NCBI GenBank assembly: GCA_037127955.1
Contig: JBAXXI010000001.1
Span: 73,217 to 137,216 of the forward strand
Length of the DNA stretch: 64,000 nucleotides
Direction of reading: 5' to 3'
Source: Candidatus Berkelbacteria bacterium
Lineage (GTDB): Bacteria; Patescibacteriota; UBA1384; UBA12157
Shown here: one piece after another, positions 1-64,000 of the stretch
Layout of the letters: each line of letters opens with the position of its first letter
How positions within the stretch are numbered: the first letter of the stretch is position 1
Notes under the pieces: model-generated
Seen by the model: the letters and a program-made list of their open reading frames with translations, nothing else
Databases searched by the model: none
What the model was told of the DNA's origin: nothing
Made by a program: the position numbers and the translations under genes

Positions 1-1443
1 ATTAACTAAATCTTCAACTTGCTTAATTTGCTCCTCAGTCATTTTCTCTTGATAGGAAAAATCAAAACGCATGCGTTCATCTGTAATATTTGAACCTTTT
101 TGATGCACCCCTTCACCCAAAACCTGTCGAAGTGAAGCAAGTAATAAATGTGTCGCGGTGTGATATTTCGTCGTTTGCTCTGATTCACCTACCAAACCAC
201 CCTTAAACATACCGGCTGAAGCCGTTCTAGATAATTCCTGATGCCCCTTAAAGAGTTCATTATACTCCGACACCGCTGTCGGCAAAACCTGAATTCTATG
301 ATTTTTGGCCTCTTCCAAACTAACTTCTAACGGTAGACCAAAAGATTGATAAAGATCAAACAAATCTTTTCCAGTTAAATTATTTTTACTTGTCAGAAGC
401 TTTAAACCACCAGCCAGAGTCACTCGAAAACGTGATTCTTCTTTTTCTAATTCAGATAGAACATTAGTTATACCAAATTCATAAACGCCACTATAGGTTG
501 AAAAAATTGTCTGGGCAATTTCTTTTAAAACATTCTCTTTTACACCTAAACTGTTTAATTTAACGATAGCGCGACGAATCAAACGCCGTACAATATAACC
601 TTGATCTTTATTATTTGGCACCACGCCTTCGTTAATTAAAAAAACCGCGGCTCGCATATGATCAGCCACAACTCTAAAATCAGCCCCATGAAACGGATGA
701 AAAGCACCTGCAATATTTTTAATTTTATCTATAATAGGTTTCAAAATATCGATTTCATAAACGTTATCAAAACCATTCAAACTCATCAGGAGTCGCTCGA
801 ATCCCATACCTGTATCAACACCTTTACTCTCGGCTGGTTCGTATTGTCCGGCTCGATAAATATATTCGTTAAAAACCAAATTCCAAACCTCAACTCTATC
901 AATATAAAATTCGACAGTTGGGCCACCAGGAGAATTTTCGGTTCCTAATGACCAAAAATTATCATCGAAACCTTGTGGTTTAATTTCTTTTAAGCCACTG
1001 ATTGATTTTAAAATCTCCAGAGACTCTGTATCAGTTGGAATATTTTTTTCACTAACAAAATAAGTCGCATGAATTCTATTTTTATTCACACCCAAAACTT
1101 CGGTCAAAAACTGCCAAGCAAACTTAATGGCCTCGGCCTTAAAATACGAACCTTCTTTAGACGGATAACCAAAACTAAAATTACCCAACATTTCAAAAAA
1201 AGTATTATGCGTGTCATCGCCAACTTCTTCAATATCACCAGTACGGATACATTTTTGATAAGTTGTAATACGGGCCGATGGCGCTTCGGTCGGATTGGTG
1301 TAAAACTTTTTAAATTGTTGCATCCCAGCGGTATTAAAAAGCACTGACTGATCACCTTCTGGCACAAGAGAAGCCGAAGGCATAACCAAATGATCATTGT
1401 CTTTAAAAAAATCTAAAAATTTTACCCTAAGTTCTTTACTTGT
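1..1443 (-). CDS. alaS: alanine--tRNA ligase, N-terminal portion (gene continues beyond window start)
   Basis: Reverse-complement from ATG at 1441-1443 translates MTSKELRVKFLDFFKDNDHLVMPSASLVPEGDQSVLFNTAGMQQFK...HNTFFEMLGNFSFG, the class-II AlaRS N-terminal signature. Absent from the ORF track because the window edge truncates it. Confidence 0.85.
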
Positions 1444-2072
1444 CATCTTTTTCCTGTAATTAAATCGCTAGCAAAATTTTGGAAATTACCTATCCCCTGA
1501 TAGAAAGCATTTGGCTTTTGCACTTCTGGATTAGCCCACCATTTGCCATAAATTTTATCGTACATTTCTTTAGTATTTTTAATCTTCTGGACAAAATAAA
1601 CAGTTTCGGTCGGCAAACCGCGACCACGATCACGCCAATCGTCGGCTCTGGCTCGACCAGCATTATAACCAGCCGCTACCATTGAAACATCTCCATTGTA
1701 CTGCTCGTACAAACCTTTGATATACCATGTGCCATAACGAATATTAGTATCAGGATCAAAAAGCTTACTTGATGAATAATTATTATCACCAATTTCCTGA
1801 GCAATTCCAGCTGCTGTTGCCGGCATGATCTGCATTAAACCACGCGCGCCGACACCAGAGGTCGAATCTTTATTAAAATGACTTTCGGTATAAATAAAAG
1901 CGCAAACTAGATTCGGATCAACATTATCTTCGAGTGCATATTTTTTAATCGAATCTTGATAATCAAGCGGATACAGTATTTCACCCCAAACATGAGGATA
2001 AAAATAATAAAATCCTAGAAAAAATCCCACCATGAGTACAGTTACAATTATAAATTGAACGGTCTTTTTCAT
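1443..2072 (-). CDS. lytic transglycosylase (SLT domain), membrane-anchored
   Basis: N-terminal TM helix. Motif ESHFNKDSTSGVGARGLMQIMPATA matches the SLT catalytic core (E-S...GLMQ). Stop TGA overlaps the alaS ATG (ATGA). Confidence 0.75.
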   Translation of the reverse strand: MKKTVQFIIVTVLMVGFFLGFYYFYPHVWGEILYPLDYQDSIKKYALEDNVDPNLVCAFIYTESHFNKDSTSGVGARGLMQIMPATAAGIAQEIGDNNYSSSKLFDPDTNIRYGTWYIKGLYEQYNGDVSMVAAGYNAGRARADDWRDRGRGLPTETVYFVQKIKNTKEMYDKIYGKWWANPEVQKPNAFYQGIGNFQNFASDLITGKR

Positions 2073-2107
2073 TTAACCCTCCCCATCCTTAATCAAAACC
2101 TTGAATG

Positions 2108-2191
2108 TGCCCGGAGCGAGAATCGAACTCGCACGAGATTTAACCTCAATGGATTTTAAGTCCATCGTGTCTACCGTTCCACCACCCGGGC
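2108..2191 (-). tRNA. tRNA-Leu (anticodon UAA), long variable arm, CCA not encoded
   Basis: Cloverleaf read on minus strand: acceptor GCCCGGG/CCGGGC, anticodon stem ATGGA/TCCAT, loop CTTAAAA. Confidence 0.8.
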
Positions 2192-2242
2192 GTAATAGTT
2201 TATAAATTAATATTTAGGATTAATTTAATTATACCTTAAAAC

Positions 2243-3226
2243 TTATTTTAATACAATCCTCCAAGAGTCATTAAGTATTTCTAAACGACCATCAATCGTA
2301 AAACCAGCCGCTTTTTTATGTCCACCGCCACCAAAAACCGCCGCAATTTTCGAAACATCCACGCGATCACTTTCAGTTCGGACTGATGCCTTAATTTTAT
2401 TATCGCTAGTTTCGTGAAAAAGAATAGCTGCTTTTGAGTCTGGCACAGTATTAATCAAATTAACCACTCCGGCCAAATCATCATCACAAGCGTTGCACAA
2501 AACCAAATCTTCCCTGGTAATAACTGATGAAACAATACCTAAATTATTATTTCGATGCATTCTTTTCAAAGCTAAACCCCAAAGCTTCATGGCCGGCACA
2601 GTTTTGTTTAAACTAATATTTTGTGTGATTAATTTAATTTTGCCACCGTTTTTCAAAAGTTCACCAGCGATTTCTAAAGTTTGCTTTGACGTATTCGAAT
2701 GCTTAAAACCACCCGTATCAGTATAAATTCCAGTCAAAAGCGCGGTCGCCATATTTTTATCAAATTCAACATTCATCCTCACACAAAGTTCGTAAACAAT
2801 TTCAGAAGTACTTGAAACAGATTGATCAACCACATTGATATTAGCGATTTTATGCAAATCATTTTTCGGATGATGATCAATATTAATCAAAGTTTTTTTC
2901 TGAGTTAAAGCAAACTTTTTTAATCTCTCGGCAAAACCAGTTCGCTTAATATCGCCACAATCAATCACGGTAATTACGTCGTAATCGCCGAAAAGTAAGT
3001 CATGCTTAATTTCATTAACTTCAGGTAAAAACAAAAACGGTTTCGGAATTTGATCTTTGCAAACCATGGCCGGTGATTTACCCATTTTTTTTAATATGGT
3101 ATAAATTACCGTAGCCGCAGCCAAAGTATCGCCATCCGGATTTTCATGTATAATCAATAGAATTTTATCAGCATTGATAAATCTAGCGATCGCTTTATTA
3201 ATTGGGATTTTATTTGTGTTCTGCAT
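2243..3226 (-). CDS. DHH/DHHA1 phosphoesterase (NrnA-like oligoribonuclease/pAp phosphatase)
   Basis: Motifs HENPDGDT, DHH (IDHHP) and GGGGH near the C-terminus. Start probably MQNTNKIP at 3226 rather than the ORF-track start at 3340, which would overlap the upstream ORF. Confidence 0.7.
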   Translation of the reverse strand: MQNTNKIPINKAIARFINADKILLIIHENPDGDTLAAATVIYTILKKMGKSPAMVCKDQIPKPFLFLPEVNEIKHDLLFGDYDVITVIDCGDIKRTGFAERLKKFALTQKKTLINIDHHPKNDLHKIANINVVDQSVSSTSEIVYELCVRMNVEFDKNMATALLTGIYTDTGGFKHSNTSKQTLEIAGELLKNGGKIKLITQNISLNKTVPAMKLWGLALKRMHRNNNLGIVSSVITREDLVLCNACDDDLAGVVNLINTVPDSKAAILFHETSDNKIKASVRTESDRVDVSKIAAVFGGGGHKKAAGFTIDGRLEILNDSWRIVLK

Positions 3227-3689
3227 TGAGGGTGACGATCCTTCGACCATCAACCGGAAGATCAGCTTTGGTAATTTTGAGATCAGCTTCAGCTTCGGTC
3301 GATCCCCCTTCCTCTTTAATAAATTCTTCGATATTTCCACTATACATCGGAATAATCACCGATGGATCAATTTGATTAATCACGGCTAAAGCGGTTTTGG
3401 TTTCGGTAAAATCACCACCACCAACACCAATTAACAGGATATCAATACCATTAAGTTTCTCTAATTCTTCGTCAGTAAAAACTTTGCCTTTTTGAATATG
3501 ACCAATATTTAAAGTTTCAAGATAGACTTGTTTGACTCCATCGATCCAATCGAGCTGGACGCCGCCAACTTCGTATTCCCCTGGCTCATCGATTTCTAAG
3601 TCACCAAGTTTGCATTTATCCGCCAAAACCACATTCATACCCTTGGTTTTAAGCGTAAAATCTTTTCCACCTTGCCAAGTAATAATCAT
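3210..3689 (-). CDS. hypothetical protein (159 aa)
   Basis: Intact ORF, MIITWQGGKDF..., with no recognisable catalytic motif. Confidence 0.4.
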   Translation of the reverse strand: MIITWQGGKDFTLKTKGMNVVLADKCKLGDLEIDEPGEYEVGGVQLDWIDGVKQVYLETLNIGHIQKGKVFTDEELEKLNGIDILLIGVGGGDFTETKTALAVINQIDPSVIIPMYSGNIEEFIKEEGGSTEAEADLKITKADLPVDGRRIVTLNAEHK

Positions 3690-3711
3690 TTTTCATCCTT
3701 CCTTATTAATT

Positions 3712-3739
3712 GTATCGGCTCATTGGGATGAGCCGATAC
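3712..3739 (-). terminator. perfect 11-bp stem hairpin (GTATCGGCTCA/TGAGCCGATAC) between rpsA stop and upstream gene; no clear U-tract
   Basis: Seen directly in sequence. Possible terminator or regulatory hairpin. Confidence 0.3.
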
Positions 3740-3757
3740 ATATTACTATCATTTTGG

Positions 3758-4921
3758 CTATTTTTTCTTGGCTTTAGCCTTGGTTTTAGTGGCCTTTTTT
3801 TCAGATTTTTCTTCTGATTCATTTTCGGCTTCAGCCACCACCGCTTTTTTCTCTGATTTTCCGTTAGGATTATTCATCGACAAATTTAATTTGTGTAATT
3901 CTGGCTCAATTGAAACGATATAAAAATCGTATTCTGAACCGACTTCAACCACTTTGGAAGCGTCTTTTTCACCCATTTCAGAAATATGAACTAAACCGTC
4001 TAAACCATCGAAACTAACAAAAGCACCAAACGGAGTGATACGGGTAATTTTACCCTTAACTTTGTCGCCGTTTTTATATTTGGTCACACTACCAACCCAA
4101 GGATCTTCAATCAAACGCTTAATTGAAAGTGACAAACGATTATTTTCAGTTGAAATAACCTGAACTTTAACCTTTTGACCAACCTTAAACATATCTCTTA
4201 AGTTTTCAACATGTTCCCAAGCGACTTCAGAAATATGGACCAAACCTTCAACTTCACCCATATTGATAAACAAACCAAAATCAACGATACCGGTAATTTC
4301 ACCGTCTAAAATATCGCCGATTTGATAATTTCGAATTTTTTCTTGTTGCACGACATCGCCAGCGGCTTTTTCTGAGAAAATCAATTTGCCAGCATTTGGC
4401 TCAAAAGAAATGATTTTAACCTGGAAAGTCTGATTGAGTAATTGGCGAAGTTTGCCCAAAATCTCTTCTTTATCACCTGAAGAAACTTTCGGGTAATGTG
4501 AAGAAGCCAATTGTGAAACTGGCAAAAAGCCTTCGTATTCACCAAAAGCACAGAGCAAACCACCGCGGTTAGCTTCGTGACACTTAACTGGCAAAACGCC
4601 ACCAGAAGTAAACTTTTCTTCCAAAATTTTGGTAACTCGTTCTTTATCGGCTCGTTTAAGCGACAAAATACAGTAACCATCAGCATTTTCTAAAACTAAA
4701 ACATAAGCCAGGATTTTATCACCAGGTTTCATCGAAGCCATTTCTGGCGACATTTCTTTTTCTGGAATATAACCCAAGCAAAAACCAGCCACGTCAACTA
4801 AAACGCGAGTTTTACTGATTTCCATTACTTTAACTTCGACTACGTCTCCTTGTTTAAACGGAACTAATTTGTTAGCGTAGTCAGCCACCAAATCTTTCAT
4901 TGATTGCGGTTCTTTTGACAT
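3758..4921 (-). CDS. rpsA: 30S ribosomal protein S1 (short form, four S1 domains, Lys-rich C-terminal tail)
   Basis: Repeated S1-domain pattern (GxV.G.V..I...G.FV) and a KKATKTKAKAKKK tail. Confidence 0.7.
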   Translation of the reverse strand: MSKEPQSMKDLVADYANKLVPFKQGDVVEVKVMEISKTRVLVDVAGFCLGYIPEKEMSPEMASMKPGDKILAYVLVLENADGYCILSLKRADKERVTKILEEKFTSGGVLPVKCHEANRGGLLCAFGEYEGFLPVSQLASSHYPKVSSGDKEEILGKLRQLLNQTFQVKIISFEPNAGKLIFSEKAAGDVVQQEKIRNYQIGDILDGEITGIVDFGLFINMGEVEGLVHISEVAWEHVENLRDMFKVGQKVKVQVISTENNRLSLSIKRLIEDPWVGSVTKYKNGDKVKGKITRITPFGAFVSFDGLDGLVHISEMGEKDASKVVEVGSEYDFYIVSIEPELHKLNLSMNNPNGKSEKKAVVAEAENESEEKSEKKATKTKAKAKKK

Positions 4922-4987
4922 ATAATTATGTCTTTCTAGATATCTTGCGCGGCAAGGACTTAAATATTTTTGCTTCTTAATGTTAAA

Positions 4988-5410
4988 TTATTTCTTTTTC
5001 GCCTTTGGCAAATATTTTTCAAATCTTTCTCTTTCCCGTTTCTTTTTGATTTCCATTGGCACAACTTTTAAGCGGTAAATTATGATATCAATTAACCAAT
5101 AAAGACTAAAAACAAACAGTAAATACAAACCAAAACGGCTACCTAAATAAGCCACATTCTGCCAGCGAAAAACAATCAAAATCAGACCAATCGAACAAAT
5201 AGTGTAAAGCAAATACATGATTTTTGCGTAGAATTTTCTGTATTCTTTCTGAATTAAATCGATAGTGAAGCTTAAAATCAAAGCCAAAATAAAACCAAAA
5301 CCGAATACAACTGCCAAATATAAATATTCACCCTGAGGATTAGGCTTAATTTCAAAAATCCAGTTTGTATCAACTAATTTTTTAAAATCGACAGGTGATA
5401 ATAAATTCAT
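4988..5410 (-). CDS. hypothetical membrane protein (about 4 TM helices)
   Basis: Hydrophobic segments and a basic C-terminus. Confidence 0.45.
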   Translation of the reverse strand: MNLLSPVDFKKLVDTNWIFEIKPNPQGEYLYLAVVFGFGFILALILSFTIDLIQKEYRKFYAKIMYLLYTICSIGLILIVFRWQNVAYLGSRFGLYLLFVFSLYWLIDIIIYRLKVVPMEIKKKRERERFEKYLPKAKKK

Positions 5411-5491
5411 GTTTTCCCACTATAAATTTTCACTATCGGCCTTGACCGTAGTGCTTTTTTGGCTGCGCCGACCGTAGCCTTGTGCGAAGGT

Positions 5492-5566
<75 letters not shown>

Positions 5567-5669
5567 TTAAAAAATTTGTCAGATGCTGTGCTCTAAAATA
5601 TTAACGAATATTTGGATATATGATGTTCCTAGCGAGGAACATCTGTCAAACCACTGAGCTAACCAGGCA
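5567..5669 (-). pseudogene. truncated tRNA-Phe-like 5' fragment carrying a roughly 54-nt D-loop insertion with a 9-bp hairpin, immediately 5' of the intact tRNA-Phe
   Basis: Minus strand GCCTGGTTAGCTCAGTGGT-[TTGACAGATGTTCCTCGCTAGGAACATC...]-AGAGCACAGCATCTGACAAA. It matches tRNA-Phe positions 1-19 and 20-38, then stops in the anticodon loop. No 3' half is present. Confidence 0.6.
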
Positions 5670-5702
5670 AAATTACCAATATCCACATTTAACCTTATAT
5701 TC

Positions 5703-5728
5703 AAACGCCTCAGTCCATTGAGGCGTTT
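5703..5728. terminator. hairpin AAACGCCTCAgtccatTGAGGCGTTT
   Basis: Inverted repeat between tRNA region and PAP2 gene stop. Confidence 0.4.
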
Positions 5729-5860
5729 ACCTAAATACCAGACAAACCAGTATTTCCAAGTAAACTTTTTACTATAATATAGGACTCAACATGAAACTTA
5801 AATTGTATTAGGAGACTGATATTTACTACACAATTATTATATCAGATCAGAAGCATTTAA

Positions 5861-6391
5861 TCAAGTAAATATTCGCTCAAATACAATAATGGCCAAATAC
5901 GCATAACCTAGACCAAAAAATACACCAGAAATCACATCTAAAAGATAATGCATACCGTTATGAAGCCTGGACAGACCTAGTAAAATCAAAAAAACGACTG
6001 AAATGGGCCAAGTTTGCGGGTAATAATAAAAGAGTACAATTAAAGCCGCGCTGATACTACTCATATGGCCAGAGGGAAAAGTCGAATCATTATGGCGCGC
6101 GCCAATAGTTTTAATTTTTTCGTTCACCACGAACGGTCGAGGTTTGAAAAAAACTTTTCGCAAAACTCGTTTAATCAAAAAATCATTAATTAAAAAATGG
6201 ATTATGACGGCCAAAACCATGGTTAAACAAATTGACCAACCAATGATCGGTTCGCGCATGATGATCAAAATATTAATTGTCAGAAAAATCGAAACCAAAA
6301 AAACACTTGAACTGATAATTAAAGATAATTTATCAATCCATGTATTTTGCCCAAACTTATTCATTTTTTCGACGAGTTCAATTTGCGACAA
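5861..6391 (-). CDS. PAP2-family phosphatase (undecaprenyl-diphosphatase / phosphatidate phosphatase type)
   Basis: Three PAP2 motifs: KxxLRKVFFKPRP, PSGH, SRLHNGMHYLLD. Multiple TM helices. Confidence 0.75.
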   Translation of the reverse strand: MSQIELVEKMNKFGQNTWIDKLSLIISSSVFLVSIFLTINILIIMREPIIGWSICLTMVLAVIIHFLINDFLIKRVLRKVFFKPRPFVVNEKIKTIGARHNDSTFPSGHMSSISAALIVLFYYYPQTWPISVVFLILLGLSRLHNGMHYLLDVISGVFFGLGYAYLAIIVFERIFT

Positions 6392-6395
6392 TTAT

Positions 6396-7529
6396 TTACT
6401 CCTGATTTCCTGCTTGCGCCGCCGCTTTTTCGGCTCTGATTTTTGACCATGGTAAATCCGCTTCTTCAGCCGCTTTTGCATCGGCTTCGGTGAATTCAAA
6501 TGACATATCTACCAAACAAATTGTCGTATTTGTTTTTACAACTTCTTCAGGATCAATATTAAACAATTTGTGAGCTCTGTCACAATATTTATTGAAATAC
6601 TCGTTATCTTCCCGAGTTGGAGCTAAGTTATCAATCTCCACAAAGCGAAATCTTGAATCTCCATTTTCAAATTGATTTACAAGATAAGCGATCCGTTGCG
6701 ACATAATAACAGACATTTGAACCATAGTTCGAACCATATCTCTAGATACTTTTTCTAGATTGCAGACTTCTGGAAATGTATTTTCTTTATTGATTAGAAC
6801 ACCGAATTGATCATGCTTTGAGTAATTTTGAATATCTGTAAATAAATCATAGGATTTCAAGACATCAATAAATCTATATTGAAGGGCATTAACCTGTCTG
6901 GTATTAGTACTTACAAATTTATATGCATTTCGTAATGACACCTCTTCGGATGCTGTCATCAGGGTTAGGTCATCCGCATTAGCTGGAACGTCCCCATTCC
7001 ATTGACTCTGGAGAATTAATTGGTCATATTCATTTGCATGGCAGCCTTGCGAAATAAGATCGGCACCAAAATGTGGATATTTCTTCGAGTAAAGCCTTGG
7101 TCGTCCAGCAATCTGTTTCCATTTTTTGCTACCCTGTTCAACCCAAGATCGTATTTCTTCAAAGTCATCAATAGTATCAATTTTACCTTGAACAGGTACA
7201 AAAGCGATTAGAGGATCAGTTTCATTCACTTTTCTATATTCATTAATTTCTTTTCGTATCGCATCAGCCAAGTCTCTGGCTAAAAGTAATAATTTCTGGT
7301 CATTTTCAATAGTAAACTCTGTTTCAGGATCAATGCCAATCTCTACCGCAAAATCACGAATTTGCTTGTCTATTTTCAGTGCTTCTTGTTCGATCGCATC
7401 CAGCTTTTCCTGATCTTCAGGTGAAAAAATGATTTCATTCTTTTTATCAATTTCTTCTGCGCCATCGTCAGCATTTGGTGCGTAATTGATACCTGTTTCA
7501 GCAAAATTTTCACCATTAAATTTGTTCAT
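6396..7529 (-). CDS. hypothetical acidic protein (377 aa)
   Basis: Long intact ORF, hydrophilic, with no recognisable domain. Confidence 0.5.
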   Translation of the reverse strand: MNKFNGENFAETGINYAPNADDGAEEIDKKNEIIFSPEDQEKLDAIEQEALKIDKQIRDFAVEIGIDPETEFTIENDQKLLLLARDLADAIRKEINEYRKVNETDPLIAFVPVQGKIDTIDDFEEIRSWVEQGSKKWKQIAGRPRLYSKKYPHFGADLISQGCHANEYDQLILQSQWNGDVPANADDLTLMTASEEVSLRNAYKFVSTNTRQVNALQYRFIDVLKSYDLFTDIQNYSKHDQFGVLINKENTFPEVCNLEKVSRDMVRTMVQMSVIMSQRIAYLVNQFENGDSRFRFVEIDNLAPTREDNEYFNKYCDRAHKLFNIDPEEVVKTNTTICLVDMSFEFTEADAKAAEEADLPWSKIRAEKAAAQAGNQE

Positions 7530-7582
7530 TTTTAGCCTTGGTTTTTTTAATTGATTACTTAAATAGTAACTGATTTATGACA

Positions 7583-7612
7583 AAATAAAAAGACTAGCAT
7601 GAAACTAATCTT
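7583..7612 (-). terminator. rho-independent terminator after the tRNA-Leu/tRNA-Val pair
   Basis: Minus strand AGATTAGtttcatgCTAGTCT followed by TTTTTATTTT. Confidence 0.55.
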
Positions 7613-7617
7613 TTTAT

Positions 7618-7692
7618 TGGTGGGCGGTAGAGGATTCGAACCTCTGACCCTCTCGATGTAAACGAGATGCTCTACCGCTGAGCCAACCGCCC
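7618..7692 (-). tRNA. tRNA-Val (UAC), CCA encoded
   Basis: Minus strand GGGCGGTTGGCTCAGCGGTAGAGCATCTCGTTTACATCGAGAGGGTCAGAGGTTCGAATCCTCTACCGCCCACCA. Confidence 0.85.
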
Positions 7693-7727
7693 AAAAAATA
7701 TTTAAACCAACCTTATTGAAAATAAAA

Positions 7728-7814
7728 TGGTGCCGGAAGCGGGACTCGAACCCGCAAGCTTTTAACGGCGCTACCACCTCAAGGTAGTGGGTTTACCAAT
7801 TTCCCCATCCCGGC
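7728..7814 (-). tRNA. tRNA-Leu (GAG), long variable arm, CCA encoded
   Basis: Anticodon stem CTACC/GGTAG with loop TTGAGGT. T-arm GGGTTCGAGTCCC. Confidence 0.85.
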
Positions 7815-8444
7815 TTGCTTTTTATTTTCTTCTTTTAAGGCTTTGTCAATTTTTTCTTTTTTTCGACTTAAGTGAATACAATTTTTATCTTGGTACATTT
7901 TTTCAATTATCACTTTGCTAGCAACTTTGGCAAATGTTAGCTTGTAGCAACCCTTAACTTGTCTAATTTTACCCTCACACCCAGTGAGTTTTAATATTCT
8001 ATCTTTAAGCCAGTCGATGTGTTTTATACTAGCCGACAGAAACTGCAAGTAAATCATAAAACTACTTTTCCAACGCGGATCCCAGTAAGAATAAGTCGAA
8101 CCGTCGCCGTCAAAATGGCCGCGTAAAAAATCAAAAAAGTATTTATCTGGCACTTTTATTTCGGCAATGATTTTTGTCTTATTTGGCATTAAACCGATTT
8201 CGATTAGCCATCTATAAAATTTGACATGACTAAATTGAAGTCTGGGAAATTTTTTACCATCGTAACCGCCAGTTTTCCAAGTAATTTTAATATTTGTATT
8301 CAAACACTTATTAAAATTTTCCAATTGATCAATATCGTTTGAGGTCAAATCCAAGTGACGAGCATCTTTCGACAAACTTCCATCTGTCACCATTAAACCG
8401 ACAGCATAAGCTAAATTTGGTGACCATTCAAACTCATTCATCAA
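7779..8444 (-). CDS. free-standing LAGLIDADG homing endonuclease (double-motif)
   Basis: Motif 1 LAYAVGLMVTDGSLS and motif 2 FDFLRGHFDGDGS. The 3' end of the ORF (last about 12 codons) overlaps the 5' end of tRNA-Leu(GAG). Confidence 0.8.
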   Translation of the reverse strand: MMNEFEWSPNLAYAVGLMVTDGSLSKDARHLDLTSNDIDQLENFNKCLNTNIKITWKTGGYDGKKFPRLQFSHVKFYRWLIEIGLMPNKTKIIAEIKVPDKYFFDFLRGHFDGDGSTYSYWDPRWKSSFMIYLQFLSASIKHIDWLKDRILKLTGCEGKIRQVKGCYKLTFAKVASKVIIEKMYQDKNCIHLSRKKEKIDKALKEENKKQAGMGKLVNPLP

Positions 8445-8570
8445 AACCTCAAAGTTAATGTGTATACCATTATTATATCACTATAAATCTCGATTGTTAA
8501 ATTTGCTACTCTCCTTGCATATTACTTATTTATCATACCTTAAAAAACCTTAATAATCAACAGGCTGAAT

Positions 8571-8599
8571 TTAAAAATCCCCCTGAAAATCAGAGGGAT
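8571..8599 (-). terminator. rho-independent terminator downstream of purF
   Basis: Minus strand ATCCCTCTGAttttCAGGGGGAT followed by a T-run. Confidence 0.55.
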
Positions 8600-8607
8600 A
8601 ATAGAAA

Positions 8608-10008
8608 CTATTTTTCCATTGAAAAAGGATAATTCTGATCAAAACAACCAGTACAAAAACCATAACCTGGCAATGGATCAATAGAATTTATCACGCCTTC
8701 GAGTGACAAATAACCAAGCGAATCAGCACCAATATACTGACAAATTTCTTCTTCAGTCATTCTTGATGCGATTAACTCGTGAATCCTCTGAGTATCTGTT
8801 CCTAAAAAACACGTATGTTTATAAGGTGGTGCCGTAATGCGTACATGAATCTCTTTTGCACCAACTTTTCGCAACGAAGGAACAAGTTTCCGCATCGAAT
8901 GACCTCGAACGACCGAATCGTCTATCAAAACTATTTTTTTACCATTCACTTCTCTTCGAAGCTTCATATGCTTCATATCCACCATCCTTGCGCGCAAATG
9001 TTCACTTGGTTGCATAAAAGTTCTGCCAACAAAATCATTTTTGATCAATCCGCGCCGATACTCAATACCTGATGCGGCAGCATAACCCAGCCCGGCCGGA
9101 ATACCAGTATTAGGTGTGGCACAAACAATCCATTCGTCAAGATTTTTGCAATCAACAGGATGTTCGTAAAAAAGTCTTTCTCCCATATGACGACGAGCAG
9201 TCTCGACCAAACGATCAAAAATAACAGTGCCGGGGAAAGTAAAATAAATCCATTCAAACATGCACATTTTTTCACATATTTTTGGTAATAATTGAATCTT
9301 CTTATAATCTCCATCATGATCAGCAATAATCATTTCGCCGGCGCCAAGATCACAGATCCATTCAATACCCAAACAATCAAAGGCGCTTGTTTCAGAGGCA
9401 AAAGCATAACCTTGATCATTAAACTGACCGAAAGATAATGGACGAATTCCCCACGGATCTCGAAGACCAATAAGTTTTGTCTTGGTCATAACAATCAATG
9501 AAAAAGAGCCTTTTAAACCAACTGTAGCCGCCCGAATTGCATCTTCAATACAATTAACTTCATCAAATCTTGAAAAATAAGCAATCGAACGAGCAATAAG
9601 TTCACTGTCAGATGTTCCGTCAGGTTCAAAACCTTTACAAACCAATAAATTATAAAGATCTGTAGTATTTGGCAAATTCCCGTTATGAGCCACAGCAATG
9701 TTTCCAAATTTTGTCGAAACAGTAAAAGGTTGAAAATTTGCCTTAGTATTTGAACCAGTATTAGTATATCTAACCTGACCAATTGCAGTTGAGGCTCGTT
9801 CTCCACTATCCAATACTAATCGACCCAAATTATCATCGTCGAAACGGTCAACACGACCTTCCCACGTTTCTTTAATAACCTGCTTCCCATCCGTCAGAGA
9901 AATACCGGCTGCTTCTTGTCCACGATTTTGTGACCACAAAAGCATAAAATACACCAAACCGATCAGATCTTCACCATTACGCTCAATAACTCCAACAATT
10001 CCGCACAT
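8608..10008 (-). CDS. purF: amidophosphoribosyltransferase
   Basis: N-terminal MCGIVG (class-II glutamine amidotransferase catalytic Cys). PRTase motif VLIDDSVVRGHSM. C-terminal Fe-S cysteines CTGCFDQNYP. Start taken at MCGIVG (10008), not the upstream M. Confidence 0.85.
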   Translation of the reverse strand: MCGIVGVIERNGEDLIGLVYFMLLWSQNRGQEAAGISLTDGKQVIKETWEGRVDRFDDDNLGRLVLDSGERASTAIGQVRYTNTGSNTKANFQPFTVSTKFGNIAVAHNGNLPNTTDLYNLLVCKGFEPDGTSDSELIARSIAYFSRFDEVNCIEDAIRAATVGLKGSFSLIVMTKTKLIGLRDPWGIRPLSFGQFNDQGYAFASETSAFDCLGIEWICDLGAGEMIIADHDGDYKKIQLLPKICEKMCMFEWIYFTFPGTVIFDRLVETARRHMGERLFYEHPVDCKNLDEWIVCATPNTGIPAGLGYAAASGIEYRRGLIKNDFVGRTFMQPSEHLRARMVDMKHMKLRREVNGKKIVLIDDSVVRGHSMRKLVPSLRKVGAKEIHVRITAPPYKHTCFLGTDTQRIHELIASRMTEEEICQYIGADSLGYLSLEGVINSIDPLPGYGFCTGCFDQNYPFSMEK

Positions 10009-10133
10009 AATAAATTCCCCCTTTTTAAAATTTTTAAAATACAATAGAAAATTCATTAAAAAAATATTTCATGAACTCCTCTGCTCAAGGTACCACTTTT
10101 AGTCTAATTTGTAAATGGTTAGAGCGTCAGGCC

Positions 10134-10162
10134 TCGACAAAACCTGTTTTTTGTGGTATACT
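10134..10162 (+). promoter_or_regulatory. sigma70-like promoter TCGACA-17-TGgTATACT (extended -10) for the flavoprotein gene
   Basis: Hexamers and spacing seen directly. Consensus established knowledge. Confidence 0.5.
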
Positions 10163-10217
10163 ACATGCGATATGAACAATAAATACATTTATGGAAATTC
10201 TATTTAATAAATAAAAT

Positions 10218-11462
10218 ATGGAAAATAATTTACCAAAAATTCATGATGTCGCCATTATCGGCGGTGGCGCTTCGGGTATGATGGCCGCCATTATCGCTGC
10301 CAGACAAAACAAGTCTGTTATTTTGATAGAAAAAAACGCTGAACTCGGCCGTAAAATTTTAGCCACCGGCAACGGTCGCTGTAATTTAACTAATAAATTT
10401 ATCGAATCTTCTCGTTACCACGGCGGCCACCCAAAATTTATCGAATCAGTTTTAGCACAATTTGATCAATTTGAAACCATGAATTTTTTTGAAAATTTAG
10501 GTTTAATCTTAAAAGAAGAAAACTTAGGCCGGATCTTCCCGCGCTCCGATCAAGCCTCCAGTGTAGTCAACGCGCTTATCCATGAGCTTGAAACAAATCA
10601 CGTGGAAATCATCTTGAATAATCAAGCCCGGAAGATTGAAAAATTAAGCAATATTTTCCATACAACTTTGGCTAATGGCCAAAAAATTATTTCTCATAAA
10701 TTAATTCTCTCAACTGGTGGCCAAGCCGCCGAACATCTCGGCACATCAGGAGATGCTTATTTTTGGTTAAAAAATTTTGGCCACAGCACAACCGATCTTT
10801 ACCCAGCCTTAGCGCCACTTGAGACCAAAGAAACATGGGTCAAAGAGGTTCAAGGATTAAAAATTGAAGCCAAAATCACTGCTACAGTTAATAATGAAAA
10901 AATCTATGAAAAAACCGGCGACGCCTTGTTCACCCATTTTGGAGTCTCTGGCCCAGCAGCCATGGCTCAGGCCGGCGCTATTGGACAATATTTATCTAAC
11001 CAGGAAGTCAAAATTCATTTAGATCTATTCCCCGAAGAACAATTACCAAACTTAAATATTAAATTTATCAAAATTATCGAAACCAGTGGCGCTAAACAGA
11101 TTAAAAATGTTTTAGCTGGCATAATTCCTTCGAATTTATCACCGTTAATATTAGATCAACTCGGCATTAATCCAGATAAAAAAGCCGCTGAAATCAGCAA
11201 AGATGATCGCAAAAAGATTGTTGAAAAAATTAAAAATATCGAATTGACGATTGTCAAAACTAGACCATTCAGAGAAGCCCAAGTCACCCATGGTGGTGCA
11301 ATTTTAGATCAAATTAATCCAAAAACTCTAGAATCAAAAATCGTACCAGGACTATATTTAACCGGCGAACTTTTAGATGTCGACGGCGACTCCGGCGGCT
11401 TTAATCTCCAATGGGCTTGGTCAAGCGGATATTTAGCCGGCCAATCTTGCTCTAAAATATAA
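10218..11462 (+). CDS. NAD(P)/FAD-dependent oxidoreductase, HI0933/BaiN-like flavoprotein family
   Basis: N-terminal GGGASGM Rossmann motif and the TGNGRCNLTN signature of HI0933-like proteins. Confidence 0.8.
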   Translation: MENNLPKIHDVAIIGGGASGMMAAIIAARQNKSVILIEKNAELGRKILATGNGRCNLTNKFIESSRYHGGHPKFIESVLAQFDQFETMNFFENLGLILKEENLGRIFPRSDQASSVVNALIHELETNHVEIILNNQARKIEKLSNIFHTTLANGQKIISHKLILSTGGQAAEHLGTSGDAYFWLKNFGHSTTDLYPALAPLETKETWVKEVQGLKIEAKITATVNNEKIYEKTGDALFTHFGVSGPAAMAQAGAIGQYLSNQEVKIHLDLFPEEQLPNLNIKFIKIIETSGAKQIKNVLAGIIPSNLSPLILDQLGINPDKKAAEISKDDRKKIVEKIKNIELTIVKTRPFREAQVTHGGAILDQINPKTLESKIVPGLYLTGELLDVDGDSGGFNLQWAWSSGYLAGQSCSKI

Positions 11463-11472
11463 ATTTATTAAC

Positions 11473-11502
11473 AAAAAAACTCATAATTATATGAGTTTTT
11501 TT
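11473..11502. terminator. bidirectional rho-independent terminator
   Basis: AAAAAAACTCATAattTATGAGTTTTTTT between convergent flavoprotein gene and tRNA-Leu(CAG). Confidence 0.7.
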
Positions 11503-11503
11503 G

Positions 11504-11589
11504 TGGTGCCCGAGAGAGGATTCGAACCTCCACGTCCTTGCGAACACTGACACCTGAAGCCAGCGCGTCTACCGTTCCGCCACTCGGGC
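11504..11589 (-). tRNA. tRNA-Leu (CAG), long variable arm, CCA encoded
   Basis: Minus strand GCCCGAGTGGCGGAACGGTAGACGCGCTGGCTTCAGGTGTCAG... Anticodon loop TTCAGGT. Confidence 0.8.
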
Positions 11590-11595
11590 AAGTCT

Positions 11596-13086
11596 TTAGA
11601 GTTTGACTCTTTTAGTTTTTATATACCACTGATTCACATTCAAAAATCTGTCTGTCTCAGAAAAACCAAAAATCTTGTCTAAACCTTTGACGTCACGGCT
11701 AACCACGTAATTAATTGTAGTCTGAGATAATTTAATAAAAGGTACATCGTCATCTAAAATTTTATTAAATTGATTATACTTATCTTCACGAACTTTAAAA
11801 TCAAAAGCCTGTCTAGCGTCTTCGAGTAAACGATCAGCATTTTTATTTGAATAATTAGAAAGATTCATCCCGGTCGCACTAATCTGCGACGTATGCCAAA
11901 ACGGATAAGGATCCGGGTCAGGACCATAATCTAAACCATACAATAAAAGATCGTAATTTCTTTTTGGGATAATATCTTTTTGCAAAGTCACATTATCGTA
12001 TTTTTGAATATTGATATTAATCTTAAGTGGCGCCCAATCAGCTTTTATTTTTTCGGCCATCTTGATATTGGTCGTGTTGTCAGAAGTCACCAAATTAAAC
12101 GTATATTGTTTATCAGCTACCTTGCCATCGCGCAAATTTTGACGCAAAATTTTATTCTTTAAATCATTATTTTTAACATTAAAGAAAAGTAAAAGTTGTC
12201 TTGGCAGTGTCATATTCAAAGTATTAGAGTCAACACTTTGCCATTCACCATTGTCAACTTTGAGGTAATTCATGATTTCGTAATTTTTAGCGGCTTTAAT
12301 CAAGTCGCTTTCGTTTGAATAAAATTTAACCACAATTTTGTCGATATAAGGTCTACCTTGCCAATAATCATCTCGAGCAACCAATGTAATTTGGTTTTTA
12401 TCCTCTTTAGAAACCTTATATGGACCAAAGCTAAAAATTGGCTCGGTCGATATGTAAAGGAACGGACTAAAAGGTTGTTTAAATTTAAAATCGATTAAAT
12501 TGTCTGAAGGGGTAGTGACTTCGATATTCGGCCAACTATTTTTAGCCTGAAGTTGAGAAGCTAAATCATAAGCATTGATACCATTTCGCAATTTGAATTC
12601 AAAAGTCTTATTACCATCCAAAACTTGCCAACTTTCGGCTAAATCCCCTTTAACCTCACCGGTCGGTTGCAATTTTGTTAAACCAGCATTAGTTAACCTT
12701 GTCAAATAACGATCTAGATCTTTAGGTTGACCAACAATACCTTCAGTTAAAACTCCGCCAGATACAGCTACAGCCTTGGTTGTTTTAATCCAATGATTTT
12801 GCCAAATAAAAAAAATCGACAAAATAATTACCCCTAATAGAACAAAAATAATAATATTATCGGTTTTTGATAAATATTTATGAACAGTCTTAAAACCAGA
12901 AAAAGTTTCTCGACTGAAAAACTTTTTAATTTCTTGAGCAGTAAATATTTTTTTAATTTTCTTAAAACTAACAACGAGTTCTTTAAGATAAGTGTAAATT
13001 TTAATAAAATTTGTTTTATTAAAAATCAAAACAAATTTACTTTTTAAAACTTTACCAAAATTAAGACAAGATTCGATTATCTTCAT
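11596..13086 (-). CDS. ABC transporter substrate-binding protein, family 5 (peptide/nickel type), N-terminal membrane anchor
   Basis: Overall SBP_bac_5-like pattern (DDYWQGRPYIDKIVVKFY...) and an N-terminal TM helix. Confidence 0.6.
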   Translation of the reverse strand: MKIIESCLNFGKVLKSKFVLIFNKTNFIKIYTYLKELVVSFKKIKKIFTAQEIKKFFSRETFSGFKTVHKYLSKTDNIIIFVLLGVIILSIFFIWQNHWIKTTKAVAVSGGVLTEGIVGQPKDLDRYLTRLTNAGLTKLQPTGEVKGDLAESWQVLDGNKTFEFKLRNGINAYDLASQLQAKNSWPNIEVTTPSDNLIDFKFKQPFSPFLYISTEPIFSFGPYKVSKEDKNQITLVARDDYWQGRPYIDKIVVKFYSNESDLIKAAKNYEIMNYLKVDNGEWQSVDSNTLNMTLPRQLLLFFNVKNNDLKNKILRQNLRDGKVADKQYTFNLVTSDNTTNIKMAEKIKADWAPLKININIQKYDNVTLQKDIIPKRNYDLLLYGLDYGPDPDPYPFWHTSQISATGMNLSNYSNKNADRLLEDARQAFDFKVREDKYNQFNKILDDDVPFIKLSQTTINYVVSRDVKGLDKIFGFSETDRFLNVNQWYIKTKRVKL

Positions 13087-13104
13087 GTCTATTAATCCTT
13101 TAAG

Positions 13105-13320
13105 TTAAAAGATGAGATGGCAAATAGCAACGGCCACAAAAATTACAGCGAGAACGATAGTTGAGTTAAATAAAAACTTTTCAGCACCACGACGACTTCT
13201 ATAGACATTGCCTTCACCACCAAAAGCTCCACCTAAAGACGTACCTTTATTTTGAAGTAAAATACTGGCAATCAATAAAACAGCTACGGCAATTTGTATA
13301 TAATCTAAGATATTTTGCAT
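13105..13320 (-). CDS. secG: preprotein translocase subunit SecG
   Basis: 71-aa two-TM protein with the LLQNKGTSLGGAFGG motif typical of SecG. Start at MQNILDY. Confidence 0.7.
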   Translation of the reverse strand: MQNILDYIQIAVAVLLIASILLQNKGTSLGGAFGGEGNVYRSRRGAEKFLFNSTIVLAVIFVAVAICHLIF

Positions 13321-13344
13321 ATTTTTTAAATCTTTGAAAAATAT

Positions 13345-13418
13345 TGGAGGTCTGGAGCAGATTCGCACTGCTGTACGAGGTTTTGCAGACCTCTGCCTAA
13401 CTCCTCGGCCACCAGACC
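13345..13418 (-). tRNA. tRNA-Cys (GCA), CCA encoded
   Basis: Minus strand GGTCTGGTGGCCGAGGAGTTAGGCAGAGGTCTGCAAAACCTCGTACAGCAGTGCGAATCTGCTCCAGACCTCCA. Confidence 0.8.
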
Positions 13419-13447
13419 ACAGTTACACTGCCCCAACCGTAAAAGAT

Positions 13448-13522
<75 letters not shown>

Positions 13523-13647
13523 AAACTCCATTTTTAACGCCTGTATGACTATCATACCAAATTATCACAAAAAATCAAGACTTATAACTGTTTACTCTTT
13601 GTAGCACATTTGCTATCATTAGATTAACTAACCAGATAGGAGAAAAA

Positions 13648-13941
13648 ATGGGCAAAAAGAACAAAGCAAAATTTAAAAAACAAAATTTGAACTATATCGC
13701 CAAAACTCAGTCAATTCAAGAAAACGATATTATAGATCAAACTAAAAGTACCACAATCGAAAAGAATTCGTCTTTAAATGAAATGCAAAATTTAGCTCAA
13801 ATAAAATCCGATTTAATCAAAACCGGTATTATCGTCACAATACTCGCTCTTTCGATCGTCGCGATCATCTTAATCGACCATAAACAAAATATTCTATTAA
13901 CCTTTGGTGATTGGATTTTTAAAACCCTACATATTAATTAG
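13648..13941 (+). CDS. small Lys-rich protein with C-terminal TM helix (hypothetical)
   Basis: Good SD (ATAGGAGAAAAAATG). Intact 97-aa ORF. Confidence 0.4.
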   Translation: MGKKNKAKFKKQNLNYIAKTQSIQENDIIDQTKSTTIEKNSSLNEMQNLAQIKSDLIKTGIIVTILALSIVAIILIDHKQNILLTFGDWIFKTLHIN

Positions 13942-15446
13942 TAAGTATTTTTTTCTTTAGTCCTATATTGCAACGCTTCCGCTAAGTGTTCTTTTGAGAT
14001 ATTTTGAGATCCGGCTAAATCAGCGATCGTTCGAGCCACTTTAAGAATTCTGGTATACTGGCGAGCCGATAAGTCATATTGAGCCATAGCTAATTTTAAT
14101 AAATTCTTGCTTTCTTCATCAAGTAAGCAGTATTTTTTGGTCTCTCGTGGGGACATTTCCGCATTAATTTTTTTAAATCTTGCATACTGTAAATCACGAG
14201 CTTTTTCCACCCGCTCTCTGACTTTTTCCGAGCTTTCCGCCACCGAATCGCTCGAAAGTTTTTCATAATCCACTCGCGGTACTTCAATATGAATATCGAT
14301 TCGATCTAAAAGTGGACCAGACACTCGTTTCTGGTAACGCATAATTTGCACCGGGGAACAAATACAATTCTTTTTGGTATCACCTAAATAACCGCACGGA
14401 CACGGGTTTTGCGCCGCCACCAAAATAAATTTGGCCGGGTACGCAATCGAGCCTTGCGCCCGACTGACCGTAATAATTCCATCTTCCAATGGTTGTCTGA
14501 GAGCCTCCAAAACTGAGCGTGGAAACTCGGCAAACTCATCCATAAACAAAACCCCGCGGTGCGAAAGAGTAATTTCGCCTGGCTTGGGGTAAGTGCCACC
14601 ACCAACCAAGGCCACAGAAGAAACAGTGTGGTGAGGCGCCCGAAACGGCCGTTCAAAAATAATTGGTTGATCAGTCGAAAGCAAACCCGCGACCGAATAA
14701 ATTTTTGTGACTTCTAAAATTTCGTCTTTATTAAGTTGAGGCAAAATCGAAGGAATTGTTCGCGCTAACAAAGTTTTTCCTGATCCGGGCGGCCCGTTAA
14801 ATAAAACATTGTGGCCGCCGGCGGCGGCAATTTCCAGCGCGCGTTTGGCTTGTTCCTGACCTTTAACATAGGCTAAATCATTTTCGTATTCAACATTATT
14901 TTTAATCTCAATTTTAACTTTGGCGTGTTCGATAATCTTTTCTTTTTTCAAATGAAAAATCAAATCTTTCAAACTCTCCACTGGCAAAATCTGAAAATCC
15001 TCAACAAGACTGGCCTCGTCGGTATTTATTTTTGGTAAAATTATTTCCGAAAACTTTTTATTTAAACTAATCACGATCGGTAAAATGCCGTTAATATGAC
15101 GCAGCTTTCCATTAAGCGCTAACTCGCCCACCAACAAAGCTTGTTCATCGATCACTGGCAATTGTTCATCGGCTACCAAAATTCCCACCGCAATCGCCAA
15201 GTCGTATGCCGGACCTTCTTTTTTAATATCAGCCGGCGCCAAATTTACCGTAATCCGCTTCATTGGAAAATTCGCGCCAGAGTTCTTAATAGCGGCGCGC
15301 ACTCGCTCTTTTGATTCCTCAATCGCCTTATCCGGCAGACCAACTATTTGAAAACTCGGTAGACCATTTGAAATATCAACTTCCACTTCAACCGGGTAAG
15401 CATCGAGTCCAACCACCGCTGCTGAGTTCACTTTAGCTAGCGACAT
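13938..15446 (-). CDS. comM: YifB/ComM family Mg-chelatase-like AAA+ ATPase
   Basis: N-terminal Lon-protease-like S5 domain fold pattern, Walker A GPPGSGKT, and ChlI-like C-terminus. Start at MSLAKV. Confidence 0.85.
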   Translation of the reverse strand: MSLAKVNSAAVVGLDAYPVEVEVDISNGLPSFQIVGLPDKAIEESKERVRAAIKNSGANFPMKRITVNLAPADIKKEGPAYDLAIAVGILVADEQLPVIDEQALLVGELALNGKLRHINGILPIVISLNKKFSEIILPKINTDEASLVEDFQILPVESLKDLIFHLKKEKIIEHAKVKIEIKNNVEYENDLAYVKGQEQAKRALEIAAAGGHNVLFNGPPGSGKTLLARTIPSILPQLNKDEILEVTKIYSVAGLLSTDQPIIFERPFRAPHHTVSSVALVGGGTYPKPGEITLSHRGVLFMDEFAEFPRSVLEALRQPLEDGIITVSRAQGSIAYPAKFILVAAQNPCPCGYLGDTKKNCICSPVQIMRYQKRVSGPLLDRIDIHIEVPRVDYEKLSSDSVAESSEKVRERVEKARDLQYARFKKINAEMSPRETKKYCLLDEESKNLLKLAMAQYDLSARQYTRILKVARTIADLAGSQNISKEHLAEALQYRTKEKNTY

Positions 15447-15468
15447 AATTCCCTCCTGATTTATAAAA

Positions 15469-16380
15469 CTACGCTGTAAATTTTTTAATGAGTTTTTCTG
15501 CCTCTTCAACCGTTTTCACCCATTTCACATCTTGATTGCGACGAAACCAGGTGTCCTGTTTTCGAATATAGGCGTGAGTATTAGTCTTAATTTTTTCTTT
15601 AGCCGAAATCAGATCGGTACGGCCATGCAAATAATCAATAATTTCCTTATAGCCAATCGTATTAAGAGCCGGCAAATCAGCCGGGTATTTTTTAATCAAA
15701 TTTCGAACTTCTTCCACCAAACCATCTTTAATCATTTTTTCCACTCGCGCGTCAACTTTGGCATAAAGTGTTTCACGCGGTACATCAATCCCAATAATTA
15801 AAGTTTTAAACTTTGGATTTTTCTTTTTTTGTTGAGCACTAAACGGTTTTTCATTTAGTAATGTATACTCTAAAGCACGAATCACGCGGCGCTTGTTGTG
15901 CGGATCAATTTTTTCTGCCGAGTCTGGATCAAGTTCTTGAAGTTTACTAAATAAAGCAGCGTCGGTTAACTGCTCCAATTCTTCACGGATTTTTAAACTT
16001 TCTTGCTTTAATTCTGGTATTTCGTAACCATAAACCACGGATTCCAAATAAAGTCCGGTGCCGCCCACCAGGATCGGCAAATTATTTAAATTCAAATATT
16101 TTAAGACCAATTCGGTGGCTAGTTTTTGATAGTCACTTAACGAAAAGTTTTGGGCTGGCTCAACCACATCAATCAAATCTTGGGGGAAACTTTTATCTTT
16201 AGCCGTGCCAATATCCATACCTTTATAAATCTGACGTGAATCAACCGAAATTAATTTTCCATCGAAAAGACTGGCCAAATGTTTAGCCCATTTAGTTTTG
16301 CCAGAACCCGTCGGACCGACAATGGCCACAACTTTTTTTAGATCTTTTTTAATTTTTGTCTGATTTTTTGGCTTTATCAT
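15469..16380 (-). CDS. miaA: tRNA dimethylallyltransferase
   Basis: P-loop AIVGPTGSGKT, DSRQIYKGMDIGTAK. Start chosen at MIKPKN (16380), about 20 aa before the P-loop, rather than the ORF-track M at 16485. Confidence 0.85.
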   Translation of the reverse strand: MIKPKNQTKIKKDLKKVVAIVGPTGSGKTKWAKHLASLFDGKLISVDSRQIYKGMDIGTAKDKSFPQDLIDVVEPAQNFSLSDYQKLATELVLKYLNLNNLPILVGGTGLYLESVVYGYEIPELKQESLKIREELEQLTDAALFSKLQELDPDSAEKIDPHNKRRVIRALEYTLLNEKPFSAQQKKKNPKFKTLIIGIDVPRETLYAKVDARVEKMIKDGLVEEVRNLIKKYPADLPALNTIGYKEIIDYLHGRTDLISAKEKIKTNTHAYIRKQDTWFRRNQDVKWVKTVEEAEKLIKKFTA

Positions 16381-16513
16381 TTTCTGCCTTTTCGACAATA
16401 ATTCGTTGGAGCTCAAAAACCGATCGACCAGAAACTTTGTGTCCGGTCTTATATTCATCAACTTCAAGCTTGAGTTCTTCTTCAATTTCTTCTAAATCAA
16501 TATCTTTATTCAT
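16349..16513 (-). CDS. possible small acidic protein (54 aa, MNKDIDLEEIEEELKLEVDEYKTGHKVSGRSVFELQRIIVEKAENDKAKKSDKN)
   Basis: ORF starts directly after the tRNA-Leu(UAG) 3' end and overlaps the miaA start by about 30 nt in another frame. Missing from the ORF track because it is under 60 aa. Confidence 0.25.
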   Translation of the reverse strand: MNKDIDLEEIEEELKLEVDEYKTGHKVSGRSVFELQRIIVEKAENDKAKKSDKN

Positions 16514-16521
16514 AGTGTGTT

Positions 16522-16607
16522 TGGTGCCCGGGAGAGGACTTGAACCTCCACGATCTTGCGACCACCAGCTCCTAAGGCTGGCGTGTATACCATTTCACCA
16601 CCCGGGC
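16522..16607 (-). tRNA. tRNA-Leu (UAG), long variable arm, CCA encoded
   Basis: Minus strand GCCCGGGTGGTGAAATGGTATACACGCCAGCCTTAGGAGCTGG... Confidence 0.85.
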
Positions 16608-16637
16608 AAATATAAAATTTATATTCTAATTATATTT

Positions 16638-16655
16638 CGGAATACTGAAATTCCG
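16638..16655 (-). promoter_or_regulatory. leader hairpin motif A (CGGAATTTCAGTATTCCG on the minus strand) between a GGTATAGT -10-like element (16673-16680) and tRNA-Leu(UAG)
   Basis: Identical 18-mer to 38356-38373 after reverse-complementing. Same position relative to a GGTATAnT box. Confidence 0.5.
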
Positions 16656-16697
16656 CGTTAATCTATAGATTAACTATACCTTATTTTCAACGATTAA

Positions 16698-17135
16698 TCA
16701 ATTCCCTATCGTGATTAAATCCTTAATTTTCTCAAAACTCACATCGCCGATGCCTTTGATATTTTTAATATCTTCAATCGTTTTAAAGCCGCTATTCTTT
16801 TCGCGATAGCTAATAATGTCGCCAGCGCGCACTGGACCAACGCCTGGCAGCTTATCGAGCTCAGCTAAACTCGCCGTATTAATATTGATTTTATCACCCT
16901 GATTTTGGGTCGATGACTGAACAACTTCCGAGCTTGCCTTGGCCGATAATTCTTGGCGGAGTTTTTCGTTTTCGGTTTTAAGGCCAGCCACCATTTTCTT
17001 GTCGCGCACTACTTCTTTTTGTATATAATCACCAAAAATCACTAGACCTGTGCCCGCTAAAATAATAAATACTAAAACCGCGCCAATATAATACCTGTAT
17101 TTAAAAATAAATTCATCAAAACTATTTTTCATCAT
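16698..17135 (-). CDS. comEA: competence protein ComEA (helix-hairpin-helix DNA-binding)
   Basis: N-terminal TM helix. C-terminal tandem HhH: ININTASLAELDKLPGVGPVRAGDIISYRE...IKGIGDVSFEKI. Confidence 0.8.
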   Translation of the reverse strand: MMKNSFDEFIFKYRYYIGAVLVFIILAGTGLVIFGDYIQKEVVRDKKMVAGLKTENEKLRQELSAKASSEVVQSSTQNQGDKININTASLAELDKLPGVGPVRAGDIISYREKNSGFKTIEDIKNIKGIGDVSFEKIKDLITIGN

Positions 17136-19153
17136 TCTAAGTGCCTTTCGACTTCGAATTCTTTTAATTTTTCCGCCAAAAGTGGATATTTTTCTAAACC
17201 TTGTTCGACTATTTCTTCGGCCACGCGACGCACATCGGCCAACATTACTGTATCAGTTAAACTCGCCATTTTCAAATCTTCTAAGCCAGATTGAGCCAAG
17301 CCAACAATTTCGCCAGCTCCGCGCAATTCTAAATCTTTTTGTGCCAGTTCGAATCCATCAAAACAATCGACCATCGCCTCCAATCTTTCTTTGGTTTTCG
17401 CGCTTTGCGAAGCGCTAAAGAGAAAACAATAGGCCTGATCTGCACCGCGACCAACTCGTCCACGAAACTGGTGAAGTTGGGCCAGACCAAAGCGGTCAGC
17501 GTCCTCAATCATCATGACAGTCGCATTAGATATATCAATCCCCACTTCAACCACGGCTGTTGAGACTAAAATATCGATTTCTTTATTCTTAAACTTTTCC
17601 ATCACTTCGGCTTTTTCGTTTGATTTTAATTTGCCGTGCATCAAACCGATTTTTAATTTTGGAAAAATTTGCTCTTGGAGTTTTTTAAATTCTTTGACCA
17701 CAGATTTTCTTTCAGATTCAAATACATCTTTTTCTATTTCTGACTCTTTTTCCTCGATTAAAGGACAAATCACAAAAGCTTGGCGACCTTTGGCGATTTC
17801 ATTTTCAATAAAATCGTAAGCTTTGTCACGGTCTTCCGGCTCAACAATCCGAGTTTCAATTTTTTGTCGACCCTCCGGCATCTGATTAATAATCGAAATG
17901 TCTAAATCGCCATAAAGTGCCAGTGCCAGTGTTCGCGGAATCGGCGTCGCCGTCATTGAAAGTAGATGCGGCACAATATCTGATTTTTGTTTTCTTAGAT
18001 GCGCTCGTTGGGCTACCCCAAATCTGTGTTGCTCGTCGATAATTATCAAGCCTAAATTTGGAATTTCCACATTTTTTTGAATTAAAGCATGAGTCCCAAT
18101 AATTAAATTATCATTGATTAAATCGGCTTTTTTATTAGCGCCAGTTAGCAATCCAATTCTAGTATTGTAAGGCGCCAATATTTTAGTCACATTTTGAAAA
18201 TGCTGGTTAGCCAAAATTTCGGTTGGTGCTAGCCACACCACTTGATAACCACTTTTAATGGCGACAATCGCGGCCATGGCCGCCACCACGGTTTTACCGG
18301 AACCCACATCACCTTCAAGCAAACGGTTCATCGGGATTGTACGAGTCAAATCCTTAATAATTTCCCAAGCAGTTTTTCTTTGAGCATCAGTTAGTTTAAA
18401 CGGTAATTTTCCAACAAAATCTTTGAGCAAATTCTCGTCAGTCGACATTTCGGGCGCCACATTTTGCTGGAGTTCTTTTTTAATAGTTAAAAATCTTAAG
18501 CTAATTAGAAATAGCTCATCAAAAGCCAAACGTTTTTTGGCATAACGCAAAGTTTCATTGTTTTTTGGAAAATGAATTTGACGCACCGCGTCGATAAGTC
18601 TTGCTAAATCTTCTTTTTTTAAAATTTCATCTGGCAAATAATCTTCAAGTAAATCATTTTGCATCAAAATCGGCCTAATGATTTTTCTGATAAATTTACT
18701 CGTCACCCCGGTAGTTTCGTGGTAAATAGGCACAATAATTGGTTCTTTTTCCATTTGTGTTGGCGTAAAAGTCTTGGCTTTAGCCTTAAAATCCCAACCA
18801 ACTTTGCCGAGCATAAGCCACTCGTCACCCACCTTTAAAACGTTTTTTAAAAATGTTTGGTTAAACCAAATAGCCTTAATCTCCATCTCGTGCTCGTCAA
18901 CCAAAATAGCCTCAATAATACTCATCCATTTTTTATGACTACGCTTTTCCTCGACAGATTTTATTTTGACTTTTAAAATTACTTCGTCATCAAGTCTTAA
19001 TCCCGCAATCGGCCGGTATTTACTAAAATCTTGCCAAGTTCGCGGCCAAAAATAAATAAGATTACGAACCGAATAGATTCCTAATTTCTCCATTTTTTCT
19101 TGGATTTTTGGCCCGACTCCATTTATATAAGAGATGCTTTTATCTAAATTCAT
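17132..19153 (-). CDS. recG: ATP-dependent DNA helicase RecG
   Basis: Wedge domain. Helicase motifs GDVGSGKT, DEQHRFGV, and the TRG motif region. Confidence 0.9.
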   Translation of the reverse strand: MNLDKSISYINGVGPKIQEKMEKLGIYSVRNLIYFWPRTWQDFSKYRPIAGLRLDDEVILKVKIKSVEEKRSHKKWMSIIEAILVDEHEMEIKAIWFNQTFLKNVLKVGDEWLMLGKVGWDFKAKAKTFTPTQMEKEPIIVPIYHETTGVTSKFIRKIIRPILMQNDLLEDYLPDEILKKEDLARLIDAVRQIHFPKNNETLRYAKKRLAFDELFLISLRFLTIKKELQQNVAPEMSTDENLLKDFVGKLPFKLTDAQRKTAWEIIKDLTRTIPMNRLLEGDVGSGKTVVAAMAAIVAIKSGYQVVWLAPTEILANQHFQNVTKILAPYNTRIGLLTGANKKADLINDNLIIGTHALIQKNVEIPNLGLIIIDEQHRFGVAQRAHLRKQKSDIVPHLLSMTATPIPRTLALALYGDLDISIINQMPEGRQKIETRIVEPEDRDKAYDFIENEIAKGRQAFVICPLIEEKESEIEKDVFESERKSVVKEFKKLQEQIFPKLKIGLMHGKLKSNEKAEVMEKFKNKEIDILVSTAVVEVGIDISNATVMMIEDADRFGLAQLHQFRGRVGRGADQAYCFLFSASQSAKTKERLEAMVDCFDGFELAQKDLELRGAGEIVGLAQSGLEDLKMASLTDTVMLADVRRVAEEIVEQGLEKYPLLAEKLKEFEVERHLE

Positions 19154-19155
19154 AT

Positions 19156-20109
19156 TTATTCTAAATTAGATTTTTCTAAATTATTTTTAAGCATTTTTAA
19201 AACAAAATCTAAATATCTTTTTTCGTTAACCTGACGATAAACTTCTAAAACTCTATAACAAGCCAAAACCGAATATAAAGCAAGTTTTTCTTGATCGTAT
19301 TCACCGTAAGCATCTAAAAAATATTTTTTAAGATCATCAAAATTTCTTGGGTCGCCATACATATTCATCATCACACCAAGCTGAGTCACAAAATGAGCTA
19401 AATCATATTCACGATCAGCCAAGCATGCCAAAGAAAAGTCGAGCACGTAAATTTTCTCTATATCAAAAATCAAATTGTCTGGCTGAAAATCTCCATGGCA
19501 AAAAACTGTTTTCTCTTGTGCTTTTAATTTTTCTTTTATTTTCAAAACTAGATCGACTATTTTCTCAGCATATTCACCATAAAACTCTGATAAATTGTCT
19601 GTATTTTTTGACTCAACATTAAAAACTAATTTTGTATACCAAAGATCAAAGTCTGGCTTAGCTAATGCATGGATTTTTTTAAGGACTAAGGCAGCTTTTT
19701 CGACCTTCGTCTTTAAAACATCAATTTCATCATCAATACCCTCTTTAAAGGTTTTACCGTTAGCATCTTCGTACATAAAAATATTCTGATCTTCAAGTAA
19801 TGCGATCGGTCGACTCACGACAATTTCTCCTTGAGAAAAACCGTGATTATAGAAATATTGTAAAATTTGATAATCTCTTTTTTTCTCAAAAATAGTCGAA
19901 GCAGACAGTCTTATTTTCATCTCTTTATGATCAACCAAAATTCTATACCATACATTCCAAGAGGTTTTATTGTAGGTTGTGTTTCTTTTTATTTCTAGAA
20001 TAGAAATATCAACATTTTTGCCAAAAATAATCCCGCAATTATCATTTAACAATTTTTCGGCTTCGATTTTATCAAGTAAAAAATCGTAATTAGTTATTTT
20101 CGTTATCAT
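19156..20109 (-). CDS. aminoglycoside-phosphotransferase-fold (APH/choline-kinase-like) kinase, possible anomeric sugar kinase
   Basis: Brenner motif FCHGDFQPDNLIF and a DFS (DFG-like) motif. Sits at the start of the glycosyltransferase cluster. Confidence 0.6.
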   Translation of the reverse strand: MITKITNYDFLLDKIEAEKLLNDNCGIIFGKNVDISILEIKRNTTYNKTSWNVWYRILVDHKEMKIRLSASTIFEKKRDYQILQYFYNHGFSQGEIVVSRPIALLEDQNIFMYEDANGKTFKEGIDDEIDVLKTKVEKAALVLKKIHALAKPDFDLWYTKLVFNVESKNTDNLSEFYGEYAEKIVDLVLKIKEKLKAQEKTVFCHGDFQPDNLIFDIEKIYVLDFSLACLADREYDLAHFVTQLGVMMNMYGDPRNFDDLKKYFLDAYGEYDQEKLALYSVLACYRVLEVYRQVNEKRYLDFVLKMLKNNLEKSNLE

Positions 20110-21556
20110 TTTTTAAAAATTCCCTTTGTTTTTTTATAGCTTTTTTGTACAACCAAATATATTTTTTTGCTGAATTTGTCCAAGAAAAATCTTTCTCCAT
20201 AGCCATAATCTGCATCTTTCGCCAATGATCCTTTTGATTATAATAAACATCAACTGCACGACGAATAGCCCACAAAAACGCATTCTTATCATAATCATTA
20301 AAAACAAAACCGGTATAACCATCGTGCACTGTATCCGCCAAACCACCTGTTCGTCTAACAATAGGAATAGTGCCAAAACGCATCGCGATAATCTGGGAAA
20401 GGCCACATGGCTCGAATCGACTTGGCATCAAAAGCATATCGGCACCAGCATAAATTGTTTGAGCCAAAGAAGCATCGAATTCCATTTCGGCCTCAATTGC
20501 TTTTGGATAATCTTTTTCAGCTTTAATAAAAACTTTTTCAATTTTTTCAGACCCAGAACCCAAAATAATAAATTGGGCACCCATATCCATCAAATCCTTC
20601 AGAACATCTTCAATCAAATCCAAGCCTTTTTGATTCGTCAAACGACTAATCACGCAAATAAGTGGCAAATCCGGCGACTGAATTAAACCAAATTTTTTCT
20701 GTAAAAACATTTTATTTTCGACTTTGCGATCCAAATCAGGAATCCAGTACTTAACCGGCGTGTCCTCATTATATCTTGGATCAAAACTTGAATAATCAAT
20801 GCCGTTAAGAATACCTGTATATTTATCCTTATGATGTGACAATAATTTATTAAGTCCGCAACCGTATTTTTTAGTCATGGTTTCTCTGGCATAATTTGGA
20901 CTAACTGTATTTACCATAGTAGCATTTTCAATACCTTCAGCCATCAAATTAATTTTTGTTTTGTCTAGTTTATACTTTTTCTGCCAAGCAAAATCTGATT
21001 TTTTTAAACTTAAACTCTTCGCTTCTTTAATTGGTAAACTATTTTGAAAAAGCAAATTATGAATAGTCAAAACAGTCGCAATCGATCTATAAAATGGATC
21101 GTTTTTATAAGTCGTTTTGAGCCATTTGATCGCCATGGCCATCATGGCATCGTGACACTGGATTACATCTGGCCGCCAATCGAGAGCTTTTAAAACTTCA
21201 AGTGCAACTTTAGCCAAACCACTAAAAGCTTTGACTATATTATGATCATAAATTTCTTTACCAGTAAAAAGTTCTTCAGACTCAACCAAATAAACAGGCA
21301 CAATTGAAAACGGAATTAAAGTTTTCCAAATATTTACTTTACCAAATTTTCCATCAGGAAATTCAACTTTTAACTCACGCATAATTAGTTCTGCTGGATA
21401 TTTATCCATATCAATCGATTTATATTTTGGTAAAAAAACTCGACTTTCTACCTCAAATTTTTCTGAAATTTCTTTTGGCAAAGACCCAACAATATCGCCT
21501 AATCCTCCAGCCTTAGCAATCGGGGTTAGCTCAGAAGCAATATGACAAATTCGCAT
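20090..21556 (-). CDS. glycogen/starch-synthase-like glycosyltransferase (GT5 N-terminal and GT1 C-terminal domains)
   Basis: Signature KAGGLGDIVGSLP near the N-terminus. Start at MRICHIASE. Confidence 0.75.
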   Translation of the reverse strand: MRICHIASELTPIAKAGGLGDIVGSLPKEISEKFEVESRVFLPKYKSIDMDKYPAELIMRELKVEFPDGKFGKVNIWKTLIPFSIVPVYLVESEELFTGKEIYDHNIVKAFSGLAKVALEVLKALDWRPDVIQCHDAMMAMAIKWLKTTYKNDPFYRSIATVLTIHNLLFQNSLPIKEAKSLSLKKSDFAWQKKYKLDKTKINLMAEGIENATMVNTVSPNYARETMTKKYGCGLNKLLSHHKDKYTGILNGIDYSSFDPRYNEDTPVKYWIPDLDRKVENKMFLQKKFGLIQSPDLPLICVISRLTNQKGLDLIEDVLKDLMDMGAQFIILGSGSEKIEKVFIKAEKDYPKAIEAEMEFDASLAQTIYAGADMLLMPSRFEPCGLSQIIAMRFGTIPIVRRTGGLADTVHDGYTGFVFNDYDKNAFLWAIRRAVDVYYNQKDHWRKMQIMAMEKDFSWTNSAKKYIWLYKKAIKKQREFLKNDNENN

Positions 21557-21575
21557 TTTCTCTTTATAAACTTTT

Positions 21576-22328
21576 TTAATCATTGAGACCTTCCTCCATT
21601 TTTTCAATTTGAACTAAAATATTTTCGTCAAATTCCGCCCAACCACGAGTCATTTTCACCAGTTTTAAATAAAGCGATACTAAGGGCAGATTTTTATTAC
21701 CAATTGAAATGTTATCTTCCGCTACCCTGTATTTTAATAATTTCTCTTTGCTCGAAGCAAATTTATAATTTTTAATTGCGAGTCTAGTAAATAAATCATA
21801 ATCTTCGGCAATTTTAAAAAACTGATTGTAAGGATTATCTAATAAAACTTGTTTGCGCATCGCTACAGTCGAATGAGGAATAAAATTTATTTCTTTAATT
21901 TTTTCAAAAGAATAATCATAAACAGGAAAATTACGATCTTTGATCTCACCGGTTTTTTCATACCAAATATGAAAATCGCTATAAAAAAAATCCAAGGTCG
22001 AATCACGATCAAAAAATTTCAATGTCTCGCTGACCCTATTTTTATAAGCCAAATCATCGGAATCCAGAATAGCTACTATTTCACTTTTTGCTTGCATACA
22101 AGCAAAATTTCGAGCACAACTAGCACCAGTCCCATGCACCTTAGATAAGTAGAAGTATCTTAATCTTGAATCATGAAAATTTTCCACAATCTCTCTGGTA
22201 TTATCAGAGCCGTTATCAACGATGATCGCTTCCCAACTTGAATCATCCTGAGCCAAAAGTGATTTGATAGTCTCGCCAATCTTATCAGCCCGGTTAAAAG
22301 TCGCAATTAAAAATGAAATCTTCGGCAT
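21576..22328 (-). CDS. family 2 glycosyltransferase
   Basis: N-terminal ISFLIATFNRADKI...VDNGS (DXD-type GT-A fold). Confidence 0.8.
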   Translation of the reverse strand: MPKISFLIATFNRADKIGETIKSLLAQDDSSWEAIIVDNGSDNTREIVENFHDSRLRYFYLSKVHGTGASCARNFACMQAKSEIVAILDSDDLAYKNRVSETLKFFDRDSTLDFFYSDFHIWYEKTGEIKDRNFPVYDYSFEKIKEINFIPHSTVAMRKQVLLDNPYNQFFKIAEDYDLFTRLAIKNYKFASSKEKLLKYRVAEDNISIGNKNLPLVSLYLKLVKMTRGWAEFDENILVQIEKMEEGLND

Positions 22329-22389
22329 ATTTCCTATCTCCTTAGTTCATTTTTATTATACAGTTTTAGTAACAAAAAGAATAATTTAA

Positions 22390-23136
22390 TTATTCTTGAT
22401 GGGAAATTTTTTCCAATATTGGTCTTTTATCGGCCTTGATCCACTTACGCTCAACCTTGATAAGTTTGCCAAAATTGCCAGGGATATCAGCCTTACTGAT
22501 ATTTGATTCATGAGAGATATAATGATAAATAATTTTGTTGCAAAAATAAAACTTTTTACCAGCTTTAGCCAAACGGGTAAAAAAATCATAATCCTCAGCA
22601 ATTTTAAAGAATGAGTTGTAAGGAAAATCATAAGCTAATTCGGTCTTGTAAGCGGTTGAACCATGAGCAATCGGATTATAATCTTTTATCAGATCAAGAC
22701 TAAAATTTTTAATCTGATATTTTCCGCTCTCGCGAGTAGTTATTTGACCAGATTCTTTGTTTAAGATTTCGATTTGACCATAAAAAACATCGCAATTATT
22801 TTTTTCAAATGCTTCGATAGTCAATCTTGCTCGTTCAGGTTTAGATAAATCGTCAGAATCAGCCACGGCTATAATAGGTGAATCGACCCATTGATTACCA
22901 AAATTCCTAGCTTCAGCAATGCCGCCGCTCCAATCCTCCGGCATTCTATAATATTTAATTCTATCATCTTGAAATTCGGTGACAATCTCTTCGGTTCGAT
23001 CAGAATCATCGCTATGATCATCAATGATAATTAATTCCCAATCTTCTTCGGTTTGATCAATAATTGACTGGATGGATTTTCCAATCAGATCGGCACGATT
23101 TTTTGTCGGCATAACAAAGCTAATCTTTGGCATCAA
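22390..23136 (-). CDS. family 2 glycosyltransferase (paralog of upstream gene)
   Basis: ISFVMPTKNRADLI...IIDDHSDDSD. Confidence 0.8.
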   Translation of the reverse strand: MMPKISFVMPTKNRADLIGKSIQSIIDQTEEDWELIIIDDHSDDSDRTEEIVTEFQDDRIKYYRMPEDWSGGIAEARNFGNQWVDSPIIAVADSDDLSKPERARLTIEAFEKNNCDVFYGQIEILNKESGQITTRESGKYQIKNFSLDLIKDYNPIAHGSTAYKTELAYDFPYNSFFKIAEDYDFFTRLAKAGKKFYFCNKIIYHYISHESNISKADIPGNFGKLIKVERKWIKADKRPILEKISHQE

Positions 23137-24217
23137 AATCTTCTTTCAAATTTTTATATAATTTTTCGTAACCGTCAACCATTTTTTCTACAGTAAAATT
23201 TTCTTCGGCATATTTTCGAGTTGATTTTCTTAATTCTTGATACGCTTCATCGGTCATTTGATTTAGTTCTTTTATCTTGTCACAGAAAGCTTCAGGATCA
23301 CCACTTTCCACTAAAAAACCATTTACTCCATCCTTAATAATCTCGCGCATACCTTCACTATCAAAAGCAATTACCGGAGTACCACAAGCATTAGCTTCGG
23401 CCACCACTAAACCCGCAACGCCGCCAGTTGGCTTCATTATTCGTGGATTAATAAAAAATTTTGACCTACCAATAAGCTCATTTTTTTGAGCTAAATCTTG
23501 TGGACCTAAAAAAATTAAATTTTGATTATTTTCTATTTCTGATTTCAGGTTTTCCTGATAGAACTTTGATTCTTCACCGCCGCCACCAAACTTAATTTTC
23601 TTCTGAGTTAATTTTTGAATTTCTGGAAAAAACTCCAAACCTTTATTTGCGACCAATCTGCCGACCCACGACAAATAATCTTCTGCATTTTCTTGATACT
23701 TATAGTCACGAACATCAATACCATGACCAGCCACAAAACTATTTTTAATTTTCGGAAAACTATTAATTTGTGAATTTTGCGCGAAAACTATATTTGTTTC
23801 TGGATATTTTTTAAATAAATATTCAACTTCTTCGTCTGATATTTCTTTATTATGAAGTGTGATACAATGAGGAATTTTTAAAAATTTAATCATAGGCAAA
23901 AATAACCACCATTCTGCCACACTAATATGAACGAAATCAAACTCTGTCTGTCTATCCAAAAAATCCGTAAATTGCACTAAATGCATTGTCATTGCTCTGC
24001 GGACTAAAGAATATGGTTTTGGCGCAAAACAAAAGAAATTGCTCTCAAAATCACCTTCGATCGAACAATTAACTTGACTGTCTTTAGTCGCAAATAAGGT
24101 TACATCATGTCCGCGAACCGATAGTTCATTCACTAAGTTTGCCGTAAAAACTTCTGTCCCACCCAGCGCATTAGTTGAAATTTTTTGCGCTAAAACGCCG
24201 ATCACTGCTATTTTCAT
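23120..24217 (-). CDS. family 4 (GT-B) glycosyltransferase
   Basis: C-terminal E-x7-E-like region: AEANACGTPVIAFDSEGMREIIKDGVNGFLVE. Confidence 0.8.
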   Translation of the reverse strand: MKIAVIGVLAQKISTNALGGTEVFTANLVNELSVRGHDVTLFATKDSQVNCSIEGDFESNFFCFAPKPYSLVRRAMTMHLVQFTDFLDRQTEFDFVHISVAEWWLFLPMIKFLKIPHCITLHNKEISDEEVEYLFKKYPETNIVFAQNSQINSFPKIKNSFVAGHGIDVRDYKYQENAEDYLSWVGRLVANKGLEFFPEIQKLTQKKIKFGGGGEESKFYQENLKSEIENNQNLIFLGPQDLAQKNELIGRSKFFINPRIMKPTGGVAGLVVAEANACGTPVIAFDSEGMREIIKDGVNGFLVESGDPEAFCDKIKELNQMTDEAYQELRKSTRKYAEENFTVEKMVDGYEKLYKNLKEDFDAKD

Positions 24218-25416
24218 ATTAATTCCTCGTAAATTTTAGCAATTTTACCCATACTATTTTCAATTGAAAAATTCTTAGCTTGAATTTTTGCATTTTCACC
24301 GATCTTATTTCTTTCCAACGAATTATTAATTAATTTCTCTAAAATATCGGCCAACGCACTTGCATCAAACGGATCAACCAAAAAACCGCTTTCGTTATTG
24401 TTTATAAATTCCTGTGGACCACCAGTAGTCGAAGCAATCGCAACCTTCCCACTAGCCATTGCTTCTAAATAAACTAAACCGAAAGTTTCATCGATTGACG
24501 GTACGCAAACGATATCAACTGCACTAAAAAATGACGGCATTTTTTGTGGAAGAATATTTGGCAGAAACTCAATATAATTTCTTAAATTTAATTTTTCAAT
24601 TATACGATTTACTTCATCAATACCTTTCGTATTACTATCATTAGTTAAGGCCGTATTCATTACTGCAACAATTTTAAAATTTAATATGTTTCTTTCAACT
24701 AAAATTTCGGCCGCACGCAAGAGTAAAATAAAATTTTTCTGTTTACTTATTTCGCCTAAAATCATACTAATTACTCTGGCTGGAAAAAATATTAAAATAT
24801 TATTGCCCTTAGAGCAAAGCAATTGTTTATCTGGTTCAATATTAGAAAAATTCTCTAATTTTATACCATTATGAACAACTGAATATGATTCTGACTTAAA
24901 GCCAAGCTTTAACCACGCTTTTTCAACAAAATGACTCACAAAAAAAATATGGTCCCAACCAAGATTTCTCAAAACTTCTGTTTGATCAGGACGATTAAGT
25001 TGAGCATTATGAGAATGTTCAATAATTCTAATATTTCTTTCTTTAGCAATTTTCATCATTAATAAAATGTTATTTGCACCATTAATTTTATCAACCGCAG
25101 CCGAAGGATAAGAGAAATTATGACAATGAATAATACTAGGAGAAACTCGATCTAAAATTTCTGGAAATTCTGCGGCAATCGCCCTAGTAGTATCGCTTCG
25201 AGAATCAATAAAATCTCTTCTTATAATACTAATGCCTTCGAAAATTTCTTCAGGCTTAAGTCCATCTTGCAACGAAGTGAGTACTGTCACACTAAAACCC
25301 GCTTTAACAAAAAACCGGGCTTGTTCAAGCATTAAACTTTCGGCTCCACCGAGTTTCGGATAAAAGAACCAGCCAATCATTAATAATTTTTTTGAGTTCA
25401 CAATCCTCCTATTCAA
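24214..25416 (-). CDS. family 4 (GT-B) glycosyltransferase
   Basis: FGLVYLEAMASGKVAIASTTGGPQEFINNNESGFLV. Confidence 0.8.
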   Translation of the reverse strand: MNRRIVNSKKLLMIGWFFYPKLGGAESLMLEQARFFVKAGFSVTVLTSLQDGLKPEEIFEGISIIRRDFIDSRSDTTRAIAAEFPEILDRVSPSIIHCHNFSYPSAAVDKINGANNILLMMKIAKERNIRIIEHSHNAQLNRPDQTEVLRNLGWDHIFFVSHFVEKAWLKLGFKSESYSVVHNGIKLENFSNIEPDKQLLCSKGNNILIFFPARVISMILGEISKQKNFILLLRAAEILVERNILNFKIVAVMNTALTNDSNTKGIDEVNRIIEKLNLRNYIEFLPNILPQKMPSFFSAVDIVCVPSIDETFGLVYLEAMASGKVAIASTTGGPQEFINNNESGFLVDPFDASALADILEKLINNSLERNKIGENAKIQAKNFSIENSMGKIAKIYEELI

Positions 25417-26740
25417 TAATTGCTAAAATCTCGGCATGATAAGAAATAACCTTGTCAACTTTCGCCTTTAGTTCTTTGCTTTTTGGCCGAAAAGCAATAC
25501 TTAATCCGGCTTTTTCACAAATTGGTAAATATTTTTCATTATGAGCCACCACGATCGTCTCGATTGGTTTAATTTTGGTTTTTCTTAAAGTAGCTCTAAA
25601 TGCTCGTCTAGACGAAGTTTCATACTGATCGGTCAACCAAATTTTCCTCGAAGCAGAAGTCAACTCACCAGTCAAAATACCATTTTTATTTTCCAAATAA
25701 ATACAACGAACTAAATCAACACCCAAATGCTTGGCAATCGGCGCTACCATTGGTGAAAAATTGGCACTAATAATAGCTACTTTATATTTTCTCTTTTTCA
25801 AAGCATTAATTACTTCTTGCGAATAGTGTGCTAAAGGAATTTTGGCGGCAATCTTTTCAACTTCAACCAAATTCATACCTTTATAAAGCATTGCGTTTCG
25901 TTTAAAATATTCTTCTTGATCAATTTTACCGCCGTCCAGCAATCTATTATTTTCTTTAATACCGTCGACAATACCTAATTTCTTAAAAAACCAAGTAAAC
26001 CCCTCTTTACCAATAATTGTATTATCAAGCGCAAATAAAACTAATTTATATTTATGCTGAATTAAACCAGCTTTTTTAATCATAGTCTCGAGCACTTGTC
26101 TGGCCATTTCTTTAACTGTTTCAATATCGCTATCTTTTGTTTTTAATTTTCCAATATCAACTTCGACAATTCTTTGATTCATTTCCATGGCGTCAAAAAG
26201 CAATCCAATATCGACACCATAACGATTTTCAAAATCAACTTTTTTTAAAAAGGTTTTCTTAGCACAAATTTGACCAGTGATCGGATCTTCTAAGTCCATA
26301 TCAGGAAACAAAATTTTAAGCATTGGCTTAACAGCGAAATCTGTCACACGACGAGTTCTAGCACTAAAAGCACCGCGAGAAACATCGACTTCATCATGCA
26401 AAACTGGTAAAAATATTTTTCTAATCTTGTGCTCGGTCATATTTTTTAAGTCAGCATCCAAGAACAAGATAACTTCTTCCTTTGCTTTTATAAGACCTGT
26501 TTTTAAGGCTAAACCCTTGCCTTTATTTTGCTTGTGTTTTAAATAAACAAATTTTTTATTCTTTTCAAACTCTTTAAGAACTTTTTCTTCGGTACGATCT
26601 GTACTACCGTCATTAACAACAATAACCTCTGTAACCTCAATAGGTTTTAAAGCCTCTCGAATGACATGACAAATAATCGCCTCTTCATTAAAAGCGGGAA
26701 TAACAACTGATAGTTTTTGAGCGATTTGATTTTTGGTCAT
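25409..26740 (-). CDS. bifunctional GT2 glycosyltransferase / HAD-superfamily phosphatase fusion
   Basis: N-terminal LSVVIPAFNEE...VVNDGSTDRT (GT-A). C-terminal KLVLFALDNTII... (HAD motif I DxT) with PSP-like HAD-IB features. Confidence 0.65.
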   Translation of the reverse strand: MTKNQIAQKLSVVIPAFNEEAIICHVIREALKPIEVTEVIVVNDGSTDRTEEKVLKEFEKNKKFVYLKHKQNKGKGLALKTGLIKAKEEVILFLDADLKNMTEHKIRKIFLPVLHDEVDVSRGAFSARTRRVTDFAVKPMLKILFPDMDLEDPITGQICAKKTFLKKVDFENRYGVDIGLLFDAMEMNQRIVEVDIGKLKTKDSDIETVKEMARQVLETMIKKAGLIQHKYKLVLFALDNTIIGKEGFTWFFKKLGIVDGIKENNRLLDGGKIDQEEYFKRNAMLYKGMNLVEVEKIAAKIPLAHYSQEVINALKKRKYKVAIISANFSPMVAPIAKHLGVDLVRCIYLENKNGILTGELTSASRKIWLTDQYETSSRRAFRATLRKTKIKPIETIVVAHNEKYLPICEKAGLSIAFRPKSKELKAKVDKVISYHAEILAIIE

Positions 26741-26834
26741 AAATATTCAATATCCAATTAAACAACTTTAGATTATACCAAAAAACTCAGCATAAATCAA
26801 TACTAAAACGGCTTTTTTCGGTTTTACAATTATT

Positions 26835-27806
26835 TTAGGCCTTTTTCAAAAATCCAGCGGCAGCTTCCGGTGCGACCACGTCAATGACTACACCAGAACC
26901 CAACTCATAACCACCAAATTTACTCACTCGTGGCGCAATTTCAATATGCCAGTGGTAGGACTCGTGATTATTTTCACTATGGTGCGGCAAAGTATGCAAC
27001 CAATAATTAAATGGTGGAAAATTTAAAGCTTTATTGAGTTTGCCAATTGCTTCGTGAAGCGCCTGGGCCAACTGTTTTTGAGTTTCCGCGGAAATTTTTT
27101 CAAAATTTGACGCGTGCTTTTTCGGCAACACCCACATTTCAAACGGAAAACGCGAAGCAAAAAAAGTAAAAACTAAAAATTCATCATTTTCATAAACCAC
27201 GCGGTGACCATTTTCCTTTTCCATTTTGACCATTTCGCAAAAAACACATTTTTGATTCAAGTCAAAATAAGTTTTAGCTCCATCAAGTTCTTTTTGAACA
27301 TAACTAGGCATGATGGCTGAAGTAAATAACTGCGAGTGAGGATGGTCAATCGAAGCGCCGGCTTCCGGACCATTATTGTGAATAATCATGGTATATTCAT
27401 TCACTGGATCTTCATCGTAGTGCAAATATCTTTGCTTGTAAACCCCTAAAAGTTCATCCATAATCGCCACGCCATCACCGTAAATTTCCTGATCATGACC
27501 CTTAATAATTATGACTTCATGGGCGCCAATACTTTTTGTATCTTGATAAAAACCGTCGCCTTCAGAAATCACACTATCTTCTTTAACAAAAGCGGGGTAT
27601 TTATTGGTAATAGTGTAAGTATTTTCGGTTTCGGCGTCTTTGATTGATGTCTCATAAGCCTGTTTATTTTCCACACAAAACGGACATTCCGAAGGCAAAC
27701 CGCGTTTTGGGGAGGCCGCTGTGACGTAATCTTCTGGTCTTTTTGATCGCTCCGGCGAAATGACAACCCAATCACCCGTAATAATATTTTGTCTAAGTTT
27801 AGGCAA
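26835..27806 (-). CDS. galT: galactose-1-phosphate uridylyltransferase-type (GalT/HIT family) nucleotidyltransferase, TTG start
   Basis: Zinc-site CPFCVENKQ and active-site HPHSQ motif. RBS GGAGGTG, then TTG at 27806. Confidence 0.75.
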   Translation of the reverse strand: MPKLRQNIITGDWVVISPERSKRPEDYVTAASPKRGLPSECPFCVENKQAYETSIKDAETENTYTITNKYPAFVKEDSVISEGDGFYQDTKSIGAHEVIIIKGHDQEIYGDGVAIMDELLGVYKQRYLHYDEDPVNEYTMIIHNNGPEAGASIDHPHSQLFTSAIMPSYVQKELDGAKTYFDLNQKCVFCEMVKMEKENGHRVVYENDEFLVFTFFASRFPFEMWVLPKKHASNFEKISAETQKQLAQALHEAIGKLNKALNFPPFNYWLHTLPHHSENNHESYHWHIEIAPRVSKFGGYELGSGVVIDVVAPEAAAGFLKKA

Positions 27807-27882
27807 AGTGCACCTCCATAATTTTTATACAAAATTCCGCGACAAGCGGAAGCTTGGCTATATTTTGACGTAATTTAGGCAT
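27799..27882 (-). CDS. leader mini-ORF (27 aa, MPKLRQNIAKLPLVAEFCIKIMEVHFA) whose N-terminus mimics the downstream galT-like protein and whose stop overlaps its TTG start
   Basis: SD AGGAGGG then ATG. First 8 codons encode MPKLRQNI, as in the downstream gene, using different synonymous codons. Contains palindromic motif B (GCCAAGCTTCCGCTTGTCGCGGAATTT). Confidence 0.4.
   Translation of the reverse strand: MPKLRQNIAKLPLVAEFCIKIMEVHFA
27832..27864 (-). promoter_or_regulatory. palindromic motif B copy 1 (minus strand GCCAAGCTTCCGCTTGTCGCGGAATTT) in the galT leader
   Basis: Inverted repeat TTCCGC/GCGGAA with a 5-nt spacer. Near-identical copies at 46215-46244 and 46325-46354. Confidence 0.6.
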
Positions 27883-27909
27883 ATGCCCTCCTATAAAATA
27901 TAAATAAAT

Positions 27910-28425
27910 TTACTCTTGGATTTCTTCCGAAACATACTTATGAAAATGAGCCATGGCTACTGCCAGAGCATCGGCCGCATCATCAAAACCATCTTTCTTG
28001 CCACCACTGACCGAGGCTTCCGGAAAAGCTTTTTTCACTTCTTCCACTACCTGTTTTTTATCTGATCGGCCATAACCCGTCACCGCCATCTTCACCTGCA
28101 TCGGCGTATATTCATAAGTCTGGTGCATCATGCCATTTTGACCACAGGCCAAAAGGATAACCCCGCGAGCTTCGGAAATTTTCATGACTGTTTTTTGATT
28201 ATTAAACATAAATAAAAGTTCAAGCGAAACCTGGTCTGGCTTATAATCTACAATCAAATTACTCACATTTCGAAAAACCGTCATCAACCGTTCCTGAGTA
28301 TTAGTCAACTTGTCGCTTTCAATACAGCCATGGGCAACATAGGCCACTTTACCATCTTTTTTATCTACATCAATCACACCCCAACCGCAACGTGTCGTTC
28401 CTGGATCAATTCCTAAAATTCGCAA
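27910..28425 (-). CDS. ruvC: crossover junction endodeoxyribonuclease RuvC
   Basis: MRILGIDPGTTRCGWGVI and a conserved acidic catalytic residue pattern. Confidence 0.9.
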   Translation of the reverse strand: MRILGIDPGTTRCGWGVIDVDKKDGKVAYVAHGCIESDKLTNTQERLMTVFRNVSNLIVDYKPDQVSLELLFMFNNQKTVMKISEARGVILLACGQNGMMHQTYEYTPMQVKMAVTGYGRSDKKQVVEEVKKAFPEASVSGGKKDGFDDAADALAVAMAHFHKYVSEEIQE

Positions 28426-28574
28426 AGTCCCTCCGCTCTACCTTAATTAAATTAAAATGTTGAGCGCCCTCCGTAGCTCATAGAGCGAAGGATGGGCTAG
28501 TCATGAATGAATAACGAATAATCTAAATCACTAATCACGAATAAAAAAATATTAGTCATTCGTCATTTAGCTAA

Positions 28575-29327
28575 TTAGTTATCCATTTTTGTTATCAAAT
28601 CTTCCGGTATATCAAAGTTAACATAAATCCCTGTCACATCATCAAGAGAGTCCAGCAGGTCCATCAGGTTCAATAGTTTTTCAGCTACAGCCTTATCTTC
28701 TAGTTTAATAATATCTTTAGCTTCCCAAGAAAAACTAACTTCTTCAGCTTTTATGCCTTGGGCTTCTAGGGCTTTGTGAACTTGGTCGAGCTCAGTCGGT
28801 TTAGTAAAAATAGCCAAACTATCACCTTCTTCGGCGAAATTTTCGCTCCCTGCATCAATCGCAGCTAGCTCTATATCTTCAATGTTTTTATCAACTAGTG
28901 AAACGAGTATTTTTCCAAATTTACCAAACTGGTAACTCACGGCCCCGGCAGAGGCAAATTTGACCCCAAACTTATTTAAAGTATTTTTTACATCTGGTGT
29001 TGTTCGGTTTTTATTATCGGTCGCGGCTTCAATTAAAAGACCTGTACCGTTTGGCCCAATGGCCTCGTACATCACTTCTTCAATCACGGCACCAGCAATT
29101 TCACCCGTACCACGCTTGATGGCGCGCTCAATATTGTCTTTCGGCATCAATCCAGCTTTAGCTTTTTCAATCGCCATTTTCAAAGTAAAATTTGAATCAG
29201 GATTACCGCCACCGTTTTTAGCCGCCACAATAACTGCGTTAGCGAGTCTCGAAAAAGAAGCGCTACGCTTTACATCGCTGGCACCTTTGGCTCGTTTAAT
29301 TTTGGACCATTTTGAATGACCACTCAT
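28575..29327 (-). CDS. yebC: YebC/PmpR family probable transcriptional regulator
   Basis: MSGHSKWSKIKRAKGASDVKRSASFSRL. The conserved yebC-ruvC gene order is present. Confidence 0.9.
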   Translation of the reverse strand: MSGHSKWSKIKRAKGASDVKRSASFSRLANAVIVAAKNGGGNPDSNFTLKMAIEKAKAGLMPKDNIERAIKRGTGEIAGAVIEEVMYEAIGPNGTGLLIEAATDNKNRTTPDVKNTLNKFGVKFASAGAVSYQFGKFGKILVSLVDKNIEDIELAAIDAGSENFAEEGDSLAIFTKPTELDQVHKALEAQGIKAEEVSFSWEAKDIIKLEDKAVAEKLLNLMDLLDSLDDVTGIYVNFDIPEDLITKMDN

Positions 29328-29383
29328 ATTTTAATCTCATAATATTATTTATTACCTACTCGAATTGTACCAGATAGCGTGAA

Positions 29384-29414
29384 TAAAAAAAAGACCCTGT
29401 TTAAAACAGGGTCT
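29384..29414 (-). terminator. rho-independent terminator after the small Cys-rich gene
   Basis: AGACCCTGTTtaaAACAGGGTCT with a T-run on the minus strand. Confidence 0.6.
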
Positions 29415-29423
29415 GAAGCAAAA

Positions 29424-29690
29424 TTATTTGCTCCGTAGACGGCGACGCTCAGCCTTACGGTAATCGTGCATTTCGACATGGTCCATAGGCTTAGGACTTT
29501 TGGTCGAATAACTAAAAACGCCCGGCATTCGAACAGTATATGTTGTTTTGCATATACAACAATCATATTCGTAAACTACTGTACCACCATCACCCAATGA
29601 TTCTTTGATACGCAATACATCTGGATAATAATGGCCGCAGTGACAAGGCTCCTGACCTCTAAAATAAGGCCCGCCAATTTCTTCACTCAT
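29424..29690 (-). CDS. small Cys-rich protein (CHC ... CCIC), possible zinc-binding, hypothetical
   Basis: Intact 88-aa ORF. Basic C-terminus RKAERRRLRSK. Confidence 0.45.
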   Translation of the reverse strand: MSEEIGGPYFRGQEPCHCGHYYPDVLRIKESLGDGGTVVYEYDCCICKTTYTVRMPGVFSYSTKSPKPMDHVEMHDYRKAERRRLRSK

Positions 29691-29705
29691 GGTTGCCCCC
29701 CAAAT

Positions 29706-29984
29706 TTAAGGTACTAATACATCCGTAACAAATGGAGTAATAGTGTAAAAACCCTGGCGAATCCCACGCAAATCAATTGCTAATGATTTATCATGAGGCG
29801 TAAGGTCTTCGACTTTAACCGCAGGAGTTCCTTCGCTGGTATGTTTGTTGATACCGTTTACCACAGCTAATTCAACTGTTGTAAATATACCAATTTCTTC
29901 AAAAACTAATCCTGCATCTCTGGTATGGTAGCCATACCTTAAAAGGTAAGAATACATTGCTTTACCTCCTTTACTGGTTTTCAA
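29706..29984 (-). CDS. hypothetical protein (83-92 aa)
   Basis: Intact ORF, co-oriented and adjacent to the Cys-rich ORF. Confidence 0.4.
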   Translation of the reverse strand: MKTSKGGKAMYSYLLRYGYHTRDAGLVFEEIGIFTTVELAVVNGINKHTSEGTPAVKVEDLTPHDKSLAIDLRGIRQGFYTITPFVTDVLVP

Positions 29985-30170
29985 TGTAAACCGATTTTAA
30001 CAGATTTTTAACCAAATGTCAATACAATACAAAACAAATTAATCAAAAAAAGATCATTCTTAAGTATTGACAAGACTTGTTTTATGAAATCTTAAGATGT
30101 ATATTTTAAATGTGTTAACTAATATAAAAAATAATGCCCAGAGAAAAAGTTAGGGCAAAAAGGAGGCAAG

Positions 30171-30476
30171 ATGTCAGAGTTAGAACAAGAAAATAAAGAT
30201 ATGGGACCAGGCGTAGGCCCAGACGGAAATTTTGAAAACAAAACAGCCGCAACAACCCCAGTTTCTGTATTTGCAGCAGAAAGAGCAAAATACGGTCCAG
30301 AAGATGGATTTAACAAATTGACTGACGAAGAAAACGCCAAATATTATGCAGAGGCACTTGATCTACCAGTCAGCGATAAATACAATGAAGACATAGCAAA
30401 AGCACAAGCTGAATATGCAGAAATGTCACCTGCCGCTCAAGAAATGGTTAATAAATATCGCAATCAAAAACAATAA
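30171..30476 (+). CDS. hypothetical acidic protein (101 aa)
   Basis: Strong SD AAAAGGAGG then ATG. Confidence 0.5.
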   Translation: MSELEQENKDMGPGVGPDGNFENKTAATTPVSVFAAERAKYGPEDGFNKLTDEENAKYYAEALDLPVSDKYNEDIAKAQAEYAEMSPAAQEMVNKYRNQKQ

Positions 30477-30477
30477 T

Positions 30478-31341
30478 TTATAATCCGGTTTTTACCCAAT
30501 AATTAAGACCATCTGAATTTATTTCGATGGTCTTATTTTGATCAGTGCGGTAAATTTGGGCGGCTATAGACTTAAGATAATCGATGGTAATTTGATGCGG
30601 GTGGCCATAAGTATTTTTAGCACCAACCTCGATTACCGCGATATTTGGGCGCGCAATTTTATACAAATCTTCATTGAGCGCATTTTGCGACCCATGATGA
30701 CCAACTTTAACCACATTGGTTGGTTTAATTTGATTTAGAATTTGAGTTTGAGAATTTTTTTCCAAATCAGCCAGAAAAAGGGAACTGAAACCTCGGTAAT
30801 CTAGTTGGGTCACGACCGACGCATTATTAACATTGTCCATTTTTGTATTTTTTAAATCCAGTAGGGGAGAGAGAACCGAAATTTTGACCTCGCCGAAACT
30901 GCGCGTTTTTCCGACTTTCACGAACTCGTCTTTGATTTTTTCTTGACTGATAATTTGCGCAAATGCGGTATAGGCCGCCGACGGATAGTCTACCCCACTC
31001 TCCCAGATTTCCTGAACCTTATACCTCCTTAAAACGCTGACTAGTCCATTCAAATGATCGGCATGCGGATGAGTTAAAACCACTAAACTAATCTCGCGGT
31101 CGCCAAAATCCATGACTTTCCCCAACTCGGTCAGAACCGAATCATCTGGCCCACCGTCGATTAGGATATCGTTGCCATCAGGCGTTTTTATATACTGGCT
31201 ATCCCCTTGTCCCACATCTAAAAAATAAACTTTTAAATTCTTCTCGCTAGTATCGGCTTTGTAATTTGAAAATACCCCGGCCCAAACTAGTACGGCGACG
31301 ACGATAAGTGAGGCGAATAAAAGTTGTAATTTATGCTTCAT
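30478..31341 (-). CDS. ComEC-associated metallo-beta-lactamase domain protein with N-terminal signal/TM
   Basis: MBL motif VLTHPHADHLNGL. Start ATG overlaps the stop of the upstream ComEC membrane ORF (ATGAAGCATAA). Confidence 0.7.
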   Translation of the reverse strand: MKHKLQLLFASLIVVAVLVWAGVFSNYKADTSEKNLKVYFLDVGQGDSQYIKTPDGNDILIDGGPDDSVLTELGKVMDFGDREISLVVLTHPHADHLNGLVSVLRRYKVQEIWESGVDYPSAAYTAFAQIISQEKIKDEFVKVGKTRSFGEVKISVLSPLLDLKNTKMDNVNNASVVTQLDYRGFSSLFLADLEKNSQTQILNQIKPTNVVKVGHHGSQNALNEDLYKIARPNIAVIEVGAKNTYGHPHQITIDYLKSIAAQIYRTDQNKTIEINSDGLNYWVKTGL

Positions 31342-32815
31342 TTATAATTTTCTTCTTATTATTAACCATAATAATTATTAGTATGTAGTATATTGGTATC
31401 CACCACCACTCGACGGTTTTGTAAGCTAAGGCCGCCCACGGGATGTTCGAGAAAGTTTCCACCACTACTATTATATACTTAAGTAGAATCCAGGCGAGGG
31501 CGGCCAGCCATTTCCCCAGTTCCAACCAAATTAAACCGCCAATACCAGCCACAAATCCAAGTAACATCGAAAGCGGCACAAATGGTAAAACCAAGATATT
31601 CACGAGCGGCGCTACTACCGATATAATGCCGAAATTGTAAATAATAATTGGTAAAACCGCGATTTGCGCGCCCATAGTTTCGGTAAATATAGCGCCAATA
31701 AACTTTGGGAGCTTTATAAATTTCAACCAACTTTCAAGTACAGGCGAGATATACATCAGCCCCGCAAAAGCCAAAAACGAAAGTTGAAACGACACATCGC
31801 CTAAAAGCTGGTGCGGATTAAAAAGCAACATGACTGACGCCGTAAATAGTATCAAAATTAAGTGATTAGCGCGGCGTCCTTCCAACCTTCCCCAAGCCAC
31901 TAACCCACCTAAAAGTCCAGCGCGTACCACCGAGGCTGACCCGCCGGTCATTATGACAAATATAAAAATGCAGGCCAAACTAGCCCAAAAAGAAACTTTG
32001 CGACCAAAACCCACAAAAGCCAAAGCGAGAATGGATATGATAATAGTCACATTGTACCCACTAACCGCCACAATGTGCGTTGTCCCAGTTCGGTTAAATG
32101 CGCTAGTTAATGAATCAGGAATTTGCGTCGTTCTGTTACCCAATAAAAGTCCAGCCTGAAACGACGCGTACGGCTCCGGCAAAATCTTCGCTAGTATCTC
32201 TTGAAAACTTCCGCCAATACTATAAACAATTTTGATAATTTTCTTATCCAGATGCTCCCACCTCTTGCACCTTGGAGGTGCAAGAGCGATGACATTTTCT
32301 GGATTTTTGACTATACCCAAGATGTTTTTGTCGAGTAGATACCGACCATAATCAAAATTATCGATCATTTTGATTTTTAAAGGATCTTCGATTTTTCCGC
32401 GAAAGCGCAAAACCTGACCATAGCTGTATTCTGGATAGCGCGGTAAATCCACTTGAATTTTGCTCCGCCCACCGGCGGATTCGTATTTTAATACAACTTG
32501 TATTTTAGTCGGGGCGATTTTCGGTTGACCCACAATTTCGCCTGTTATAACCATTTCCTTATCATAAATCGGCTTATTTTGAATTTGGTTTTGTATGTAA
32601 AAATTTGTGTAAAACAAACCCAGAATTAAACCCAAACTACAAAAAAGCGCTAAACGCACCCAGATTCGAGACCAAAAAATGTATATTGATATCGCGATAA
32701 TTAATATTAGTAAACCAGTAATCCATAAGTTTAAAGTCAGCCACTCGGCCACAAAAATCCCGACTAAAAAACCCGCCAAAGTCCCAATCGTGAATTTTGA
32801 GCGACCAACTTGCAT
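31331..32815 (-). CDS. comEC: ComEC/Rec2 competence membrane channel protein (membrane portion, about 10 TM helices)
   Basis: Polytopic membrane protein with a DUF4131-like N-terminus and the competence domain pattern. Followed by a separate MBL-domain ORF. Confidence 0.7.
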   Translation of the reverse strand: MQVGRSKFTIGTLAGFLVGIFVAEWLTLNLWITGLLILIIAISIYIFWSRIWVRLALFCSLGLILGLFYTNFYIQNQIQNKPIYDKEMVITGEIVGQPKIAPTKIQVVLKYESAGGRSKIQVDLPRYPEYSYGQVLRFRGKIEDPLKIKMIDNFDYGRYLLDKNILGIVKNPENVIALAPPRCKRWEHLDKKIIKIVYSIGGSFQEILAKILPEPYASFQAGLLLGNRTTQIPDSLTSAFNRTGTTHIVAVSGYNVTIIISILALAFVGFGRKVSFWASLACIFIFVIMTGGSASVVRAGLLGGLVAWGRLEGRRANHLILILFTASVMLLFNPHQLLGDVSFQLSFLAFAGLMYISPVLESWLKFIKLPKFIGAIFTETMGAQIAVLPIIIYNFGIISVVAPLVNILVLPFVPLSMLLGFVAGIGGLIWLELGKWLAALAWILLKYIIVVVETFSNIPWAALAYKTVEWWWIPIYYILIIIMVNNKKKIINEA

Positions 32816-32849
32816 AGTTCTATTTTAACACAATTCAGGGGCTCTGCTC

Positions 32850-32878
32850 TTGACTTTTGCCTCGTTTTATGGTATACT
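32850..32878 (+). promoter_or_regulatory. sigma70-like promoter TTGACT-17-TGgTATACT, followed by the perfect 17-bp palindrome TTCTGAATAATTCAGAA (32885-32901)
   Basis: Hexamers and spacing seen directly. The palindrome lies in the operator or leader position. Confidence 0.55.
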
Positions 32879-32936
32879 GGTTAGTTCTGAATAATTCAGA
32901 ATAAATATAGATCCATTTTTATAAGGGGAATAAAAA

Positions 32937-33194
32937 ATGAATTCGTTATTTCAAAGCTTATGCGTGTTAAACATGATGATGCTCAGTTTTATTGTTGGTG
33001 TATTTATTACCCAACAAAACGACATCAAATGTCTTCCAAGCCTACCAACTATCGAGAGTTGGCCATGGTACTGGAATGTACCAGATTTCTATTGGTTTTT
33101 GGCCATGGGAATATTCCTGTTAGCTGGAATAATATTCCGACTCGCAGCGATAAATACCCAGCCCAAAAAACTTTCTGATGGTCCGGTCAAATAA
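32937..33194 (+). CDS. small two-TM membrane protein (hypothetical)
   Basis: Promoter upstream, terminator downstream, hydrophobic segments. Confidence 0.45.
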   Translation: MNSLFQSLCVLNMMMLSFIVGVFITQQNDIKCLPSLPTIESWPWYWNVPDFYWFLAMGIFLLAGIIFRLAAINTQPKKLSDGPVK

Positions 33195-33221
33195 GACCGA
33201 CTATCAAAAACTAAATATAAC

Positions 33222-33251
33222 AGCCCCGCGTTTTCGCGGGGTTTGTTTTTT
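33222..33251 (+). terminator. rho-independent terminator
   Basis: CCCCGCGttttCGCGGGG followed by TTTGTTTTTT. Confidence 0.7.
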
Positions 33252-33255
33252 ATTA

Positions 33256-33273
33256 TGTAATGTCTACTTTACA
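33256..33273. promoter_or_regulatory. 18-bp inverted repeat TGTAATGTCTACTTTACA upstream of grpE (candidate heat-shock operator)
   Basis: Differs at one position from the reverse complement of the dnaK-upstream element at 35155-35172. Confidence 0.5.
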
Positions 33274-33328
33274 CAAAGCCCAAATTGTTATATATTTGGC
33301 TTATATAAATATTATATTAAGGAAAAAT

Positions 33329-33823
33329 ATGTCCAAGAAAAAAATAGTTGAAGAACAAATAGAAAATCCTAATACAGAAAATGATAAAGTTGCCGAGCTT
33401 GAAGAGGCCTTAAAACGCTCTTTGGCCGATTTTGATAATTACCGCCGCCGCACGGAAGCACAGAAACTGGAAATGATTAATTTTGCTAAAGCCGATTTTG
33501 TCGCCAAAATCACCCCGGTTTTAGATAATTTTAGTCGCGCTTTTACTCATGTCGACATGAACGACCCGGCCATTTCTGGTCTTAAACAAATCGAAAAACA
33601 ACTCGAAGATATATTAGCCCAAGAAGGACTCAAAAGAATTAGTGTTTTAGGCGAATTCAACCCAAATCTGCACGAAGCCATTAGTTACGAAAACAATGCA
33701 GATATCGAAACCGATCATATTATCAGTGAGGCCGAAAGTGGTTGGGAGTTTAACCCCAAAGGGGCCCCAGGGGGCGGCAAAGTCATCAAACCGGCTAAAG
33801 TCAGAGTAAGTAAGGGAAAATAA
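33329..33823 (+). CDS. grpE: nucleotide exchange factor GrpE
   Basis: LADFDNYRRRTEAQKLEMINFAKADF and VLDNFSRAF. Start at MSKKKIV with SD AAGGAAAAAT. Confidence 0.85.
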   Translation: MSKKKIVEEQIENPNTENDKVAELEEALKRSLADFDNYRRRTEAQKLEMINFAKADFVAKITPVLDNFSRAFTHVDMNDPAISGLKQIEKQLEDILAQEGLKRISVLGEFNPNLHEAISYENNADIETDHIISEAESGWEFNPKGAPGGGKVIKPAKVRVSKGK

Positions 33824-33833
33824 GGAGTGTAAA

Positions 33834-34520
33834 ATGAATCGACCAGAAACAACTTTATTTATGCTTGTATCTGTAGACGGTAAAATCTCCACTGGTGACA
33901 ACGATACAATGGATGTTGATAAAGATTATCCAAAAATTGAAGGCGTCAGAGCTGGCTTGCAACAATATTACGATATCGAGCAAACAACTGATTTATATTC
34001 TCTTAACTCAGGACGAGTAATGGCGAAAATGGGTGTTAATGACAAAGAAGATGAACCGAAAAAATCACCAGTTAGCTTTATTGTAATTGACGATTCCCAT
34101 TTGACAGAAAAAGGAGTTCTGTATTTAACAAAAAAATGCCAAAAATTATTTTTGGTAACTGCAAACAAAAATCACCCTGCATTTAATACAGAAGTCGACA
34201 ACTTGGAAATGATTAATTATGAAGATAAAATTGATTTTATTAACTTATTTGAAAAATTAAAAACAAATTATGGCATAGAAAAAATAACTATCCAAACCGG
34301 TGGCACACTTAATTCAATTTTATTAAGAGAGGGCTTAATTGATCATTTGTCGATAGTTATGGCCCCGTGTTTAATAGGTGGGAAGAATACGTCAACCTTA
34401 ATTGATGGTGAATCTTTACACTCGGAAAATGATTTATTAAAAATCAAACCTTTGAAATTAATCGATTGTGAAAAACTTAAAGATTCGTATCTACACTTAA
34501 AATATGATGTTCTAAACTAA
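33834..34520 (+). CDS. RibD C-terminal-domain / DHFR-like reductase family protein
   Basis: LFMLVSVDGKISTGDN and TGGTLNSILLREGLIDHLSIVMAPCLIGG. Confidence 0.65.
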   Translation: MNRPETTLFMLVSVDGKISTGDNDTMDVDKDYPKIEGVRAGLQQYYDIEQTTDLYSLNSGRVMAKMGVNDKEDEPKKSPVSFIVIDDSHLTEKGVLYLTKKCQKLFLVTANKNHPAFNTEVDNLEMINYEDKIDFINLFEKLKTNYGIEKITIQTGGTLNSILLREGLIDHLSIVMAPCLIGGKNTSTLIDGESLHSENDLLKIKPLKLIDCEKLKDSYLHLKYDVLN

Positions 34521-34536
34521 AAATTTCATTTCAAAT

Positions 34537-35076
34537 TTATAATATTTTACTCCAAACAGGTGCATCAGCACCTTGTCCGTAATAATTTTCGGCAATGCCT
34601 ATTCGTTCATAATTTGGGAGCTTGTCATAGAATCCCCAGCCTGTTTCCTTGAATCGTGGGCCACTATTTAGAATAATTTCTGTAAAACCTTGCTTAATAG
34701 CTTCGTTCTCCAGTAAATCAACCAGTGCTCGTCCAATTCCACGTCCGCCTCTTTCGTCAATCCGTACATAAGCATTTATAAGTTCGGCTGGGTTTGAAGT
34801 GCGAGCGAAAGCAATCATTTTTTGGTCAGGATTTTTAAATCCAATCACCCCGACAACTAAACCACCTTCTTCGGCAACAAGATATACACGACTATTACTT
34901 TTATCAATACTCGCTCGCATATTTTGTAGCGTCTCTTCAACCTCGTCCAATAAAGGACTGCTAGTAATTCGATCTTTTATCCATGTTTCAAGAATAGATT
35001 TTATATCAATTAAATCACTCTTTGTTAAAAATCGAATTATTCCGGCGAACTTTTTTGGATTAACTTGAGTAGTCAT
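34537..35076 (-). CDS. GNAT family N-acetyltransferase
   Basis: Acetyl-CoA binding motif RGGRGIGRALV. Confidence 0.75.
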   Translation of the reverse strand: MTTQVNPKKFAGIIRFLTKSDLIDIKSILETWIKDRITSSPLLDEVEETLQNMRASIDKSNSRVYLVAEEGGLVVGVIGFKNPDQKMIAFARTSNPAELINAYVRIDERGGRGIGRALVDLLENEAIKQGFTEIILNSGPRFKETGWGFYDKLPNYERIGIAENYYGQGADAPVWSKIL

Positions 35077-35145
35077 TACTGGCCTCCTTTTACTTATTGA
35101 ATACTTGTATTATATTCCTTGTGTTTTGGATTATCAATTAACTAC

Positions 35146-35174
35146 TTGACAAAATGTAAAGTAGACTTTACATT
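35146..35174 (+). promoter_or_regulatory. dnaK promoter TTGACA-17-TACATT with the 18-bp inverted repeat TGTAAAGTAGACTTTACA (35155-35172) in the spacer/-10 region
   Basis: Seen directly. A repressor-operator-like placement. Confidence 0.5.
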
Positions 35175-35351
35175 ATATTTAGAATGATGTATGATAAAAA
35201 TGTTCAAGTATCAATATTCAATTATCAATTAAATTATAAAATATCAAGTTATAAATATTAAATACTTAAAAAATTACTTACTTGACCATTGATCATTGAT
35301 ATTTGATCATTAAATAATAATATTTCCCCACATGGGGCTAGAGGAGTCTAT

Positions 35352-37235
35352 ATGAGTAAAGTTATTGGTATCGATTTAGGTACTACCAACTCGGTCGTCA
35401 CCGTCGTTGAAGGCGGCAAGGCCAAAGTTATCCCAACTGCCGAGGGCGGCAACATTTGTCCATCAATCGTGGCCACCAGCAAAAATGGTGAAAGATTAGT
35501 TGGTCAATTGGCCAAACGCCAAGGCGTGACCAACCCAGAAAACACGATTTATTCGGTTAAGCGTTTAATCGGCCGTCATTTTGACGATGCCGAAGTTCAA
35601 AAAGACATCAAACTCATGCCTTACAAAATCGTCAAAGCTGGCGAAGGCGTCAAAGTTGTGATGCAAGGTAAAGAGTACACTCCACAGGAAATTTCAGCTT
35701 TCATTTTGGAAAAACTTAAAAAAGATGCTGAAGCTTACTTGGGTGAGAAAGTAACCAAAGCGGTTATTACCGTGCCGGCTTACTTTAACGATTCTCAACG
35801 CCAGGCAACCAAAGACGCTGGTCAAATTGCCGGACTTGAAGTCGAGCGAATTATCAATGAACCAACCGCTTCGGCCTTGGCTTACGGTTTAGATAAAGAA
35901 AAAGAAGGTAAAGTCGCGGTTTACGATTTCGGTGGCGGCACTTTCGATATTACCATTTTGGATATTGGCGACGGCGTGTTTGAAGTTCTTTCAACCGGCG
36001 GCGACACTCACCTTGGTGGTGATGATTTAGATCAAAAATTAATGGACTGGATTGTCGATGATTTCAAAGCCGAAGAAGGTGTTGATATCAAAAAAGATCC
36101 AATGGCCCTTCAGCGCGTTAAAGAAGCGGCTGAAAAAGCTAAAATTGAACTTTCAACTAATATGGAAAGTGAAATCAATTTACCGTTTATTACCGCCGAC
36201 GCTAACGGACCAAAACATTTGGTTAAAAAATTAACTCGCGCCAAACTTGAACAATTGACCGGCGAATTAATTGAAAAAACCGAAGGCATTTGTAAAAAAG
36301 TGGTTGATGAAGCCAAAATCAAAATGACCGATATTAAAGAAGTTATTTTGGTTGGTGGTCAAACTCGCATGCCTTTAATTCAAGAAACTGTCAAAAAGAT
36401 TTTTGGCAAAGCCCCAAGTCAAGAAGTTCACCCAGATGAATGCGTCGCGCTCGGTGCCGGCATTCAAGGTGGAGTTTTAACTGGTGAAGTCAAAGATTTG
36501 TTACTTTTGGATGTCACTCCGCTTAACTTAGGTTTAGAAACTCTAGGCTCAGTCATGACTCCGCTCATTGAGAAAAATACCACTATCCCCGCTTCCAAAT
36601 CTCAAGTTTTCTCAACTGCGGCCGACAACCAAACCTCTGTTGAAATCCATGTTTTACAAGGTGAACGAAGTATGGCTGCCGATAACCGCACCTTGGGTCG
36701 CTTTATTCTTGACGGTATCCCACCAGCGCCTCGCGGTATCCCACAAGTTGAAGTCACTTTTGACATTGATGCTAACGGTATCTTAAACGTTAAAGCGGTT
36801 GATAAAGCTTCTGGTAAAGAACAGAAGATTACTATCACTTCCAGCTCAGGTTTAAGCAAGGAAGAAATTGCCAAAATGCAAGCCGATGCTGAAGCTCACC
36901 GCGAAGAAGATGAAAAGAAAAAAGAAGTGATTGAAGTTAAAAATATTGCTGAAAATCTTTGCTACACCAGTGAAAAAACCTTAAAAGATGCTGGCGATAA
37001 AGTCAAAGAAGAAGATAAAAAATTAGTGGAAGAAAAAATTGCTGCCACTAAAGAAACCTTAAAAGGCGACGATATTGAAGCGATTAAAAAAGCCACTGAA
37101 GAATTGAGTACCGAAATTCAAAAAGTTGGCGCCGCCATGTACGAAGCCACTTCTAAAGAAGAAGCCGATAAAAAACCCGAAGAAGGTGCAGCTTCCGAAG
37201 AACCAAAAACTGAAGAAAAACCAGAAGAGAAATAA
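35352..37235 (+). CDS. dnaK: molecular chaperone DnaK (Hsp70)
   Basis: [20 protein letters not shown], and an Ala/Glu/Lys-rich C-terminal lid. Confidence 0.95.
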
Positions 37236-37327
37236 ATCTTCACAAAGAAATTCCCCCTTGGCTAGTTGTGTCCAGGGGGAATTTCTGGTAAAATACAAAA
37301 GTTACAGTAAATAATTAACTAAAAAAA

Positions 37328-37936
37328 ATGAATAAAGATTACTACAAAATTTTAGGCGTTTCTAAGTCCGCTTCCGCGGACGAAATTAAACGCGCTTACC
37401 GAAAACTAGCTCATCAACACCACCCCGATAAAAACGGTGGTAAAGATGAGAAGTTTAAAGAACTCAACGAAGCCTACCAGGTTTTATCTGACGAGAAAAA
37501 ACGAGCCCAGTACGATCAATTTGGCACGACTGATTTTAGCGGTGCAGGTTTCGGTGGCGGCAATCCATTTGGCGGCCAGTACGGTAATGCTCAGGATTTC
37601 GATTTTTCTGGCTTTGGTTTTGGGGGCGGGATTGGCGATATATTTGAAAGCATGTTTAGCCAAGCCATGAGCCATGTCCAAGCCGAAGTTGAAATTTCCC
37701 TAACTCAGGCCATGCTCGGTGATAAGATTCAACTTAAAACTACCAACAACGATACCATCACTTTAGATATTCCTTCCGGCACGCCTGACGGCGCTTCCTT
37801 CCGCTTCCGCGGTAAAGGCAATCAAACCAAGCATGGCCGCGGCGACCTAACTATCAGCGTCAGAATCCGCATGCCACACCGCCTCACTCGCGAACAACGC
37901 GAACTCTTCGAGCAATTGAAACGTACCGGACTCTAA
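37328..37936 (+). CDS. dnaJ: J-domain co-chaperone (DnaJ-like; J domain and Gly/Phe-rich region, no Cys-rich zinc-finger domain)
   Basis: [32 protein letters not shown] (HPD motif) and [10 protein letters not shown]. Only 202 aa. Confidence 0.8.
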
Positions 37937-37946
37937 AATACAAAAA

Positions 37947-37975
37947 ATACCAGGCCAAAACCTGGTATTTTTTTA
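37947..37975 (+). terminator. rho-independent terminator after dnaJ
   Basis: ATACCAGGccaaaaCCTGGTAT followed by TTTTTTTATTTT. Confidence 0.7.
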
Positions 37976-37995
37976 TTTTGAAACTCAAATTTAAT

Positions 37996-38202
37996 TTAAT
38001 CAACCCACTCAACATTAGCAAAATTATGCTTTGTTGCAATCAAAATCACATCGATTAACCACCAAATACCAAAACCTCCACCGGTTACTAATTTTAAAAT
38101 TCCAGTTCCGATTTTACCCATCATAAATCGATCAACACCTAATGTCCCAAAAACAATCGACATTACAAGTGTAACAGTCCAGTTAAGTTTCTTTGGTTGC
38201 AT
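37996..38202 (-). CDS. TM2-domain membrane protein
   Basis: GVDRFMMGKIGTGILKLVTGGGFGIWWLIDVI, matching the TM2 family pattern. Confidence 0.65.
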   Translation of the reverse strand: MQPKKLNWTVTLVMSIVFGTLGVDRFMMGKIGTGILKLVTGGGFGIWWLIDVILIATKHNFANVEWVD

Positions 38203-38307
38203 GGCTCTCCTTTATTCTTTAATAAGAATAAAATTAAATATTAATTTACATTTAAAGTATACACCGAATAAACTCATGCTTCAATTATTGCGAGTCAATA
38301 TATTTTT

Positions 38308-38337
38308 TTGTATAATATATACAAATCGTGGTATACT
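38308..38337 (+). promoter_or_regulatory. promoter with extended -10 TGgTATACT. A second possible upstream promoter is TTGCGA-17-TATAAT at 38288-38316
   Basis: Seen directly. Confidence 0.45.
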
Positions 38338-38355
38338 AGATTTAATAAGTCTATA

Positions 38356-38373
38356 CGGAATTTCAGTATTCCG
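38356..38373 (+). promoter_or_regulatory. leader hairpin motif A CGGAATTTCAGTATTCCG, about 18 nt downstream of the -10
   Basis: Perfect 6-bp inverted repeat. Identical to the minus-strand copy at 16638-16655. Confidence 0.55.
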
Positions 38374-38419
38374 AAATACACTGGATTAGTAAACAAAAAC
38401 AAAAGTCGGAGGGGAAATT

Positions 38420-38935
38420 ATGCCAGCACCGTCATGGGACTTGGCAATATCGGTGATTTTTCTAGTCGGAATTGCTTTCGGCTGGATTTTACAAAAAGAT
38501 AAAATTATCGGAACTCTTTTAGGTGTTTACGTCGGTTTAATTATGACGCAGGCTTTTTCAGGAAATATTCAAAAATTCTTTCAAGGCGATACTACCCTAT
38601 TTAACCAAATCTGGATTCGAGCCGACGCCAGCCCGTTCACGGTCAATGTTATTATTTTTGCCTTATGTATCATGATTGTTTCAACCCGTGCCAATGTTTC
38701 AAGCAGTAAATCAAAAGGTCTTTTATCACCACTTGAAATTGTTGTTTATTCAGTTTTGACAACCGGATTGATTCTTGGCTCATTAGCCTACTTTATGCCA
38801 GCAGATGCCCGCACCCCATTTATAATGACTTCACGTATGGCAAAATTTATTATTGAAAATTACACATTTTGGCTCGCTGCCCCGGTCGTCTTTATGGTTG
38901 TATCTGGCTTTATCAATAAAGATAAAAACGACTAA
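38420..38935 (+). CDS. hypothetical membrane protein (about 5 TM helices)
   Basis: SD GGAGGGGAAATTATG. Hydrophobic profile. Confidence 0.5.
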   Translation: MPAPSWDLAISVIFLVGIAFGWILQKDKIIGTLLGVYVGLIMTQAFSGNIQKFFQGDTTLFNQIWIRADASPFTVNVIIFALCIMIVSTRANVSSSKSKGLLSPLEIVVYSVLTTGLILGSLAYFMPADARTPFIMTSRMAKFIIENYTFWLAAPVVFMVVSGFINKDKND

Positions 38936-38972
38936 AATAAACCAAAATACTAAGTTCTCAATTCAAAACTCT

Positions 38973-39000
38973 TGAAAAATAAATCTAAATATGATATAAT
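38973..39000 (+). promoter_or_regulatory. promoter TTGAAA-16-TGaTATAAT upstream of tRNA-Lys
   Basis: Hexamers seen directly. Confidence 0.55.
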
Positions 39001-39024
39001 TTTTTTGAAATAAAAAAACTTTAT

Positions 39025-39099
39025 GGGCCAGTAGCTCAGTGGTAGAGCAATTGCCTTTTAAGCAATGTGTCGTGGGTTCGATCCCCACCTGGCCCTCCA
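39025..39099 (+). tRNA. tRNA-Lys (UUU), CCA encoded
   Basis: GGGCCAGTAGCTCAGTGGTAGAGCAATTGCCTTTTAAGCAATGTGTCGTGGGTTCGATCCCCACCTGGCCCTCCA. Confidence 0.9.
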
Positions 39100-39104
39100 T
39101 AAAG

Positions 39105-39127
39105 ATACACCGAAAGGTGTTTTTTTG
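39105..39127 (+). terminator. rho-independent terminator after tRNA-Lys
   Basis: ACACCgaaaGGTGT followed by TTTTTTT. Confidence 0.65.
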
Positions 39128-39251
39128 TTATACAAAAAACATACTAAATAAACCAACGACTAATAATGCAAAATAATCTCAATCTTTAAAAATACGATAA
39201 TTAAACTTTGACAAACAAACCTTAAAGTGTTATATTTTTTCTAACTACACC

Positions 39252-39773
39252 ATGCGAGGTAAAAATATGAATATCACGAAAAAAGTTTCTCTGACCTTAA
39301 CAAAAAATTGGTGGCACGAAATTAACAACAACGAAAATATCACCAACTTATCTAAAAGCAAATTAATAAGCGCGATCAATTCGTTTACATCTTACAACGA
39401 ACCACCAACACTAACTGCCGAACTAAAAAAAGACGAATTTGAAAAAATTATGTCAGAAATTTCAGATGTCACTTTTAGTGGAAAACCACTTTTTATTGTT
39501 TGCGAAAATCATGAAAATGTTTCGCGCATTCGCATTACTGATGAAAAAAGTCCAAATTGGGACGAATCAATCTGGATTCCAGGCAATGATTGCAACGAAG
39601 GCTTGCCCAAACCATCAGAAAAATCTATTTATTTGATCAGAACAAGGCATAACAACATTTATTATGCAAAAGTTCGCAAAACAAATGATAAAAAAGAGGA
39701 TGATAAATGGATTACTCTTGAAGGAAAAGTGATCAACCCAAAAATCGTAACTGGATGGTTCCACCTTTGTTAA
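39252..39773 (+). CDS. hypothetical protein (about 170 aa)
   Basis: Intact ORF with a terminator downstream. Confidence 0.45.
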   Translation: MRGKNMNITKKVSLTLTKNWWHEINNNENITNLSKSKLISAINSFTSYNEPPTLTAELKKDEFEKIMSEISDVTFSGKPLFIVCENHENVSRIRITDEKSPNWDESIWIPGNDCNEGLPKPSEKSIYLIRTRHNNIYYAKVRKTNDKKEDDKWITLEGKVINPKIVTGWFHLC

Positions 39774-39777
39774 CTTT

Positions 39778-39801
39778 CAACCCGCTTTAGAGCGGGTTTT
39801 T
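39778..39801 (+). terminator. rho-independent terminator
   Basis: AACCCGCTttagAGCGGGTTTTT. Confidence 0.7.
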
Positions 39802-39886
39802 ATTTACGCTTGAATTAATCCTATATTTCTGCTACCATACAAATACCTGTTTTCTCAAACTTTGAATCAGGAAAGGAGCGTACCTT

Positions 39887-40240
39887 ATGAAAAAACTGTC
39901 CCTCTCGGCGATACTTATTATCGTCGCAATCGTTGTAATTGGGTTAATCGGTTGTAGCAATAAGACCAAACCGACAATATCAACTCCGCTTCAATTTTCA
40001 GTTCAATTGACTATTGAAGATGCAAAACTGAAAACCGTCACTGTCACCGCAGACGATACAGCTTTGTCGGCTATCCAAAAAGCCTACACTTATACTCGCG
40101 ACGCCGACGGCACTACTATCGATGGTACCAAACATTTTTGGAGTTATACCGTTGATGGTATCGAACCTAAAGTTTATATTGGCGATTATAAAATCACCAA
40201 AAATTGCAAAATCAATTTGAAACCCTTAACTCTGCCTTGA
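39887..40240 (+). CDS. putative lipoprotein (signal peptide with lipobox LIGC)
   Basis: N-terminal signal with Cys, followed by a beta-rich domain. Confidence 0.5.
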   Translation: MKKLSLSAILIIVAIVVIGLIGCSNKTKPTISTPLQFSVQLTIEDAKLKTVTVTADDTALSAIQKAYTYTRDADGTTIDGTKHFWSYTVDGIEPKVYIGDYKITKNCKINLKPLTLP

Positions 40241-40246
40241 CTACTC

Positions 40247-40269
40247 AACCCGCCTACCGGCGGGTTTTT
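40247..40269 (+). terminator. rho-independent terminator
   Basis: AACCCGCCtaccGGCGGGTTTTT. Confidence 0.7.
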
Positions 40270-40301
40270 AAAATAAAAAATAAATAATCAAATATTCATC
40301 A

Positions 40302-40330
40302 TTGCCTCTTTGACATTTTATTGGTATAAT
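40302..40330 (+). promoter_or_regulatory. eno promoter with extended -10 TGgTATAAT (-35 uncertain, TTGCCT at 17-nt spacing)
   Basis: Seen directly. Confidence 0.45.
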
Positions 40331-40344
40331 AGAATAAATTCTAT

Positions 40345-40367
40345 GCGGAATTTCAGCATGCGGAAAT
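40345..40367 (+). promoter_or_regulatory. motif A variant GCGGAATTTCAGCATGCGGAAAT in the eno leader. A further CGCGGAATTTTTCAAAG copy sits at 40413-40434 next to the palindrome TTTTCAAAgTTTTGAAAA
   Basis: Shares the CGGAATTTCAG core with the copies at 16638 and 38356. Confidence 0.45.
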
Positions 40368-40394
40368 ATGGCCAACAATATTACATTATATTAA

Positions 40395-41756
<1,362 letters not shown>

Positions 41757-41773
41757 AAACAATACAAACCTTT

Positions 41774-43297
41774 ATGAATAAATTTACCGAACAAGTAGTC
41801 TTAATTGTGTTAGATGGTTGGGGCTACACCGAAACAACAGAACATAACGGAATTTTCGAAGCACAAACTCCTTACTTTGATTATTTGTGGCAAAATTTTC
41901 CCCACTCTTTACTCGAAGCTAGCGGCGAAGCCGTTGGTTTACCAAACGGTCAAATGGGCAATAGTGAAGTTGGTCACACTATTATTGGTGCCGGTAAAAT
42001 TGTAAATACTGATTTAGTCAAAATTTCAAAATCTATTGAAAGAAATGAATTCAATCAAAACTCAGCTTTTTTAGAATTATTTAACCATATCAAAAAACAC
42101 AATTCGACTTTACATGTTCAAGGTTTGATCGGTCATGGCGGTGTTCACAGTCACAGCCAACATTTATTTGCATTTTTAAAAGCAGCCAAAGAAAGCGGCA
42201 TTGAAAAAATTGCAATCCACATTTTTACTGACGGTCGCGACAGCGCACCTCAAAGTGCCGGCGAGTATATTAAAGAGTTAGAAAATATATTAAAAGAAAT
42301 TGGCATTGGTTTTATTGCCACTGCCTCTGGACGGTTTTACGCCATGGACCGTGACAATAACTGGGACAGATTAACTAAAACCGAGCAAGCCATTTTTCAT
42401 GGCACAGCCAAATCCATTCAAACCAATAATCCATCTCAAATCATTGAGGAACTTTATAAAGATGGTATTGTCGACGAACATATTGAACCAATTATTTTCC
42501 TAGACGAAAACGGTAAAAATTATACTATTTCCGACAACGACGGTATTTTATTTTTTAATTTCCGCAAAGACCGTTCTCGTATGCTTAGTCAAAAAATCTT
42601 AGATCAGAAAAAAAATAAAAATCTTTGCTTTGTCACTATGACCGAATATGATAAAAATTTTGACTGCTTAGTGGCTTTTCCGCCAGAAGAAATTAACACA
42701 ACACTGGCCAAAGAAATTTCTGAAGCTGGCCTTGATCAGGCCCATATTGCTGAAACTGAAAAATTTGCTCATGTCACCTATTATTTTAATGGTGGCAGGC
42801 AAACACCTTACAAAAACGAGAAGCAAATTCTAATCGATAGTCGCAAAGACATCCAGACTCATGATCAAGCTCCACAAATGAAAGCTCGGGAAATCGCTGA
42901 AAAATCTACAGAAGAAATCAAAAATCATACCAATTTCATATTAATTAACTTTGCCAATCCAGATATGATTGGCCACACGGCTAACAAAAAAGCCTTACTC
43001 GAATCTCTAAGTTTTATGGACAAACAATTAGAAAAAGTGGTCAAAGAAGCAATTAATCATAATTATAAAATTATCGTTACGGCCGACCATGGTAATGCTG
43101 AAATTTATTTTGATTCTAATTCAAACGAAAAACATACGGCCCACACTACCAATAAAGTACCTTTTATAATTATTGATCAAGATAAAAAATCTGTTCGTGA
43201 CGGCGGCCTAGCCGATATCGCTCCAACCATACTCGAATTACTTAATATAAAAAAACCAGAAGAAATGACCGGTCAATCTATATTTGTGTTAAAATAG
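41774..43297 (+). CDS. gpmI: 2,3-bisphosphoglycerate-independent phosphoglycerate mutase
   Basis: GNSEVGHTIIGAGKIV and ADHGNAE motifs. Follows eno. Confidence 0.9.
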   Translation: MNKFTEQVVLIVLDGWGYTETTEHNGIFEAQTPYFDYLWQNFPHSLLEASGEAVGLPNGQMGNSEVGHTIIGAGKIVNTDLVKISKSIERNEFNQNSAFLELFNHIKKHNSTLHVQGLIGHGGVHSHSQHLFAFLKAAKESGIEKIAIHIFTDGRDSAPQSAGEYIKELENILKEIGIGFIATASGRFYAMDRDNNWDRLTKTEQAIFHGTAKSIQTNNPSQIIEELYKDGIVDEHIEPIIFLDENGKNYTISDNDGILFFNFRKDRSRMLSQKILDQKKNKNLCFVTMTEYDKNFDCLVAFPPEEINTTLAKEISEAGLDQAHIAETEKFAHVTYYFNGGRQTPYKNEKQILIDSRKDIQTHDQAPQMKAREIAEKSTEEIKNHTNFILINFANPDMIGHTANKKALLESLSFMDKQLEKVVKEAINHNYKIIVTADHGNAEIYFDSNSNEKHTAHTTNKVPFIIIDQDKKSVRDGGLADIAPTILELLNIKKPEEMTGQSIFVLK

Positions 43298-43327
43298 TAA
43301 TAGATAACTATTTAACGAAAGGTAATT

Positions 43328-43900
43328 TTGACTGGAAAAACTCACCAAATTTTTGGTATCGGTGTTGGCCTGGCTATATTTTTAAATCTAGCCGAACCAA
43401 CCTACTCACCTGCCACCTTGGCCGCGGTTTTAGTATTTTCATCTTTAGGTTCACTTTTACCAGATCTAGATAAAGCCTCAGCTGAATTTTGGCATAGTTT
43501 TCCCGTTGTCGGTCACAGTGCTGGCAAAATTGTTGATCCATTTATTTCTCACCGAAATATTACTCATTCTGTTATCGGCACTGCCTTGGCCGCCGCTTTA
43601 TTTTACTTTATACTCGAATCTTTCCCAGATTATTGGGGTGTCAATACCACTGTTGTCTTTATCGTATCTGTTGCCAGCTATTTAAGCCATTTATTAGCCG
43701 ACAGTTTTACAGTCGAAGGCATCCCACTTTTTTGGCCAGCCAAATGGAAATTCGGCATTCCTCCCAAACCGTTCGATGGCTTAAGAATTGTAACAGGAAA
43801 GTGGTTTGAAAATTTAATCATTTTCCCAATTATTAATATTACCCTGCTCTTACTAGTTATAAATTCCTGGCCGACTATCAAAATTATTTTGTTCAAATAA
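43328..43900 (+). CDS. membrane-bound metal-dependent hydrolase, YdjM/DUF457-like
   Basis: Polytopic membrane protein with a conserved His pattern. TTG start. Confidence 0.45.
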   Translation: MTGKTHQIFGIGVGLAIFLNLAEPTYSPATLAAVLVFSSLGSLLPDLDKASAEFWHSFPVVGHSAGKIVDPFISHRNITHSVIGTALAAALFYFILESFPDYWGVNTTVVFIVSVASYLSHLLADSFTVEGIPLFWPAKWKFGIPPKPFDGLRIVTGKWFENLIIFPIINITLLLLVINSWPTIKIILFK

Positions 43901-43945
43901 TAATAAGTATATAATAAAAACAAGCAATAAATATTAGGAGGTCAC

Positions 43946-44305
43946 ATGATTATTGGAATTATCGTTCGTTGGGTTTTAAACGCCTTGGTCTTATTCGGCA
44001 TCTCTTATATCGTTCCTGGTGTATATTTTGCTAATTTTTACGCCGCACTTATTTTAGTCGTAGTTTTAGGTATAATTAATGCAATCATTAAACCGATTTT
44101 GGTTTTCTTTACTTTGCCAATAAATATTCTAACTCTCGGGCTTTTTACTTTAGTTATTAACGGCTTACTCTTCTTATTAGCTTCAACTATTGTCAAAGGC
44201 TTTGTGGTTACTGGTTTCTGGCCAGCCTTCTTTGCCTCATTAGTATTTTCTTTGGTTTCAACCTTACTTTCCTGGCTCGATCAAAGTTTACAAAAAGAAG
44301 TTTAA
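43946..44305 (+). CDS. DUF360 / phage-holin-family-4-like membrane protein
   Basis: Four TM helices. SD AGGAGGTCACATG. Confidence 0.5.
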   Translation: MIIGIIVRWVLNALVLFGISYIVPGVYFANFYAALILVVVLGIINAIIKPILVFFTLPINILTLGLFTLVINGLLFLLASTIVKGFVVTGFWPAFFASLVFSLVSTLLSWLDQSLQKEV

Positions 44306-44323
44306 ATTTATTTGTAGGAATAT

Positions 44324-44352
44324 AAAAATACCGCATAACGCGGTATTTTTTT
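44324..44352. terminator. bidirectional rho-independent terminator
   Basis: AAAAATACCGCataaGCGGTATTTTTTT. Confidence 0.7.
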
Positions 44353-44353
44353 A

Positions 44354-44488
44354 TACTAATATTATTGTTTAAGAATCTCCATATTTCCAAATACTGAAAT
44401 TCCGCGAGATTTTAAAACTATTGTTTCAAGATCTCCATACTGCTTCGCGACTCGAGATATTAAAGCTATTGTTTTAATATCTCCATAA
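44354..44488 (-). repeat. three tandem diverged copies (about 45-57 nt) of the lepA 3' end (TATGGAGATATTAAAACAATAG and variants), with a degenerate motif A copy (44387-44408) between copies
   Basis: Minus strand: lepA ends ...TTTATGGAGATATTAAAACAATAG, then ...GTATGGAGATCTTGAAACAATAG... and ...ATATGGAGATTCTTAAACAATAA downstream. Confidence 0.7.
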
Positions 44489-46202
44489 AAACGGAATCAG
44501 GGATTTCAAGACGACCCAACTGCTTCATTTTCTTTTTACCAGCCGCCTGCTTTTTCAAAAGTTTATTTTTACGAGTAATATCTCCGCCATAAAGTTTGGC
44601 AATAACATCTTTTTTCATGGCTGAAATATCTTCACGCGCCAAAATTTTACCAGGCTTACCATCAGTGCTATTCATAGCAATTTGAATCATGACCTCAAAC
44701 ATTTGTTTTGGAATCAAATCTTTAAGTTTTAAGGCCAAGGCTTTAGCCTGCGTTTGTACCTGAAAAGCGGGGACAATCTTATTAAATTCATCAATTTGCT
44801 GACTAGCCACAAAAACATCAAGTTTAACTAAATCACCAACTTTCCAGCCAATCAATTCGTAATTTTGCGACGCATACCCTTGAGTAGCCGATTTTAGTTT
44901 ATCGTAAAAATCAATGATAATTTCGGCTAACGGAGCCTCATACTTAATCACCGCCCGATCGCCAAAAAAGTTAGTTGTCTCGTAAACACCTCTTTTCATT
45001 TGAGCGAGTTCCATCACCTGGCCCAAGTATTCTTTTGGCGTAATGATTTCCATTTTAACCCAAGGTTCTTCGTAACGAGGCCTGCCTTCATCATGATTAA
45101 TTCGATATTCAACCGAAGGTTGGGTGACAATTAAATCTAAATTATTCTCGCGCTCCAAACGCTCTTTTACGATCTCTAAATGCAACAATCCCAAGAATCC
45201 ACAACGAAAACCATGACCAAAACTCTGTGAATTTTCAGGTTCATAAATCAAACTTGAATCATTTAATTTTAATTTTTCAAGCGCCGAACGAAGGTGATTA
45301 GGTTCTCCTCCCTGAAGAAAAAATGACGCATAGACCATTGGTTGCGGTTTTTTGTAACCCTCGATAGGGGAGACACCAATAGGGGAATTAAGAGTGACTG
45401 TGTCACCAACTTGAACATCAGCCAAATTTTTAGCGCCCGTCACAATATAGCCGATCTCCCCTGCCTCCAACGAAACTTTCGGCGCATATTTAAGCTTAAA
45501 CTCGCCTACTTCAACGGCCTCGGCGTTTTTATTAGCGGCCATAAATTTAATGCCCACGCCCTTACCCACTTTGCCATCCATCACTCTAATATAAGCAATG
45601 ACCCCACGGTAAGCATCATAAATCGAGTCAAAAATCATAGCCCGAAGCGGAGCCTCTATATCGCCTTTCGGTGCGGGAACTTGTTCAATCACTTTATCTA
45701 AAATTTCCAAAACCCCCTGGCCAGTTTTAGCCGAAACTCTTAAAATATCTTCGTCAAAAACACCGAGTAAATCTTGAATTTCCTCGCTCACCTCTTCGAT
45801 CATAGCATTTGGTAAATCAATTTTATTAATCACTGGTACAATTTTTAGGCCAGCTTTTTGGGCGTGCTCTAAATTAGCCAAAGTTTGGGCTTGAATGCCT
45901 TTCGTCGCATCCACCACCAAAATTGCCCCTTCAACAGCGGCCAAAGATCTTGAAACTTCATAGGCAAAATCAACATGTCCTGGCGTATCGATCAAGTTCA
46001 AGCTGTAACCTTTATAATCCATACGCACTGGCTGAAGTTTGATCGTAATACCGCGCTCACGCTCCAAATCCATGGTGTCGAGCATCTGCGGCTTACTATC
46101 GCGCACTTCAACCGTATGAGTTAACTCCAGCATACGATCAGCTAAAGTTGATTTACCGTGATCAATATGGGCTATAATTACAAAGTTCCTTATTTTATCC
46201 AT
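44466..46202 (-). CDS. lepA: elongation factor 4 (LepA)
   Basis: MDKIRNFVIIAHIDHGKSTLADR (G1 motif) and a LepA C-terminal domain. Start at 46202, preceded by AAAGGAG. Confidence 0.9.
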   Translation of the reverse strand: MDKIRNFVIIAHIDHGKSTLADRMLELTHTVEVRDSKPQMLDTMDLERERGITIKLQPVRMDYKGYSLNLIDTPGHVDFAYEVSRSLAAVEGAILVVDATKGIQAQTLANLEHAQKAGLKIVPVINKIDLPNAMIEEVSEEIQDLLGVFDEDILRVSAKTGQGVLEILDKVIEQVPAPKGDIEAPLRAMIFDSIYDAYRGVIAYIRVMDGKVGKGVGIKFMAANKNAEAVEVGEFKLKYAPKVSLEAGEIGYIVTGAKNLADVQVGDTVTLNSPIGVSPIEGYKKPQPMVYASFFLQGGEPNHLRSALEKLKLNDSSLIYEPENSQSFGHGFRCGFLGLLHLEIVKERLERENNLDLIVTQPSVEYRINHDEGRPRYEEPWVKMEIITPKEYLGQVMELAQMKRGVYETTNFFGDRAVIKYEAPLAEIIIDFYDKLKSATQGYASQNYELIGWKVGDLVKLDVFVASQQIDEFNKIVPAFQVQTQAKALALKLKDLIPKQMFEVMIQIAMNSTDGKPGKILAREDISAMKKDVIAKLYGGDITRKNKLLKKQAAGKKKMKQLGRLEIPDSVFMEILKQ

Positions 46203-46281
46203 GTATCTCCTTTGTAATTTCCGCGACAAACGGAAGTTTGGCCATAATTACGAAATTACGAATATTTGTTTGATTATCCAT
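46195..46281 (-). CDS. leader mini-ORF U2 (28 aa, MDNQTNIRNFVIMAKLPFVAEITKEIHG) mimicking the lepA N-terminus. Its stop overlaps the lepA ATG (CATGGATAA)
   Basis: The N-terminus MD..IRNFVI(M/I)A parallels lepA MDKIRNFVIIA with synonymous codon differences (CGT/AGG, AAT/AAC, TTC/TTT). Contains motif B (GCCAAACTTCCGTTTGTCGCGGAAATT). Confidence 0.4.
   Translation of the reverse strand: MDNQTNIRNFVIMAKLPFVAEITKEIHG
46215..46244 (-). promoter_or_regulatory. palindromic motif B copy 2
   Basis: Minus strand GGCCAAACTTCCGTTTGTCGCGGAAATT. Confidence 0.6.
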
Positions 46282-46354
46282 GTTGTTCCCCTGTTTCTAT
46301 GAAAACAAATTGATGTAATTTCGTAATTTCCGCGCAAATCCGAAGATTTGCCAT
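46274..46354 (-). CDS. leader mini-ORF U3 (26 aa, MANLRICAEITKLHQFVFIETGEQHG) containing the motif B variant. Its stop overlaps the U2 ATG
   Basis: ATGGCAAATCTTCGGATTTGCGCGGAAATTAC parallels the internal ATGGCCAAACTTCCGTTTGTCGCGGAAATTAC of U2. Confidence 0.3.
   Translation of the reverse strand: MANLRICAEITKLHQFVFIETGEQHG
46325..46354 (-). promoter_or_regulatory. palindromic motif B copy 3 (variant)
   Basis: Minus strand GGCAAATCTTCGGATTTGCGCGGAAATT. Confidence 0.5.
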
Positions 46355-46380
46355 TATTACAAAATTCATTGAGTTATTCA

Positions 46381-47775
46381 TTAGCGATGTTTCTCCATTT
46401 CTTTCAAAGCATCTTCTCTTGTATTAATTTTTCCATCCAGATAAGCTTGCTCTAAATAACTTTTAATTTGACCAACTTCTGGCCCTGCTTCAATCTTAAG
46501 TATTTTCATAATATCTTCGCCAGTGACCAAATCGAATTTTTTTACTTGATTTTTTTCTTCTTCACTGGTCTCGGCCTCAAATTTGGCGCGCAGCGCCAAT
46601 GCGTCTTGGTACATTTTCATATCTGGCTCATGATTCGGTCGAAGACTAGCCGACAAATCCGCTTTGGTCAAATCTAGAAGCAACTCAATATTTGGATCTA
46701 CAAAAAGCTTTTTTTGTTTGCGCTCACTCATACCAGTAAAAGCATGAACAATCCGCATGTGTTGACGGATCGCCCAACAAACTCTACTGATAAAATGACG
46801 CGAAAATTTAAAACGTTCCAGGATTTCTTCAGCTTGTTTAGCTGACTGAATATCATGATCAAAAAAAGTAATACTAGTTTTATTTTTTTCGGCCCTAAAA
46901 CCAATCGTTTCTGGTTTGGCAATATCATGAAGTAAAACTGTCCATACTAACTCCTCTGAGAGAGTTTCACCAATATTAATTAAAGCCAAAAGCACATGCG
47001 TCCAGACATCACCTTCAGCGTGAAATTCTTTTGGTTGTGGTACATTTTTCATTTTTGCCAGTTCTGGCGAAATTTCATCTAGCAAACCCAACTCATCAAG
47101 CATCTCAATAGCCAAATGTCTATTTTTTAATAATAACATTTTGCTAAATTCTTCACGAATTCTTTCAATAGAAATTTGCCCAATATTACTCGCTAATCGT
47201 TTGATCGCGATTTTAGATTCTTTTTCAAACATAAAACCGAAACGAATCGCAAATCTAACCGCTCTAAGCATACGCAAATAATCTTCGTTAATGCGATCAT
47301 CGGCATTTCCGATAAATCGAATATATTTTCTTTTAATATCTGTCAGTCCGTCAATATAGTCAATAATCTCAGATTTAATTGGATTGTAAAACATACCATT
47401 GATTGTAAAATCACGGCGTTGAGCATCTTTTAAGCTCGATGAAAACTTTACAGACTCAGGATGACGATGGTCACCCACTCCAACATCTTCACGAAAAGTC
47501 GCTACTTCAAATTCATGATTATCGATCTTAACCGCCACCACTCCAAATGATTTGCCGCGATCCTCAGCCATAGGAAAAATCTTTTTGATTTCTTCTGGAT
47601 GAGCAGCAGTGGCAATATCAATATCATGGGTCTCAACTCCTAAAATCATATCTCGAACAGCACCACCAGCAATATATGTTTCAAACCCCGCTTCTTGCAA
47701 GGTTTTCACCACATCAAAAGCCGCCGATTCTTCATCGGTCAAAGGACGTTCAATTTTAAAATTTATCTTTTCCAC
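46381..47775 (-). CDS. cca: CCA-adding tRNA nucleotidyltransferase / poly(A) polymerase family protein with HD domain
   Basis: Pol-beta-like head GGAVRDMILGVETHDIDIAT and a C-terminal HD domain pattern (HD...H). Confidence 0.8.
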   Translation of the reverse strand: MEKINFKIERPLTDEESAAFDVVKTLQEAGFETYIAGGAVRDMILGVETHDIDIATAAHPEEIKKIFPMAEDRGKSFGVVAVKIDNHEFEVATFREDVGVGDHRHPESVKFSSSLKDAQRRDFTINGMFYNPIKSEIIDYIDGLTDIKRKYIRFIGNADDRINEDYLRMLRAVRFAIRFGFMFEKESKIAIKRLASNIGQISIERIREEFSKMLLLKNRHLAIEMLDELGLLDEISPELAKMKNVPQPKEFHAEGDVWTHVLLALINIGETLSEELVWTVLLHDIAKPETIGFRAEKNKTSITFFDHDIQSAKQAEEILERFKFSRHFISRVCWAIRQHMRIVHAFTGMSERKQKKLFVDPNIELLLDLTKADLSASLRPNHEPDMKMYQDALALRAKFEAETSEEEKNQVKKFDLVTGEDIMKILKIEAGPEVGQIKSYLEQAYLDGKINTREDALKEMEKHR

Positions 47776-47813
47776 AGATACATTATACCAGATTTTATGG
47801 TTTAGGTCGAGAG

Positions 47814-48212
47814 CTACAAAAGATTTTTATACAAATCATCTAAAAATGCGATTTTTTTTAAATTTTTCATTTCGCTAATTGTGACCCAAAGAAATTCATC
47901 GTGAGATTCAACTTCTAATTCGATCTCTCCGGATAAATATTTACATTCATAAGTCAGTTGAAATTGATGACGATCTTCACCAGATTGGTAGCCATAAGCA
48001 CTCAAGATTTTTCCGATTTCAACTTCTAAACCAGTCTCCTCTTTGATTTCTCGAGCTAAAGCCATTTTTATATCTTCGCCAAATTCAATTGTCCCGCCAG
48101 GAATATCCCAAAAACCAGCCATATAACCATCGGTTTTAGCCCGGTGAAGCACTAAAAATTTACCATCTTTTTCAATTAACCCATGCGCCGCCACAACAGT
48201 ATATTTATTCAT
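47814..48212 (-). CDS. NUDIX hydrolase
   Basis: Nudix box GGTIEFGEDIKMALAREIKEETGL. Confidence 0.75.
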   Translation of the reverse strand: MNKYTVVAAHGLIEKDGKFLVLHRAKTDGYMAGFWDIPGGTIEFGEDIKMALAREIKEETGLEVEIGKILSAYGYQSGEDRHQFQLTYECKYLSGEIELEVESHDEFLWVTISEMKNLKKIAFLDDLYKNLL

Positions 48213-49140
48213 TTGAAAGATAATCCTTAATTTTGGCCATTATTTCTTTTCTCATAATAATATAGTCTGTCTTAGCTAGCTTATCGACGAAATTTAAATT
48301 TAAAATTTTACTTAGTATTTTTTCTGTATCACTGTCTGCGGCTAAAATATAATTTTTAGCCTCAAGTGTATCAATAATATTTAAAAAACAATAATCTAAT
48401 TTTTGACCCTTAATCACGTCTTGAATAATGCTTTTTATTTCATCTAGTCGGTTAGCGATCAAATCATCCGTGCCAACTATTTCCATCTGAAAAACCGTCA
48501 TATTTCTTCCTAAAATACTATGTTCTGCGAAATCATTGTGAATATAACGACTTAAATTTTCACCATCAATATTTGTTCTAGCTCTAAACATTTTTTCTGC
48601 AAAATCACTATCAATTTCAATTTTATCAATTAAATATTTTGCTGCATCCAAATCTCTTTGAACCGTAACTTTATTTTTAAAATTTATCGTATTCGAAACA
48701 ATAGCACCGTAAAGCAAGTAGGCTGACTCGCGACTTGGTTCAACGCCGGCTTCCTGAAACTTTTCGGTAATCAATGTTGCGCAAGAACCGACTAATTCAA
48801 TTTGAATTTTTGCCCATGGATAATCAGATGAATCGTTAACAGTTCTATGATCAATTATTTCAATTAAATTTTTCGGGTCGACTGACAAATTTAAAAATCT
48901 CAAATTACTCGTATCGACTAAAATTAGTTTTTCAATTTTAATATTTTCATCAACTTCATAAATCGGTTTTTGCTTGATCATATCTAAAATGAACATTGTT
49001 TCATCGTCGACTCGCCCAGTTAAAATATGCTCCGATATTTTACCAATTTTATTCAAAAGTTCAGCATAACCAAACGCACAAGCGTAACCATCTAGATCAG
49101 GATTTTTATTACTTGCCACATAAATTTTATTTTCCATCAA
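48205..49140 (-). CDS. DHH-family phosphoesterase, family-II inorganic pyrophosphatase-like (PpaC-like)
   Basis: N-terminal SNKNPDLDGYACAFGYAEL resembles the PpaC motif I. Length about 310 aa. The DHH motif appears as DHR. Confidence 0.5.
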   Translation of the reverse strand: MMENKIYVASNKNPDLDGYACAFGYAELLNKIGKISEHILTGRVDDETMFILDMIKQKPIYEVDENIKIEKLILVDTSNLRFLNLSVDPKNLIEIIDHRTVNDSSDYPWAKIQIELVGSCATLITEKFQEAGVEPSRESAYLLYGAIVSNTINFKNKVTVQRDLDAAKYLIDKIEIDSDFAEKMFRARTNIDGENLSRYIHNDFAEHSILGRNMTVFQMEIVGTDDLIANRLDEIKSIIQDVIKGQKLDYCFLNIIDTLEAKNYILAADSDTEKILSKILNLNFVDKLAKTDYIIMRKEIMAKIKDYLSNE

Positions 49141-49660
49141 TTATTTCCTCCAAAACTTTCATATCCATCATATTTAGATGTGTGCCGCCAGGCACGACCT
49201 TAATCGCCGCATTTAATTTTTCTGAAATTGTCTGACCATGAGCTAAAGGTACCAATGGGTCATCTGATTCATAAATCAAATTAACCTTTAATACATTACT
49301 CTTAATTTTAGACCAATTAAAATCTCTGAAAAAGAAATTTTCAATTTGGCCAAAACTCATCGCTTCGATTGGCGTAGCTACTAAAATAATTTGTCCTACC
49401 GGAACTTCAGTTTCTTCCAAAAAACGCAAAATTGTCACCCCGCCCAAAGAATGACCAATTAAAATATCGTTTTGAGTTGGAGCAAAATCTTTCACAACTT
49501 TTACCCAATCTTCATATTTAGGAAAATAATCACCAGGCAAACTTGGCACAATTACTTCAAAACCTTTTGGCTCAAATATATCTTTAACGCGCAAAAACCA
49601 ACTTTCTTCAGGAGTCGCGTTCCAGCCATGTAAAACTAAAATTCTTTTTTTAGTGTTCAT
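49127..49660 (-). CDS. alpha/beta hydrolase, RBBP9/YdeN-like serine hydrolase
   Basis: ILVLHGW...GHSLGG nucleophile elbow. About 177 aa. Confidence 0.7.
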   Translation of the reverse strand: MNTKKRILVLHGWNATPEESWFLRVKDIFEPKGFEVIVPSLPGDYFPKYEDWVKVVKDFAPTQNDILIGHSLGGVTILRFLEETEVPVGQIILVATPIEAMSFGQIENFFFRDFNWSKIKSNVLKVNLIYESDDPLVPLAHGQTISEKLNAAIKVVPGGTHLNMMDMKVLEEIIDGK

Positions 49661-50313
49661 TTAATCCTTCCAGAAACAATAAGCTGATGATTCTCTAATT
49701 TAATTTCTTCAACTGACATTTTTTGATTAATTATATCTAGTCTAGCGTTGATTGAACTATCAAAACCTTTATCAATTTGATCTAAAACTATTTTTGAAAT
49801 TTTTAACTGTCCGGCATTTATACTTTTTGTTTTTAAAACAATCTTTCCATTATCAACTATCGGCTCCACTCCTACAACAATTTTTGAGCTTAGCGGCTTA
49901 ACCAAGGTCGCATAAACAATAATTTCGTCTGGAGAAATACCAATTTGAACTTCACGCAAAACGAAACTTTGAAAGTTTAGACCACCACTTACTAATGTCG
50001 ACAAGTCATCTTCTGTCAAAATCGTTTCTACGCGACCATCAGTTAATATTTTTGGGCTTGCCAAGCTACTTTCTAAATTTTTTGACGAATAATTCACAGA
50101 CCTTTTTATAGAAAAATCTTTTTTCGAGGTTATCATTTTGTATAAATAAAAAACCGAAAAAATTAAAACTATAAAAATTACTATAAAAAATCCTGCCATT
50201 GTTTGACAAGTACAACAACTTGAATGCGATTTTTTCTCATCTAAATCATTATAAAAATGTTCGACTTCTGCTCTGTCTGAGGTTTCAAATTTTTTATCGT
50301 TATTCACTTGCAC
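49657..50313 (-). CDS. hypothetical membrane-anchored protein
   Basis: One TM helix after a Cys-rich CCTCQT segment. Confidence 0.4.
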   Translation of the reverse strand: MQVNNDKKFETSDRAEVEHFYNDLDEKKSHSSCCTCQTMAGFFIVIFIVLIFSVFYLYKMITSKKDFSIKRSVNYSSKNLESSLASPKILTDGRVETILTEDDLSTLVSGGLNFQSFVLREVQIGISPDEIIVYATLVKPLSSKIVVGVEPIVDNGKIVLKTKSINAGQLKISKIVLDQIDKGFDSSINARLDIINQKMSVEEIKLENHQLIVSGRIK

Positions 50314-51889
50314 CTCGGCGAGTAAATTTCTGCCAGATAATTGTTACTGCTTCAATTTCTTTAAATTTGAATATTTTTGTAAACATTAAATAAACTATCA
50401 ACCCAACTCCAGCCGACAATATTAACTGAACAGCTATACCCCAAAAACGATGCATATCGACTAATCCACCAGTTAATGTTTTAACCAGTTGAATGACCAA
50501 CCCCATCACCACTGAAGCGACCACAACTTTGAGCACAAAAATAAACAAACCTTTTTCTTCAGGCCAAGCCGAGTGCTTTTTGAGCATAATATAAAGAAAA
50601 ATTGTTCCAATCATTGAACCAATTGTATAACCTAAAGCTAAACCTTCAACACCCAATTTTAACGATAAAATCTTACCCAAAATAATACTGGCCACTACCC
50701 CCACCATTGTCCCAATCATTGGAACTTTTGTATTATGCAAAGCATAAAATGCTCGTGAAAATAATGGTTGAAGTCCAGTAAAAGCTAATGACAAAGCTAA
50801 ATACGCCGTTGTGTTGGCCGTCGCCATTGTTTGATCCCAACCAAAATGGCCAGAACCAAAAATTAATCTAATAATCTGAATTCGAAGTAAAACGATCATT
50901 ACAATAATCGGAATCATAAAGAATAATATAATTCGGGTATATTTGATGATTTGCGCAATAAATTCATCGTAACGGTCACGCGAAACCGCCTCTGATAAAG
51001 TCGGGAAAATGGCCGTAGCAAAACTTGTACCAAAAACCACCATTGGCATAGTCTGAATATTATCAGCTAAATTATAAACTGCGATTGAGTATCCTCCTAA
51101 ACTCGAGGCGATACCAGTAAAAATCAGTAACATAATTTGATTAGCGCCTAGAGCAATTGATCGAGGAATCATAAGTAAACCAATTCGTTTAACACCCCAA
51201 TGATCCCAAGCAATTTTAGCATTAAACCTAAAACCAAGCTTAATTGCTACCGGCAATTGTATTAAAAAATGTAAAAAAGCACCGACGACTACCGAAACAG
51301 CCACACCGTAAACACTAAAATGATCGGCAAAAAATAAGGTACCTAAAATAATCGTAATATTGTAAACCAATGGCGCCAAAGAATAAACCATAAATCGCTT
51401 GAATGAATTTAAAATTCCACCAAAAATATAGGAAAGACCAAAAAATATTGGTGAAAGCAACATAATTCGCGCTAAATTTGTGACAATTTCCTGACGAGAA
51501 CTATCAAAGCCTGGCACCACTAAAGGTGTAATTATCGGCATAATCAAGACGAGAACAATCGAAAAACAAACCAAAAAAACAAAAGCAATATTCACAACCG
51601 AGCTAGCCACCAACCAAGCTTCGTCTTCCTTTTCCTTAGCCACTAAATTAGTAAAAATCGGAATAAAAGCAGATGTAATGGCACCTAAAATTAAAATATT
51701 AAAAATTAAATCCGGAATACGAAAAGCCGCGTAATAAGCGGAAAGAAGTTCAGTAGGAATTTTTTGAGTTAAAAAATGATCCCGAATCAAACCTAAGACA
51801 TTGCTAAGCGTCAAAGTAATCATCAAAATAACGCTAGCCGCGGTCAGCGAGTTCTTCCTGTGCAAAATTGCTGCAACTTTTTTAACCAT
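50300..51889 (-). CDS. murJ: lipid II flippase MurJ (MviN)
   Basis: 14-TM MOP-family pattern. N-terminal ...LSNVLGLIRD...AFRIPDLIFNIL. Confidence 0.8.
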   Translation of the reverse strand: MVKKVAAILHRKNSLTAASVILMITLTLSNVLGLIRDHFLTQKIPTELLSAYYAAFRIPDLIFNILILGAITSAFIPIFTNLVAKEKEDEAWLVASSVVNIAFVFLVCFSIVLVLIMPIITPLVVPGFDSSRQEIVTNLARIMLLSPIFFGLSYIFGGILNSFKRFMVYSLAPLVYNITIILGTLFFADHFSVYGVAVSVVVGAFLHFLIQLPVAIKLGFRFNAKIAWDHWGVKRIGLLMIPRSIALGANQIMLLIFTGIASSLGGYSIAVYNLADNIQTMPMVVFGTSFATAIFPTLSEAVSRDRYDEFIAQIIKYTRIILFFMIPIIVMIVLLRIQIIRLIFGSGHFGWDQTMATANTTAYLALSLAFTGLQPLFSRAFYALHNTKVPMIGTMVGVVASIILGKILSLKLGVEGLALGYTIGSMIGTIFLYIMLKKHSAWPEEKGLFIFVLKVVVASVVMGLVIQLVKTLTGGLVDMHRFWGIAVQLILSAGVGLIVYLMFTKIFKFKEIEAVTIIWQKFTRRGASE

Positions 51890-51961
51890 AGTCCAACCAC
51901 CTTTTAATTAACAATTTGAGGAATATGACCAAATATTAGATCGTCCCCTCTTTATAAAAAA

Positions 51962-53749
51962 CTATTTAAAGAATTTTTCAAATTCAACACTTTCGATAGT
52001 TTCTTTTTTAATCAAAACTTCAGTTATTTTTTTCAATAAAGATTTATTCTTAACCAAAACTTGCTCGGCTTTTTTTTGAGCATCTTTAATAATTCTCATG
52101 ACCTCTTCGTCAATCTGAAAAGCTTTAGCATCAGAAAAAGTTTTATGTCCACCAAGTTCACGACCCAAGAAAACTGCTTCTTCACGTTCGCCTAAAACAA
52201 CTGGACCGATTTTCTCTGACATCCCGTAAACCATAACCATATCACGCGCAATCTTGGTTGCTCGCTGCAAATCATTTGAAGCACCAGTAGTCACTTGACC
52301 AAAAATCAATTTTTCCGCAACCCAACCACCCAAAAGTTGGGCGATTTCGTCTTCAAATTTAGCTTGAGAATACAACCTTCTATCTTCCTCTGGCAAACTC
52401 CAAGTATAACCAAGAGCATTACCACGAGAAATCACCGAAATTTTATGAATCGGGTCGCAATCAACCAAAACTTTTCCGACAATAGCGTGACCAACTTCAT
52501 GATAACCAGAAATCTCTTTTTCGCTAACCGATAAGACTCTGGATTTTCGTTCAGGCCCAATAATAACTTTTTCGATTGCCGCACCAATTTGAGCTTGATG
52601 AATTTTTTTCAAATTTTCACGAGCTGCAAAAATAGCAGCTTCGTTCATCACGTTTTTCAAGTCAGCCCCAGAAAGTCCAGCAGTCTGACGAGCAATTTTT
52701 TCAAAATCAACCGAAGCGTCCATCGGCTTGTTGCGAGCATGAATTTTTAATATTTCAGTTCGTTCAGCGATATCAGGTAAATCAATGATCACTCTTCGGT
52801 CAAAACGCCCTGGTCTAAGTAAAGCTGGGTCCAAAACATCAGGTCTATTAGTGGCAGCCATCACGATCACACGAGTTTCATTTTCAAAACCATCCATTTC
52901 TACCAAAATTTGGTTTAAAGTTTGCTCACGTTCATCATGCGAACCACCCAAACCGGTACCACGTTGGCGACCAATTGCATCAAGTTCATCAATAAATAAA
53001 ATAGCTGGTGAATTTCGCTTGGCCTTGGCGAACAAATCGCGCACTCTGGCCGCACCCACGCCGACAAACATTTCCACAAATTCAGATGCAGAGATCGAAA
53101 AAAATGGTACTCCAGCTTCACCGGCCACGGCCCGCGCCAATAAAGTTTTACCGGTTCCCGGAGGACCAATCAGCAAAACGCCTTTTGGAATTTCCGCGCC
53201 TAAATTCTTAAACTTAGCCGGGCTTTTTAAAAATTCAACCACTTCATAAAGTTCCTGCTTAGATTCAGCCATCCCGGCTACGTCAGCAAAAGTGGTTTTC
53301 TTACCGCCAGGATTAAATAATTTAGCCTTAGATTGACCAAAACTCATGGCTTTATTATTGCCGCCCTGAGCCTGTCGAAGCATAAAGAATAAAAATCCAC
53401 CAATTAATAAAAATGGCAGTAAAATACTTAAAATCGTCGACCAATTCGAACTACTACTTGGGTTTTGCACCGTGATACTAACTTTATCCGGCGTAATCCC
53501 ATAATCATTTAACGAAGAACTAGACTCTTTGTAAGCCTGCAATTTTTGATTATCCTTAAGGGTTGCCGTCACCTGATTATCAGAAATAGAAATCTGGGCT
53601 ACATTGCCAGATTTGACTTGATCAACAATTTGAGAGATCGTAGTTGATTTTGGTTTACTGATTGGATTTGAAGAAAAAAGGCTCCAGCCGACGAGAGCAA
53701 TGATTATAAATACAATTATATAGAAAGCATTTTTTGATGTTTTATTCAT
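51962..53749 (-). CDS. ftsH: ATP-dependent zinc metalloprotease FtsH
   Basis: Walker [12 protein letters not shown] motif and HEVGHA zinc site. N-terminal TM pair. Confidence 0.95.
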
Positions 53750-53873
53750 AATTACAATCGAGAATATTTTGTTTAATTATTATTGCAGCTTGGTTGGTGG
53801 CTCTGGTTGGACGCTTGCCTAAAGGCGGACCAACGACGGCCTTTTTTCGGGCTCAGCCCGAAATTTAATAATT

Positions 53874-53948
53874 TGGTGGCTGAGGCGGGATTCGGACCTG
53901 CGACCTCGGCCTTATGAAGACCTCGCTCTACCACTGAGCTACTCAGCC
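53874..53948 (-). tRNA. tRNA-Met (CAU, elongator-type; could alternatively be Ile2/lysidine type), CCA encoded. One A-C mismatch in the T-stem
   Basis: Minus strand GGCTGAGTAGCTCAGTGGTAGAGCGAGGTCTTCATAAGGCCGAGGTCGCAGGTCCGAATCCCGCCTCAGCCACCA. Confidence 0.7.
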
Positions 53949-53957
53949 AAATTATTA

Positions 53958-54022
53958 ATGCTGAAGACCTCGCTCTATGATATTTCATCAAAATGTCTGT
54001 AATACCACTGAGCTACAGAGCC
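53958..54022 (-). pseudogene. truncated tRNA-Met-like 5' fragment with a roughly 26-nt D-loop insertion, immediately 5' of the intact tRNA-Met
   Basis: Minus strand GGCTCTGTAGCTCAGTGGTA-[TTACAGACATTTTGATGAAATATCAT]-AGAGCGAGGTCTTCAGCA. It stops in the anticodon loop. Same architecture as the Phe fragment at 5567-5669. Confidence 0.6.
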
Positions 54023-54058
54023 TCGTACTCAAAAAATACCAGAGTAAATAATTTAATT

Positions 54059-54133
54059 TGGTAGCGGGGAGTGGACTTGCACCACTGATCTCCGGGTTAT
54101 GAGCCCGACGGGATACTACTTCCCTACCCCGCG
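54059..54133 (-). tRNA. initiator tRNA-fMet (CAU), CCA encoded
   Basis: Minus strand starts CGCGGGG and ends CCCCGCTACCA (unpaired 1:72). Anticodon arm TCGGGCTCATAACCCGA with three G-C pairs. Confidence 0.85.
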
Positions 54134-54202
54134 ATAATTCGCGACGCGTCTCAATTAGACGCTTATTAGTACTTTAACAGATATTGGACCTAAAAACAAG
54201 TC

Positions 54203-54916
54203 TTATTTGGCAAGTTTACTTAATTTTAGCGGTTTAATCGTAAAATAAACCAACATTAATAAACAACCAATTAACCAGAATATAAGGTACATCAAAATTT
54301 TTTGATCAACTATTGGTTGAAATTCTTTAATCACTGAACTATTTTCAATTTTCGCATTGATTTGGCTATTAACACCTAAAACTGCCGGCTTAGCCAAATC
54401 TTCTTTGGCGCCAAACATTTCAACCACAATAGTAGTTTTCACATTATCGATTTTACCATCAACAACGGCTAAACCAATTTCATTAAAATTTGGGCTTAAA
54501 ATATTCTCTTTATGAGTGGCCGAATTCATCCAGGCCTCTTGTAATTCAGAATCATCCGAATAGCCCATGGCTAAATTTTCACCAGCATAAGCATATTGAT
54601 AACCAGCTTGTTCGATAAAATTCCAAGGCTTTTTACCACTTGGCGAAATGTGGGCAAAATAATTTTCTTTAAACATATCTTGAGCTTTTGCCTGAGCCGC
54701 ATTAGTTAATTCTTGGTTGAAGTTCAAAACAGGCAAATTATTCTTAACTCTAGCCTGGTTAGTTAATTCAATCAATCGATCAGACGAAGCAGCTAAGACT
54801 GTGGTACTCAAACTGAGAACACAAAAAACACCAAACAACAGGCTTAAAAAGATTTTGGTTAAATTGTATTTAGCGTGAGTCATTTCCCCTCCCAGAGAAC
54901 TGTCTTTACTAGACAT
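54203..54916 (-). CDS. CAP/SCP (PR-1-like, YkwD-type) domain secreted protein with C-terminal TM anchor
   Basis: Signal peptide, CAP domain motifs (HFTQVVW-like YFAHISPSG and GENLAMGY), and a C-terminal hydrophobic helix. Confidence 0.65.
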   Translation of the reverse strand: MSSKDSSLGGEMTHAKYNLTKIFLSLLFGVFCVLSLSTTVLAASSDRLIELTNQARVKNNLPVLNFNQELTNAAQAKAQDMFKENYFAHISPSGKKPWNFIEQAGYQYAYAGENLAMGYSDDSELQEAWMNSATHKENILSPNFNEIGLAVVDGKIDNVKTTIVVEMFGAKEDLAKPAVLGVNSQINAKIENSSVIKEFQPIVDQKILMYLIFWLIGCLLMLVYFTIKPLKLSKLAK

Positions 54917-54990
54917 TAAACCATTATATCACAAAAACGGCCTTATGTCAAGCCATTATACCTTTTATTGAGACCTTTTCTCCTTAAAAT

Positions 54991-55443
54991 TTAATCAAAA
55001 ATATAGGACCACCAGGCTTGGGCGTTACTGATCTTTTTTTGATTTTTAGGTGTAATAATTTGCTCTTCAGATATTTTCGAAGTATCAATTTTTCTGACTG
55101 GTATTAAAACTACCTGCTCATCTGGCTTTTTGAGTGCCAATTTGTCGCGAGCTTCCAGTTCCTGAAAACTGTATGATTGATAATATATGATTAGATTTTC
55201 GAAATTTTTGTTCTTTTGTTCTAATTCAATATTAGATTTTTTCAAAGTATCGATTTGCTTTTTTAATAAAAAATTTTCGTAAATCGCCCGGCCAAGGATA
55301 AAAAATATGTACAATACCAAAAAATAAGCAATCATTTGCTTGCTTAGGCCAAAAAATTTGCTTTCCGGTTTACTAAAACTACTCTCATTCATGATAACTC
55401 TATTATACCAGAACTTAGACACAAAAAAATCACCCGCCATCAA
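54991..55443 (-). CDS. FtsB/DivIC-like septum formation initiator (single TM with coiled coil)
   Basis: TM helix, then a leucine-zipper-like coiled coil LLKKQIDTLKKSNIELEQKNKNFENL. Confidence 0.5.
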   Translation of the reverse strand: MMAGDFFVSKFWYNRVIMNESSFSKPESKFFGLSKQMIAYFLVLYIFFILGRAIYENFLLKKQIDTLKKSNIELEQKNKNFENLIIYYQSYSFQELEARDKLALKKPDEQVVLIPVRKIDTSKISEEQIITPKNQKKISNAQAWWSYIFD

Positions 55444-55471
55444 TCATGATTTTGGGTGATTATTTTTCAGA

Positions 55472-56410
55472 TTACCAACGACTACTACTGTTGGTTTTCT
55501 TTTCTTTTGGCTTAACTTGGGCTGCTTTTTTCTTCATCCACCATTCGTAAAAATAGTATGAAGCAATTGCTGCGCCAGCGGCCACAAACAAAATGTACAA
55601 AGCAGTCAATAAACGACTCCAGTTTCTGGCAGGTTTAACCGGGGCTTTATCCGATGTTTTAACCGGATTTTCCGAGACAACATTTTCTTTTTTAGAAGCA
55701 GTTTCAATTTTCTGCTTCTTTAAATCAGAAATGGTTGAAGCACCATCGATAATCGATGTTTTCGCCACAGCTTGATCTGTCTGTGATGATACCTTAATAA
55801 CCACGTTGGTTAATATCTTTTTTGACTTTAATCCAGCCTGATCAACTGCAATAATTTGATAGAAATAATGTTGACCAATTTTGACATCTCGATCAACAAA
55901 TTTATTCGTCACCGAACTACCGATTAAACGATAAGTTCCATTTGAATATCTATAAATATTATATTTAACTTGATCTTTTTCTGCTACCCAAGTAATTTCG
56001 GCTTGACCATCAACAGAAACTGATTTAACACTTTCAATTTTTGGCTTGGCATAATCAACTTTGATAGTTTTGGACTGAACCGGTTCTTTAATTCCGTTAA
56101 TACCAACTGAGTAAAAATACAGGGTGTTTTCACCACGCCAGGCCCGAAAAGGCTGATTATATGTCTGCCATTTGCCATCGGTTTTGTTCCATTGGAAATA
56201 AATCTGTTTTGATTTTGCCGAATGAAATTCAACCATGGTGGCCGAAGTGTACCAATTATCTTGACCTTGAGGTAGTCTTGGTGTAGTTTCCATTTTACTG
56301 ACAGATGCTTTTTTGCTTGCAGCTGAAACAGTTACTGGATTTACCATTAAGCCTAAAGGTAAAGAAATTGCGATCAAAAAACCCAATAATAGTTTTACCA
56401 TTTTTTGCAT
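55472..56410 (-). CDS. secreted protein with fibronectin-III-like domain and C-terminal TM anchor (hypothetical)
   Basis: Signal peptide and beta-rich repeats. C-terminal LTALYILFVAAGAAIASYYFY with a basic tail. Confidence 0.45.
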   Translation of the reverse strand: MQKMVKLLLGFLIAISLPLGLMVNPVTVSAASKKASVSKMETTPRLPQGQDNWYTSATMVEFHSAKSKQIYFQWNKTDGKWQTYNQPFRAWRGENTLYFYSVGINGIKEPVQSKTIKVDYAKPKIESVKSVSVDGQAEITWVAEKDQVKYNIYRYSNGTYRLIGSSVTNKFVDRDVKIGQHYFYQIIAVDQAGLKSKKILTNVVIKVSSQTDQAVAKTSIIDGASTISDLKKQKIETASKKENVVSENPVKTSDKAPVKPARNWSRLLTALYILFVAAGAAIASYYFYEWWMKKKAAQVKPKEKKTNSSSRW

Positions 56411-56722
56411 AATTTCTCCTTAATTGTTAATTTACTTTCTCGTTTTTTGCGAACCAAAAAAGGGTTCCCACCCTCCTAAATATTAAATCCCTAACCCCCG
56501 AAATGGGCCTAAGGCGCTAATCCGAAATACGGTAATATGACTTTAAAATAACAGAATCTAGCAGAGAGCGCAAATCGTGTCAAGAGATTAAAACAAGAAT
56601 ATTTATCGATATTAGTGTTCACAAGGTTGATTTTCGACTACTATATTGTTAAAATATATCTAAAGAGGGCAAATTGATTCCACTGGTCAATAATTTTACT
56701 GTCAATCTGAACACAAAACTAC

Positions 56723-56797
56723 GGGCAAATAGCTCAGTGGTAGAGCAAGCGTCTTATACACGCTCGGTCGTAGGTTCGAATCCTACTTTGCCCACCA
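56723..56797 (+). tRNA. tRNA with anticodon UAU (Ile, AUA-reading type), CCA encoded
   Basis: GGGCAAATAGCTCAGTGGTAGAGCAAGCGTCTTATACACGCTCGGTCGTAGGTTCGAATCCTACTTTGCCCACCA. Perfect anticodon stem AGCGT/ACGCT with loop CTTATAC. Confidence 0.65.
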
Positions 56798-56815
56798 AAA
56801 ATAAAATAATCAAAT

Positions 56816-56874
56816 ACACGCTCGGTCGTAGGCTCTCCTTCGGAGACTTCGACCGAATCATGCTTTGCCCACCA
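56816..56874 (+). pseudogene. partial 3'-half copy of the tRNA-Ile(UAU) gene with a hairpin insertion replacing the T-arm, 18 nt downstream of the intact tRNA
   Basis: ACACGCTCGGTCGTAGG-[CTCTCCTTCGGAGAC]-TTCGACCGAATCATGCTTTGCCCACCA parallels tRNA positions 38-76. Confidence 0.6.
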
Positions 56875-56926
56875 AAAAAATCGTTATGATAACAATCAAA
56901 CGATTTTTTTATTTTGAAAAAATACA

Positions 56927-57964
56927 ATGAATAGTCTCAAACAAAAATCTTTAAAGTTTGCCCTAGAAATCTTTATTTTGATTCTTACACTTGGAATACT
57001 AACCATGTGGTTTTTGAATTTTTTCAAAATTTATGAAGATAAGTTTTTCCCACGTGTTACTATTAGCGGTCTACCAGTTGGCGGACAAACTCTTGAACAA
57101 GCCAAACAAAACATTAATCAATATGGTCAAGAGATCAATTCAAAAAGCGTTGAACTCACCTTCGGCGAAAGCAATTTCACACCACGATTAGCCGATTTAG
57201 GCGTCAAATTTGATACTGAAAAAACAGTCGATGAGGCCTTTAGTTATGGTCGACGCGGCACTCTTATCAATAAAATTAAAGAAAATTTTAATCTCGCCTT
57301 TTTTGGTTACAATACCGCTTTAGTCGCTCAAATCGATAAGAAAATCTTAAATGACTATATCGATTCTTTGGCTAAAAAAATAGACATCCCAAAAATTGAC
57401 CAAAAAGTTCTCGATACAGACGGAAAAATTATTGAAGAAGGCCAGGACGGCCAAATACTAGATCAAGATCAATTGGCCAGTGATATTCAAAATCAAATTG
57501 CCTCCGGCCAAACTGTTTTCTCAATTGAACTGGCCACAATTGTTGTGCCAAAAGAAGAAAAACAGGTTAAAACCGCCTTTACTCCTGGTGACTATTATGG
57601 TCGCTATATTGACGTCAATTTATCAACTCAAAAAATGCAATTATTCGATAATAATCAGTTGGTTCAAGAATACACTGTTTCTAGCGGCAAAGCCTCCACT
57701 CCAACACCAATCGGTACTCGCTATATTCAAAATAAAAGTCCTCGAGCCTGGTCGCCTGACCATGGTCTCTGGATGCCATGGTGGAACGGCTTAGGCGGCG
57801 GTTACGGCATTCACGAATTACCTGAATGGCCAAATGGCTATAAAGAAGGAGCGGCTCACTTAGGCACACCTGTCTCCCATGGTTGCGTCAGACTAGGCGT
57901 CGGTCCAGCAAAATTCGTCTATGATTGGGCGCCAATCGGTTCTCCAGTCTATATTCATCGATAA
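56927..57964 (+). CDS. L,D-transpeptidase (YkuD domain) with N-terminal TM anchor
   Basis: C-terminal catalytic motif HGTPVSHGCVRL. Confidence 0.8.
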   Translation: MNSLKQKSLKFALEIFILILTLGILTMWFLNFFKIYEDKFFPRVTISGLPVGGQTLEQAKQNINQYGQEINSKSVELTFGESNFTPRLADLGVKFDTEKTVDEAFSYGRRGTLINKIKENFNLAFFGYNTALVAQIDKKILNDYIDSLAKKIDIPKIDQKVLDTDGKIIEEGQDGQILDQDQLASDIQNQIASGQTVFSIELATIVVPKEEKQVKTAFTPGDYYGRYIDVNLSTQKMQLFDNNQLVQEYTVSSGKASTPTPIGTRYIQNKSPRAWSPDHGLWMPWWNGLGGGYGIHELPEWPNGYKEGAAHLGTPVSHGCVRLGVGPAKFVYDWAPIGSPVYIHR

Positions 57965-58037
57965 TTCAATTATTAATCAACAAAAAGACTTGCCTATCCC
58001 CTCTGGCAAGTCTTTTTTAATTATTTTGACTATAAAA

Positions 58038-61000
58038 TTAATTTATCTTTTTCATCTTGATATTGACTGAAACCAAGGTCTTTTCCTTCTCAAGATACAT
58101 AATATGAGACTTGAAATCAGTATATTCTGGTTTGGTGGCAGTCAAGTAATAAATACCAGGATTAACCAAGAACTTAAACCGACCATCGATATCAGTTACA
58201 TCTGTTTCGACTAATCTATTTGTACGTTTTTCGTAAATTCTCACGATCGTAGTCTCAAGTGGTCGACCAAAAATATCAGTAACAACACCATATGGTCTGG
58301 CTCGTTTGGTTCTTAAATATTCCCAAATCGCAATCAAAATATAAAATATTAAGGAGAAAATATAGAAAATATTAATCGAAATAATCATCAAAACAATGGC
58401 AAACATTATACCTAGAACCAACAAGACGATTCTAACAGTATTTAAAATTCGGTTAAGCTTGATGGTAAAGACTAACAATTTATAACTAAAAGATAATTTA
58501 GTTTGAGCATCCATTGGCACATTAATAGTGACCGTTTTATCCTTACTATCAATCTCTAAGACTTCACCAGTATAAACCGAATCGAAGAAACCACTAACTT
58601 TCATAACTGACGGGAAAGTATAACCATTTTTTTGAACTGTTAAATAGTATTTGCCTGTTCTGACCAAGAAGCCAAATCTACCTTCACCATCGGAAACCGC
58701 AGTTTCAAGTAAACGATTATATTCTTTATCAAAAATCTTAATCAAAGCATAAGGAATGGCTTGACCGGTTTGTGAATTAAAGACCGTACCCCATGGCTTT
58801 CGTCGTTTACGAATGCCCAAAAATTGGAACAAATGACTCAAAAGATAAAGAAGTTGTGGCCAAATATTGGCAGTCGCTAAAACAGCGTTTAGAACAATTG
58901 GTGCGGCCAATAAAGAACTGGTTGTAACAATAACAGCGTTGGAAACACTCTTAGCTTCTGGAGTTAAACCTTCGGTACTAATATTAGCAAACAAACTATT
59001 AATCTGATCTTGGGTTTTTTGCAAAGTACTAGTAACACCATTGCCAATAACTTTGATCTGTACATTTTGTTGAATCTGCCCGTCAGTCACAGTTAGCTTC
59101 TGGTCACCCACAGTATTTAGAGTAAAATCTGAGCCGTCGAACGAGTGTGTACCAGTATCAGACGCACTAAAGGTGTACTTATGATCACTATTCCAAATTA
59201 ATTCGGCTTTTTTATCAGAAGATGTAAAGTAAATTTCGCCTAGATAAGATTGAATTCTGGCGCCACCATTGTCAACCGCGCTCACTTTAACCTTATCGTT
59301 AAAAGTCTGACCAGCATTAATTTTATCTGGAGTATTATCAAGTACAAGATAAGCTTGAACCGCTAAGGCATCGCCTTTTTTGGTTGAAACATTCAAAATA
59401 CTAGATTTCAAAGAAGTATTACCGGCTGCGTCATAAGCTTTAATATAGAAATTATAAACAGTTTCTGGAGTCAATTGAGTCAAATCAAAATCAGTATTTG
59501 AAGTTGTACCGATCATGACATCAGTATCGGCATTGAATATTTTATAACCGGTTACACCGACATTATCGGTCGAAGCATCCCAGGCCAAACTAATCTCAGT
59601 CGATTTGATAACGGTAGCTCGAAGATTGGTCGGCGCAGTTGGCCCTTCATTATCCGTAACGTTCGTCGGCGTCAAAGCTAATTGTTCGGTTCCACTGGAG
59701 ATATGACCAAGTGAATCAATCGCTTTTAAGGTATAATAATAAGTCACGCCATTGGTCAAATTGGAATCAGTATAAGATGTTCCGGTTTGACCCGTAGCTA
59801 ATTTTACCCCTTGAACTGTTTTTTCAAGTGAACGATAAATGTCGATCGATTTGAAATATGTTGACGAAGGATTGGTCCAAGTCAATTCGACCTGACCATT
59901 ACCAGCTACTCCAGAAAAGTTAATCGGATTATCAATTGAGGCTGGGTAAGTTCCAAATGTCACTTCAATAGTGTGATTGGCCGTAATTGAGCTAAAGGTA
60001 TAAGTTTCAAGATCATATTTTGAAACGCCATCAACCTGAACATTCCTAATAAAGTAACCAGAATTGGCACTAATCGTAAAGGTTTTATTTGAAAGCGCAT
60101 CCACTATTATCGAACCACTTGGTGTAATACTACCTCCGTTACCTGACGAAGCAGTAATAGTATAAGTCGTAACAGCAATGGTCGCAGCGATCGTGTGATC
60201 AGTAGTGACATTGCTAAAAGTATAAGTAGCCAAAGCCCCAACCGAGACACCATCAATCTTCAAGTCTTCAATATAATAACCGGCATCAGGAGTGATAGTG
60301 TAGATCTGGCTCGAACCATCATCAACCAAAGTCGAACCAGATGGCGAGACTGTACCGTGGGCATTAATCGTGGCCGTAATGGTATGGCTTGTTCCAGTAG
60401 GAGTAACCGGATTTGCGCTAAAACTAGCCGAAATTGTATGATTCGTGGTTACAGTGGTAAAGGTATAATTACTGACCGAACCAACTGAAACACTATCAAC
60501 CAAAACATCTTCAATATGATAACCAGATGAAGGCAAAATCGTATAAGCCTGGTTTGAACCATAATTAACTGTTGTCGCACCGTCCGGATCAATCGAACCA
60601 TGCGAACCAGCTAAAGCCGTTATTGTTTTTGTATCAACTATAAATGTTGCTGAAATAGTATGAGAAGTAGTAACGTTGTTAAAAGTATAAGTTGTCACAG
60701 AACCGACCGAGACACCGTCAACTAATACATCCAAAACGTGGAAATTATCATTGGCCGTAATAGTGTAGGCTCGATTTGAACCATAATTAATCGCCGTAAC
60801 ACCGGTTGGTGAAATCGAACCATTAGTGCCAGCCGAAGCTGTAATATTATTAGTATCGATGGCGAAAGTCGCAGACACTGTTAAATTAGAGGTAATATTT
60901 GAATCGGTACGAGCTTCCGTTAAAACTCCATCAGACCAAGAAACAAAATGATAATGAGCACTTGGCACGGCCGTAACCTGAGAACCGTTACCTCCATAAT

Positions 61001-64000
61001 TAACGGTTTGTGGGGTGGTACCCGTGATCGAACCGTTTGAACCAGCATTATAGGTCAGAGTGTAAGTATTGATCGCAAAAGTCGCCGTTACAGTGATATT
61101 ATCTGTTACATTAAGGTCTGTTCTGGCTGCCGTCATCACATTATCCGACCATTTAACAAAATGATAATTGGCTGCCGGTACAGCTGTCACTTGAGCACCA
61201 TTTGAACCATAACCAACGGTTTGAGAGGTTGTACCAGTGATTGAGCCGTTTGAACCAGCATTATAGGTCAGGGTGTAAGTGTTGATGGCAAAATCAGCAG
61301 TGACGGTGATATCGGTAGTAATATTTAAATCGGTTCGAGCGGCTGTCATCACGTTGTCAGACCACTTAACGAAGTGATAATTCGTATCAGGTATAGCTAC
61401 AACTTGCGTACCATCCCCACCAACATAAACTGTCTGGGAAGCATTGCCAGAAATAGTACCATGTGAACCAGCTGTATAAGATAAAGTGTATTGATTTTCG
61501 GCAGCAAAATTAGCCGTGACTGTAATATTACCTGTCACATTTAGATCAGTTCTGGCCGCCGTCAAAACACCATCAGACCAAGTAGTAAAATGATAATTCA
61601 AATTTGGTACAGCTGTAACTTGTGTGCCGTTTGCACCATAATTGACGGTTTGTGGGGTAATACCTGTAATCGAACCATTCGCACCAGCTGAGTAAGTTAA
61701 GGTATAAGTATTAACAGCAAAAGTGGCGGTCACAGTTATGTCAGCTGTAATATCTAAATCAGTACGAGCGGCGGTCATGACATCGTCTGACCATTTAACA
61801 AAATGATAATTTGTATTTGGCGTAGCAATAACTTCACTACCGTTTGCACCATAACCAACAGTTTGAGGAGTTATGCCGACAATCGTACCGTTAGAATCAT
61901 GATTGTAAGTTAAGGTGTAAGTATTAATAGCGAAGGTCGCGGTGACTGTAATATCATTTGACACACTAGAATCAGTACGAGCCGCCGTCATCACATTATC
62001 TGACCACTTAACAAAATGGTAATTAGAATCTGGAACAGCCGTAACCTGAGAACCACTACCTCCGTAATTGACAGTCTGAGGAGTAGTACCAGTAATTGAA
62101 CCATGCGAACCAGCCGAGTAAGTTAAGGTATAAGAATTTATAGCAAATGTAGCACTAACTGTTAAATCAGAAGTAATGTTTTGATCAATACGGGCCGCGG
62201 TCATCACGTCGTCTGACCATTTAACAAAATGATAGTTGTCATCAGGAACAGCCAGGACTTGGCCACCGTTAGCACCATAATTGACGGTTTGAGGTGTTAC
62301 ACCAGACACAGAACCATGAGAACCAGCATTGTAAGTTAGAGTGTAAGTATCAATGGCAAAGGTCGCCGTTACGGTTACATCAGCCGTGATATTCGAATCA
62401 GTACGAGCAGCCGTTAAAACGCCATCAGACCAAGAAACAAAATGATAGTGAGCACTTGGCACGGCCGTAACCTGAGAACCGTTACCTCCATAATTGACGG
62501 TTTGTGGGGTAATACCTGTAATCGAACCATTCGCACCAGCAGAATAAGTCAAAGTATAAGTATCAATGGCAAAAGTGGCGGTGACCGAAATATTAGCTGT
62601 GATGTTTGAATCTGTTCTAGCCGCCGTCATGACATCGTCCGACCATTTAACAAAATGGTAATTGGCCGCCGGAACCGCTGTTACCTGCGTACCGCTAGCA
62701 CCATAATTGACAGTTTGTGGGGTAGTACCAGTGATCGAACCGTTTGCACCAGCAGAGTAAGTCAAAGTGTAAGTATCGATGGCAAAGGTTGCAGTGACTG
62801 TAATATTATCCGTCACATTCAAATCAGTACGAGCTGCCGTCATGATGTCGTCTGACCATTTGACAAAATGATAATGAGCGCTCGGTACGGCTGTAACTTG
62901 AGTACCATTTGCGCCATAATTAATGGTTTGAGGATTGGTACCAGTAACCGAGCCATTGCCATCGTTGTTATAAGTCAAAGTATAAGTATTAATCGCGAAA
63001 GTCGCCGTTACCGTAATATTAGCTGTAACGTTAAGATCAGTACGAGCCGCCGTTAAGACATTATCAGACCAAGAAACAAAATGATAATGAGCCGACGGAA
63101 CCGCTGTCACCTGTGTACCATTTGCGCCATAATTAATGGTTTGAGGATTGGTACCAGTAACCGAGCCATTGCCATCGTTGTTATAAGTCAAAGTATAAGT
63201 ATTAATCGCGAAAGTCGCCGTTACCGTAATATTAGCTGTAACGTTAAGATCAGTACGAGCCGCCGTTAAGACATTATCAGACCAAGAAACAAAATGATAA
63301 TGAGCCGACGGAACCGCTGTCACCTGTGTACTATTTGCGCCATAATTAATTGTTTGCGGCGTAGTGCCCGTAATTGAACCATTTGAACCGGCATTATAGG
63401 TTAAAGTGTATGTATCGATGGCAAATGTCGCCGTTACCGTAATATCAGCTGTAATATTTGAATCGGTACGAGCGGCTGTCAGTACGCCATCAGACCAGGA
63501 AACAAAATGATAATGAGAGTTTGGCACGGCGGTTACTTGAGTACCGTTTGTACCATAATCAACAGTCTGAGGGGTGGTACCAGTAATTGAACCATTTAAG
63601 CTAGCATTATAAGTCAAAGTGTAGGTATTAATCGCAAAGGTCGCAGTGACAGTCAAATTAGCTGTGATATTTTGATCAATACGGGCCGCCGTCATCACGT
63701 CGTCTGACCACTTAACAAAGTGGTAATTGGCGTCTGGCACAGCTAAAACTTGGCCACCATTAGCACCATAATTGACGGTTTGAGGTGTTACACCAGAGAC
63801 CGAACCATGAGAACCAGCATTGTAAGTTAGAGTATAAGTGTCGATCGCAAAAGTAGCCGTTACCGTAATATTGGCCGTAACATTAAGATCAGTACGAGCG
63901 GCAGTCATGACATCGTCTGACCATTTAACAAAATGGTAATGAGAGTTTGGTACGGCGGTGACTTGCGTACCGTTTGCGCCATAATCAACAGTCTGAGGGG
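58038..64000 (-). CDS. giant cell-surface protein (over 1956 aa; 5' end beyond window). At least 14 tandem 71-aa Listeria/Bacteroides-type repeats (TYTLTY...YHFVSWSD...), then divergent Ig-like repeats, two FN3 domains, two carboxypeptidase-regulatory-like domains and C-terminal TM segments
   Basis: Repeat consensus TYTLTYNAGSNGSITGTTPQTVNYGANGTQVTAVPSAHYHFVSWSDGVLTAARTDLNVTANITVTATFAIN. The FN3 hallmark is LTWTNP...YYYTLKAID. The reading frame continues open to the window end. Confidence 0.8.
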   Translation of the reverse strand, partial: PQTVDYGANGTQVTAVPNSHYHFVKWSDDVMTAARTDLNVTANITVTATFAIDTYTLTYNAGSHGSVSGVTPQTVNYGANGGQVLAVPDANYHFVKWSDDVMTAARIDQNITANLTVTATFAINTYTLTYNASLNGSITGTTPQTVDYGTNGTQVTAVPNSHYHFVSWSDGVLTAARTDSNITADITVTATFAIDTYTLTYNAGSNGSITGTTPQTINYGANSTQVTAVPSAHYHFVSWSDNVLTAARTDLNVTANITVTATFAINTYTLTYNNDGNGSVTGTNPQTINYGANGTQVTAVPSAHYHFVSWSDNVLTAARTDLNVTANITVTATFAINTYTLTYNNDGNGSVTGTNPQTINYGANGTQVTAVPSAHYHFVKWSDDIMTAARTDLNVTDNITVTATFAIDTYTLTYSAGANGSITGTTPQTVNYGASGTQVTAVPAANYHFVKWSDDVMTAARTDSNITANISVTATFAIDTYTLTYSAGANGSITGITPQTVNYGGNGSQVTAVPSAHYHFVSWSDGVLTAARTDSNITADVTVTATFAIDTYTLTYNAGSHGSVSGVTPQTVNYGANGGQVLAVPDDNYHFVKWSDDVMTAARIDQNITSDLTVSATFAINSYTLTYSAGSHGSITGTTPQTVNYGGSGSQVTAVPDSNYHFVKWSDNVMTAARTDSSVSNDITVTATFAINTYTLTYNHDSNGTIVGITPQTVGYGANGSEVIATPNTNYHFVKWSDDVMTAARTDLDITADITVTATFAVNTYTLTYSAGANGSITGITPQTVNYGANGTQVTAVPNLNYHFTTWSDGVLTAARTDLNVTGNITVTANFAAENQYTLSYTAGSHGTISGNASQTVYVGGDGTQVVAIPDTNYHFVKWSDNVMTAARTDLNITTDITVTADFAINTYTLTYNAGSNGSITGTTSQTVGYGSNGAQVTAVPAANYHFVKWSDNVMTAARTDLNVTDNITVTATFAINTYTLTYNAGSNGSITGTTPQTVNYGGNGSQVTAVPSAHYHFVSWSDGVLTEARTDSNITSNLTVSATFAIDTNNITASAGTNGSISPTGVTAINYGSNRAYTITANDNFHVLDVLVDGVSVGSVTTYTFNNVTTSHTISATFIVDTKTITALAGSHGSIDPDGATTVNYGSNQAYTILPSSGYHIEDVLVDSVSVGSVSNYTFTTVTTNHTISASFSANPVTPTGTSHTITATINAHGTVSPSGSTLVDDGSSQIYTITPDAGYYIEDLKIDGVSVGALATYTFSNVTTDHTIAATIAVTTYTITASSGNGGSITPSGSIIVDALSNKTFTISANSGYFIRNVQVDGVSKYDLETYTFSSITANHTIEVTFGTYPASIDNPINFSGVAGNGQVELTWTNPSSTYFKSIDIYRSLEKTVQGVKLATGQTGTSYTDSNLTNGVTYYYTLKAIDSLGHISSGTEQLALTPTNVTDNEGPTAPTNLRATVIKSTEISLAWDASTDNVGVTGYKIFNADTDVMIGTTSNTDFDLTQLTPETVYNFYIKAYDAAGNTSLKSSILNVSTKKGDALAVQAYLVLDNTPDKINAGQTFNDKVKVSAVDNGGARIQSYLGEIYFTSSDKKAELIWNSDHKYTFSASDTGTHSFDGSDFTLNTVGDQKLTVTDGQIQQNVQIKVIGNGVTSTLQKTQDQINSLFANISTEGLTPEAKSVSNAVIVTTSSLLAAPIVLNAVLATANIWPQLLYLLSHLFQFLGIRKRRKPWGTVFNSQTGQAIPYALIKIFDKEYNRLLETAVSDGEGRFGFLVRTGKYYLTVQKNGYTFPSVMKVSGFFDSVYTGEVLEIDSKDKTVTINVPMDAQTKLSFSYKLLVFTIKLNRILNTVRIVLLVLGIMFAIVLMIISINIFYIFSLIFYILIAIWEYLRTKRARPYGVVTDIFGRPLETTIVRIYEKRTNRLVETDVTDIDGRFKFLVNPGIYYLTATKPEYTDFKSHIMYLEKEKTLVSVNIKMKKIN
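60650..64000 (-). repeat. tandem 213-bp coding repeats inside the giant surface protein gene (some adjacent units identical, e.g. about 62940-63366)
   Basis: Identical translated mini-ORFs in the six-frame track at 62868 and 63081 (offset 213 bp), and a visibly periodic DNA sequence. Confidence 0.8.

Follow-up and report, generated by a model that had tools for sequence, protein, structure and literature searches.

The window, by which we mean the whole stretch of 64 kb of DNA that was analyzed, belongs to a genome of the Berkelbacteria (CPR) and contains 12 intact tRNA genes. When these genes were compared with the window by blastn, same-isotype partial copies were found only for tRNA-Phe, tRNA-Met and tRNA-Ile, in each case beside the intact gene, which confirmed the claim of a preliminary description of this DNA. 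The layout given there also stood, while its coordinates and distances were off by 1–4 nt, part of each spacer having been counted as fragment. The features of the three loci are listed below, with the evidence for each in brackets.

Phe locus
5492–5566, minus strand: intact tRNA-Phe(GAA), current allele B (ARAGORN; Rfam, 68 bits)
5567–5578, minus strand: spacer S1, 12 nt, CAAATTTTTTAA, between the 5′ fragment and the intact gene (sequence)
5579–5595, minus strand: Phe fragment, tRNA nt 20–35, TAGAGCACAGCA-T-CTGA (blastn, 12/12, and alignment)
5596–5649, minus strand: 54-nt insertion between nt 19 and nt 20 (blastn and alignment)
5596–5620, minus strand: hairpin module M2, 25-nt insertion, AAATATTcgttAATATTT (alignment with L110, and fold)
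5621–5649, minus strand: hairpin module M1 in the D-loop, TTGACA-GATGTTCCTcgctAGGAACATC-A (fold, −12.4 kcal/mol)
5650–5668, minus strand: Phe fragment, tRNA nt 1–19, old acceptor strand GCCTGGT (blastn, 18/19)

Met locus
53874–53948, minus strand: intact elongator-type tRNA-Met(CAU), upstream of ftsH (ARAGORN, Rfam)
53949–53961, minus strand: spacer, 13 nt, GCATTAATAATTT (sequence and alignment)
53962–54022, minus strand: tRNA-Met 5′ fragment, between tRNA-fMet and tRNA-Met (blastn)
53962–53977, minus strand: Met fragment, nt 20–35, 16/16 identical (blastn)
53978–54002, minus strand: D-loop module M3, 25-nt insertion, GACATTT..AAATATC (sequence)
54003–54022, minus strand: Met fragment, nt 1–20, acceptor GGCTCTG (blastn)
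54059–54133, minus strand: initiator-type tRNA-Met (ARAGORN)

Ile locus
56723–56797, plus strand: intact tRNA-Ile(UAU) (ARAGORN, Rfam)
56814–56874, plus strand: tRNA-Ile 3′ fragment, from A35 to CCA (blastn)
56814–56832, plus strand: Ile fragment, nt 34/35–52, 19/19 identical (blastn)
56854–56874, plus strand: Ile fragment, nt 55–75, 19/21 identical (blastn)
56875–56911: terminator directly after the Ile fragment

Anatomy of the Fragments

All three copies lay on the strand of the parent gene and broke at anticodon position 35, the chance of an exact match of 16–19 nt at less than 100 nt from the parent gene being about 1e-7 per locus. As had been described, the 5′ halves of tRNA-Phe and tRNA-Met stopped in the anticodon loop and carried an insertion at one and the same D-loop position, and substitutions in the acceptor strand set them apart from the intact genes. 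The single mismatch in nt 1–19 of the Phe fragment was G5 instead of A5, and its 3′ part consisted of tRNA nt 20–30 followed by TCTGA, with the end at anticodon position 35. The acceptor strand of the Met fragment was GGCTCTG vs. GGCTGAG in the intact gene. At the Ile locus, a 16-nt spacer separated the intact gene from its downstream 3′ fragment, in which the T-loop and T-arm were swapped for the hairpin CGGTCG-TAGG-CTCTCCttcGGAGAC-TT-CGACCG; the region from 56798 to 56915, comprising this hairpin and the terminator, folded with a z-score of −6.15. An inverted complement was also observed next to the Phe copy (TTGACAGATG vs. CATCTGACAA).

Rfam scans of the whole window at the gathering threshold returned nothing beyond the 12 intact tRNAs, and relaxed scans of the three fragments gave neither a truncated tRNA match nor a matching family. 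Pfam analysis of the window (52 main ORFs) detected no integrase, transposase or nuclease gene, in line with the absence of an integrase around the fragments that had been claimed.

The source of the DNA is a metagenome-assembled genome, and assemblers can switch between strains at conserved tRNA repeats. We give an assembly or strain-merging artefact almost no chance. The Phe locus was 100% identical in three contigs from other samples or assemblies (L087–L089), and diverged orthologues were found in other species for the Phe fragment (L110, L090) and for the Met fragment (L001, L081, L082). The view that the copies are no assembly duplicates was thus upheld, and since orthologous fragments are present in relatives, the objection that they might be absent there falls away.

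The Fragments Preserve Older tRNA Alleles

The fragments had initially been taken for copies of the present genes. Comparison with relatives led us to correct this point, as they correspond to older alleles that were displaced by the present genes. The intact tRNA-Phe of L109 has the acceptor strand of the Phe fragment, GCCTGGT, whereas the intact gene of the window has GCCTAGT/ACTAGGC and matches its intact counterpart in L110 at 100% identity. In L110, the order of the elements was A (GCCTGGT), spacer S1 with the same sequence as in the window, B (GCCTAGT/ACTAGGC), spacer S2, and C (ACCAGGC). Both halves of the old tRNA-Phe therefore flank the current gene in L110, the acceptor strand of the 5′ fragment being complementary to that of the 3′ fragment.

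Similarly, GGCTGAG is the functional Met acceptor in both the window and L001, and was found as a fossil in L081. The intact tRNA-Met of L001 contains an A6–C67 mismatch, as expected for a chimera. The spacers of relatives at the Met position end in AAAATTT, and in L002 the fossil Ile half clearly belonged to another allele than the intact gene.

The Phe fragment, module M1 and the spacer, taken together, were 75/78 (96%) identical between the window and L110, while four-fold degenerate sites of the genes flanking the locus were only 31–66% identical, i.e., near saturation, and the intergenic DNA upstream of the relic was unalignable. The identity of the Phe relic implies either selection on it or its recent lateral spread. 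The Met fragment acceptor GGCTCTG was likewise retained in the window and L001, the four-fold identity of ftsH being 0.47.

Hairpin Modules within the Fragments

An insertion of 54 nt with a hairpin had been reported for the Phe fragment. The insertion is real, but it is not a single unit, as it comprises two modules, the second of which (M2) has no counterpart in the orthologous fragment of L110 and is bordered on both sides by a TA duplication, the type of target-site duplication looked for in MITE- or REP-like elements. Modules M3 to M7 were flanked by TA too, with the common ends CAGAC...GTCA. Module M1 differed between the window and L110 by just two substitutions, one of them changing a G-C to a G-U pair in the sense strand. 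The hairpin present in L090 at the same D-loop position had a wholly different stem, which was fully paired. Promoter scans revealed a sigma-70-like sequence (TTGACA-18-CATCAT) within M1, as well as a conserved promoter (TTGATT-17-TATAAT) upstream in the Phe region.

A search of the 64-kb window for dispersed copies of the hairpin (GAY-stem...RTC-ATA) gave four matches, the Phe hairpin and three others at chance level. A general dispersed hairpin repeat was rejected for the window, only one of the four motif matches being located in a fragment. A promoter reading for every hairpin was also discarded, as it fits the Phe module M1 only and neither the Met nor the L090 hairpin.

These data bear on the possibility that the relics are functional cis elements, either promoters or folding or processing elements, which are kept by selection in the pre-tRNA leader. 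Such a role, which we regard as rather unlikely, would account for the high identity of the Phe relic next to near-saturated four-fold sites and unalignable upstream DNA, for the one among its three substitutions that turns G-C into G-U in the sense strand, for the L090 hairpin that differs in sequence yet stays fully paired, for the retention of GGCTCTG in the Met fragment, and for the equivalence of TTGACA-18-CATCAT in M1 to TTGACA-18-TATCAT in L110. However, the element is dispensable in the naive relatives L092, L093 and L109 (Phe 5′ side) and L002 (Met), a conserved upstream promoter is already present, the promoter reading is not transferable to the Met or L090 hairpins, no Rfam family matches, and the two to four orthologues per locus are too few for covariation. 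A cis-acting role is compatible with an origin from a mobile element.

GIY-YIG ORFs at tRNA Genes of Related Patescibacteria

The absence of any element between fragment and gene, as first described, applies to the window but not to its relatives. In L019, L037 and L094, a stand-alone ORF of 80–85 aa from the GIY-YIG family (PF01541) was located exactly between a 5′ fragment and the intact tRNA gene. This gene was tRNA-Leu(UAG) in L019 and tRNA-Gly(GCC) in L037, where the TAG at tRNA nt 8–10 serves as the stop codon of the ORF, and in L094 the order was fragment (nt 1–35), two hairpins, an 84-aa GIY-YIG ORF, and tRNA-Leu(UAA). The Met loci of L001, L081 and L082 were arranged as fMet, leader, GIY-YIG ORF, Met 5′ fragment, spacer and Met. 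In relatives, the GIY-YIG cassette begins right after the CCA of the initiator-type tRNA-Met, and the Met fragment of L001, which has the same acceptor as that of the window and a homologous hairpin, was fused straight to the GIY-YIG stop codon.

The Met locus was found in further states, with the ORF and no fragment in L085 and L086, with the fragment and no ORF in the window, and naive in L002. L083 and L084 carry identical copies of one GIY-YIG ORF and its leader in differing contexts, which at the level of sequence shows mobility. Presence/absence polymorphism and multiple contexts, the features looked for in a homing-endonuclease cassette, were thus observed at the Met locus and in L083/L084. 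A GIY-YIG ORF at the locus itself was missing in the window and present in the relatives L001, L019, L037 and L094.

We also performed an HMM search of 91 loci chosen without bias (1.47 Mb, 110 tRNAs, window included). All six ORFs of the GIY-YIG family in this set lay 4–169 nt from a tRNA gene, for which the chance expectation is about 1e-9, and four of the six abutted a tRNA fragment. The encoded proteins were stand-alone, 79–93 aa long and limited to the catalytic domain, whose catalytic residues were invariant in 21 homologues. The nearest solved structures were those of UPF0213 proteins (1zg2, 1ywl) and SLX1, the match to I-TevI being marginal (E = 0.006), and no DNA-binding domain as in I-TevI or Seg proteins was found in the GIY-YIG proteins examined. 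Their homing activity is thus putative, because they consist of a catalytic domain only and are nearer to UPF0213/SLX1 than to I-TevI.

Neither a GIY-YIG ORF nor a remnant of one was detected in the 64-kb window by tblastn, by Pfam on the main ORFs or by HMM search, and no ORF was seen at the Phe locus of relatives. Relaxed Rfam scans of the GIY-YIG leaders and of the GC-rich inserts of Saccharibacteria loci retrieved intact tRNAs and noise only, and a scan of IMG/VR with the GIY-YIG alignment produced one match, weak and partial. Literature searches found no description of an association between GIY-YIG genes and tRNA halves in CPR or other bacteria; for COG2827/UPF0213 they returned only noise.

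Fragments of this type were frequent in CPR loci beside tRNAs of the same isotype; 14 of the 18 same-strand fragment matches lay within 350 nt of the parent tRNA gene, 9/14 5′ fragments had their breakpoint at nt 35–36, and spacers across many independent loci and lineages measured 12–30 nt. These figures are relevant to another explanation, namely that the fragments are classical att scars, left by an integrase-bearing element that entered the anticodon loop (sublocation I of Williams, 2002) and was later deleted almost completely, so that attL and attR came to lie a few nucleotides apart. Fragments of tRNA genes are well known from element integration (PMC9897764), and the anticodon stem-loop is a classic attB. 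The downstream 3′ fragments of the window Ile locus and L002 have the canonical orientation, and one distant GIY-YIG homologue adjoins a Phage_integrase ORF (L104). We nevertheless hold att scars to be highly improbable. Pfam detected no integrase in the window (52 main ORFs), and none lay beside any fragment examined, nor was a recombinase found beside the fragments of L001, L002, L090, L109 and L110. Besides, 5′ halves make up two of the three relics, the spacers are short throughout (12, 13 and 16 nt in the window) with no kilobase-scale element between, most fragments stay close to the parent gene, and anything that does lie between fragment and gene is a 250-nt GIY-YIG ORF.

Proposed Origin of the Fragments

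We consider it fairly probable that the window features are ORF-less relics of invasions by a GIY-YIG cassette, or of breaks that such cassettes cause, and we read the process best as a novel form of terminus duplication with a homing endonuclease as its driver. According to this proposal, each of the three features would be a heritable fossil, one half of an allele that the same tRNA gene had earlier. Both in this lineage and widely among Patescibacteria, tRNA genes would have been broken repeatedly in the DNA of the anticodon loop, mostly after nt 35, and the lost half would have been supplied anew by a fresh copy, the old half staying a few nucleotides away. The most likely agent would be a very small mobile cassette consisting of a hairpin-rich leader and a gene for a stand-alone GIY-YIG protein of 80–85 aa (UPF0213/SLX1-like), and the 3′ end of the cassette would lead directly into the regenerated tRNA. 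The cassette would rely on the tRNA promoter and on RNase P processing, and the host tRNA would be kept functional via the duplicated half and not via an intron. We infer that the break is made by the nuclease and that the duplication arises through one-ended or illegitimate repair with a cassette-bearing donor as template. The hairpins may derive from the cassette or may be break-repair scars. In the window, the nuclease ORF would have been deleted at all three loci, with a displaced half, one or two hairpin modules at the D-loop TA (or the T-loop) and an A/T-rich spacer of 8–16 nt as the probable remnant.

The link to the cassette rests on the relatives, because the 64-kb window has no GIY-YIG ORF or remnant, and the Ile relic is tied to it by analogy only, since an ORF separating a tRNA from a 3′ fragment was found at none of the loci examined. 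Further points argue against the cassette origin. At the Phe locus of relatives no ORF was seen, and the GIY-YIG proteins have a catalytic domain only. The L001 type, with the ORF upstream of the fragment, needs two successive events; the regenerated tRNA keeps any internal target site, which leaves simple homing immunity unexplained; and the conservation of the Phe relic far exceeds that of neutral DNA, which is odd for a dead scar.

More tentatively, and as a possibility that we rather doubt, the cassette may belong to a class of minimal mobile elements not described so far, about 0.3–0.5 kb in size and made of hairpins and a gene for a UPF0213/SLX1-like GIY-YIG nuclease with a catalytic domain only. 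It would insert at anticodon position 35 of tRNA genes and, in an analogous manner, at conserved termini (5′ and 3′) of protein genes, lepA and galT among them, its insertion being neutralised by the duplicated half and not by an intron or intein, and its relics being selected or still moving. Those relics would either be selected as promoter, leader RNA or homology arms, or be spreading laterally between species.

The parallel with lepA and galT drawn in the preliminary description was borne out, as analogous terminus copies were found at both genes. The copy at the 3′ end of lepA (GAGATATTAAA) adjoins an inverted complement (TTTAATATCTC), and lepA and galT have one 27-nt inserted motif in common.

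Terminus copies might also have arisen without a mobile element, through the cell's own repair of breaks or through template switching, at tRNA-gene DNA that forms stem-loops and at conserved parts of lepA and galT, GIY-YIG genes merely accumulating near tRNAs. Breaks or stalled forks would then be mended with short duplications and fold-back synthesis. Many copies indeed adjoin their own partial inverted complement (Phe, TTGACAGATG/CATCTGACAA; Ile, CGGTCG/CGACCG; lepA, GAGATATTAAA/TTTAATATCTC), inverted T-arm copies are present in L006 and L031, one compensated base pair is all that separates allele B of tRNA-Phe from the old allele, and the spacers are very short. Nonetheless, endogenous repair appears improbable to us, given that the spacers are not copied from native flanks and the fragments are hence no simple tandem duplications, that the fossil Ile half of L002 comes from a clearly different allele, that an ORF in this position, its stop codon joined to the tRNA, is seen for three isotypes, and that the 27-nt motif common to lepA and galT argues for an element.

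If the cassette model is true, selfish nucleases would have a third way of residing inside essential genes besides self-splicing introns and inteins, the invader bringing a spare half. It would also give a biological role to the widespread, uncharacterised GIY-YIG proteins of the UPF0213/YhbQ type, and it would account for the turnover of tRNA alleles in CPR by serial replacement, the fossils being a dated allele record. In addition, the fossils may mark where the nuclease cuts (D-loop TA, T-loop, anticodon nt 35), sites that are masked in functional genes by purifying selection. Relics consisting of tRNA halves can mislead tRNA annotation and strain-resolved metagenome assembly.

Relation to Known Systems

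In fungal mitochondrial genes of the Allomyces atp6 type, homing-endonuclease elements carry a replacement gene terminus, and the displaced terminus persists as an adjacent pseudo-fragment. As in that system, the invading DNA would supply the interrupted end anew, leaving the gene intact, with the old end next door and the endonuclease ORF between them, to be lost later. In contrast to it, a tRNA gene on a bacterial chromosome is targeted here, with the break at anticodon nt 35; the nuclease, of 80–85 aa, is UPF0213/SLX1-like with a catalytic domain only, hairpin modules occupy the displaced half, and the window has no ORF. Duplication of host-gene fragments by HEG or intron mobility is known from the literature.

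Several known classes did not match the loci. A group I intron in the anticodon loop was rejected, since a complete tRNA and not a 3′ half follows the 5′ fragment and no Rfam intron was found. Split or permuted tRNAs of the archaeal type were dismissed on the grounds that an intact same-isotype gene adjoins each fragment and that blastn revealed no partner halves in the window. Simple tandem duplication did not fit either, as the spacers do not copy the native flanks. CRISPR-like, guide-RNA or omega-RNA features were rejected on anatomy only (no repeat array, scaffolds of quite insufficient length, and neither a TnpB, an IscB nor a Cas gene nearby).

SegB is a free-standing GIY-YIG homing endonuclease encoded among tRNA genes of T4/T6-like phages, which cuts within tRNA genes (its motif RAWTSGAAC being the T-loop box) and drives co-conversion as well as segmental duplication and amplification of tRNA loci (PMC13096335). 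The loci described here resemble it in having a GIY-YIG gene amid tRNA genes. However, the phage protein SegB is larger and has a DNA-binding part, and the units it amplifies contain whole tRNA genes and are unstable, whereas the products here are half-tRNA fossils that are stable and lie in a cellular genome.

Fragments of tRNA genes made by integrases are known from prophages, ICEs and islands (Reiter, 1989; Williams, 2002; both as cited in PMC9897764). They share with our fragments the same-isotype partial tRNA, the direct orientation and the breakpoint in a tRNA stem-loop, but here there is neither an integrase nor a kilobase-scale element, the spacers measure 12–16 nt, and 5′ as well as 3′ halves occur, interrupted by hairpins.

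Finally, rRNA genes of CPR bacteria contain non-intron-like insertions at the tips or bases of stem-loops, some of which encode GIY-YIG proteins, while many are short and have no ORF (PMC11270868). They concern the same group of organisms, the stem-loops of structural RNAs, and insertions that are likewise GIY-YIG-encoding or ORF-less. In contrast to those insertions, which interrupt a functional rRNA gene and must be removed or tolerated, the ones described here were found only in displaced tRNA halves, the functional gene being regenerated.

Anatomy of tRNA Fragments in the Window

The window (G+C 37%), from a Candidatus Berkelbacteria MAG, carries housekeeping genes throughout, among them those encoding ComEC, RecG and RuvC, and contains neither an integrase, nor a transposase, nor a GIY-YIG gene. 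ARAGORN and Rfam identified 12 tRNA genes in it. When each was searched against the window by blastn, same-isotype, same-strand partial copies were found for only three, Phe, Met and Ile, and the anatomy given in the preliminary description proved correct to within a few nucleotides.

Intact tRNAs and partial copies in the window
5492-5566, minus strand: intact tRNA-Phe (ARAGORN, Rfam)
5668-5650, minus strand: Phe fragment, nt 1-19 (G5 vs A5 in the gene)
5649-5596, minus strand: Phe fragment, 54-nt insertion
5595-5579, minus strand: Phe fragment, nt 20-30 then T-CTGA, ending at anticodon position 35
Minus strand: 12-nt spacer from Phe fragment to intact gene, CAAATTTTTTAA
53874-53948, minus strand: intact elongator tRNA-Met, upstream of ftsH
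54022-54003, minus strand: Met fragment, nt 1-20 (acceptor GGCTCTG vs GGCTGAG in the gene)
Minus strand: Met fragment, 25-nt insertion at the same D-loop position as in the Phe fragment
53977-53962, minus strand: Met fragment, nt 20-35, followed by a 13-nt spacer and the gene
54059-54133, minus strand: initiator-type tRNA-Met, the other neighbour of the whole Met fragment
56723-56797, plus strand: intact tRNA-Ile(UAU)
56814-56874, plus strand: Ile 3′ copy from A35 to CCA, after a 16-nt spacer and followed by a terminator

The Phe locus was 100% identical in contigs of three other samples or assemblies, which rules out an assembly artefact, as the preliminary description had held on other grounds. 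By the textbook account, tRNA fragments arise as integrase att scars (PMC9897764); such scars were rejected because there is no integrase and no element of suitable size, and because 5′ halves are present. A group I intron or split tRNA was likewise rejected, given that a complete gene follows the fragment.

Displaced Halves Carry Older tRNA Alleles

Comparison of the same tRNA loci in relatives (CPR loci or contigs, designated by L numbers) revealed orthologous fragments for Phe in L090 and L110 and for Met in L001. The Phe locus is naive in L092, L093 and L094, and the 5′ fragment of L090 carries three TA-flanked hairpins. In L110, a 5′ fragment (GCCTGGT, with the window's hairpin module M1) is separated by the same 12-nt spacer from an intact gene that matches the window's at 100% (GCCTAGT/ACTAGGC), after which an 18-nt spacer leads to a 3′ fragment (nt 37-76, ACCAGGC). 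The two fossil halves pair with each other and not with the gene between them, and together make up an older Phe allele that was split in the anticodon loop. The intact tRNA-Phe of L109 carries the acceptor seen in the window's Phe fragment, GCCTGGT/ACCAGGC, and is accompanied by an 18-nt spacer and a 3′ fragment; the current and older alleles differ by one compensated base pair (G5:C68 to A5:U68). In the T-loop of the Phe 3′ fragment, L109 (870-905) and L108 (1-37) contain an insertion, GCCTTTAGGTTAGCTG, resembling tRNA-Phe nt 1-13, GCCTGGTTAGCTC; if the likeness holds, a piece of the tRNA 5′ end would lie inside the T-loop of the fossil 3′ half.

Met loci of relatives were anchored on ftsH. 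L002 (FtsH 71% identical) is naive, with fMet, 50 nt and Met. In L001 (FtsH 81%), about 130 nt of structured leader separate tRNA-fMet from a GIY-YIG ORF of 85 aa whose stop codon lies within a tRNA-Met 5′ fragment; this fragment has the same deviant acceptor as the window's and two D-loop hairpins, one homologous to the window's, and breaks at nt 35, followed by a 14-nt spacer and intact tRNA-Met. Close homologues of the ORF occupy the same place in other CPR contigs, with a fragment in L081 and L082, and 6 nt from intact tRNA-Met without a fragment in L085 and L086. The window and L001 keep acceptor GGCTCTG as a fossil and have GGCTGAG in the functional gene; GGCTGAG is in turn the fossil of L081, which shares functional GGCAGTG with L082. 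An A6-C67 mismatch in the intact tRNA-Met of L001 is expected if replacement affected the 5′ half alone. In L082 (1181-1350), a downstream tRNA-Met copy is split after U33 by an insertion, ATATCGAAATCAGTTCAACTGG..., that reaches the contig end; either an intron or a further anticodon-loop cassette is possible.

At the Ile locus, a stable hairpin takes the place of the fragment's T-arm, and the fold of 56798-56915, comprising hairpin and terminator, gave z = −6.15. Downstream of tRNA-Ile in L002, at a distance of 20 nt, lies a 3′ fragment that is closer to the window's functional allele than to the neighbouring L002 gene.

Hairpin Modules Occur in Displaced Halves

The 54-nt Phe insertion comprises M1 (5621-5649), common to the window and L110, and M2 (5596-5620), absent from L110 and flanked by TA on both sides; M2 is a clean insertion with a 2-bp duplication. 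Modules of the window, L001 and L090 have common ends, (C)AGAC/T...G/ATCA then TA, and unrelated but fully paired stems. In more distant lineages, the hairpins are GC-rich and occupy either the same position in the D-loop or the T-loop. A motif scan found no dispersed copies of the module motif in the window, and modules were found only in displaced halves.

GIY-YIG ORFs Adjoin tRNA Genes

Across about 1.5 Mb of CPR loci, same-isotype fragments adjoin tRNA-Ile, Val, Leu, Gly, Lys, Met and Phe; 14 of 18 same-strand matches lie at most 350 nt from the parent gene, and 9 of 14 5′ fragments end at nt 35 or 36. In three isotypes, independently, the interval from displaced 5′ half to intact tRNA is exactly where a GIY-YIG ORF is located:

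L019, Leu-UAG: ORF between 5′ half and tRNA
L037, Gly-GCC: ORF between the two, its stop being the TAG at tRNA nt 8-10
L094, Leu-UAA: fragment nt 1-35, two hairpins, 84-aa ORF, tRNA

In the loci fetched without the nuclease as bait (91 loci, 1.47 Mb, 110 tRNAs), an HMM detected six ORFs of the family, all six located 4-169 nt from a tRNA gene and four abutting a fragment. Since tRNA genes with 170-nt flanks make up about 3% of this set, the chance expectation for six of six is about 1e-9. Every unit of the L001 subfamily opens, directly behind the CCA of a tRNA (fMet, Gln, Asp), with a hairpin leader containing CACGTGG. L083 and L084 share an identical ORF and leader in differing contexts, and the unit is therefore mobile. 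The proteins have no domain other than the catalytic one, in which the GIY-YIG residues are invariant; among solved structures they come closest to UPF0213 proteins and to SLX1, a structure-specific nuclease, rather than to I-TevI.

The leader 5′ of these ORFs is hairpin-rich, conserved and 100-250 nt long (L001 9409-9547; L081, L083, L085, L098, L102, L106), begins at once behind a tRNA CCA (CCA|CGTAAAA...TTTTACGTGG, with CACGTGG motifs), and matched no Rfam family; it could be an operator, target mimic or RNA partner of the minimal nuclease. Saccharibacteria-type loci (L005 6850-7100, L006 19300-19500, L007 9250-9560, L009 ~9420-9590) have an inverted T-loop and T-stem copy 3′ of tRNA-fMet or tRNA-Lys, then a conserved GC-rich structured insert of ~110-250 nt (GGGTCGGaAAAAC..GTTTTCCc..GGAGAGtAGCGAG..) without an Rfam match, then a direct 3′ tRNA fragment.

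A Cassette Model for the Fragments

We lean towards regarding the Phe, Met and Ile fragments as relics of a GIY-YIG cassette. What the data show is how the fragments are built, which alleles preceded the present ones, and that the ORFs go with tRNA genes. A small cassette would sit beside a tRNA gene, with which it would be transcribed and processed. The cleavage step and repair route that we infer would then begin when an allele that has no cassette is broken in its anticodon-loop DNA. A donor that carries the cassette would serve as repair template, with one-sided homology; the donor's tRNA half, with the ORF if present, would be copied and joined to the unresected old half, giving old half, (cassette) and regenerated tRNA. 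ORF decay and deletion, the usual life cycle of a homing-endonuclease gene, would leave the state seen in the window. The hairpin modules would fit as parts or footprints of the cassette, and also as marks of nuclease cut sites, which only a non-essential copy could accumulate. The 2-nt 3′ overhangs left by GIY-YIG enzymes, as established for I-TevI, would fit the TA duplication. Against the cassette model, the window lacks the ORF; the ORF precedes the fragment in the L001 type, so that two events are needed; no ORF-containing counterpart of the 3′ fragments was found; and immunity of the regenerated tRNA to re-cutting is not obvious.

Homing-endonuclease elements of fungal mitochondria supply a replacement gene terminus. 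These elements and phage SegB are the closest functional analogues. SegB cuts and amplifies tRNA loci, cutting within tRNA genes at the T-loop box (PMC13096335). In CPR rRNA genes, stem-loop tips are known to harbour insertions, some encoding GIY-YIG proteins and others short and ORF-less (PMC11270868). Our literature search found no description of the tRNA-half architecture.

Conservation of the Phe Relic

Flanking genes of the window and of L110 share 60-85% nucleotide identity, with 31-66% identity at four-fold degenerate sites vs a random expectation of 34%, and the intergenic DNA upstream of the Phe fragment is unalignable. Fragment, M1 and spacer are nevertheless identical at 75 of 78 positions, conservation beginning exactly at fragment nt 1, and one substitution keeps pairing as G-U (sense strand). 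A scar model does not explain this conservation. Possibly the relic is under selection, with a possible promoter role, M1 including a TTGACA-18-CATCAT whose L110 counterpart ends in TATCAT. It is also possible that fragment, spacer and gene moved recently between species as a block by recombination, with tRNA sequence as homology arms; DNA uptake is plausible since ComEC is encoded in the window. Both readings fit the 2-4 orthologues per locus.

Two non-coding stretches nearby may be a structured leader and regulatory elements. Window 5411-5491 (minus strand), from tRNA-Phe to a 140-aa ORF, ACCTTCGCACAAGGCTACGGTCGGCGCAGCC...GATAGTGAAAATTTATAGTGG, shows strong conservation in both L109 and L110, where the ORF itself is only 51-54% identical; 5800-5864, a promoter-like TTGATT-17-TATAAT followed by ATCAGYCTCCTAAT, is kept in L090, L109 and L110.

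Terminus Copies at lepA and galT

The preliminary interpretation was right to draw a parallel with terminus copies at lepA and galT and to discard integrase scars, although it had missed the nuclease cassette of the relatives and the old-allele nature of the fragments. As with tRNA-Phe in L110, fossils of the two gene ends lie on either side of intact lepA. Upstream (46211-46366, minus strand) its first ~12 codons recur in two diverged copies with a hairpin behind each; the proximal copy forms a uORF of 28 codons, and the stop of this uORF overlaps the true lepA start codon. The last 22 nt (TATGGAGATATTAAAACAATAG) occur in three tandem copies (44378-44480, minus strand), copies 1 and 2 each followed by their inverted complement to form a hairpin. 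The displaced 5′ copies of lepA (46219-46236) and galT (27835-27852) are followed by the same 27-nt motif, GCCAARCTTCCGYTTGTCGCGGAAWTT, which includes the hairpin TTCCG/CGGAA and whose core matches exactly at two places in the window (chance expectation 0.08). L092 (12689-12702) has a related copy upstream of an ORF that comes after tRNA-Leu(UAA). The finding points to the end of a shared element, or to a portable module of the 5′ UTR.

Other Features of the Window

As called by ARAGORN, tRNA-Leu(UAA) (2107-2191, ending ...GGGCAC) is the sole tRNA without a CCA end, the other eleven genes encoding it; a CCA-adding enzyme gene lies at 46381-47775. A 1956-aa ORF at 58038-63908 (minus strand), with about 14 tandem 213-nt (71-aa) repeats of 62-83% identity, looks like a large repetitive surface-type protein.

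Follow-up and report, generated by a model that had tools for sequence, protein, structure and literature searches.

Two genes in the 64,000-nucleotide stretch of Candidatus Berkelbacteria DNA analysed here (the window), galT and lepA, are preceded by leader ORFs that begin with a copy of the gene's own N-terminus, run through a small structured repeat and stop at the next start codon. We favour, with a probability of roughly 0.55, the reading that these leaders are displaced old starts, duplicated around the repeat and kept as a ribosome relay. When every gene start in the window was scanned, such a decoy N-terminus turned up at galT and lepA only, and none was found at other genes of the fetched relative loci.

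Two copies of the galT start

The galT-like locus is laid out on the minus strand as follows.

27910..28425, minus: ruvC, the gene 5' of the leader (ORF list; Pfam RuvC, E=3e-36), with its stop TAA at 27912-27910
27886..27892, minus: first Shine-Dalgarno (SD) sequence AGGAGGG, read from the sequence, serving the decoy ATG
27799..27882, minus: 27-codon leader ORF MPKLRQNIAKLPLVAEFCIKIMEVHFA, from ATG 27882 to TAA 27801-27799
27859..27882, minus: decoy N-terminus, ATG plus 7 codons, with the amino acids of the real protein and 5 synonymous nucleotide differences
27841..27858, minus: hairpin H1, GCCAAGC-TTCC-GCTTGTC, whose stem covaries across the repeat family (family alignment, pair counts)
27832..27840, minus: invariant core of the repeat family, GCGGAATTT (GCGGAAWTT count against shuffles)
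27835..27851, minus: hairpin H2, TTCCGC-TTGTC-GCGGAA and then TTTTGT, matching a terminator-like pattern; the palindrome of the first-pass annotation
27807..27838, minus: 3' part of the spacer, with an AATTTT-GTATA-AAAATT hairpin, then the second SD and the stretch leading up to TTG; common to the relatives L022/L023
27817-27811, minus: second SD, GGAGGTG, serving the TTG, within the 3' spacer part
26835..27806, minus: galT-like uridylyltransferase gene with a TTG start (ORF list, Pfam)

The product of the galT-like gene has 323 aa, is of the GalP_UDP_transf/HIT type (Pfam) and reads MPKLRQNIITGDW from TTG 27806. The first-pass annotation had described a 27-aa mini-ORF that shares its first 8 residues with this protein through synonymous codons and whose stop overlaps the TTG start, and the sequence bears out both points. 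The leader TAA sits 5-7 nt inside the real ORF (5 nt past the first base of TTG). Leader and gene occupy different frames, and the leader frame is the sole one open across the element. Between decoy and real codons 2-8, 5 of the 21 nucleotides differ (TTA/CTT, CGT/AGA, ATA/ATT), all synonymously, an outcome with a chance of 2.6e-4 for five randomly placed changes. All galT orthologues begin MPKLRQN. The second SD resembles a copy of the first (GGAGGGCATATG vs GGAGGTGCACTTTG). Removal of the intervening DNA recreates a plain ATG-initiated gene, as had been proposed, with a removed length of 76 nt (27858..27783, equal to the start-to-start distance) rather than 81.

Two further candidates were rejected by eye. 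Adenine mutagenesis of the DGR type between the copies fails in that one difference is T/C and those containing A run both ways, and an RF2-like +1 frameshift at the leader end fails in that no slippery codon with a stop is seen there. A scan for sigma-70-type promoters finds nothing on the gene strand at the galT or the lepA leader.

Stacked leaders at lepA

The motif GCCAAGCTTCCGCTTGTCGCGGAATTT (27858-27832) recurs with 3 mismatches 5' of lepA, at 46242-46216, with 0 occurrences expected by chance. Two mimic leaders are stacked there, and the earlier view of galT as a second instance of the lepA arrangement is upheld.

46274..46381, minus: lepA leader unit 1, MNNSMNFVIMANLRICAEITKLHQFVFIETGEQHG, with its stop inside the next ATGGATAA (covariance model, 70.7 bits)
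46351-46334, minus: hairpin of unit 1, GCAAATC-TTCG-GATTTGC, with its core at 46333-46325
46195..46281, minus: lepA leader unit 2, MDNQTNIRNFVIMAKLPFVAEITKEIHG (covariance model, 71.7 bits)
46242-46225, minus: hairpin of unit 2, GCCAAAC-TTCC-GTTTGTC, with its core at 46224-46216
44466..46202, minus: lepA (EF4), with the real ATG at 46202 (MDKIRNFVIIAHIDHGKS) and the SD AAGGAG at 46212-46207; 100% identical to P0121, 578 aa

Relatives carry different numbers of units. L019 and L021 have 0, and there the stop of the upstream gene overlaps the lepA start (GTGA, ATGA); L016-L018 have 1, L020 has 1 with a nested 42-nt block, and the window has 2. In the window, unit 2 begins with the N-terminus that real LepA carries in the closest relatives, MDNQTNIRNFVI. 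By this comparison, the former real LepA N-terminus has been turned into the second leader in the window.

The repeat family

Each unit of the repeat has a hairpin whose stem sequence varies, then the invariant GCGGAAWTT and a tail rich in A and T. The window contains about 7 copies of the family, mostly in spacers, and the core GCGGAAWTT is found 12 times against 3.2 expected, a count reached by 0 of 100 shuffles. The H1 stems differ wholly among copies (GCCAAGC, GCAAATC, GTTAATC, GATCGAT, GCCAACAT), while structure and 3' flank are conserved. For H1 plus the outer stem, pairing reaches 85.8%, and 6 pairs have changed at both positions. The covariation, computed over 8 copies of which several share descent, is 0.301, compared with 0.099 in shuffles (0/500) and at most 0.125 in slid controls. 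The palindrome TTCCGC/GCGGAA of the first-pass annotation, considered here as the functional stem, shows no compensatory change and its 3' arm is invariant; the overlapping hairpin GCCAAGC-TTCC-GCTTGTC covaries instead. The outer stem is built with host codons, not with element termini. At galT the covariance model matches 27820-27871 with 57.6 bits, and further copies in the window are the following.

16630..16674, minus: family copy GTTAATC-TATA-GATTAAC plus GCGGAATTTCAGTATTCCGAAATAT, between an HHH-protein gene and a tRNA (25.7 bits)
40329..40445, plus: two tandem family units 5' of enolase (covariance-model match)
44375..44439, minus: family copy, a long hairpin and then GCGGAATTTCAGTATTTGGAAATATGG, 61 nt past the lepA stop

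Copies in the window and in relatives confirm that the middle piece is a recurrent element. L005 has only ~50 nt in common with the window, namely the repeat, and in L011 a tandem pair of units lies directly 3' of the galT stop. Junctions of units always run from ..A(A/T)TAT into (G/A)GCC and are similar to the joint between tandem family units. The copies in L005 and L020a are exact 42-nt (14-codon) in-frame blocks; in-frame reading of the repeat is possible only at L005 and 5' of enolase. A conserved peptide AKLPLVAEF was considered and rejected, the element in L020b being shifted by 1 nt, with nucleotides kept and an unrelated peptide.

At the gathering threshold of Rfam 15, only tRNAs match in the window, and at E<=10 nothing meaningful falls on the galT or lepA leader. 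Public collections were scanned with exact patterns covering only the canonical motif. These scans return one true match (L005) and one chance match in reference genomes; the same locus again (L007) and a 21-mer inside a SerRS-like gene, probably by chance, in metagenomes; and only chance matches in G+C-rich DNA in viral contigs, with none for the commoner core variant. A full-text literature search found nothing comparable.

galT in relatives

Comparison with relatives yields the insertion-free version that the first-pass annotation had suggested looking for. L011/L012, L013 and L014/L015 have a plain galT with an ATG and the SD directly upstream, at 72-78% identity. In these outgroups ruvC and galT are spaced by -8, 12 or 37 nt, compared with 103 nt in the window, and in L013 ruvC itself stops at the same TAA inside ATGCCTAAA. 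The ruvC-galT gap in P0004 is 88 nt.

The nearest galT relatives with DNA, L022/L023 (81% identity), keep the TTG start, the GGAGGTGC.CT SD and the AATTTTGTATAAAAA stretch, which is the 3' half of the repeat, and have neither the ATG decoy nor H1. Because L022/L023 share the TTG, the SD and the 3' part, these are ancestral to the clade. The proposal that the element carries its own SD finds no support, since in L022/L023 the second SD and the TTG exist without hairpin or decoy. Either the leader was dispensable and was lost in L022/L023, or it was added later in the lineage of the window.

Recombination in the 5' ends of the genes

The first ~86-99 nt of galT are L013-like, and the remainder is mostly L022-like. 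In both galT and lepA, foreign-like informative sites cluster most strongly in the first ~90-100 nt. The cluster comprises 14 of 17 sites in galT (p=0.0015 by prefix permutation and p=0.021 by a gene-wide scan) and 11 of 16 in lepA (prefix p=0.012), where the gene-wide scan is not significant (p=0.18).

These mosaics bear on the claim of amino-acid selection on both N-terminal copies. Statistically, the restriction to synonymous differences holds up, but recombination mosaics could yield it as well. In galT and lepA alike, the opening ~86-99 nt of the real gene differ in phylogenetic affinity from the gene body, and the L020 copies agree at 17/17 nt. Inter-lineage recombination or gene conversion could explain the pattern without selection on the peptide. 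Between L016 and L020 the leader copies differ by 4 synonymous and 0 non-synonymous changes; such divergence between the leaders of different lineages, which a pure relay does not require, could reflect selection on the peptide.

Leader geometry and the proposed relay

For 5/5 units the leader frame alone is open, and the leader stop begins 1-5 nt past the first base of the next start (offsets +1 to +5), so that the stop abuts a start as in translational coupling. The joint chance of the openness is ~0.002. In predicted folds the element tail pairs with the real N-terminal codons so as to enclose SD and AUG, and in unit 1 of lepA the UUGUUUUC stretch pairs with the next SD. Upstream, cca joins lepA unit 1 through TAATG, the ATG of unit 1 overlapping the cca stop by one base.

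We propose that a repeat copy came to lie between two galT initiation modules, each comprising an SD, a start codon and the first 8 codons. The upstream module would be the displaced old start, opening the 27-codon leader that passes through the repeat and ends in the real TTG, and the downstream module would be the working start. The duplication may have arisen with the arrival of the repeat, through microhomology-guided or unequal recombination, possibly with DNA of a diverged lineage. A fixed-length transposase cut is an unlikely source, because the flanking duplications vary in length (~4-5 nt in L005 and L020a, ~38 nt at galT, 40-47 nt at lepA). Judging from the geometry, the leader ORFs would persist by relaying ribosomes across the insert through termination-reinitiation, replacing the overlap of stop and start with the upstream gene that is present in outgroups. 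The amino-acid identity of the decoy would be mostly a by-product of the duplication, with allelic exchange or gene conversion acting afterwards.

Alternative readings

It seems doubtful that the leaders are instead a neutral scar of recombination or repair, in which the real gene is expressed from a strong SD of its own and selection does not maintain the leader ORF. Both real starts do have strong SDs, L022 has the TTG and SD alone with no decoy, and unit 1 of lepA in the window shows amino-acid decay (MNNSMNFVIMA vs MNNIRNFVIMA in relatives). However, all five leaders retain the ATG, the open frame and the stop on the next start despite ~20% divergence, the 1-nt shift in L020b is compensated downstream, and the decoy codons show zero non-synonymous change.

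Folding raises the possibility, to which we give about the same low weight, of a selected regulatory device, an attenuator or translational switch. Decoy, tail and real codons would form alternative pairings, and translation of the leader would decide access to the real SD and start or to a terminator-like hairpin. In accordance, the element tail is complementary to both decoy and real N-terminal codons, and the minimum-energy folds choose the pairing of the tail with the real codons, enclosing SD and AUG. At galT, H2 with TTTTGT matches the terminator pattern, and H1 and H2 are mutually exclusive. The tail of lepA unit 1 contains a 26-nt stretch that is 26/26 identical between lineages amid ~20-26% diverged flanks. 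Taken as a whole, the galT leader is no more stably folded than its shuffles (z=0.24); only its 45-nt core is (z=-2.64). Nevertheless, the device is missing from most orthologues, including L022 with the same TTG and SD, and galT and lepA have no obvious regulatory logic in common. The leaders contain neither a regulatory codon run nor a known arrest motif, no terminator-like site is found at lepA, and H2 does not covary. The repeat also lies after stop codons and beside or before tRNAs, with no leader there.

A further, comparably tentative reading is that the repeat targets translation-initiation regions, or is generated at them, and duplicates the SD, start and first codons with each arrival, the stacks of decoy starts being kept by selection as relay or switch. 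Pairing of the tail with the first codons, or copying of the 5' end of an mRNA, might bring this about. If true, it would be an undescribed mode of element insertion and of turnover of 5' gene ends in reduced CPR genomes.

Far less probable is that the upstream ATG is the true start and that the ribosome skips 76 nt by programmed bypassing or frameshifting, both copies being coding. The ends of the gap do carry matched codons (AAT/AAT at galT; ATT and GCC at lepA), the putative take-off site has a hairpin after it, and both copies are conserved in amino acids. On the other hand, neither a stop nor a rare codon comes after the take-off codon, the leader remaining open to its end (19 more codons); the gap exceeds those of known bypass systems; the downstream copy is independently equipped with a strong SD and a start (GGAGGTG and TTG); lepA would require two successive hops; and L022 begins at TTG with nothing 5' of it. 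ATA and ATT are usually decoded by different Ile tRNAs, which also counts against bypassing. A sequencing or assembly artefact (a collapsed or chimeric repeat), named at the outset as what could undo the finding, can be set aside, as independent assemblies of different samples are identical (the leader to the base in ERZ27299977 and SRR7053536, the galT protein exactly on 8 contigs) and homologous diverged arrangements occur in L016-L018 and L020.

Implications

Even in a very compact genome, essential genes can tolerate a small repeat among their first codons. The whole initiation module is present twice, with the old start retained as a leader ORF ending on the new one; the 0/1/2-unit series at lepA captures successive stages in which a working N-terminus is demoted to a leader. 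Such loci mislead the annotation of start codons and yield short ORFs that resemble conserved peptides. If the relay or the targeting reading is true, they would offer a natural test bed for translational coupling and could bring to light a novel mechanism of insertion in CPR bacteria, a group not yet genetically tractable.

Comparison with known systems

Like REP/BIME and REPIN sequences, the repeat is short (~40-70 nt), hairpin-forming and dispersed, lies mostly in spacers, is co-oriented with the neighbouring gene and occurs in tandem. In REP/REPIN, however, the palindrome is conserved within a genome, whereas here the stems vary and the 3' flank GCGGAAWTT is constant, and some copies here fall within 5' regions that are translated and have duplicated start modules on either side. 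No GTAG 5' tetranucleotide, the mark of REP/REPIN, was noticed by eye beside the hairpins of the 64-kb window, nor was a RAYT gene noticed there. The terminal inverted repeats and fixed-length target-site duplication of a MITE are not seen here.

Rickettsia palindromic elements are likewise small palindromic repeats in ORFs, comparable to the 42-nt in-frame copies in L005 and L020a. They are ~100-150 bp long and have no duplicated N-terminus. They are translated within the host protein, whereas at galT and lepA the repeat is no part of the mature protein and falls in a leader frame, distinct from that of the gene, with its stop at the re-created start.

Bypassing systems (T4 gene 60; Magnusiomyces mitochondrial byp) share the G+C-richer hairpin insert in an A+T-rich coding region and the matching flank codons. 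Unlike in those, no stop follows the take-off codon here, an independent SD and start lie downstream, and the gap is 76-100 nt. For a leader-peptide attenuator the comparison is mixed: the locus has a leader ORF, and folding predicts alternative pairings, but the fold of the whole leader is at the level of shuffles and no sensing codons are found. Nor is the arrangement conserved with the gene, being absent at galT in L011, L013, L014 and L022 and at lepA in L019 and L021.

The SXT/R391 elements, which are ~100 kb long, have an integrase and att sites and integrate in prfC, rebuild the 5' end of their target. In SXT/R391 as here, the gene is read from a second copy of its N-terminal coding end, slightly different from the displaced original, and the SXT/R391 target is a translational GTPase as well. 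Unlike there, the intervening DNA is 40-70 nt, no recombinase is present and the units stack. Finally, the units resemble termination-reinitiation coupling in many operons and phage genes in that each leader stop is 1-7 nt from the next start; the downstream SD is predicted to be partly sequestered. In contrast to operon coupling, the upstream ORF would be a relic of the gene's own start, and up to three ORFs are chained, running at lepA from cca through unit 1 and unit 2 to lepA itself.

Leader ORF upstream of galT

In the source genome, a Candidatus Berkelbacteria MAG, the galT-like gene is preceded by a leader, a short ORF that opens with a spare start and first codons (the decoy) and stops at the real start.

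27799–27882, minus strand: leader ORF, 27 aa
26835–27806, minus strand: galT-like ORF, 323 aa, TTG start, N-terminus MPKLRQNIITGDW

The minus strand at 27799–27892 reads AGGAGGGcatATG CCT AAA TTA CGT CAA AAT ATA GCC AAG CTT CCG CTT GTC, directly followed by GCG GAA TTT TGT ATA AAA ATT ATG GAG GTG CAC TTT GCC TAA. The 323-aa ORF encodes a galactose-1-phosphate uridylyltransferase/HIT-type protein, with ruvC as the gene next upstream. The leader TAA lies at 5–7 nt within the real galT ORF. The distance between the two starts is 76 nt rather than the 81 nt of the first-pass annotation; therefore, leader and galT ORF are in different frames. As that annotation claimed, codons 2–8 of the two copies differ by synonymous changes only (5 of 21 positions; P = 2.6e-4 for an all-synonymous outcome with five changes placed at random). 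The 27-nt motif of the galT leader recurs once, upstream of lepA, against a chance expectation of zero, and a scan of all gene starts in the window finds N-terminal mimicry at galT and lepA only. With both features at both genes, galT is indeed a second instance of the lepA arrangement. An assembly artefact does not explain the galT leader, since 8 contigs encode the exact galT-like protein and two independent assemblies carry the leader without a single base difference.

The galT start in relatives

Orthologues of the galT-like protein begin with MPKLRQN or M[SA]KLRQN throughout, down to 58% identity. Insertion-free, ATG-initiated versions exist: in the relatives L011/L012 (77%), L013 (78%), and L014/L015 (72%), the SD is directly followed by ATG. 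In L013, ruvC and galT overlap by 8 nt, and the ruvC stop, the TAA within ATGCCTAAA, is the stop of the window's galT leader, frame included.

The nearest relative with DNA (L022/L023, 81%) shares the TTG start, the SD GGAGGTGCGCT, and AATTTTGTATAAAAA; from 27838 downward, identity to the window is ~87%. This stretch is preceded by a 118-nt A+T-rich spacer with neither hairpin nor ATG decoy. The TTG with its SD (the second of the two) and the supposed insert's 3' half are thus ancestral in that clade, which argues against an element bringing its own SD. Either L022 lost the decoy and hairpin, or the window lineage gained them.

The ruvC–galT spacer of L022 (2383–2500) carries three TTTTGTAT repeats plus TACGAAATTAC-type repeats, which resemble lepA-type element tails in decay.

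Zero, one, and two units at lepA

In the window, cca (TAATG) is followed by unit 1 (MNNSMNFVIMANLRICAEIT...HG*), unit 2 (MDNQTNIRNFVIMAKLPFVAEITKEIHG*), and lepA (MDKIRNFVIIAHIDHGKS), and every leader stop falls within the following ATGGATAA. The closest LepA orthologues (88%) have the N-terminus MDNQTNIRNFVIIAHIDHGKS, which is the unit 2 sequence of the window. In their DNA (L016–L018; L017 and L022 are from one sample), cca and lepA are separated by a single unit, MNNIRNFVIMAKLPLVAEITKLHQFVFIDTRGYNG*, whose stop falls in ATGGATAA. L020 (81%) also has one unit, its decoy broken by a discrete in-frame 42-nt block, MAKLKLGAEFSREN. L019 (85%) and L021 (86%) have none; there, the upstream gene is another one, and it overlaps with the start of lepA (GTGA, ATGA). 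The lepA site is therefore known in three states, with 0, 1, or 2 units. A second event, at the codon of the first (..GTAATTAT|GGCC..), has turned a formerly working N-terminus into a leader in the window.

Within the unit 1 tail, the 26-nt segment AAATTACATCAATTTGTTTTCATAGA is identical at 26 of 26 positions between the window (46296–46321, minus strand) and L016 (~1562–1587), with flanking leader sequence 21–26% diverged between the lineages. This stretch includes the anti-SD-like UUGUUUUC.

Structure of the repeat

The palindrome of the first-pass annotation shows no double changes in an alignment of eight copies, and its 3' arm is invariant. The covarying structure is instead an overlapping hairpin, H1 (GCCAAGC-TTCC-GCTTGTC; GCCAAAC/GTTTGTC; GCCAAGC-TAAA-GCTTGGC; GCAAATC-TTCG-GATTTGC; GCAAATCA-GTT-TGATTTGC). 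An outer stem pairs the last N-terminal codons (lepA, TTTGTAATT; galT, CAAAAT) with the element tail (AATTACAAA; ATTTTG). Across this small sample, partly related by descent, H1 and the outer stem are paired at 85.8%, with both sides changed in 6 pairs, and covariation is 0.301, compared with 0.099 in shuffles (0/500) and at most 0.125 in slid controls. L020b, the second repeat copy at L020, is 1 nt longer and keeps the nucleotides, and it encodes an unrelated peptide. What is conserved is therefore the nucleic acid and not the peptide AKLPLVAEF.

Distribution of the family

The window has 12 sites with the core GCGGAAWTT, compared with an expectation of 3.2 (0/100 shuffles), and ~7 of the 12 are family copies, including three leader copies.

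16656: family copy, before a tRNA
44405: family copy, 61 nt past the lepA stop
40345 and 40411: tandem family pair, upstream of enolase

The covariance model recovers all copies and indicates weaker ones, in which a hairpin of unrelated sequence precedes GCGGAAWTT(T)C...GAAA(A)TAT. In relatives, copies lie directly past the galT stop, as a tandem pair in L011. Examined copies with an upstream gene have the orientation of that gene. These ~50 nt are all that the window has in common with L005, a MAG carrying the label Saccharibacteria; the element is placed there as an in-frame 42-nt block between tRNA-Thr and an ORF. The repeat and leaders match no Rfam family.

Several further observations concern single sites. 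The enolase-side units span 40329–40445 (plus strand), and the second holds an ATG (40398) in frame with eno that would extend it by 26 residues; Enolase_N starts at residue 27. L005 1383–2802 encodes a split reverse transcriptase (RVT_1) and a divergent bAvd-like four-helix protein, directly upstream of tRNA-Gly, tRNA-Thr, and the 42-nt element copy; the pair suggests a DGR-type retroelement. Where two minus-strand genes meet, GCGGAATTTGACGAAAATAT (21630–21638, minus strand) may be a further copy with a weak hairpin. The identical 21-mer AAACTTCCGCTTGTCGCGGAA in metagenome contig L008 (1233–1253), in seryl-tRNA-synthetase-like coding sequence reading KLPLVAEV, is probably a coincidence. The window also holds 12 tRNA genes, those at 7611–7644, 11497–11591, 16515–16609, and 54052–54085 sharing extended similarity in their 3' halves (repeat families D18, D20), and one very large ORF (58038–63900, minus strand) in which a 213-nt (71-aa) repeat occurs 14 times in tandem (mutual identity 62–83%).

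Origin of the duplication and its synonymous differences

Because the duplication ranges from 4–5 up to 47 nt, a transposase cutting with a fixed stagger is unlikely as its source. The junction ..A(A/T)TAT|(G/A)GCC resembles the joint of tandem family units, suggesting that duplication may have occurred via microhomology-guided or unequal recombination, or template switching.

At lepA, too, only synonymous changes separate the copies (5 of 18 nt, P = 1.4e-4; 4 of 18 nt, P = 1e-3). Amino-acid selection on both copies was proposed as the cause of this pattern; the pattern stands, and allele exchange or gene conversion could also explain it. In both genes, 'foreign' informative sites cluster most strongly in the first ~90–100 nt (galT, L013-like, 14/17, p = 0.0015 by prefix permutation and p = 0.021 by gene-wide scan; lepA, L020-like, 11/16, p = 0.012 and p = 0.18, respectively). 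The galT decoy codons TTA CGT resemble the real codons of L022 (TTA CGA), the real lepA codons ATA AGG resemble unit 1 of relatives, and the two copies in L020 are identical at 17 of 17 positions. These likenesses indicate that exchange between diverged alleles or gene conversion can produce the pattern. The leader peptide itself may still be under selection.

Leader frame and proposed relay

In all five leader units, the leader frame is the only one open across the repeat (joint chance of openness ~0.002), and the stop starts 1–5 nt past base 1 of the start that follows. Both are kept despite differing hairpin lengths. In outgroups, the upstream stop directly overlaps the downstream start; the leaders thus recreate this native geometry of coupling, now spanning a structured spacer that has been inserted. 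In predicted folds that include the real codons, the element tail pairs with these codons and encloses the SD and AUG, and in lepA unit 1 the UUGUUUUC stretch is predicted to pair with the next SD. The old start would be retained as a relay that hands ribosomes to the new start.

Comparison with known systems

Our literature searches turned up no account of decoy starts stacked around a small repeat. In its behaviour, the family resembles REP-type repeats, but it lacks their defining sequence conservation. It does not qualify as a MITE, differs from Rickettsia in-frame elements in not being in frame at the galT and lepA loci, and does not correspond to translational bypassing. SXT integration into prfC displaces the N-terminus; the logic here would be alike, without an integrase. 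The leaders have the sequence arrangement of stop/start coupling.

What the first reader, a model, noticed from the sequence alone, without database searches (positions are those of the whole stretch)
33256..35172. Shared 18-bp inverted repeat upstream of grpE and dnaK: candidate heat-shock operator distinct from CIRCE and HAIR
TGTAATGTCTACTTTACA lies at 33256-33273, upstream of grpE. TGTAAAGTAGACTTTACA lies at 35155-35172, in the spacer and -10 region of the TTGACA-17-TACATT dnaK promoter. One is the reverse complement of the other except at a single base. This defines an inverted repeat TGTAAAG-N4-CTTTACA. The CIRCE consensus is TTAGCACTC-N9-GAGTGCTAA and the HAIR consensus is CTTGAGT-N7-ACTCAAG; neither occurs in the window. 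No hrcA or hspR gene is present in the window. The chaperone operon is also atypical. A RibD-C-like reductase and an opposite-strand GNAT gene lie between grpE and dnaK. The dnaJ is a 202-aa J-domain protein with no zinc finger.
Basis: partly seen in the sequence, partly recalled or inferred. Interest (0 to 1): 0.6.

Follow-up and report, generated by a model that had tools for sequence, protein, structure and literature searches.

The report
Chaperone-gene operator of an HTH–sHSP repressor
The shared palindrome upstream of grpE and dnaK is a real, widely conserved operator of a chaperone-gene regulon in Candidate Phyla Radiation bacteria, and its probable regulator is an undescribed repressor made of a CylR2-like DNA-binding domain fused to a small heat-shock protein.

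Summary
The two sites are as described and extend to a 20-bp palindrome, ATGTAAAGT-NN-ACTTTACAT. One overlaps the dnaK core promoter and the other overlaps the grpE -35 hexamer.

The organism is a Candidatus Berkelbacteria bacterium (CPR). The dnaK site is kept in all seven Berkelbacteria sampled (GrpE identity down to 54%), while the flanks diverge and the site moves relative to the -35 hexamer.

I scanned metagenomes for '-35 hexamer plus palindrome'. The scan returned 111 non-redundant promoters:
- 29 dnaK, 3 grpE, 7 groES(-groEL), 1 clp ATPase, 1 DUF3467.
- 35 full-length copies of a gene encoding an XRE-type HTH fused to a complete Hsp20/alpha-crystallin module, plus several copies cut by contig ends.

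This fusion family has at least 85 clusters, annotated only as 'Hsp20'. It carries the palindrome in its own promoter. Its HTH is closest to CylR2, a solved palindrome-binding repressor whose own promoter has a 7/8-identical half-site.

CIRCE, HAIR and CtsR boxes are absent.

Best explanation: an autoregulated HTH-sHSP repressor controls the chaperone regulon and probably senses unfolded protein through its sHSP module. That sensing step is inferred.

Main gap: the regulator gene is not in this window, and I could not show it in this genome.

The parts
33222..33243 (+). Intrinsic-terminator-like hairpin that ends the upstream unit, directly before the grpE operator
   Evidence: 9-bp stem with 7 GC pairs, followed by a T run.
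33255..33274 (.). grpE operator ATGTAATGTCTACTTTACAC. It has 2 deviations from the 20-bp consensus, and its right arm supplies the -35 hexamer
   Evidence: The identical site is in the closest relative, L004. grpE promoters with perfect sites occur in metagenomes (L144, L145, L148).
33268..33296 (+). Predicted grpE promoter, TTTACA-17-TATATT
   Evidence: 10 of 12 matches.
33329..33823 (+). grpE (164 aa)
   Evidence: PF01025; 100% identical to an NCBI GrpE from a Candidatus Berkelbacteria MAG, accession MEI6039842.1.
33834..34520 (+). RibD_C-like reductase gene 10 bp after grpE, probably co-transcribed and so under the grpE operator
   Evidence: PF01872. No terminator is predicted between the two genes. 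Co-transcription is inferred.
34537..35076 (-). GNAT acetyltransferase gene on the opposite strand. It is lineage-variable filler between grpE and dnaK and not part of the regulon
   Evidence: Relatives have other genes or none in this position.
35146..35174 (+). dnaK promoter, TTGACA-17-TACATT
   Evidence: The same arrangement is in L004, L005, L008 and L009 and in all promoters recovered.
35154..35173 (.). dnaK operator ATGTAAAGTAGACTTTACAT, a perfect 9+2+9 palindrome that fills the spacer and overlaps the -10 hexamer
   Evidence: Conserved in seven Berkelbacteria.
35181..35351 (+). Long AT-rich dnaK leader of about 170 nt with an ATCAAT/ATTGAT hairpin. Its role is unknown
   Evidence: MFE -28.8 kcal/mol, z = -1.0 against shuffles, so not significant. 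No Rfam family matches.
35352..37235 (+). dnaK (627 aa)
   Evidence: PF00012.
37328..37936 (+). Short dnaJ (202 aa: J domain, G/F region, one DnaJ_C domain; no zinc finger). It has no operator of its own here and is probably read from the dnaK promoter
   Evidence: A terminator-like hairpin at 37942-37973 follows it. In other lineages dnaJ has its own palindrome.

Best explanation
The palindrome ATGTAAAGT-NN-ACTTTACAT is the operator of a dimeric CylR2-like (XRE-family) helix-turn-helix repressor. In Berkelbacteria and other CPR lineages this HTH is fused, through a flexible linker, to a complete small heat-shock protein: an N-terminal arm, an alpha-crystallin domain and a C-terminal I/V-x-I/V tail.

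The operator lies inside sigma-70-type core promoters, either between -35 and -10, over the -10, or over the -35. A bound dimer would therefore block RNA polymerase. The regulon comprises dnaK, grpE, dnaJ, groES-groEL, a clp ATPase gene, DUF3467 and the regulator's own gene. In this window it controls the dnaK-dnaJ unit and the grpE-ribD_C unit.

Proposed signal (inferred): under heat or other proteotoxic stress the sHSP module binds unfolding proteins or changes its oligomeric state. The repressor is then drawn off the DNA and the regulon is derepressed. Once DnaK and Clp clear the clients, the repressor is released and rebinds.

The regulator gene probably also makes a free sHSP from a conserved internal ribosome-binding site and ATG. 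This free sHSP could co-assemble with the repressor.

What is shown: the operator, its conservation, its position in promoters, the regulon's gene content, the fusion family, the palindrome in the fusion gene's own promoter, and the kinship of the HTH with CylR2.

What is inferred: that the fusion protein binds this operator, that it represses, the sensing mechanism, and that this particular genome encodes the protein.

My confidence by step:
- About 0.9 that it is a transcription-factor operator of a chaperone regulon.
- About 0.75 that the HTH-sHSP fusion is the factor in this lineage.
- About 0.6 that it is the factor in this genome.
- About 0.45 for sequestration by unfolded clients as the signal.
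For: 1. Conservation. The site is kept in the dnaK promoter of seven Berkelbacteria while the flanks diverge. It occupies two different registers relative to TTGACA: 3 nt after it, or 10-11 nt after it with the palindrome centre serving as the -10 TATACT.

2. Excess over chance. About 9 are expected for uniform base composition (my own calculation). 32 of the loci carry CPR names.

3. Association with XRE genes. In the genome scan the largest family downstream of the site is a 26-member set of small XRE HTH proteins, typically 15-30 bp from the site.

4. The fusion. L088 (Berkelbacteria Licking1014_7) encodes HTH_3 (residues 9-62, E 3e-11) plus HSP20 (130-231, E 5e-23) in one 233-aa ORF, with the palindrome in its own TTGACA-17-TAAACT promoter. 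L083 (Saccharibacteria), L130, L136 and L258 show the same arrangement. There are 85 clusters with both Pfam domains, and about 70 of the top 150 representatives at 50% identity are full length.

5. Regulon. The composite '-35 plus operator' scan of metagenomes gave 111 unique promoters:
   - 35 full-length fusion genes, plus 11 XRE genes (some fusions cut by a contig end or degenerate, some small XREs)
   - 29 dnaK, 3 grpE, 7 groES (with groEL downstream where seen), 1 clp ATPase, 1 DUF3467
   - 13 small membrane-protein modules, 7 with no room before the contig end, 4 unclassified
. dnaJ has a second operator of its own on five contigs. In L251 the fusion gene and a clp gene form one operon behind one palindrome.

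6. Kinship with a characterised repressor. The HTH is closest to CylR2 (E 6e-11, about 50% identity, shared VSRQTI...EK...PSL). CylR2 is a homodimeric repressor that binds its promoter (PMC3709268; preprint 10.64898/2026.09.04.749385). The cytolysin promoter region contains TTTTGTCAAGTG-T-CACTTGACAAAA. Its half-site TGTCAAGT matches TGTAAAGT at 7 of 8 positions. TGTCAAG is also the variant half-site in the L007 dnaK operator.

7. Structure. The AlphaFold2 model has a confident HTH (pLDDT 85-93), a disordered linker (67-84) and a confident alpha-crystallin sandwich.

8. No rival operator. CIRCE, HAIR and CtsR boxes are not found in the window. CIRCE is absent from 860 kb of related loci.

9. 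Precedent for an sHSP as a sensor of aggregation. E. coli IbpA is reported to self-regulate its own expression and to control sigma-32 translation (PMC10410725; bioRxiv 10.1101/2020.04.20.050740).
Against: - The regulator gene is not in the window (tblastn). I could not show it in this genome: no fusion protein has an NCBI accession near the window's GrpE, MEI6039842.1.
- No fusion protein from the 929-kb contig behind L007 was recovered either.
- The same palindrome also precedes small stand-alone XRE genes and their membrane-protein, thioredoxin-like or DsbD-like neighbours, including in CPR. Operator specificity is therefore shared among paralogues, and a different paralogue could be the factor here.
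- There is no binding, expression or temperature-shift evidence.
- The arms of the cytolysin-promoter palindrome are 1 bp further apart than in this operator.
- The free inner positions 9 and 12 show no covariation beyond base frequencies.
The tallies are samples, not censuses. The composite pattern also favours one of the two promoter geometries.
Confidence: 0.7

Rival explanations
1. The palindrome is a real operator of the chaperone regulon. In this genome, however, it is bound by a small stand-alone CylR2-like XRE protein, possibly signalling through a membrane partner as CylR1/CylR2 do. On this view the HTH-sHSP fusion is only a co-regulated target or a paralogue.
For: The same palindrome precedes many small 65-80-aa XRE genes, including in CPR MAGs (L018, L047, L049, L053, L076, L096, L108, L116, L121). 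13 of 111 composite promoters drive small membrane-protein modules, most with an XRE gene downstream. The fusion gene was not found in the window or linked to its MAG.
Against: Where such small XRE genes were seen, their neighbours and targets were membrane proteins, thioredoxin-like proteins or DsbD-like proteins, never chaperone genes. The chaperone promoters share the exact '-35 + AAA + palindrome' layout with the fusion-gene promoters. In L251 a fusion gene is physically in one operon with a clp gene. The fusion is documented in named Berkelbacteria: Licking1014_7, CG2_30_39_44 and MBI3495664.1.
Confidence: 0.17
2. The palindrome is bound by the HTH-sHSP protein, but the protein acts as a stress-dependent activator or anti-repressor rather than as a repressor.
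For: At least one CylR2-like regulator, GakR, is reported as a positive regulator although its site overlaps a promoter (preprint 10.64898/2026.09.04.749385). The window's grpE site lies over and upstream of the -35, a position activators can also use.
Against: In most promoters the site fills the -35/-10 spacer or covers the -10 of a promoter with near-consensus hexamers (TTGACA with TACATT, TACAAT or TATACT). Such promoters should be strong without help, and a protein bound there should occlude them. CylR2 itself is a repressor (PMC3709268).
Confidence: 0.07
3. The element is not a protein operator. It is either a promoter module read by an alternative (heat-shock) sigma factor or an RNA-level hairpin such as a thermometer or attenuator.
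For: It always lies at promoters of stress genes, and as a palindrome it could fold if transcribed.
Against: It sits between or over ordinary sigma-70-type hexamers and occupies at least three registers relative to them. A sigma-recognition element could not do that. It is symmetric, as dimer-binding sites are. In the common geometry the -10 overlaps its right arm, so most of it lies upstream of the transcription start. In many fusion genes the start codon is only 8 nt after it, which leaves no room for a 5' hairpin. No Rfam family matches.
Confidence: 0.03
4. The two sites are a chance resemblance, or remnants of a mobile or repetitive element with no regulatory role.
For: The genome is AT-rich and the motif is AT-rich. 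An extended version of the same palindrome is repeated many times in some high-GC Pseudomonadota genomes.
Against: Shuffles give 0.36 expected matches against 3 observed. The site is conserved at orthologous promoters across deep divergence. 111 unique promoters with the composite signature are concentrated on chaperone genes and XRE genes.
Confidence: 0.01

Closest known systems
CylR2 (with CylR1), the cytolysin repressor of Enterococcus faecalis (PDB 1UTX; DNA complexes 2XIU and 2XJ3)
   Same: The regulator's HTH is CylR2-like (E 6e-11, about 50% identity, same recognition-helix residues). CylR2 is a homodimeric repressor binding its promoter (PMC3709268). The cytolysin promoter's palindrome has the half-site TGTCAAGT, against TGTAAAGT here. 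Small CylR2-like genes with a membrane-protein partner carry this very palindrome in many phyla.
   Different: CylR2 has 66 aa and no sensor domain, and it is thought to receive its signal through the membrane protein CylR1. It controls a toxin operon, not chaperones. Here the HTH is covalently joined to an sHSP. The palindrome arms are 1 bp closer together. The targets are dnaK, grpE, dnaJ, groESL and clp.
HspR with the HAIR operator (MerR family; DnaK as corepressor)
   Same: It is a repressor of the dnaK operon that binds an inverted repeat at the promoter. It is autoregulated, and a chaperone feeds back on its activity (established knowledge; PMC6102357 and PMC7464140 appeared).
   Different: The DNA-binding family differs (MerR, not XRE). 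The operator differs (CTTGAGT-N7-ACTCAAG, absent here). The chaperone partner is a separate protein rather than a fused domain. hspR normally lies inside the dnaK operon, and no such gene is present here.
HrcA with the CIRCE operator (GroEL-modulated repressor)
   Same: Negative control of groESL and dnaK through a palindromic operator at sigma-70-type promoters, with chaperone feedback (established knowledge; PMC6843607 appeared).
   Different: CIRCE (TTAGCACTC-N9-GAGTGCTAA) is absent from the window and from 860 kb of related loci. No HrcA domain was found in the window. The protein family is unrelated.
E. coli IbpA as an aggregation sensor
   Same: An sHSP reported as an aggregation sensor that self-regulates its own expression and controls sigma-32 translation (PMC10410725; bioRxiv 10.1101/2020.04.20.050740). 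This is the logic proposed here for the sHSP module.
   Different: IbpA acts on translation and has no DNA-binding domain. Here an HTH domain would make the sHSP a transcription factor.
TyrR box of Gammaproteobacteria (TGTAAA-N6-TTTACA; consensus recalled from memory)
   Same: The core of the palindrome fits that consensus letter for letter. Some of the SAR86 and Gammaproteobacteria hits may be TyrR-type sites.
   Different: TyrR is a large sigma-54-activator-like protein of Proteobacteria that controls aromatic amino-acid genes. Nothing of that kind is in the window. The conserved positions here extend beyond the TyrR core (ATGTAAAGT, not TGTAAA), and the targets are chaperone genes. The resemblance is taken as coincidental.

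Membership tests
HrcA/CIRCE regulon | CIRCE inverted repeat TTAGCACTC-N9-GAGTGCTAA at the dnaK or groE promoters | tested here: not met
   No match with up to 3 mismatches in the window or in 860 kb of 131 related loci, including groES-groEL promoters.
HrcA/CIRCE regulon | An hrcA gene (Pfam HrcA_DNA-bdg / HrcA), commonly first in the grpE-dnaK operon | tested here: not met
   No such domain in the window ORFs that were scanned. comEC, not hrcA, lies upstream of grpE in all relatives. The rest of the genome could not be tested.
HspR/HAIR regulon | HAIR inverted repeat CTTGAGT-N7-ACTCAAG | tested here: not met
   No match with up to 2 mismatches in the window. One isolated 2-mismatch match in 860 kb of related loci.
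HspR/HAIR regulon | A MerR-type hspR gene in or next to the dnaK operon | tested here: not met
   The dnaK-dnaJ unit is followed by a TM2-domain gene. There is no MerR domain in the window.
CtsR regulon | Tandem heptad direct repeat RGTCAAANANRGTCAAA at the promoters | tested here: not met
   One 2-mismatch match at 10838, against 1.16 expected by chance. It is not near the chaperone genes.
CylR2-like XRE repressors | An HTH_3 domain with CylR2-type recognition-helix residues (the proposed regulator is encoded outside the window) | tested here: met
   Pfam HTH_3 E 3e-11. CylR2 is the best solved match, E 6e-11, with aligned VSRQTI...EK...PSL. These residues are invariant across 20 fusion proteins.
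CylR2-like XRE repressors | A palindromic operator at the promoter with a TGT(A/C)AAGT half-site | tested here: met
   The cytolysin promoter region has TTGTCAAGTG-T-CACTTGACAA. The operator here is TGTAAAGT-NN-ACTTTACA, and the variant TGTCAAG occurs in L007. The spacing differs by 1 bp. That CylR2 binds that particular repeat is taken from the literature (PMC3709268) and my recollection of its reference 68, which the library does not hold.
CylR2-like XRE repressors | A small single-domain protein paired with a small membrane protein (CylR1) | tested here: not met
   The proposed regulator is 190-265 aa with an Hsp20 module and no membrane partner. Paralogous modules with a membrane partner exist and share the operator.
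CylR2-like XRE repressors | Specific binding of the protein to the operator, with repression | not testable with these tools
   Needs EMSA or footprinting and reporter assays.
Small heat-shock proteins (Hsp20/alpha-crystallin) | An alpha-crystallin domain | tested here: met
   Pfam HSP20 E 5e-23 over 101 of 102 profile positions. Solved sHSPs match at E 2e-14. The model has a beta-sandwich at 128-217 with pLDDT about 85.
Small heat-shock proteins (Hsp20/alpha-crystallin) | A flanking N-terminal arm and a C-terminal I/V-x-I/V anchoring motif used for oligomerisation | tested here: met
   Alignment A1 shows a conserved arm SPFRGLGDLHREIDRFF and a tail K-[IV]-K-[VP]. That these mediate oligomerisation here is inferred.
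Small heat-shock proteins (Hsp20/alpha-crystallin) | ATP-independent holdase activity towards unfolding proteins | not testable with these tools
   Needs aggregation-suppression assays.
TyrR regulon | A TyrR protein (ACT-PAS-AAA+-HTH) and aromatic amino-acid target genes | tested here: not met
   No such protein in the window. The targets are chaperone genes. Only the DNA consensus fits, and that consensus is recalled from memory.

The most novel reading that the evidence does not exclude
Large parts of the Candidate Phyla Radiation run their chaperone response with a transcription factor whose sensor is a small heat-shock protein fused to it. A single autoregulated, often leaderless gene yields two products: the HTH-sHSP repressor and, from a conserved internal ribosome-binding site, the free sHSP. 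Unfolded-protein load is read directly, because the repressor is drawn into sHSP-client assemblies and leaves the DNA. DnaK and Clp, themselves products of the regulon, return it. This would be a heat-shock control circuit of a new design, replacing HrcA, HspR or sigma-32 in these reduced genomes. It would also be the first case of a chaperone domain built into a DNA-binding regulator.
Probability: 0.4. Interest if true: 0.9.

Novelty: new variant of a known kind. Interest (0 to 1): 0.8.

Why it matters
How CPR/Patescibacteria regulate anything is almost unknown. They make up a large share of bacterial diversity, have tiny genomes, and most cannot be grown alone. This work yields a concrete, testable regulon for them: an operator, a set of target genes and a candidate regulator.

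The regulator's architecture, a CylR2-type HTH covalently joined to a full sHSP, suggests a very direct way of coupling protein-folding stress to transcription. It is related in logic to HspR-DnaK, HrcA-GroEL and IbpA, but it would be achieved within one polypeptide.

There are two practical consequences:
- At least 85 protein clusters now labelled 'Hsp20 family protein' are probably transcription factors. Some are truncated in annotation to the sHSP half (L258).
- The operator is a compact, strongly conserved part that could be used for heterologous tests in E. coli, so the proposed mechanism can be examined without culturing a CPR organism.

Tried and rejected
- RNA structure in the dnaK leader. 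The fold of 35180-35365 is no better than shuffles (z = -1.0), and Rfam finds only tRNAs in the window. I dropped it as an explanation.
- Covariation at the free inner positions 9 and 12 of the palindrome. Observed complementarity was 56 of 120 against 55.6 expected from base frequencies. I make no claim.
- Linking the regulator to the window's own MAG through NCBI accession proximity. The window's GrpE is MEI6039842.1, and the fusion proteins with accessions belong to other MAGs. This failed.
- tblastn of 20 fusion proteins and a small XRE against the window. Nothing was significant; the best E-value was 0.02. L007-L009 were included. L004-L006 were left out by a file-name slip, but the later tblastn covered them and found no fusion gene next to their chaperone genes.
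- First internal-start script. Its filter was too strict and it picked the wrong methionine. One search replaces it.
- P0128 as a possible 'split' version, with the sHSP separate from the HTH. It is a mis-annotated continuous fusion ORF.
- CIRCE, HAIR and CtsR boxes: not found.
- Searching the cytolysin locus with this operator's exact spacing gave no hit. The similarity to the CylR2 site shows only once the 1-bp spacing difference is allowed.
- Literature. Seven full-text searches for an HTH-sHSP regulator, CPR heat-shock regulation or the motif itself found nothing relevant. The library lacks most subscription journals, so this is not proof of novelty. The primary CylR2 paper (PMC517608) is not held.
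- The small winged-HTH gene divergent from dnaK in L007. It is ArsR/MarR-like, not XRE, is absent from the other loci, and was not pursued.


Full report
**1. The observation**

One is the reverse complement of the other except for one base. The repeat finder extends the match to 23 nt at 91%. With the flanking A and T, the dnaK site is a perfect 20-bp palindrome, ATGTAAAGT-AG-ACTTTACAT (35154-35173).

The window holds 3 matches to the 14-base core at up to 2 mismatches, against 0.36 expected from shuffles. The third match (28975) is weak and lies inside the yebC ORF. Loosening the search adds nothing.

The promoter scan finds TTGACA-17-TACATT at 35146-35174, so the palindrome fills the dnaK spacer and overlaps the -10. 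At grpE a terminator (33222-33243) is followed by the palindrome. Its right arm TTTACA lies 17 bp from TATATT (33268-33296), so the site covers the -35.

CIRCE and HAIR are absent, and the one CtsR-box-like match is at chance level. None of the annotated window ORFs has an HrcA, MerR/HspR or CtsR domain.

**2. Organism and conservation**

The window's GrpE is 100% identical to an NCBI protein from a Candidatus Berkelbacteria MAG, a member of the CPR/Patescibacteria.

I fetched the grpE-dnaK loci of six relatives with GrpE identity from 79% down to 54%. All have the palindrome in the dnaK promoter while the surrounding intergenic sequence diverges. The flanking A and T are invariant.

Two registers occur:
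- In the window, L004, L005, L008 and L009, the palindrome starts 3 nt after TTGACA and the -10 (TACATT) overlaps its right arm.
- In L006 and L007, it starts 10-11 nt after TTGACA and its centre GTATAC supplies the -10 (TATACT).

An element that keeps its sequence while sliding relative to the promoter hexamers is a binding site in its own right, not part of the sigma-factor recognition sequence. The grpE copy is shared only with the closest relative, L004. Other lineages also place the element at grpE (section 4).

**3. What the element is associated with genome-wide**

I scanned 185,579 species-representative genomes for ATGTAAAGTNNACTTTACAT. About 9 matches are expected for uniform base composition (my own calculation). 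32 of the loci are named as CPR lineages: Paceibacteria, Saccharibacteria, Nomurabacteria, Yanofskybacteria and Berkelbacteria.

I clustered the ORFs immediately downstream of each hit and ran Pfam on representatives. The recurrent families are:
- 26 XRE-type HTH proteins, mostly 65-80 aa and typically 15-30 bp from the site.
- Their small membrane-protein neighbours in Firmicutes and Bacteroidota.
- Thioredoxin-like and DsbD-like proteins in Paceibacteria and Saccharibacteria, which have an adjacent small XRE gene with its own site.
- DnaK (L035 Saccharibacteria, L060).

A palindrome that sits in front of members of one HTH subfamily across several phyla is most simply that subfamily's own autoregulatory operator.

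**4. The candidate regulator and the regulon**

Two of the XRE hits were long. L088 (Berkelbacteria Licking1014_7) encodes a 233-aa protein with HTH_3 at 9-62 (E 3e-11) and HSP20/alpha-crystallin at 130-231 (E 5e-23). The palindrome lies in its own TTGACA-17-TAAACT promoter. L083 (Saccharibacteria) has the same architecture.

Database searches give 85 clusters (90% identity) with both domains, 190-265 aa long. Where they are named at all, they are called only 'Hsp20 family protein'. About 70 of the top 150 representatives at 50% identity are full length.

The alignment shows an invariant GVSRQ...E.G..PS recognition region, a variable linker, and then a complete sHSP: N-terminal arm, alpha-crystallin domain and C-terminal K-[IV]-K-[VP] tail. 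An AlphaFold2 model has two confident domains joined by a disordered linker, with pTM 0.39.

Every fusion locus I fetched has the palindrome in its promoter, in the same layout as the dnaK promoters: cTTGACAaaATGTAAAGT....

I then used the single metagenome scan on that composite signature, TTGACAAAATGTAAAGNNNNCTTTACA (23 specified bases). Well under one match is expected by chance for any plausible collection size (my own calculation). The 111 non-redundant promoters drive the following genes:

| Downstream gene | Promoters |
|---|---|
| Full-length fusion gene | 35 |
| XRE gene (some fusions cut by a contig end or degenerate, some small XREs) | 11 |
| dnaK | 29 |
| grpE | 3 |
| groES (groEL following where the contig allows) | 7 |
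| Clp_N-AAA-AAA_2-ClpB_D2 ATPase | 1 |
| DUF3467 | 1 |
| Small 'DERD' membrane-protein modules | 13 |
| No room before the contig end | 7 |
| Unclassified | 4 |

dnaJ has its own second operator on five contigs. In L251 a fusion gene and a clp gene form one operon behind a single palindrome. CIRCE is absent (up to 3 mismatches) from 860 kb of these loci.

By gene content this is a chaperone (heat-shock-type) regulon. It includes its presumptive regulator.

**5. Link to a characterised protein**

The HTH half is closest among solved structures to CylR2 of Enterococcus faecalis (E 6e-11, about 50% identity, identical VSRQTI and PSL positions). CylR2 is a 66-aa homodimeric repressor that binds the cytolysin promoter and works with the membrane protein CylR1 (PMC3709268; preprint 10.64898/2026.09.04.749385).

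In a real cytolysin locus (L259), the promoter region just upstream of cylR1 contains a near-perfect 25-bp palindrome, TTTTGTCAAGTG-T-CACTTGACAAAA. Its half-site TGTCAAGT differs from TGTAAAGT at one position, and the arms are 1 bp further apart.

TGTCAAG is also the variant half-site in the L007 dnaK operator and in many secondary sites next to Firmicutes XRE genes. The small 'XRE plus membrane protein' modules that share the palindrome are therefore CylR1/CylR2-like systems. The CPR protein is a member of the same HTH subfamily in which an sHSP takes the place of the membrane partner.

**6. Mechanism**

Shown: operator position, conservation, regulon content, the palindrome in the fusion gene's own promoter, and family kinship.

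Inferred, step by step:
- (a) The fusion protein binds the palindrome as a dimer. XRE proteins do so, and the alpha-crystallin domain is a dimerising fold.
- (b) It represses, because the site occludes near-consensus sigma-70-type hexamers, as CylR2 does.
- (c) The sHSP module is the sensor. On proteotoxic stress it engages unfolding clients or re-equilibrates its oligomers, so the repressor leaves the DNA. DnaK and Clp, themselves products of the regulon, later free it.

The logic resembles HspR-DnaK and HrcA-GroEL, and most closely E. coli IbpA. IbpA is an sHSP reported as an aggregation sensor that self-regulates its own expression and controls sigma-32 translation (PMC10410725; bioRxiv 10.1101/2020.04.20.050740).

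One unexpected detail fits this picture. Of 32 distinct fusion ORFs, 30 have an in-frame ATG exactly at the start of the sHSP module. In 26 of these an AGGAGG-type Shine-Dalgarno sequence lies 5-10 nt upstream, against a background of 15%. The first ATG is often only 8 nt after the palindrome, which looks leaderless.

The gene therefore probably yields both the repressor and a free sHSP, and these could co-assemble. An annotation pipeline chose the internal start in Berkelbacteria CG2_30_39_44 and so lost the HTH.

**7. Weaknesses**

- The regulator gene is not in the window, and I could not show that this genome has it. This is the main gap.
- The operator is shared with stand-alone CylR2-like paralogues, some in CPR genomes. 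A different paralogue could serve here, or the systems could cross-talk.
- There are no expression or binding data, so 'heat shock' rests on gene content.
- Both collection scans were exact-match and truncated, so the tallies are samples.
- The held literature contains nothing on such a regulator, but the library is incomplete.

**8. Verdict**

The element is the operator of a chaperone regulon that is widespread in CPR bacteria. Its most likely regulator is a CylR2-like HTH fused to a small heat-shock protein. That architecture has apparently not been described as a regulator.

I rate it a new variant of a known kind: chaperone-linked heat-shock repressor-operator systems. Interest is high because it is surprising to a specialist and directly testable in vitro and in E. 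coli.

Noticed in passing
L088 1681-1697; L258 9984-10003; 26 of 30 fusion genes in L130-L256: The fusion genes carry a conserved in-frame AGGAGG-type Shine-Dalgarno sequence plus ATG exactly at the start of the sHSP module (26 of 30, background 15%). The first ATG is often only 8 nt after the palindrome, which looks leaderless. This suggests two products from one gene: the HTH-sHSP and a free sHSP.
   Followed up: yes
L258 9758-10444 (Berkelbacteria CG2_30_39_44, MNXR01000044.1): The deposited annotation calls only a 147-aa 'hypothetical protein' (OIP04831.1) starting at the internal ATG. The ORF is a continuous 228-aa HTH-Hsp20 fusion with the palindrome in its promoter, so the family is under-annotated.
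   Followed up: yes
L028, L030, L053, L076, L096, L105, L108, L116, L121, L129 (Paceibacteria, Saccharibacteria and related MAGs): The same palindrome precedes Met-rich, membrane-anchored thioredoxin-like proteins and DsbD-thioredoxin fusion proteins. A small stand-alone XRE gene with its own site lies next to them. This looks like a second, redox- or metal-related regulon that uses the same operator.
   Followed up: partly
L010, L014, L023, L024, L026, L031, L045, L065, L081, L086, L091, L100, L120, L128 (Polaromonas and other roughly 60% GC Pseudomonadota MAGs): A longer AT-rich palindrome, CAAAATGTAAAGTCGACTTTACATTTTG, occurs many times per genome with unrelated flanks. It is not obviously tied to XRE genes and its nature is unknown (a regulon of another factor, or a repeat element).
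   Followed up: partly
window 37328-37936: DnaJ has only 202 aa, with a J domain, a G/F region and one DnaJ_C domain. It has no zinc finger and no cysteine at all. The same 202-aa form is in L005, L006 and L008 (209 aa in L007), so it is a lineage trait and not a truncation.
   Followed up: partly
window 35181-35351; L004 5150-5310: The dnaK leader is about 170 nt long, very AT-rich, and built of ATCAAT/ATTGAT-type repeats that form a long hairpin. The L004 leader has analogous CCAAT/ATTGG repeats. The fold is no better than shuffles (z = -1.0) and no Rfam family matches.
   Followed up: partly
L130 6001-7423; L136 5081-6987; L258 10001-11180: In Berkelbacteria the fusion gene lies next to smpB. 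In L136 it lies directly downstream of what looks like the 3' end of a tmRNA gene, so the regulator neighbours the trans-translation genes.
   Followed up: no
L138, L174, L208, L225, L226: In other lineages dnaJ has its own perfect palindrome 40-90 bp upstream, in addition to the one at dnaK. The window has none between dnaK and dnaJ.
   Followed up: partly
L007 12832-12849 and 12374-12628: This Berkelbacterium's dnaK operator has one CylR2-type half-site (TGTCAAGT). A small ArsR/MarR-like winged-HTH gene is transcribed divergently from dnaK. No fusion gene from this 929-kb contig was recovered.
   Followed up: no
window 28975-28992: A weak third match, TTTAAAGTATTTTTTACA, lies inside the yebC (TACO1 family) ORF. 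It is probably chance.
   Followed up: partly
L034, L063 (SAR86), L033, L082, L127: In SAR86 genomes the palindrome lies just upstream of an F420H2-dependent quinone-reductase-like gene or an ABC ATPase gene. These may be TyrR-type boxes (TGTAAA-N6-TTTACA; consensus recalled from memory) rather than XRE operators.
   Followed up: no
window 51962-53749 and 58038-63908: The window also encodes FtsH, which has no palindrome upstream, and a 1956-aa ORF near its end. Twelve tRNA genes are scattered through the window.
   Followed up: no
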